Source: an uncultured virus (IMG/VR IMGVR_UViG_3300035396_000150) (Duplodnaviria; Heunggongvirae; Uroviricota; Caudoviricetes; Crassvirales). Taken from it: a DNA stretch of 20,000 nt. The translations under genes and the position numbers were made by a program. The notes under the pieces were generated by a model that was given only the letters and a program-made list of their open reading frames with translations, was not told the origin of the DNA and made no database searches. Below are positions 1-20,000 of this stretch, in pieces; the first letter of the stretch is position 1, and every line of letters starts with the position of its first letter. The stretch covers positions 52,959-72,958 of the IMG/VR virus record IMGVR_UViG_3300035396_000150; one strand, written 5' to 3'.

Positions 1-215
1 ACATGAGGCGTATAGACAATAAAACCCATATAAGGAATTTTTATTCTCTTTACATAGGTTTCATCATTAACTTTATTACCATAAGTAACTAACTTAAATA
101 AAGTCCTGTAATACTCTCTTACTATCTCCACTATCTCTTTCCTTTTCAAGTTAGGATAATGCTCTATTAGCTCCTCCAGAACCTTATTAGTTAATACCGT
201 ATTAGTATGTTCCAT
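1..215 (-). CDS. Partial hypothetical protein, possibly HU/IHF-like (runs off left edge)
   Basis: Not in the ORF track. ATG at 215-213 overlaps the stop of the nuclease gene (TAATG coupling). Translation MEHTNTVLTNKVLEELIEHYPNLKRKEIVEIVREYYRTLFKLVTYGNKVNDETYVKRIKIPYMGFIVYTPH is open to the edge. Two helices followed by IKIPYMGF loosely resemble HU/IHF. Confidence 0.65.
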   Translation of the reverse strand, partial: MEHTNTVLTNKVLEELIEHYPNLKRKEIVEIVREYYRTLFKLVTYGNKVNDETYVKRIKIPYMGFIVYTPH

Positions 216-1060
216 TATATTTTATCAAATACTTCTTTGTCAATACTTAAATCAATCACATTAATATCTATCTGACTCTTCAACAACTCCTCCGTCAATT
301 CAGGCAAATCTTGCACCGGATACGCCTTATATCCTTTATCTCCATAATAGCTACTCAGTCCATCAATATGAAATAAGAAGCTCTTACTTACATTAATACC
401 CTCCTCTCTTAAAAACTCCTTATACATATTCAACTGTATAACTCCCTTATCGTGTCCTACATCTCTAAAATCCTGCAATAAATCCTTCATCTTATTAGGA
501 AGTCTTCCCTTATCTTCTTTATATTGTTCTGATGTAAAGGCTTTACTGAACTTAAAATCCCCCAAATAATATAATCCGTCCTTCAACCCTTTCATCAGCA
601 AATCCACAGTATATCCAATCTTATACTTAGCACTTCCTTTAGGTATTTCCATTCTTACAATCTCAAATTTACTCAATATATCGTCCATTAACTTCTTAGC
701 ATTCATATCTAATACAGTTACTGGTCGTGTATTCTCGGGGTCTAACCAGTACATAACACAGAAGTCATGCCCGGCAGTCCCCAATCCAGAACTATGCTTA
801 CCTTGCATAGCCCAATACTTAGCTACTAATTGAGGATTAGTTAAATACTTTCTTCCATTCTTTTCATTCTTATTAGCCACCATATTAGATATGATATGAC
901 TATTAAATTCAGGTACAAACTCCTTTATATAAGTTGTTGCACTCTTTAACTTAACTCCATCCATCAAATAACAATGGCTCACATCATCATAACTAAACCC
1001 CTTTACATTACTTACTTTAATTCTTTCTTTTGATTGTGTTGCTTTAATATCCAAATCCAT
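215..1060 (-). CDS. PD-(D/E)XK superfamily nuclease (phage exonuclease type)
   Basis: SATTYI, GTAGH, GYTVDLL...YLGDFKFS (D...DxK) and QLNMY motifs match the RecB/lambda-exonuclease-like PD-(D/E)XK pattern. Confidence 0.85.
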   Translation of the reverse strand: MDLDIKATQSKERIKVSNVKGFSYDDVSHCYLMDGVKLKSATTYIKEFVPEFNSHIISNMVANKNEKNGRKYLTNPQLVAKYWAMQGKHSSGLGTAGHDFCVMYWLDPENTRPVTVLDMNAKKLMDDILSKFEIVRMEIPKGSAKYKIGYTVDLLMKGLKDGLYYLGDFKFSKAFTSEQYKEDKGRLPNKMKDLLQDFRDVGHDKGVIQLNMYKEFLREEGINVSKSFLFHIDGLSSYYGDKGYKAYPVQDLPELTEELLKSQIDINVIDLSIDKEVFDKI

Positions 1061-1061
1061 T

Positions 1062-1370
1062 TTATCGTTTCATTATATTAATTATAAATTGTACTTCATT
1101 ATCACTTACCAACTTACCTATAAATAGATTAATATATATCTCCTTACCCCCAACAATTCCTCTTCTTTGATACCTTATTAATCTGTCTTTAATATTTAAC
1201 ATGATTCTATCATGTTCTATTTTCATTACTTCACTTACTACTTGAACCACTTTAGTCCATACTATATTATCAGACTTATTATCTATTTTATTAAATTCAT
1301 TATTCTCTATACATTCTACTATCTCATTTAATAGTTCCTTATTTAATTCCTTTGATACTTCTTTATTCAT
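1062..1370 (-). CDS. Hypothetical protein
   Basis: 102-aa ORF, 1 nt from the next gene, with an A-rich leader. Confidence 0.75.
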   Translation of the reverse strand: MNKEVSKELNKELLNEIVECIENNEFNKIDNKSDNIVWTKVVQVVSEVMKIEHDRIMLNIKDRLIRYQRRGIVGGKEIYINLFIGKLVSDNEVQFIINIMKR

Positions 1371-1466
1371 TATTTTATTTATTTAATTATTAATACTTAT
1401 TTATTTTATTTAATTAATTACTATTAAAAAGAATTAATTAGTTTATATATTTCGTTTATTTACACT

Positions 1467-1500
1467 GCTAAGTTACAATTTTTTTTTGGAATAAAAAAAT
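1467..1500 (-). promoter_or_regulatory. Candidate Bacteroidota-type primary-sigma promoter for the leftward genes
   Basis: Minus strand reads GTAACTTAGC at 1476-1467, i.e. TAnnTTAG, a one-base variant of the TAnnTTTG -7 element. A T-run lies ~20 nt upstream and the site is ~100 nt before the ATG at 1370. Confidence 0.45.
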
Positions 1501-1936
1501 GACAAAAAGTCAAAAACATAGTATCAGCTCGAATGGTATAATATATAAAATTCAAGATTTCATAAATAAGTAATTTTAATATAGTATATTAAATACATAT
1601 ATAAAGTAATATCCAATAGAATAACATAAGTAGTTCAAGTACTGTAAAGTGATTGGCATTAAAGCTCACTGTGTATATGAATAGATTTGGAAATCAAAAT
1701 CGACTTGTATTATATATAAGATGGATTTAATCTATATATAAAGATAGAACAAGTACTATATACTATATATAACAAATTTAATGTAATAGAAATTCATATA
1801 GTATTTCAAGTATATAAAATTGTTGATGATGTAAAAGATGGTACACATATACTATATACTATATACAATATGTGCAGTACAGGCAACTACTATATAACCT
1901 ATTCTATATATAAGCATTATGGAATAGATATATCTA

Positions 1937-2109
1937 ATTGAGAGTTCCAGAGAAAGATGAAGTTATTCACCGAACTTGTTCGTTAAAGCATTTAAGTAAT
2001 AGAGAAAGAATTATAAACTAAGCTATACAGTACAGTATGTAAGTATATAGAATACAGTATTGAATTAGGTATATAATTCGGGGCTTCTTCTTTCTCTGGA
2101 AATCTCAAT
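1937..2109. repeat. 26-bp imperfect inverted repeat
   Basis: ATTGAGAGTTCCAGAGAAAGATGAAG (1937-1962) versus the reverse complement of 2084-2109, ATTGAGATTTCCAGAGAAAGAAGAAG: 24/26 identical. Confidence 0.85.
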
Positions 2110-2564
2110 CAAGTAAAATAGGTTCTATAAGTTGTACTAAATAAGTTGTATATAATTGGGCTTAAGATGCTCAACCTCGTGCTCAACCCTTATATATAGT
2201 ACTTAAATAAACTATATATAATATATAGTTTATATTTATATATAATAAGGTACTTATATTATATATAGTAAATTGGTTTACTTATCAATTCTTTACTACT
2301 TTACTATATACCAATTTACTACATATTAAATTATATTAGGTTGGTACTATTATATAATATATAGTATTAGTTAATTATGTTTTGTTTTATATATTGTAAG
2401 GTGGATACTATATACTATATTAATATATAGATATTATATTAGAATTTTTTATATAAAATTTTATTTAGTGGATAGATTATAAAATATATAGGTTGGTATT
2501 TGATATTGATGTATAGTATATGATATTGATTGATATAGTAAAATTTTTTTATAATATAAAATTT

Positions 2565-2678
2565 AGTTAATGAAAATGTAGGATAGTTATGTACTATATA
2601 GTATATATAGGTATAGTATAGTAATTAATAATTTTTTATTATGGAATTTTTTTTATAAGTTAATGAAAATATAGGATA
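2565..2678 (+). repeat. 21-bp direct repeat
   Basis: AGTTAATGAAAATGTAGGATA (2565-2585) and AGTTAATGAAAATATAGGATA (2658-2678): 20/21 identical, each preceded by AATTTTTTT(T)ATAA. Confidence 0.8.
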
Positions 2679-2785
2679 TCTATGTTGGTACTGAATACCT
2701 ATGGGGGTGACCCATACTATAATTTGCGAGCGAAAGCCCGTACGGGTAACATAAGTTTCCGTAACCATGTAAATATAAAATACAC

Positions 2786-3205
2786 ATGGCAAATACAAAT
2801 GAAAGAATTTTATCAGTAACTACTTCTACATTTAACACAGAAGAAAGTTACGTAATTACTGATTTAGGTAAATTTACTTGCCCTTCCGAGAAATTATCAG
2901 ACAGTCTTCGTCAGGCAGTCGATAATAAAATGGAGCCTTTGTGCTCTATAAGACGAACAGTACGTCAGATTGGTGACCCTTACAAGGACGCACAAGGACG
3001 TGACCGTAAAGTAGGATACAATGAACTTGGTGTAGAACTTGGTGCTATATCAGGGGAACAGGTAACGATAAATGCAGTAATTCCGATTAAGTCGGAAGTC
3101 GAAAAGAAACTTGATGAAAAAGACCTTGTTGTTGAAAGAGCTGTAAAGCTCATGCAAGCAACAGGCATCACGTTCGAAGCAGCACTTGCTATATACTCTG
3201 CATAA
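2786..3205 (+). CDS. Hypothetical protein, first gene of the rightward arm
   Basis: 139-aa ORF, more GC-rich than its flanks, A-rich leader, followed by a strong hairpin. Confidence 0.85.
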   Translation: MANTNERILSVTTSTFNTEESYVITDLGKFTCPSEKLSDSLRQAVDNKMEPLCSIRRTVRQIGDPYKDAQGRDRKVGYNELGVELGAISGEQVTINAVIPIKSEVEKKLDEKDLVVERAVKLMQATGITFEAALAIYSA

Positions 3206-3211
3206 AAGAAT

Positions 3212-3248
3212 ACAACCATATGCCTTCGGGTGTATGGTTGTTATGTTT
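3212..3248 (+). terminator. Stable hairpin, terminator or processing signal
   Basis: ACAACCATATGCC-TTCG-GGTGTATGGTTGT: 13-bp stem with a C(UUCG)G loop; weak U-tract. Confidence 0.7.
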
Positions 3249-3319
3249 GCCTATTTATAATTAAAATAGGATATACTATACATCTAACATAGTGTATAAT
3301 GAATAGTAAATATATGTAT

Positions 3320-3791
3320 GGCATCTGTTAGCCATTGCAGTAATGCAGAAGTAACTTGGTCCACTATGACCACACAAAGGCAAGGAAGTTGCTTGTAATC
3401 CTATCGGGAATGTGTGATATGTGGTAGATAGGCAGTATTACGGAACTAAGGTATGCATAGACTTTCCAACTATGTTTTACTATCCGTAACGTTTCAAATC
3501 AGTGTAATGAACTGATACGTTTTTATAAGTTCTGTGGCTCATAACCACACGTTGAAAGATTAGCAAGTCAAAGCTAATTACGTTTGGGCAGTTGACCAGC
3601 ACACATACCTATAAGTAGGGATACTATGTGTGCTGAAATAAGGTATATGATTATATATAATGCTTGTAAATTCCGTTGATACGGTATTCATACAAGTATG
3701 CTATTACAGGCATTATATATGATTATGAATAAGCACCAATACATTAAATAACACATAAGTAGTTAATTTGATTGTTGGTGCTTTATTTTTT
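3320..3791 (+). ncRNA. Putative multi-hairpin structured ncRNA, unclassified
   Basis: ORF-free run of stems: AAGTAACTT/AAGTTGCTT, TTACGGA/TCCGTAA, ATCAGT/ACTGAT, ATTAGC/GCTAAT, CAGCACACATA/TATGTGTGCTG, ATATATAATGC/GCATTATATAT, ending in a terminator. Confidence 0.5.
3731..3791 (+). terminator. Intrinsic terminator
   Basis: AAGCACCAATA (3731-3741) pairs with TGTTGGTGCTT (3773-3783); followed by a T-run. Confidence 0.65.
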
Positions 3792-4106
3792 ATATATAGT
3801 ATTACATATGTGTTATCGTATGTATATACAATATAATAAAGAACAAGATTGATGTAATATAATATGTGTGGGATTACTTATTGAGTGTCTGTGTGTATGT
3901 GTATTGCATAATATAATAGATTAAATTGAATTTATTGATGTGTGTGTCGAAGTGGCACTATACCAACAAACCACATATCAAGCCAACCACCAACAATAAA
4001 TTAGTAACAAACTTGACAAATAATCTCATTTTAAATAATAGATAAGACATTACTATCTATTACTTTATCATGTAGGAAATTTAGTAAAGTTAAATAACAC
4101 AGTAAA

Positions 4107-4343
4107 ATGGAAGAATCCCTGATCTTATTTGATGGTGCAGGTTTCGGAAGATTCGAAAACGGCATTTTCTGGGACAGTGAGAACTGTGCCAGAGGAAGAG
4201 CAAAAGATAAGATATTCATCAATATTATTGAGGAATACTTAAAATTGGATGCTCAAATAGAATTATCCATGAACCCTTTACATGTAGAAGTAGATGTAAA
4301 AGGGACGCCATTCTTCCTTTCAATGGTAGAATGGTTTGATTAA
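4107..4343 (+). CDS. Hypothetical protein
   Basis: 78-aa ORF with an A-rich leader and protein-like composition. Confidence 0.7.
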   Translation: MEESLILFDGAGFGRFENGIFWDSENCARGRAKDKIFINIIEEYLKLDAQIELSMNPLHVEVDVKGTPFFLSMVEWFD

Positions 4344-4578
4344 AAGAATAAATAAGATGTATCACTATCTTCCCTAAGACTAACATAGAAATATGTCCTT
4401 AGGTTTCAATATTAACTATACTTTGTTAAATTACCTGAAAGTTGAATGCATAAGAGCTATGCACAGGAGTAATTTACGTGATAGAGTATATATTATAAAC
4501 AATCTAAATTAAGATTGTACTTAGTAATAAGTTTATGATAGTAAATAAGTACAATATTAATACTAAACCTATATAGAT

Positions 4579-4725
4579 ATGTGTGACGATGCAGATGATT
4601 TTGTATGGTATTATTGTCCTATGTGTGGATCTTCAACAGATACATACAGTAAGTATTATTGTTCCTGTTATGATATAGACAGTAACAATGATACAGATGA
4701 TAAAGACCTTGACCAACAAGGCTAA
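4579..4725 (+). CDS. Small acidic Cys-rich protein (48 aa), possible zinc ribbon
   Basis: Below the ORF-track cutoff. MCDDADDFVWYYCPMCGSSTDTYSKYYCSCYDIDSNNDTDDKDLDQQG; CPxCG...CxC motif. Confidence 0.6.
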   Translation: MCDDADDFVWYYCPMCGSSTDTYSKYYCSCYDIDSNNDTDDKDLDQQG

Positions 4726-4949
4726 AACTCGATAAGTTGAGTAGATAGATACAACCTATCTTAAAATAAAGTAATTAGGTAAAACATACGTGACTAATAC
4801 TACGAGTCAAAAGGTAGTTAATGGTACGTCCGATTCAGCGTATGTTTTATTGGTTGAGAGTGATAGCTTAAACCCTATCTAAGTCCCCTAAGTTAAATAA
4901 CAAAACTACATTAGTAGTCTTAGGGTACTTTTATATTATTAAAAACCTA

Positions 4950-5280
4950 TACCATAGTTAGTACATCGCCTCGTTACTAGTGTGGCTTTGTTATTACTAT
5001 GAAGCAGTATAAATACAGATAGGTGTCTACCAATTGGTTTATTCTGTGTATTACAACAGAAAGGATTAGCTGTTTACCTGAATAGCTAATATCGTTAAAC
5101 TCGATTCGGAAACATATAAAAGTATGTAAGGTAATCCAATCCCTTGAAATATAGGGGTTGGATTTTAAAGTACTAAGAATAGAGTTATTATATGAATTCA
5201 ACATGAGTGATTCCGATACAAAAGTAGCAAGGTTGAAACATACTATTTAGCATAGGAATAGCTTTATTCTTTTTTTTTTT
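4950..5280 (+). ncRNA. Putative structured RNA ending in a terminator-like stem
   Basis: Stems ATTAGCTGTT/AATAGCTAAT, AATCCAATCCCT (5133-5144)/AGGGGTTGGATT (5153-5164) and a 15-bp stem 5175-5189/5257-5271 followed by a long T-run. Confidence 0.45.
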
Positions 5281-5288
5281 AACAATAC

Positions 5289-5669
5289 AAAACAAACTCT
5301 TTTTCAATTCAAATAAATACTACCTAAAAATAGTGCAGCTGCAATAAAGCAGAGGATAAATAGTATTTAAAGTAATTTACAACTAAATTTTGGTTAGTAA
5401 TCTAAATGTTGTAGTATAATGTAATTACACTCGGTGTTAGCATTACACTTAGAGCTAACCAAAACTACTAAGGTAGTTGTTATTTGAATTAAAGGTAATA
5501 ATAGAACGTACTTTAATGAATGTTTACATATAAAGTTATTCCTTTATAGAGTGTAAATAAGAGATTACTATATAACGAAGTATAAGGGAGAATAGTACTT
5601 ATACAAGAAATAGCTATTCTTGAATCTTCTAATATTATTATCCCACCACTTAGTGGAAGAGTTTGTTTT
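5289..5669 (+). ncRNA. Putative ~380-nt structured RNA with a closing stem and pseudoknot
   Basis: AAAACAAACTCTT (5289-5301)/AAGAGTTTGTTTT (5657-5669); AATTCAAATAA (5306-5316)/TTATTTGAATT (5480-5490); ACTACCT/AGGTAGT; TTTTGGTTAG (5388-5397)/CTAACCAAAA (5455-5464). Confidence 0.55.
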
Positions 5670-5705
5670 TTAATATAAAAGTATTAACAATCTAAATAAA
5701 AAGAA

Positions 5706-7865
5706 ATGGAATTTAAAGAATTTAATCAGAAAGTAAGAGCACAATTCAAGAGAATGTGTGAAACAGGAAAGTTATTTAAAAGTAGTATTACTGGACAACA
5801 AGTCTGGGATACTTATTTAAGTAGTTTTAAACCGGAAGATAATGGTATATTCAGAGACAGTAATAGCTCTGAACATAACTGTAATTGCTGTAAAAACTTT
5901 ATTAAAAGATATGGTAATATTGTAGCAATTATTGATGGAAAACTTGAAAGTATATTTAGTAATTTAGGAGATTGTGGAGAATATAATGAAAGTATTGAAG
6001 CATGTAATAAAGAATTAACAAATAGTCCTATTCAAGACGTATTTTTTGAAACCTATGATATGCTTGATAGAGGTCTTAACTATGAAAAGACCAACAAAAC
6101 ACAAACTACTTATAAATTAGGTATTGGTACTACACATTTTCAATACTCAAAAGAGTATGAAGACCAATACGGTCATAAAAATTCTGGTGGCTCATATAGA
6201 GTTCAGTTTGATAAAGTATACGAATTTAACCATTTTGAAGTAGCTTTACCTAAGCAACTTGTAGATTTTGCTAATAGAAGTATTGATGATATTACCAACG
6301 AATACAGAACTAAATATGTTTCTTTTAAGAACACAATGGAAACTATTTCTATTGCAACTTACAAAGAAGTATTAGAAGGCATAGCTAAAAAGTATGCAGC
6401 TAATAGTGATAAATATATTCCTGTAATAGAATCATTCATAGCTTTCAAAGAAGAGTATGATAAAGCTACTGATAAGGATTTATTCTGTTGGGAAACATCT
6501 TATTCATTAAAAGATTCTATTGCTAAAATGGGTAGTTCTAACTTAGGTAATAGTTTATTGAAAGAACTTGAAAGTGGCGAGAAAGAACTTGACCGTATAT
6601 ATCAAGAATTTAATAGAAGAGAAGACCCGGAAAATAAGTTCAAAACTGAAAAACCATCATCTGTTGGTATGCAACTAGTAGCCAGTAAAGCTATTGAAGA
6701 ACTAGGTTTAGTTGAACAATTTACAAGTAGAAGACATACTACTTTAGATGATGTAAAAGCTAATATAGTTTCTTTTATAAACAGAGATAATGCTAAATCA
6801 AAAGTAAATTTGTTTAAAATTGATACATTGGATGATTCTAATGTATATAATCCAAAACAATTTGATAAAGTTGATGAAGTAGCCATTAAAGAGTTTTTAG
6901 TTAATATGGATAAATATACATCTATTGAATTACTGTTAGAAAACAGTATGTCTTTATTTAATATGACAAGTTGCTCTGTTGAAGGTTTAAAACCAATGTT
7001 TAAATATGGTAATAACTACAGTTTTACAGTTAATGGTAAAAATGCAGGTGAAAGCCAAATTAAACAAGCTGTAAAAGAAAGAGGAGGTAATGTAGAAGCT
7101 GTAGTAGCTATTAGATTACATTTTCCTGATACAAGAGAAGATTATGATTTGTATGTAGAAGAGCCTAATAGAAACATTATTTATTACGGCAATAAAAGAC
7201 AAAAACATAACTCAACAGGTATGTTAGATTTGGATGCTCAAGGAGGAGATGGTCATTTTGAACCTGAAAGAAGAGTAGAAAACTGCACTTGGACAGATTT
7301 AAAAAAGATGCCTATAGGGAATTATAAAATTATGGTTAATAGCCATCCGAAAAATAGAGTAAACACTACATTTTACATGGATATTGAATTAAATGGTGAA
7401 TTAACTCAATTAAAATTAAAAACATTAGGACTTATAAAGCCTATTGTTGCTATTTTTAAATGGAACGGTTTTGAATTTAGTTTAAAAGTGTCCGAATGTA
7501 TGGAATTATTGGAAAGTAAAACCATGTCTAAAAAGATATGGAACTTAGATTCTTTGAAGTTTCATAAAGTAACTTGTATTTGTCTAAGCCCTGACCATTG
7601 GAATACTAATATAGGTACATTACATCATTTATTTGCTTTGAAAGGAGCTTATAATGATCAGCCTATACCAACATTCCATATTGATAATCTGATACCTGAA
7701 TTACTGCCTAATAGGAAAGCTATTCAATCCTTAATGGATATATTAGTAGTTAAACCTGAGGGAGAGCAATTTGCAGGAGTATGTTTTAATGATACTTATA
7801 CTCGAACTATTATAGTTAGAGTTAGTGAAGACAGCAAAAAGAAAGTAATTAAAGTACAATTTTAA
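5706..7865 (+). CDS. Large conserved phage protein of unknown function (N-terminal HxCxCC motif; C-terminal YfaP/TerD-like DxDL...LDxD region)
   Basis: 719 aa; EHNCNCCKNFIKRYG; DYDLYVEEP...IYYGNK...GMLDLDAQGG...VEN resembles the YfaP/DUF2135 pattern. Family recognised from memory, not searched. Confidence 0.8.
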   Translation: MEFKEFNQKVRAQFKRMCETGKLFKSSITGQQVWDTYLSSFKPEDNGIFRDSNSSEHNCNCCKNFIKRYGNIVAIIDGKLESIFSNLGDCGEYNESIEACNKELTNSPIQDVFFETYDMLDRGLNYEKTNKTQTTYKLGIGTTHFQYSKEYEDQYGHKNSGGSYRVQFDKVYEFNHFEVALPKQLVDFANRSIDDITNEYRTKYVSFKNTMETISIATYKEVLEGIAKKYAANSDKYIPVIESFIAFKEEYDKATDKDLFCWETSYSLKDSIAKMGSSNLGNSLLKELESGEKELDRIYQEFNRREDPENKFKTEKPSSVGMQLVASKAIEELGLVEQFTSRRHTTLDDVKANIVSFINRDNAKSKVNLFKIDTLDDSNVYNPKQFDKVDEVAIKEFLVNMDKYTSIELLLENSMSLFNMTSCSVEGLKPMFKYGNNYSFTVNGKNAGESQIKQAVKERGGNVEAVVAIRLHFPDTREDYDLYVEEPNRNIIYYGNKRQKHNSTGMLDLDAQGGDGHFEPERRVENCTWTDLKKMPIGNYKIMVNSHPKNRVNTTFYMDIELNGELTQLKLKTLGLIKPIVAIFKWNGFEFSLKVSECMELLESKTMSKKIWNLDSLKFHKVTCICLSPDHWNTNIGTLHHLFALKGAYNDQPIPTFHIDNLIPELLPNRKAIQSLMDILVVKPEGEQFAGVCFNDTYTRTIIVRVSEDSKKKVIKVQF

Positions 7866-7984
7866 TTTATAGGAGTAATTTATTCCTAAGGAACTCTGAA
7901 GTCTTATTGGTGAATATGTAACCACTCATTTAAACTGATGAACAGGAGATTTTTTTTATTTATAAACAATTTAAAAATATAATT

Positions 7985-8389
7985 ATGTTAATTATTGAAA
8001 AAGGCTTACAAGCCAAATTACGTTACAATGTAACAGGCAACAACACTATTGAAGATTTATATGACTTTAATAGTACGGTATTAGCCGAATTAGGTGGTAA
8101 ATTATTTGAACAAGTAAAACAGTTTACTTCAGATAATCCATTTAAAACCATACGTAAAACTAAAGCTCAAGAAAAAGTACAATTAGCCTATGATGTAGTA
8201 AAGTACATTTATGATGTGAAAGTAGCTGAAGAGGAATTAGCAGCATCCTTAACTGAAATTAAAAATGAAGAGCAGGAATTACTTGCTATTGCAGCAATGC
8301 AACAACAAGAAGAATTACGTAAAAATCCGGAACTGGTAAAACAAAGATTAGCTGAAATACAAGCTAAGAAAGCACAAATTAAAAAATAA
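7985..8389 (+). CDS. Conserved phage coiled-coil protein, usual partner of the upstream large gene
   Basis: KLRY...GNNTIEDLYD N-terminal motif and a helical, charged C-terminus. Confidence 0.8.
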   Translation: MLIIEKGLQAKLRYNVTGNNTIEDLYDFNSTVLAELGGKLFEQVKQFTSDNPFKTIRKTKAQEKVQLAYDVVKYIYDVKVAEEELAASLTEIKNEEQELLAIAAMQQQEELRKNPELVKQRLAEIQAKKAQIKK

Positions 8390-8408
8390 ATTACAATTAA
8401 AACCTATA

Positions 8409-8780
8409 TCTGTTCAGGAGAAGAAACAGACGAGTAGTTAGTAATAACTGCATTATATATTAAATTTCATAGTATATAAAAGAAAAGAAGTAAAATCCAA
8501 AATATAAGTATCTTACATATCTAAGTGTAATATATGAAGTTGATGGTATGCTGTTTGCAAGATATAGATAAAACTTGTAATACTAAGGAAACCTATGTGT
8601 TGAGTGATGAACTCGGTTATAGGACAGCATAAGCACAAAGGAGTATTATTGTCTTGTATTTATACATTTCAGTATTTAACCTATTAAATTAGGACGAACT
8701 TTGGAGAATTAGAAATTAGTTGTGTGAACGTTAAAATGTTTATTTCTAATTACTTTGACCCACATATATCGAAAGTGGGA
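8409..8780 (+). ncRNA. Putative structured RNA, unclassified
   Basis: Stems TCTGTT/AACAGA, GTAGTTA/TAACTGC, TTATATATT/AGTATATAA, TATGCTGT (8547-8554)/ACAGCATA (8624-8631) enclosing two hairpins, AATTAGAAAT/ATTTCTAATT and CCCAC/GTGGG. Confidence 0.45.
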
Positions 8781-8812
8781 GCTTAAATTAATAATAATCT
8801 AAATAAATAAAA

Positions 8813-9085
8813 ATGAACATATACTACTATTTAATAACTGATGGTTATAGGGTATATGTAGTACCAAACCATTACTCTCATTCAGTACAATATATACTAA
8901 ATACAATAGAGTTTGCAAAAACTATATGTACTGTACCTGTATTAGAAGAGACAAACGTGGAAGTATTAGGGAAACCTAAATACGATAAGATGATGTCAGT
9001 TAAATTTACTTCTAAAACAAAACCAATACAAGGCATAGAACTTACCAAAGATTCAGGACTCTGGGAATGGTTAAAAAAAGTATAA
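8813..9085 (+). CDS. Hypothetical protein
   Basis: 90-aa ORF; leader AATCTAAATAAA is shared with the gene at 5706. Confidence 0.8.
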   Translation: MNIYYYLITDGYRVYVVPNHYSHSVQYILNTIEFAKTICTVPVLEETNVEVLGKPKYDKMMSVKFTSKTKPIQGIELTKDSGLWEWLKKV

Positions 9086-9355
9086 TAGAATTTGGTAGGT
9101 AAACCCCTCCTTGAATGGAGATAATAATACCTTTATAGTAAATACCGACATGGTTTGTAGAAATACATTTGAGACTGGTTTAAAGTACTGGTGTAGCAGT
9201 CGTACTAATTACTATATAAAAATCACTGATATAGATTTCTAACCTATATCAAGAACTTATACAACTTCCTATGTACATGGTTGTTGGAATATCTTTTGGT
9301 CTCTTCTATTGCAGAATAAAGAGTTACGAGATTTAAATTAAGTAGGGAGTGTACG

Positions 9356-9653
9356 GCATGACTATTTCAGGATAGTGCTAATTTGATATACGTTGAAGTA
9401 TATTGCAGTAATTTGGACAGGGGTTCGATTCCCCTCACCTCCACATACAACTTCGCCGTTGTAAACAAGTTAGTAACTAAGCAATTAGTTAAAACCTTGC
9501 TAAGTTATAAGGGGGTGTCAGGCTTTCGACAGGTTATGATAGTAGTGTATGGAGTATATTAAAGCCTATAAATGGCAAAACAATTTCAATTTCAAATGCA
9601 CCTGTTAGACAGGCTGCATAAGACGTTATTTAGAGGAGTACGACAACTCCTCT
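9356..9653 (+). ncRNA. ssrA: Circularly permuted (two-piece) tmRNA gene; outer ends approximate
   Basis: The 3' tRNA-like half comes first: GGAC-AGGGG-TTCGATT-CCCCT-CACCTCC-A (9415-9443). The 5' half follows: GGGGGTG-TCAGGCTTTCGAC (9511-9530). The 7-bp acceptor stem has G3:U70 and A73. Helix 2 pairs across the halves. Resume context ATAAAT|GGC; tag frame 9574-9621 = GKTISISNAPVRQAA-stop. Confidence 0.93.
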
Positions 9654-9659
9654 TCTTTT
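9632..9659 (+). terminator. Terminator-like hairpin ending the tmRNA coding piece
   Basis: AGAGGAGT-ACGACA-ACTCCTCT followed by TCTTTT. Confidence 0.7.
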
Positions 9660-9684
9660 AAAATAATAACTAAAAATCTATAAT

Positions 9685-10233
9685 ATGGTATTTGGAACAA
9701 CATTTTGTAGCTTATCAAGGCTGCCAATAAATGACGGAGATGTATGTGTAATATTAAAGTTAAAGGGAACGAGAAACAGGTATAAAGACAATGCTGTAAA
9801 AACATCATATGAAATATGTGAACTTCCTAAGGAAATAACATATATAGGAAATCCACAATATGATGAAAATATATACCCTGCTATGTTTATACATAAAAGA
9901 TATTATGAAGAAGTAATGAGCAACTTCTGTGTAAGTTCATATAAGTACATGACGGGCAGGCTATTAGATAACTTCGCACATAGGTTATTGGAGAACTTAA
10001 ATAAGAAGTACAAAAAGTGGGAAAAAACCACTTTAAATAAGATAAAAGGTAAAGACGATGTAACAGAATTAGTAAAAGGTATGAAATTAAGCATAGAAGA
10101 AGAAATGCTTATAAAGATACTAATATTGATGAGTTACTTGAATGCTGTTCCTTATCCTAACTACACTTGTAGTAATAACTCTATTGTAGATAAGTTAGAA
10201 ATCATAAGGGAAAAAGCAAAGAAACGTAAATAA
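9685..10233 (+). CDS. Hypothetical protein
   Basis: 182-aa ORF with an A-rich leader; no motif recognised. Confidence 0.8.
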   Translation: MVFGTTFCSLSRLPINDGDVCVILKLKGTRNRYKDNAVKTSYEICELPKEITYIGNPQYDENIYPAMFIHKRYYEEVMSNFCVSSYKYMTGRLLDNFAHRLLENLNKKYKKWEKTTLNKIKGKDDVTELVKGMKLSIEEEMLIKILILMSYLNAVPYPNYTCSNNSIVDKLEIIREKAKKRK

Positions 10234-10234
10234 T

Positions 10235-10321
10235 AAGTAATAGGATATACTCGTGATTTATGACATAGAGTTGAGATAAAGTAACTTCAATAGGGATAAC
10301 AACCATACCCTATTACTTTTT
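10235..10321 (+). terminator. Structured intergenic element / terminator
   Basis: AAGTAATAGG (10235-10244)/CCTATTACTT (10309-10318), or alternatively AATAGGG (10289-10295)/CCCTATT (10308-10314), followed by a T-run. Confidence 0.55.
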
Positions 10322-10345
10322 AAAAAAACATAACATAAAATATAG

Positions 10346-10696
10346 ATGAAAGAAGAAGAAATAAGTCATCTGGAAAAAGAAGCAGCTGAATATGCTGAAA
10401 AAAGTAAATCACCATTCGAAATAAGAGAAGACTTAGTAACAGCTACAAGAACATTAATTAAAAAAGCGTATATACAAGGATATTTAAAAAATCAAAAAGA
10501 AATGGAAGAAAAATATGAAGATTGGTGTAAAAGGCACAATATAGTAAACCCTGAAACATGTAAGGGTTGCACAAATGAAGAAAGTGTTGGGTCAGATATA
10601 GACCATTTCATGTTATGGTGTGGTTCTTGCAAAAGAACTGAAGATACCATAGAAGATAAAGGAAGTAATTATAAAAAAAAGACATGGAATACTTAA
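10346..10696 (+). CDS. Hypothetical protein with CxxC...CxxC motif
   Basis: 116 aa; CKGC and CGSC near the C-terminus. Confidence 0.8.
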   Translation: MKEEEISHLEKEAAEYAEKSKSPFEIREDLVTATRTLIKKAYIQGYLKNQKEMEEKYEDWCKRHNIVNPETCKGCTNEESVGSDIDHFMLWCGSCKRTEDTIEDKGSNYKKKTWNT

Positions 10697-10836
10697 CTAT
10701 TTTAACTATAATAACAGTAGTAATTCTTTCTATTGTTATATTAAAAATTACTTCTGTATTAGAAGACGATATAAAGAAAGCAAATAAAAGAAGAAAAGAA
10801 AAACAATTCAACAAATGGAAGAATGGAATATCTTAA
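10684..10836 (+). CDS. Small single-TM membrane protein (50 aa)
   Basis: Below the ORF-track cutoff. MEYLTILTIITVVILSIVILKITSVLEDDIKKANKRRKEKQFNKWKNGIS; overlaps the end of the upstream gene. Confidence 0.7.
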   Translation: MEYLTILTIITVVILSIVILKITSVLEDDIKKANKRRKEKQFNKWKNGIS

Positions 10837-10891
10837 AGGAATTAAAATAAAGAACTAAAAGAACTATTAATTAAACACAATAATAAATAAT

Positions 10892-11257
10892 ATGAAAATA
10901 ATTAGCATCATAGTAGTTTTATGCTTTGCACTCATAAGCAAAGCACAGGTAAATGGTAAGATTAGAGACATCTATGATGCTACTCACTTTGCATTTGAAG
11001 AAGACATAATATACCTAAGTTCATATGAAGGTAAATTGAAAAAAGGTGAAGGAGTAACACACCGCTTCTTACTATCTCAATCTGTTGAATATGTAGTAGT
11101 ACAACTGTTCGTTATAAACGATACTATTGTATTTGAACACACAAGCACTGTCGGAAAGGATAAAGGTAACTATCAATTCTTCAAAGTGAAGAATGAAGAA
11201 TTTGATAAAGTGAAGTACTATTTAATTTTAGGTTATAAATCAAAAGAAACAAAATGA
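10892..11257 (+). CDS. Secreted hypothetical protein
   Basis: Signal peptide MKIISIIVVLCFALISKA|Q; Gln at +1 is typical of Bacteroidota SPI substrates. Confidence 0.8.
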   Translation: MKIISIIVVLCFALISKAQVNGKIRDIYDATHFAFEEDIIYLSSYEGKLKKGEGVTHRFLLSQSVEYVVVQLFVINDTIVFEHTSTVGKDKGNYQFFKVKNEEFDKVKYYLILGYKSKETK

Positions 11258-11421
11258 AGAAAATCGAAGTTATAGCTATCCTAATTGCTTGGATAGCTAT
11301 ATTGAATATCCTTATAGTGGATATTGAAAGCGGTCTATGGAGTATAACATTCTACCCTGTATTATTAGGTATGTTATTTTCCTCTTATGTTCTAATTAAA
11401 AAGATTATAAATGAAAACTAA
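11254..11421 (+). CDS. Small two-TM membrane protein (55 aa)
   Basis: Below the ORF-track cutoff. ATGA overlap with the upstream stop; MKKIEVIAILIAWIAILNILIVDIESGLWSITFYPVLLGMLFSSYVLIKKIINEN. Confidence 0.72.
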   Translation: MKKIEVIAILIAWIAILNILIVDIESGLWSITFYPVLLGMLFSSYVLIKKIINEN

Positions 11422-11683
11422 TGGAATTGTAATAATAATATTAATAGCAGTAGCAATAGTTATATTCCTGCTATTAAGTGTAAAGCAAGAGGTCAATAAA
11501 GAAGACATCGACCGTGTAGAAAGACGTGTGGAGAAAGTAGAGAATAAGGTAGATAGAAATTTCGAAGAGTTATTACTCATAGAAATGAAAGTAGATGATG
11601 TTAAAGATAACACAGACACTATAAAAGCAGGTGTTCGTGCTATCGGTAAGAAAGTAACTGAACTTGATGTTTCAATAGATTGA
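11411..11683 (+). CDS. Membrane-anchored coiled-coil protein
   Basis: N-terminal hydrophobic helix followed by a heptad-like charged region. Confidence 0.8.
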   Translation: MKTNGIVIIILIAVAIVIFLLLSVKQEVNKEDIDRVERRVEKVENKVDRNFEELLLIEMKVDDVKDNTDTIKAGVRAIGKKVTELDVSID

Positions 11684-11687
11684 TAAT

Positions 11688-12413
11688 ATGAAAGAAATAG
11701 GTTACTCCGTTAAGGAGAGAATCAGTATCAAGGATACTGCTCTAATAGTAATGGTTATCATTATATTATTATTAGTTATCCGTTCATTCTTTACAGAAGA
11801 TAAGGTAATTAAAATAGAAGATAGCCTATCCGAAGAGGAGATTAATCAAATCTCACCGGAAAATGCACAAGAGCTCCTTAAAGAGGGAGTTAAAACGTAC
11901 ACCATTGCAGCTCAATTGTTAGCTACACATTGGAAAGTAATACATAAAAACAAACATGTATTCCCCAATGCAAGTGAAGAAGATATATTTGCAGCATTTG
12001 CAAGTATATTTATGTCAGAGAGCAAAGGTAAAAAGAACTTAGCAGGAACATCAATAAATTATATTAAAGGATATAATGGAATGGGTGTAAAATGTGGAAG
12101 TTCTTGGGAGAGTGAAGCCATCTATACTTCCTATTGGGAAGTAGTGAAAGGTAAAAGAGTGGAATACAGTAACACTGACGATAAAATCAATGCTTTCAGA
12201 AAGTATAACTCACTTGAAGAAGCAATAGATGATTGGTTTAAATTCATATCTAAACCAATCTATAAAAAAGCCCACAAAGCTAAATCAACAGAAGGTATCT
12301 TAAAATATTTAGTTGATAGTGGGTACTGCACTGACAAAAATGCAGCCAATAATTGGATTGCAATCTGCACAGACTATCCATTCAGAGAGATTTATTTATC
12401 TGCAAAGGAATAG
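11688..12413 (+). CDS. Membrane-anchored GH73 glucosaminidase-like peptidoglycan hydrolase
   Basis: N-terminal TM; SES (catalytic Glu), NGMGVK, FRKYNSLEEAIDD and GYCTD correspond to the GH73 LES / NxFGIK / FRxYxS / GYATD motifs. Confidence 0.85.
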   Translation: MKEIGYSVKERISIKDTALIVMVIIILLLVIRSFFTEDKVIKIEDSLSEEEINQISPENAQELLKEGVKTYTIAAQLLATHWKVIHKNKHVFPNASEEDIFAAFASIFMSESKGKKNLAGTSINYIKGYNGMGVKCGSSWESEAIYTSYWEVVKGKRVEYSNTDDKINAFRKYNSLEEAIDDWFKFISKPIYKKAHKAKSTEGILKYLVDSGYCTDKNAANNWIAICTDYPFREIYLSAKE

Positions 12414-12414
12414 T

Positions 12415-12501
12415 ATGGAAGCTGAACTATTCATTAGATTAGTATTGATATATCATATAATAGGAAGCTTATCAATACTAATCTATTTAGAAACCGACTA
12501 A
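12415..12501 (+). CDS. Very small hydrophobic protein (28 aa)
   Basis: MEAELFIRLVLIYHIIGSLSILIYLETD exactly fills the gap, 1 nt from each neighbour. Confidence 0.5.
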   Translation: MEAELFIRLVLIYHIIGSLSILIYLETD

Positions 12502-12502
12502 A

Positions 12503-12649
12503 ATGGAGCATGAAAAAAAGAAAGTATTAATTGGTTTTGGTAAGTATAAAGGCAAGTGTCTTGAAACTACTATCAAAACCGACCCTAATTGGATAAAGTG
12601 GGCAGTATCCATAGGTAAACTAATTCTGCCTAAGTGGTTAAAGCTATAA
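12503..12649 (+). CDS. Small FGKYKG-motif protein (ExoX C-terminal-like/DUF3820-like), 48 aa
   Basis: Below the ORF-track cutoff. MEHEKKKVLIGFGKYKGKCLETTIKTDPNWIKWAVSIGKLILPKWLKL; FGKYKG...DPxWxxW signature. Confidence 0.75.
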   Translation: MEHEKKKVLIGFGKYKGKCLETTIKTDPNWIKWAVSIGKLILPKWLKL

Positions 12650-13194
12650 GAAGTATTGTATTAGTTGCTTTATTTCTATTTATACATAAAGACTTATTGT
12701 CGCCTTGTATTTATATAGATAAAGAACTAATACGAGCTTCCTTATTAAACAAATCAAATGAACTACTACTTAATGACGTTATGGACTTCATAAAATTACA
12801 TGAAGGGTTTAGACATAAACCATATAACGACATTAACAATAATAGCACTATTGGTTATGGATTTGTAATTAAATACATACCAGCTCAATATAGAACATAT
12901 ATATCTATTGAACAGGCTGATTCTATATTAAGAAATATAATTCTCTATAATATGAAGAAAGTTAAACAAAGATATCCACATATAAACTATCATCAACAAC
13001 TCGCAATAGCACATCTTATATTTAGGAAAGGTATCACGTCTTTAATAAATCATAGATTAGATGAAATGCTAAAAAAGGATAGTGTAGATGATAGTACATG
13101 GATTTATTATAGTTCTTATGAAAGAGAACGAATAAAATTTAAAGAGAATACAGAGTATGAACTAACACTATATAAAAATGAGAACCCATATTAA
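12634..13194 (+). CDS. GH24 phage lysozyme (muramidase) with N-terminal hydrophobic segment
   Basis: IKLHEGFRHKPYNDINNNSTIGYG contains an intact E-x8-D-x5-T triad and TIGYG; GTG start. Confidence 0.85.
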   Translation: MVKAIRSIVLVALFLFIHKDLLSPCIYIDKELIRASLLNKSNELLLNDVMDFIKLHEGFRHKPYNDINNNSTIGYGFVIKYIPAQYRTYISIEQADSILRNIILYNMKKVKQRYPHINYHQQLAIAHLIFRKGITSLINHRLDEMLKKDSVDDSTWIYYSSYERERIKFKENTEYELTLYKNENPY

Positions 13195-14335
13195 GATTAA
13201 AGACAATTTAGTATTTTCATCTAATGATGATAAGACCAAGTTAGTAAGAAGCAGCGATAAGGAATTGAATTTATTTAAACTTGCCTTAAATGGAAAAGTA
13301 AGGCACTTTAAAATGAATTTAATACCAACAGGAATCCAGTATATGCACGGTTACTATAATGGTACTATGCAAACTGAAACTAAGAAACTAAATCCACGCT
13401 TATCAAGTAATACGTATTACTCTAAGTTAAAGGATTTAAGAAGTGAAGGATATAAAACCTTTACGGAATATCAAAGCAAGTTTACAGATTTAAAGAGAAT
13501 AGAAGATATTCCTTTATTTGTAATATATAACACTAATGTAGATTGGCAACCATTACCAATGTTAGCTAATGTTTACAAGGAGTCACTTGTTACATTTCCT
13601 GTAATAGCTCAACCAAAGTATGACGGAGTTCGTTGCTTAGGTTTGGATAGTAAATTACTTTCAAGAGGAGGTATATACTATATGCAACCACACTTAGAAA
13701 AGGAAGTAAGACGACTTACAGAGCTTTGCAATGGAGTTCCTGATGGTGAATTATACATACACGGAATGCCCCTATCAGAAATATCAGGTAAAGCTCGCAA
13801 GAGTATGCCAGATATGTTTGATGAGCAACTACTTGAATTTCATGTTTACGACTATATAGCTTCTGACAATGAAGCTCAGTGGTATAGAACAGATATTTTA
13901 AGAGCCGTTAAAGAAAAGCATGGACATGAATTTAAATATATAAAGTTCAGTCCTTACATAGTACTTAATAACGACGAAGAAGTAACCATATGTCATGACA
14001 GATGTGTAGCAGATGGATATGAAGGTTGCATGATAAGGGATATGAGATCACCTTATGCTATATCATTTAGAGTAAATAGCTTATTAAAGAAGAAAGCCTT
14101 TTTAGATGATAAATTTATACTCATTGATGTAAGCATGAACGGAGAAAAAGACTACAGAAGCTTAACAGGTACGTTACTAACCGATAGTAATAAACAGTTT
14201 AAAGCTAAATTCAAATGTAGTTTAGATGAAGCTGTTAATATATACAAGTCTCCTCCATTAGGAGAGTATGTAAATGTTAAATTCTTGAATTGGAGTACAA
14301 ATAAACTGCCTGAAAAGGCTCAAATTATATTATGA
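13178..14335 (+). CDS. lig: ATP-dependent DNA ligase
   Basis: Motifs QPKYDGVR (KxDG), LLSRGG, DGELY, FHVYD, EGCMIR and LLKKK, followed by an OB-like tail. Confidence 0.95.
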   Translation: MRTHIKIKDNLVFSSNDDKTKLVRSSDKELNLFKLALNGKVRHFKMNLIPTGIQYMHGYYNGTMQTETKKLNPRLSSNTYYSKLKDLRSEGYKTFTEYQSKFTDLKRIEDIPLFVIYNTNVDWQPLPMLANVYKESLVTFPVIAQPKYDGVRCLGLDSKLLSRGGIYYMQPHLEKEVRRLTELCNGVPDGELYIHGMPLSEISGKARKSMPDMFDEQLLEFHVYDYIASDNEAQWYRTDILRAVKEKHGHEFKYIKFSPYIVLNNDEEVTICHDRCVADGYEGCMIRDMRSPYAISFRVNSLLKKKAFLDDKFILIDVSMNGEKDYRSLTGTLLTDSNKQFKAKFKCSLDEAVNIYKSPPLGEYVNVKFLNWSTNKLPEKAQIIL

Positions 14336-14850
14336 TGGAAGAAGTAAAAAACGCCTTTATTAATACACTATATCGAGAGCTTGAATTGGCTCTTGATATA
14401 TTTGATAATAAGAAGAAGAACGGAGAGAGAATAAAATATTCAGAAGACAGCTTGATGTTCTTAGGTAAGTTAGGAATTGAAGTCAAAGATAATTTTCTTG
14501 GAAAGAAGAAAGTAATCGATTCTTTAAAAGACTACATCAAAGAAGCAAAGAAACTGCCTGCTGAGTCATTTAGTAAGTATGACAAGAGACTTGGATTGGA
14601 CACAAGCGTAAAGTTTATAGAAGTAGAACCATATAAAAGGGTTCGTATGAAGAATGCAGAAAATAAAGAGGGAGCTTTAGTAGTTAAGGCAAAAGAGTAT
14701 AAAGATGGAAGGGTACGAATGAAAGATAGCCAATTTAAACATTCTATAAGAAGTCTTATAGAAACTAATAAATTATTCTCTTCATTATTCCCTAAGAAAG
14801 AGAATAAGAATGCCAAATCAGTAAGATTACTTGAATTATTAAATAACTAA
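14332..14850 (+). CDS. Hypothetical basic protein
   Basis: 172 aa; ATGA overlap with the ligase stop. Confidence 0.8.
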   Translation: MMEEVKNAFINTLYRELELALDIFDNKKKNGERIKYSEDSLMFLGKLGIEVKDNFLGKKKVIDSLKDYIKEAKKLPAESFSKYDKRLGLDTSVKFIEVEPYKRVRMKNAENKEGALVVKAKEYKDGRVRMKDSQFKHSIRSLIETNKLFSSLFPKKENKNAKSVRLLELLNN

Positions 14851-14867
14851 CTACTAAATCAAATAAA

Positions 14868-15416
14868 ATGCAAGAAATGCAAAACAAATTGAATGCTCTT
14901 AGAGCAATGGAACAAGGTGTAATGGAAGCACATGGTCTTTTATTGCTTAAAGGAGTAAGAGAAAAAGGATTAAAAGAAAAAGAGCTTAAAGATAAGCTTA
15001 AAGGTGAGTTCTTTGAATATATTAAACAAAAGAACGAATATTACAAGTTAATTCAAGAGCTTACAGGAGGCATAGGAATTGCCAAAATTAAATCAGGTGT
15101 ATTTGATGGTATTGTAGCAGTAGCTAAAAGAGAATTTGCTACTGTTGATGTACGTAATGGTGAGGTTGTAACATACAATAAAATCAACAGAGATTTAATA
15201 CCTGAAGATATCATCATAACAAATAAAGAAGGGTTTAAAGATAGTGATAGCCCTTTGCACTTGTTTGTAATTAACAAAGCAAAGGATATGATATTAAATC
15301 ACCCTGTAGGAGCTCAAGCAAAAATGGCAATTGTCATTAATGGAGACCCTAAAATAGAATACCGTCTAATAGTAGACAACTTTCGACCTAAAAAGGTAAA
15401 AGGTAATAAAAATTAA
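14868..15416 (+). CDS. Hypothetical protein
   Basis: 182-aa ORF in the operon, followed by a terminator. Confidence 0.8.
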   Translation: MQEMQNKLNALRAMEQGVMEAHGLLLLKGVREKGLKEKELKDKLKGEFFEYIKQKNEYYKLIQELTGGIGIAKIKSGVFDGIVAVAKREFATVDVRNGEVVTYNKINRDLIPEDIIITNKEGFKDSDSPLHLFVINKAKDMILNHPVGAQAKMAIVINGDPKIEYRLIVDNFRPKKVKGNKN

Positions 15417-15427
15417 ATATATTATCG

Positions 15428-15487
15428 GAGAGATAATAAACTAAGAGCCTATAAAGGTGTTCTTGTTTATTATCTCTTCTTTTTTTT
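15428..15487 (+). terminator. Intrinsic terminator
   Basis: GAGAGATAATAAAC (15428-15441)/GTTTATTATCTCTT (15466-15479) followed by a T-run. Confidence 0.75.
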
Positions 15488-15506
15488 AATTTAATGCTTA
15501 TATAAT

Positions 15507-15803
15507 ATGGAAACAACTAAAACAGTACTATCATTTACAGTAAAGAATGTAACCTTCAATGAAGATGAAACTTACACAGTAGAATTAAGCAGTGAGGAAT
15601 TCTCTAATATGATGCAAGAAACTGATATAGCAGACATAACAAGAGAAAGAGGAGAAGACGTATTAGATTATATGGGAGAAACTCAAGTTATGGGCTATTT
15701 TGGTATAGATTATGATGATGACTATGAAGACGAGGACTATGATGAAGATGAAGAGTTTGATTCAGAAGGAGAGGATGGAACAAAAGGAAATGAAATAAAT
15801 TAG
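15507..15803 (+). CDS. Highly acidic small protein
   Basis: 98 aa; D/E-rich tail DYDDDYEDEDYDEDEEFDSEGED. Confidence 0.8.
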   Translation: METTKTVLSFTVKNVTFNEDETYTVELSSEEFSNMMQETDIADITRERGEDVLDYMGETQVMGYFGIDYDDDYEDEDYDEDEEFDSEGEDGTKGNEIN

Positions 15804-15804
15804 T

Positions 15805-16359
15805 ATGCTTGATGTCTATAACATACTAAAACTAATAAAATCAAGTGAAGTTAATTTAGTTATTATAGGTACTGAACCGTACTCCAATAGTATTGTGGAG
15901 AACAACAAATTGATTTACTACAATGATGGACTTATATTTAGTTGTTCTAAGACATTAAAAGAACACAGTCAATTGCTTGTACTTAAAAACCTATTTAGGA
16001 AGCTAAGTACTTGCAATTGGTATCCAAACGACTTATCATATCTAATAAATCAAGGAGTGTTTATAATGCCTGTCTATTGGGAAGTTGAAGAGCACAAACC
16101 TAAATCAAGACAGACTATAGAACAATTCAAGTTCTCTATAAAGGTGCTTAATAAGATAATAGCAGGTTCAGGACAAGTGCCCGTAATAACACTTGGCAGA
16201 GATGCAGCTAAGTTAGTAACTAATACCAAAGCTAAGTTAATATTCAATGAAACGCACCCATCAGAAGTAAGATTTAATAAGAATGACAATTGGGGATTAT
16301 CTACATTTACAGAAGCTTGTAAATACACAAAGAATAAGATACTATGGGGAAAGAATTAA
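15805..16359 (+). CDS. Uracil-DNA glycosylase family-1-like protein with substituted active site
   Basis: VIIGTEPY, GLIFS, QGVFIMP, LGRDA and HPS are collinear with the UNG motifs ILGQDPY, GLAFS, QGVLLLN, WGxxA and HPSP. Confidence 0.8.
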   Translation: MLDVYNILKLIKSSEVNLVIIGTEPYSNSIVENNKLIYYNDGLIFSCSKTLKEHSQLLVLKNLFRKLSTCNWYPNDLSYLINQGVFIMPVYWEVEEHKPKSRQTIEQFKFSIKVLNKIIAGSGQVPVITLGRDAAKLVTNTKAKLIFNETHPSEVRFNKNDNWGLSTFTEACKYTKNKILWGKN

Positions 16360-16820
16360 TTAAAAGAAAAATAGCAATACTTAATAAGTTGTTTGAAGGA
16401 AAGACTAAAAAAGAGATTAGAGATAAATGGGAAAAGGCTATATTTCAAACAGCAGACTTAAAGGCACGTAACTACGAAGTACACGTAAATGTGCCATTTG
16501 ACGAGTATGGTGGAAGTAATTATGTCATAGTAACTGTATACAATGCAATCAATAAAGCTGATGTTATAAGATTTGTATCAGAGAAGCTAAATCTACCAGA
16601 ACCAGACCCCTTATCTGATGAAGAGTTCTATACAGATGACTATGGTATAATAAAGGTATTAGATAAGGGAAGACATCAATGCTACGAACACTATGAAGTA
16701 CAGAAGATAATAGAGGATTTCCTTAAATACTATGTTCAGGAGTTTAGTGAAATTAAGAATAAAGTAATAGATAATAGAGAAGAAGTACTTAATTTATTGA
16801 AAACAAAATATAATTTATGA
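16344..16820 (+). CDS. Hypothetical protein
   Basis: 158 aa; overlaps both neighbours. Confidence 0.8.
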   Translation: MGKELIKRKIAILNKLFEGKTKKEIRDKWEKAIFQTADLKARNYEVHVNVPFDEYGGSNYVIVTVYNAINKADVIRFVSEKLNLPEPDPLSDEEFYTDDYGIIKVLDKGRHQCYEHYEVQKIIEDFLKYYVQEFSEIKNKVIDNREEVLNLLKTKYNL

Positions 16821-17056
16821 CAATATTAGAAACATTAAGTAGCAAATACTTTCCACCAAATGAAGGAGAGGATAGAACAAATTACATAAAACGTATAGTA
16901 AAGAAACTTGAAGCTGATAACGGATTTGCAAAAGCACACACCTTACTATTACAACAATTCAAGAAAATGACTAAAGATAGAAAGGAATACACACAACTTC
17001 AAATTAAAATAATCGGTAATGAACAAGCATATGCAAAAGCATTATCTGCTATTTGA
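16817..17056 (+). CDS. Hypothetical protein
   Basis: 79 aa; ATGA overlap with the upstream stop. Confidence 0.75.
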   Translation: MTILETLSSKYFPPNEGEDRTNYIKRIVKKLEADNGFAKAHTLLLQQFKKMTKDRKEYTQLQIKIIGNEQAYAKALSAI

Positions 17057-17699
17057 TACCGAAACTGTAGATGTATCTGATTTAAGTATATTCGATATAG
17101 GATTTATAGTATTTAATGAATCATATGAAATAGTACATAAACAAAGACTTGTATTTAAAGAAATAGTAGATAATGAAGAGAGATTTAAGAAATGCTATTA
17201 CTACAGTAATAAAGACTTCTATAAAGACTTAGAAAAACACGAATATCCAGACTTAAAGATTACATTAAATAAGTTAATTAAAGAATATAACATAAAAGGA
17301 TTATTTGCATTTAATATAGACTTCGATATACGTTCTTTACATTACACATTTAAAAGATATGAACTAAGCAAAGATGGAATAGATAAAACTAAATTAAAGA
17401 AGCATGGTATAGAACTATATGACATAATAGATATATTCTTAATGAATGTAGATATTAAGAAATATACTAAGTACTGCCTTGAAAAGAACTTCATTACAGA
17501 GAAAGGTAATATAAAATACACAGCAGAAGTTATAAATAGATATATACTTAATAGAGATGATGTAGTTGAAACACATACAGCTTTAGAAGACTGTGAAATA
17601 GAATTCAATATAATTAATCATGTAAGAACTTTAGATGGATTTGATATAAATAAGAAACTACCAACTAAAGCTTACCTTTACTTAAAACAAAATCAATAA
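17019..17699 (+). CDS. DEDDh (DnaQ-like) 3'-5' exonuclease
   Basis: FDTET (ExoI), AFNIDFD (ExoII), HTALED (ExoIII). The true start may be the second Met. Confidence 0.9.
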   Translation: MNKHMQKHYLLFDTETVDVSDLSIFDIGFIVFNESYEIVHKQRLVFKEIVDNEERFKKCYYYSNKDFYKDLEKHEYPDLKITLNKLIKEYNIKGLFAFNIDFDIRSLHYTFKRYELSKDGIDKTKLKKHGIELYDIIDIFLMNVDIKKYTKYCLEKNFITEKGNIKYTAEVINRYILNRDDVVETHTALEDCEIEFNIINHVRTLDGFDINKKLPTKAYLYLKQNQ

Positions 17700-17701
17700 C
17701 A

Positions 17702-18145
17702 ATGGCACATAATAAAGCAGTAACCAACAATAAAGCAAATCACCCAGCAGATAAATACAGAGCAGATGAAAAGCCGTATGACCCTATCGCTATAAATGAA
17801 ACTAATAAACTTGTAAAGAAACAAGTAGAATTAATATATAAAACAGTTAAGCCGGGAGTTGCTATAGTAAAACCTGTAATACTAACTAAATCAAATATAC
17901 TACTACCTGATGGAGTAGAGAATCCTAATGAAGAGCCTGTATTTGAAATAATGCTTGTAGGTAAAGTAAATCCTGATTACGACTTAGATGTTAAAGTAGG
18001 AGATAAAGTACTTATAACTGAAATCAATGGAGTGAATCATCAAAGAGCAACAAAAGCAACCACCTTAGACGGAGCTGATGTTGGGGGCTATTATCAAGTA
18101 GATACAAGAAACATATATGCTATTGTAGAGTATAACAGAATATGA
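17702..18145 (+). CDS. GroES/Cpn10-like co-chaperonin
   Basis: TKSNILLPD (mobile loop), EIMLVG, DVKVGDKVLI and NIYAIV match the Cpn10 pattern; N-terminal extension present. Confidence 0.75.
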   Translation: MAHNKAVTNNKANHPADKYRADEKPYDPIAINETNKLVKKQVELIYKTVKPGVAIVKPVILTKSNILLPDGVENPNEEPVFEIMLVGKVNPDYDLDVKVGDKVLITEINGVNHQRATKATTLDGADVGGYYQVDTRNIYAIVEYNRI

Positions 18146-20000
18146 TTTATTTAATAGGGTTAAAAGTTAATGGAATAGAAACCATATCTAAAGAAAGAGC
18201 ACTTCATAAAATATCTCAATATAAACTAATATGTGAGGATACAGAAACTAAGACTTTAGATTACCATGAAAAAAACCCTATTAAATTAGTACAAATAGGG
18301 ACAGAAGAAGACCAATTCGTATTTAGTCCTGAAGAGGCTAAATCATTAAAGCCTATATTAGAAGATAGAAATATAACTAAGATAGTAGTTAATGGTGTAT
18401 TTGAACGTAATATGCTTCGTTCATTAAGTATGCAGTTAAACTCCATGTTTGACTTATCACTTGCATATAAGGTATACAGACAAGGTAAAGAAGTAAGATA
18501 TGTAAAGACTAAATACGGAGAGTTCTTTATATACTCACTTGGAGGCATGATGAAGGAATTACTTAGTATAGATATAAATAAGGCAGAGCAGACCTCATTC
18601 CTACAAGATACCTCAACATACACACAAGACCAAATACGATATGCCGCTGATGATGTTAAGTTATTTAACTTATATCAAGTAATACTAAATAAACTAATAA
18701 AGAAAGAACTTATTACAGAAGATTATAGATTTGATAATACAGAAATACTTGTAAAAGAAGATAAATTCCGTAAAGCTATACTTGAATTCAAATATCAAGA
18801 GTACTTAGCTGATATGCTATATAATGGTATATATATAGATAGTGCGGATTGGCTTAAATTAGAAGAACTTAATAAAATAGAATCATATAAAAGACAAGAA
18901 GCTTTGAATGAACTAATAATAAAGAGTTCACCTAAATATAAGAATAACAGAAAGGCACCTATATCATATATTAAAGAAAAGACAATTGACTTATTTACAG
19001 GAGAAGAGATTAAGATAGATAATAAAGTACATGATAAGAGAAGAGTCAATTGGAAATCATCACAACAGGTTAAAGAAGTATTCAGAGAATTAAAAATAGC
19101 TATACCTAATGTAAAAGGTAAAGATACATTAGATATAAAAGAATTAAAGAAAGTAGCTAATGCACACCCTTTATTACCTGATTATATAAAATACAAAGAA
19201 CTATCCAAGCTGATAGATTCATACGGCTCTAAGATGTTAACAAACATCAATAAGAATACAGGTAGAATACACTTTCAAGTAGACCAATTGCTTGCAACAG
19301 GACGACTTGCACCATATAATCCTAATATGGCACAAATACCATCAAGTAAGGAATGGAGGAACTGCTTTAAAGCCCAAAGAGGTGTTATAGTAGGAGCTGA
19401 CTATTCTGCACAAGAGAGTAGAGTAATGGCATATAAGAGTAAAGATGATGTATTTATAGACTTTTTTGAGAATGGAGACGGGGATAGTCATAGTATGGTG
19501 GCTTCTAAGGTATATAGTACTAAAGAAAGACTTGAAATAACGATTACTAAGCTATCAATGGAAGTTAAATTTCCAGAGAAAGATGAAAGCATTGTCCGAA
19601 AATTGCTAAAAGAGTTATACCCTAATGCAAAACAAGTAATTAAAGAAGAAGGTAAACTAACTGCATACGGTAAGCTCGATATGTCTAATAAAGATGAAAA
19701 AGGAGAAGAGTGCCCACTAAGACAGAAGGGTAAGATTCTAAACTTCTTTATATCTTTTGGTGGCAGTTCATTCACACTATCTCAATCCCAGAATATAAGT
19801 ATGGAAGAAGCCAACGACCTGTTAAACGGTTTTTGGGGAGCATTTAAGAAATTAAAGCTATACTTTGATGCTGAGAAAGGGTTCGCATTAGCTAATGGCT
19901 ATAATATAATAAATCACATAACCAAAGGTAGACGTAGTTATCCGGAGCATAAGGAGATGAAGATATTACAGAATAAAGCAAGTGCCTTAATTAAAGAGAA
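18142..20000 (+). CDS. polA: Family A DNA polymerase with 3'-5' exonuclease domain (partial, runs off right edge)
   Basis: Missing from the ORF track because there is no stop in the window. Hand translation from ATG 18142 is open to the end: EDTET, YAADDV, NWKSSQQV, TGRIH, TGRL, motif A GADYSAQESRVMA, DSHS, motif B RQKGKILNFFISFGG. Confidence 0.95.
   Translation, partial: MIYLIGLKVNGIETISKERALHKISQYKLICEDTETKTLDYHEKNPIKLVQIGTEEDQFVFSPEEAKSLKPILEDRNITKIVVNGVFERNMLRSLSMQLNSMFDLSLAYKVYRQGKEVRYVKTKYGEFFIYSLGGMMKELLSIDINKAEQTSFLQDTSTYTQDQIRYAADDVKLFNLYQVILNKLIKKELITEDYRFDNTEILVKEDKFRKAILEFKYQEYLADMLYNGIYIDSADWLKLEELNKIESYKRQEALNELIIKSSPKYKNNRKAPISYIKEKTIDLFTGEEIKIDNKVHDKRRVNWKSSQQVKEVFRELKIAIPNVKGKDTLDIKELKKVANAHPLLPDYIKYKELSKLIDSYGSKMLTNINKNTGRIHFQVDQLLATGRLAPYNPNMAQIPSSKEWRNCFKAQRGVIVGADYSAQESRVMAYKSKDDVFIDFFENGDGDSHSMVASKVYSTKERLEITITKLSMEVKFPEKDESIVRKLLKELYPNAKQVIKEEGKLTAYGKLDMSNKDEKGEECPLRQKGKILNFFISFGGSSFTLSQSQNISMEEANDLLNGFWGAFKKLKLYFDAEKGFALANGYNIINHITKGRRSYPEHKEMKILQNKASALIKE

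Follow-up and report, generated by a model that had tools for sequence, protein, structure and literature searches.

The window analysed here, 20,000 nucleotides of phage DNA, holds a sequence resembling the 3' end of a tmRNA upstream of one resembling its 5' end, and from this order a sequence-only reading had proposed a two-piece tmRNA produced by an independent permutation in a phage lineage. The questions raised by the locus are whether the gene is real, from which tmRNA it descends and what such an RNA could do for its carrier. ARAGORN and the Rfam model RF04321 (tmRNA_permuted), the searches suggested by that reading, both called a permuted tmRNA at 9382-9659, and the order and positions described for its two halves all match the sequence. 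ARAGORN predicted the tag GKTISISNAPVRQAA followed by a stop codon, and RF04321 matched 9386-9621 with 69.3 bits against a cut-off of 47 (E 9.5e-12); this score is weak proof of the order, because nine one-piece proteobacterial genes (L448-L456) also exceeded the cut-off, with 50-65 bits. An unconstrained fold of 9375-9660 gave the full two-piece shape (z -3.49; 0 of 200 shuffles folded equally well), including helices 2a-2c across the halves, with all three segments that had been named for helix 2, the T-arm, the acceptor stem, two spacer hairpins, a terminator and a hairpin spanning the last part of the tag. An identical gene was found in a complete record of 95,999 nt with terminal repeats (L015/G428), which may not be independent, and a contig from another study (run X3) bridged 9396-9553 with zero differences. 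Because the identical gene in the complete record, the X3 contig and 92 homologues all show the same order, the assembly artefact that had been raised as a possible source of that order was excluded, and the permuted tmRNA gene in the window was confirmed as real.

The gene lies on the + strand and begins with an acceptor piece, for which 9382-9443 is the minimum extent according to ARAGORN, Rfam, the fold and covariation in the family. This piece contains the 3' strands of helix 2 (2c at 9382-9391, 2b at 9398-9406 and 2a at 9408-9415; ARAGORN, Rfam and fold) and, in the sequence, GGAC at 9415-9418, the T-arm at 9419-9435, the acceptor 3' strand at 9436-9442 and the discriminator A9443. An intervening sequence of 67 nt (9444-9510), folded into hairpins at 9446-9463 and 9473-9508, separates it from the start of the coding piece (9511-9563; sequence, Rfam and fold), which comprises the acceptor 5' strand with G3 (9511-9517), the D-loop (9518-9529) and the 5' strands of helix 2 (2a at 9530-9537, 2b at 9542-9550 and 2c at 9554-9563; Rfam and fold). 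The 7-bp acceptor stem with G3:U70, A73 and an unencoded CCA that had been read from the letters was borne out: seven of seven positions pair, G3:U70 among them, A73 is present, and CAT directly 3' of A9443 shows that CCA is not encoded. In the fold, a 10-nt linker (9564-9573) occupies the usual position of pseudoknot 1 (PK1) between helix 2c and the resume codon, and its first three bases are predicted to be able to pair with that codon. The tag reading frame of GKTISISNAPVRQAA and its stop codon (9574-9621) was identified by ARAGORN, the fold and the codon-position pattern over 91 homologues, and the fold places a helix-5-like hairpin inside it (9596-9619); the frame has a resume context and a non-polar C-terminal end. 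Neither this frame nor the missing PK1, nor a second motif of the 5'-end kind (9345-9362, described below), had been picked up by the sequence-only reading. Space for pseudoknots 2-4 is absent from the coding piece, the 3' end of which is likely formed by 9632-9659, an intrinsic-terminator-like hairpin (9632-9653) with a T-rich tail detected by a terminator scan and the fold; the scan found one terminator against a shuffle mean of 0.4, which is weak taken alone. A sigma-70 promoter scan returned three sites, with 3.2 expected by chance.

Five viral-contig pattern scans (69, at least 118, 86, 44 and 43 loci), BLAST matches and one species-genome scan yielded at least 150 overlapping loci and, from these, at least 92 unique genes of the same compact type, all with the permuted order. 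The 92 genes came from 83 viral contigs, five named phage records, three genome contigs and the window; the set was adjusted by a hand rule (one row moved out, eight in), 29 of 30 alphaproteobacterial (alpha) controls were used, and Maribacter phage Panino (PP540027) is a member outside these counts. The resume codon lies 56-72 nt from the 5' end in compact genes, a range that is partly circular since the class was defined by a distance of at most 75 nt, compared with 80-86 nt in alpha genes, a median of 85 nt in the beta type, 72 nt in cyanobacterial (cyano) genes and 77-102 nt in Bacteroidota. Between helix 2c and the resume codon the 92 genes have 0-18 nt (median about 11, and 10 in the window), which leaves no room for PK1, whereas the gap is 26-38 nt in alpha and 27-61 nt in beta-type genes. 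Twelve members folded with a pseudoknot-blind method showed one or a few hairpins after the stop codon. Spacer length varies from 16 to 242 nt and spacer sequence is not conserved. Tags in the family begin with Gly, partly because of the search patterns; Gly starts 11 of the 14 tags in genes recovered independently of those patterns; Ala-start tags are absent from the 92 compact genes and present in 37 of 39 beta-type and 29 of 29 alpha genes, and CCA is encoded in 7/92 compact, 41/44 beta-type and 25/29 alpha genes. ARAGORN detected 79 of the 92, and its tag equalled the pattern-based reading in 63.

Compact genes occur in crAss-like phages of the gut, in aquatic phages, in two cultured phages and in the prophage of an isolate; complete genomes of 124 and 158 kb and phage MA9V-3 gave no match to the crAss capsid query. 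At least 120 rows of the species-genome scan, in which the pattern was dominated by one-piece genes, comprised 101 one-piece, three permuted and 16 unparsed genes. BLAST with two further family members found zero new carriers among named phages, and among 50,697 phage genomes no record matched more than 17% of the window's gene. Within the family, a 15-residue tag class, GK[VT][IV]x[ML][FN]xxxL[RK]x[VA]A, accounts for 25 of 91 tags, including that of the window (9574-9621); it is unlike host tags except at the ends, and presumably resembles the ClpX-docking tails of SspB adaptors and cyanobacterial tags. Tags of 36-38 residues occur in a short-spacer subgroup (L106, L107, L114, L483, L528, L529, L621) and in the one-piece gene of phage phi14:2 (L632). 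In cr55_1 (L375, NC_055869; 141-900) an HNH endonuclease gene lies directly upstream of the tmRNA, the acceptor piece is without most of its T-arm, the coding piece is intact and the ARAGORN call is lost, while in a gut phage (L096) a Hatchet ribozyme and a RAGATH-9 RNA (141-272, 1126-1304) lie upstream of the compact tmRNA.

The alignment of homologues that had been suggested for a covariation analysis was built with 30 genes: 88.9% of cells were paired, 13 of 19 pairs showed two-sided changes, none of 500 shuffles scored as high and slid controls were 46-58% paired, with covariation counts that are inflated by relatedness and acceptor and T-stem pairing that is imposed by the search filter. 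The first helix 2a pair after GAC/GGAC, which the filter does not impose, was paired in 92 of 92 genes (A-U 63, U-A 22, G-C 5, G-U 2). Pieces from different genes paired at 0.58 against 0.75 for pieces of the same gene, the latter being better in 81 of 92. Besides the T-arm, RNAalifold on the 30 genes recovered only a portion of the acceptor stem, helix 2 being misaligned by gaps. At the last tag codon, entropy was 0.0, 0.31 and 1.84 bits at positions 1, 2 and 3 (91 genes), a pattern indicating selection on the tag frame to encode protein; the codon specifies Ala in 86 and Val in five of the 91 genes, three stop codons are in use, and the tag filter favoured such ends. A GCC just upstream of the resume codon that could pair with it occurs in 19 of 92 genes, including the window's (shuffle mean 2.5, maximum 9 in 1,000 shuffles); covariation is uninformative on this pairing because the resume codon is nearly invariant.

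The carrier genome (72,958 nt, 31.7% GC, 78% complete) gave no tRNA call and has the tmRNA as its single RNA gene. Protein and PHROG matches identified a crAss-type terminase, portal and major capsid protein, by which the genome is classed as crAss-like (Crassvirales); the capsid protein shares 31% identity with its counterpart in phi14:2, a crAss-like phage of Cellulophaga, and the terminase about 38% with those of gut crAss-like phages. The sequencing runs containing this DNA are labelled microbial mat. Downstream of the tmRNA, the intervals 11688-13194, 13178-14335 and 18142-19998 hold a pair of neighbouring endolysin-like genes together with genes for an ATP-dependent ligase and a DNA polymerase of family A, and 1371-5705 is a long ORF-poor stretch. 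The hosts named for the carrier's protein matches are most commonly Bacteroides, Flavobacterium and Cellulophaga, so its own host is probably a member of the Bacteroidota. The lack of smpB noted for the window extends to the whole carrier genome and to five of five other records tested, four of them with the compact tmRNA gene and among them the complete genome with the identical gene.

The named hosts of family carriers, Maribacter, Chryseobacterium and Zeaxanthinibacter (prophage), all belong to the Bacteroidota. Among 151 genomes from the phylum of Zeaxanthinibacter (G001), which we take to be Bacteroidota, 144 had a one-piece gene over the cut-off, in agreement with the earlier statement that tmRNA in the host phylum is typically one-piece. 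A permuted gene was found in one of the 151 (G001), inside a crAss-like prophage, and this host chromosome retains its own one-piece tmRNA gene. The prophage, at about 915000-990000 of a 1.6-Mb contig (G001:C1) of the isolate Zeaxanthinibacter sp. PT1, carries capsid, ligase and polymerase A homologues, a 5,143-aa protein, the compact tmRNA and two tRNAs; the literature found on Zeaxanthinibacter and phage contained nothing on it.

Two earlier claims gave way when known phage genes were compared. A one-piece form as the general rule in phages finds no support in the available text of PMC9004378, where 53 of 133 phage tmRNA structures are two-piece. The suggestion that the gene is uncatalogued fell as well, since Table S1 of that paper lists 13 of 14 crAssphages, host unknown, as 'Permuted', without comment in the available part of its text, and RefSeq annotates sister genes as SsrA. 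Four of these listed crAssphages were checked and are of the compact type; Cellulophaga phage phi4:1, also 'Permuted' in the table, matched neither RF04321 nor the T-arm pattern. Members annotated as SsrA or tmRNA are cr50_1, cr7_1, cr124_1 and cr125_1 (Suoliviridae; NC_055868, NC_055895, NC_055899, NC_055900), Chryseobacterium phage MA9V-3 (PV245944) and Maribacter phage Panino (PP540027), the tag of which reads GKVMNVSFAPTVRQFA by eye. They share with the window's gene the order, the compact build (resume codon at about 59-64 nt), Gly- or Asp-start tags and an unencoded CCA, but their records are labelled only tmRNA or SsrA and match at most 17% of it. The parts available of the MA9V-3, Panino and Calle papers mention the tmRNA and not the permutation, and the ten phage ssrA carriers in the available text of PMC4131195 are all Bacillus or Mycobacterium phages. 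No paper on the compact form was among the matches listed in a search outside which subscription journals largely fell. Phage two-piece tmRNAs and permuted crAssphage genes are thus already known, while the pseudoknot-free build and the probable separate origin appear undescribed, and the window's gene adds a new, distant member to a variant that is catalogued but apparently undescribed.

The two-piece tmRNAs of alpha- (RF01849) and betaproteobacteria (RF01850) and marine cyanobacteria (RF01851), with their phage copies (Melnitz, HTVC008M, S-CAM1), are likewise permuted, with the spacer in the acceptor loop, pieces held together by the acceptor stem and helix 2, G3:U70 and a non-polar tag end. 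They typically keep PK1 and PK2, as far as PMC3985003 is available, whereas the compact family is without PK1; their tags start with Ala-Asn and CCA is mostly encoded in alpha and beta genes, neither of which holds for compact genes. With the one-piece tmRNAs of Bacteroidota (RF00023) and of phages phi14:2 and Calle_1, the family has in common Gly-start tags, the resume context, TTTGAC, the helix 2a junction and a mostly unencoded CCA, but the one-piece genes have the standard order, 350-400 nt in hosts, a resume codon at 77-102 nt and room for PK1. Pseudoknot loss is shared with the mitochondrial and phage DS6A TLD-only tmRNAs, which are without a tag frame, whereas compact genes keep a conserved one.

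Position profiles placed 81 of the 92 compact genes with one-piece Bacteroidota, a count that was 84 of 92 when only sites left free by the search patterns were used and 12 of 14 for genes recovered independently of the Gly pattern; cyano genes had too few rows for a profile, the beta type was represented by phage genes, and a leave-one-out control misplaced 9 of 68 Bacteroidota genes on the free sites. TTTGAC was found in 88/92 compact, 21/68 Bacteroidota and 0/172 other genes, and the GACAGC..GTTT junction in 27/92, 19/68 and 0/172, respectively. The promoter element TAnnTTTG lies 30-41 nt before GGAC in 9 of 90 compact genes against 0 of 43 beta-type genes; no exact copy adjoins the window's gene. 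The phages phi14:2 and Calle_1 of Bacteroidota have one-piece Gly-start tmRNAs, a form that is plausible as the ancestral state. For the independent permutation that had been proposed, the profile tests are therefore favourable, but the trees reject no origin and the window's own copy is ambiguous: it has TTCGAC, carries neither Bacteroidota-only marker, scores -32.1 with the beta type and -32.6 with Bacteroidota on free sites, and has cyano-type genes as its neighbours in the tree (SH-aLRT 87, a weak grouping). AU tests rejected none of six groupings (p 0.46-0.76), including a single origin of all permuted genes, in a tree of 100 of about 330 genes and 103 columns with 46 of 97 branches open. 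On these sequence comparisons, we consider it rather probable that the permutation in the compact family was independent of the alpha, beta and cyanobacterial ones.

The trees are also compatible with descent from a phage tmRNA of the beta or cyano type that had been permuted beforehand; such a gene would have kept its function while passing from phage to phage, losing PK1 and acquiring Bacteroidota identity elements by drift. The window's nearest rows are cyano- and beta-type, 14 of the 92 compact genes have a beta-type nearest neighbour, helix 2b/2c junction words are similar in beta-type phage genes, and such genes do reach phages of other hosts (Stenotrophomonas phage Moby, by eye). This descent is nevertheless unlikely in our view: the cut-offs of RF01849, RF01850 and RF01851 were passed by none of eight compact genes tested and by nine of nine controls, the window itself having no match to these models above the 41.3 bits of RF00023; the counts of encoded CCA and Ala-start tags given above separate the compact from the beta and alpha genes; and the compact family shares the Bacteroidota-only markers.

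Other permuted genes were noted in the course of these comparisons. Moby (L631, 580-860) has an unannotated two-piece tmRNA, beta-type by eye, and a gammaproteobacterial host. A beta-type permuted tmRNA (L457) on an 11-kb contig (G155:C15) of a genome labelled Fischerella is probably misbinned. An 'alpha-type' identity of other phage two-piece genes was discarded, as Rfam assigned two of those tested to the beta type and one to the cyano type. A cyano-type phage gene (L034) has an 81-nt spacer (2407-2487) that folds like a whole tRNA cloverleaf; one such tRNA-like spacer is reported elsewhere (PMC11915505).

A degenerate motif resembling a tmRNA 5' end was located upstream of the gene (9345-9362, + strand), 70 nt before GGAC, with six of seven pairs to the acceptor strand and G3 kept. 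RF00023 aligned 9345-9446 as a closed TLD at its 41.3 bits, below the cut-off. Only two such sites exist in the 73-kb genome, the other being the true 5' end; the motif, defined after the fact, occurred in 6 of 20,000 shuffles, and similar ones lie within 200 nt upstream of 3 of the 92 family genes at unrelated distances. It is possibly a duplication relic, an alternative TLD-only fold or a product of chance.

The interpretation we favour, with moderate confidence, is that this crAss-like phage encodes a working two-piece tmRNA of minimal build, which most likely arose from a one-piece Bacteroidota tmRNA by a separate permutation. A single precursor with acceptor piece, spacer, coding piece and terminator would be transcribed and fold like a pre-tRNA; host RNase P would cleave at 9511, and host 3' processing of the tRNA kind and the CCA-adding enzyme would complete the end at 9443, removing the spacer (9444-9510). 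The resulting pair of RNAs, about 65 and 150 nt long and joined by acceptor-stem pairing and some 27 bp of helix 2, would be charged by host AlaRS through G3:U70 and, with host SmpB and EF-Tu, enter ribosomes stalled on stop-less mRNA. Translation would resume at 9574, adding (A)GKTISISNAPVRQAA, and the product would be degraded through its non-polar C-terminus, all four pseudoknots having presumably been lost and the 10-nt linker standing in place of PK1. The phage may gain extra or replacement rescue capacity once infection has filled the cell with damaged mRNA or eliminated the tmRNA of the host. From processing to tagging, these steps are modelled on the two-piece tmRNA of Caulobacter, for which the accessible text of PMC3985003 describes a single transcript that is cut by RNase P, processed at the 3' side, completed with CCA and alanylated, after which SmpB-dependent rescue, tagging and proteolysis follow. 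A tmRNA without PK1 is plausible because in E. coli PK1 can be replaced by a hairpin or a single strand, partly with loss of activity, according to the available portions of PMC4236655 and PMC13692277.

The same missing PK1 could instead mark a decoy, an RNA that is charged and binds SmpB, tags poorly and weakens host trans-translation or draws it away, a role that has been proposed for the TLD-only gene of phage DS6A. PK1 is reported to aid loading of the reading frame (PMC13692277, available text), TLD-only RNA inhibits tmRNA (PMC4131195 and PMC11915505, in the parts available), and the window's upstream motif could close a TLD-only fold; but E. coli tmRNA with single-stranded RNA for PK1 still tags (PMC4236655, available text), and a tag frame conserved as protein code in 91 genes, with Ala or Val ends, is hard to explain in this way, which makes the decoy improbable. 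A silent leftover or integration-site fragment of host ssrA is the least credible of the readings and very improbable: although phages do acquire ssrA fragments (PMC9004378, in the text available) and the family includes a gene close to an integrase (L027) and another inside a prophage, both halves, the tag and the terminator are intact, compensatory changes connect the pieces, and both hosts checked retain their own one-piece gene elsewhere. On the broadest form of the favoured interpretation, a phage-borne, independently permuted, Bacteroidota-derived two-piece tmRNA that encodes a tag without any pseudoknot, with 9345-9362 as a relic that may record the tandem duplication behind the permutation or allow a TLD-only switch, we are evenly divided.

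In the available parts of the literature, two-piece tmRNA is attributed to three bacterial lineages and some mitochondria, and PK1 or a stand-in structure is considered important for tag-frame loading. The window's gene is itself one more member of a family already flagged by annotation tools. If its origin was independent, the permutation arose again, inside phages of one-piece hosts. With cultured phages and an isolate prophage among the carriers, why phages carry tmRNA becomes testable, and a diverse natural family that has a tag and only about 11 nt at the PK1 site offers a test of the minimal needs of trans-translation.
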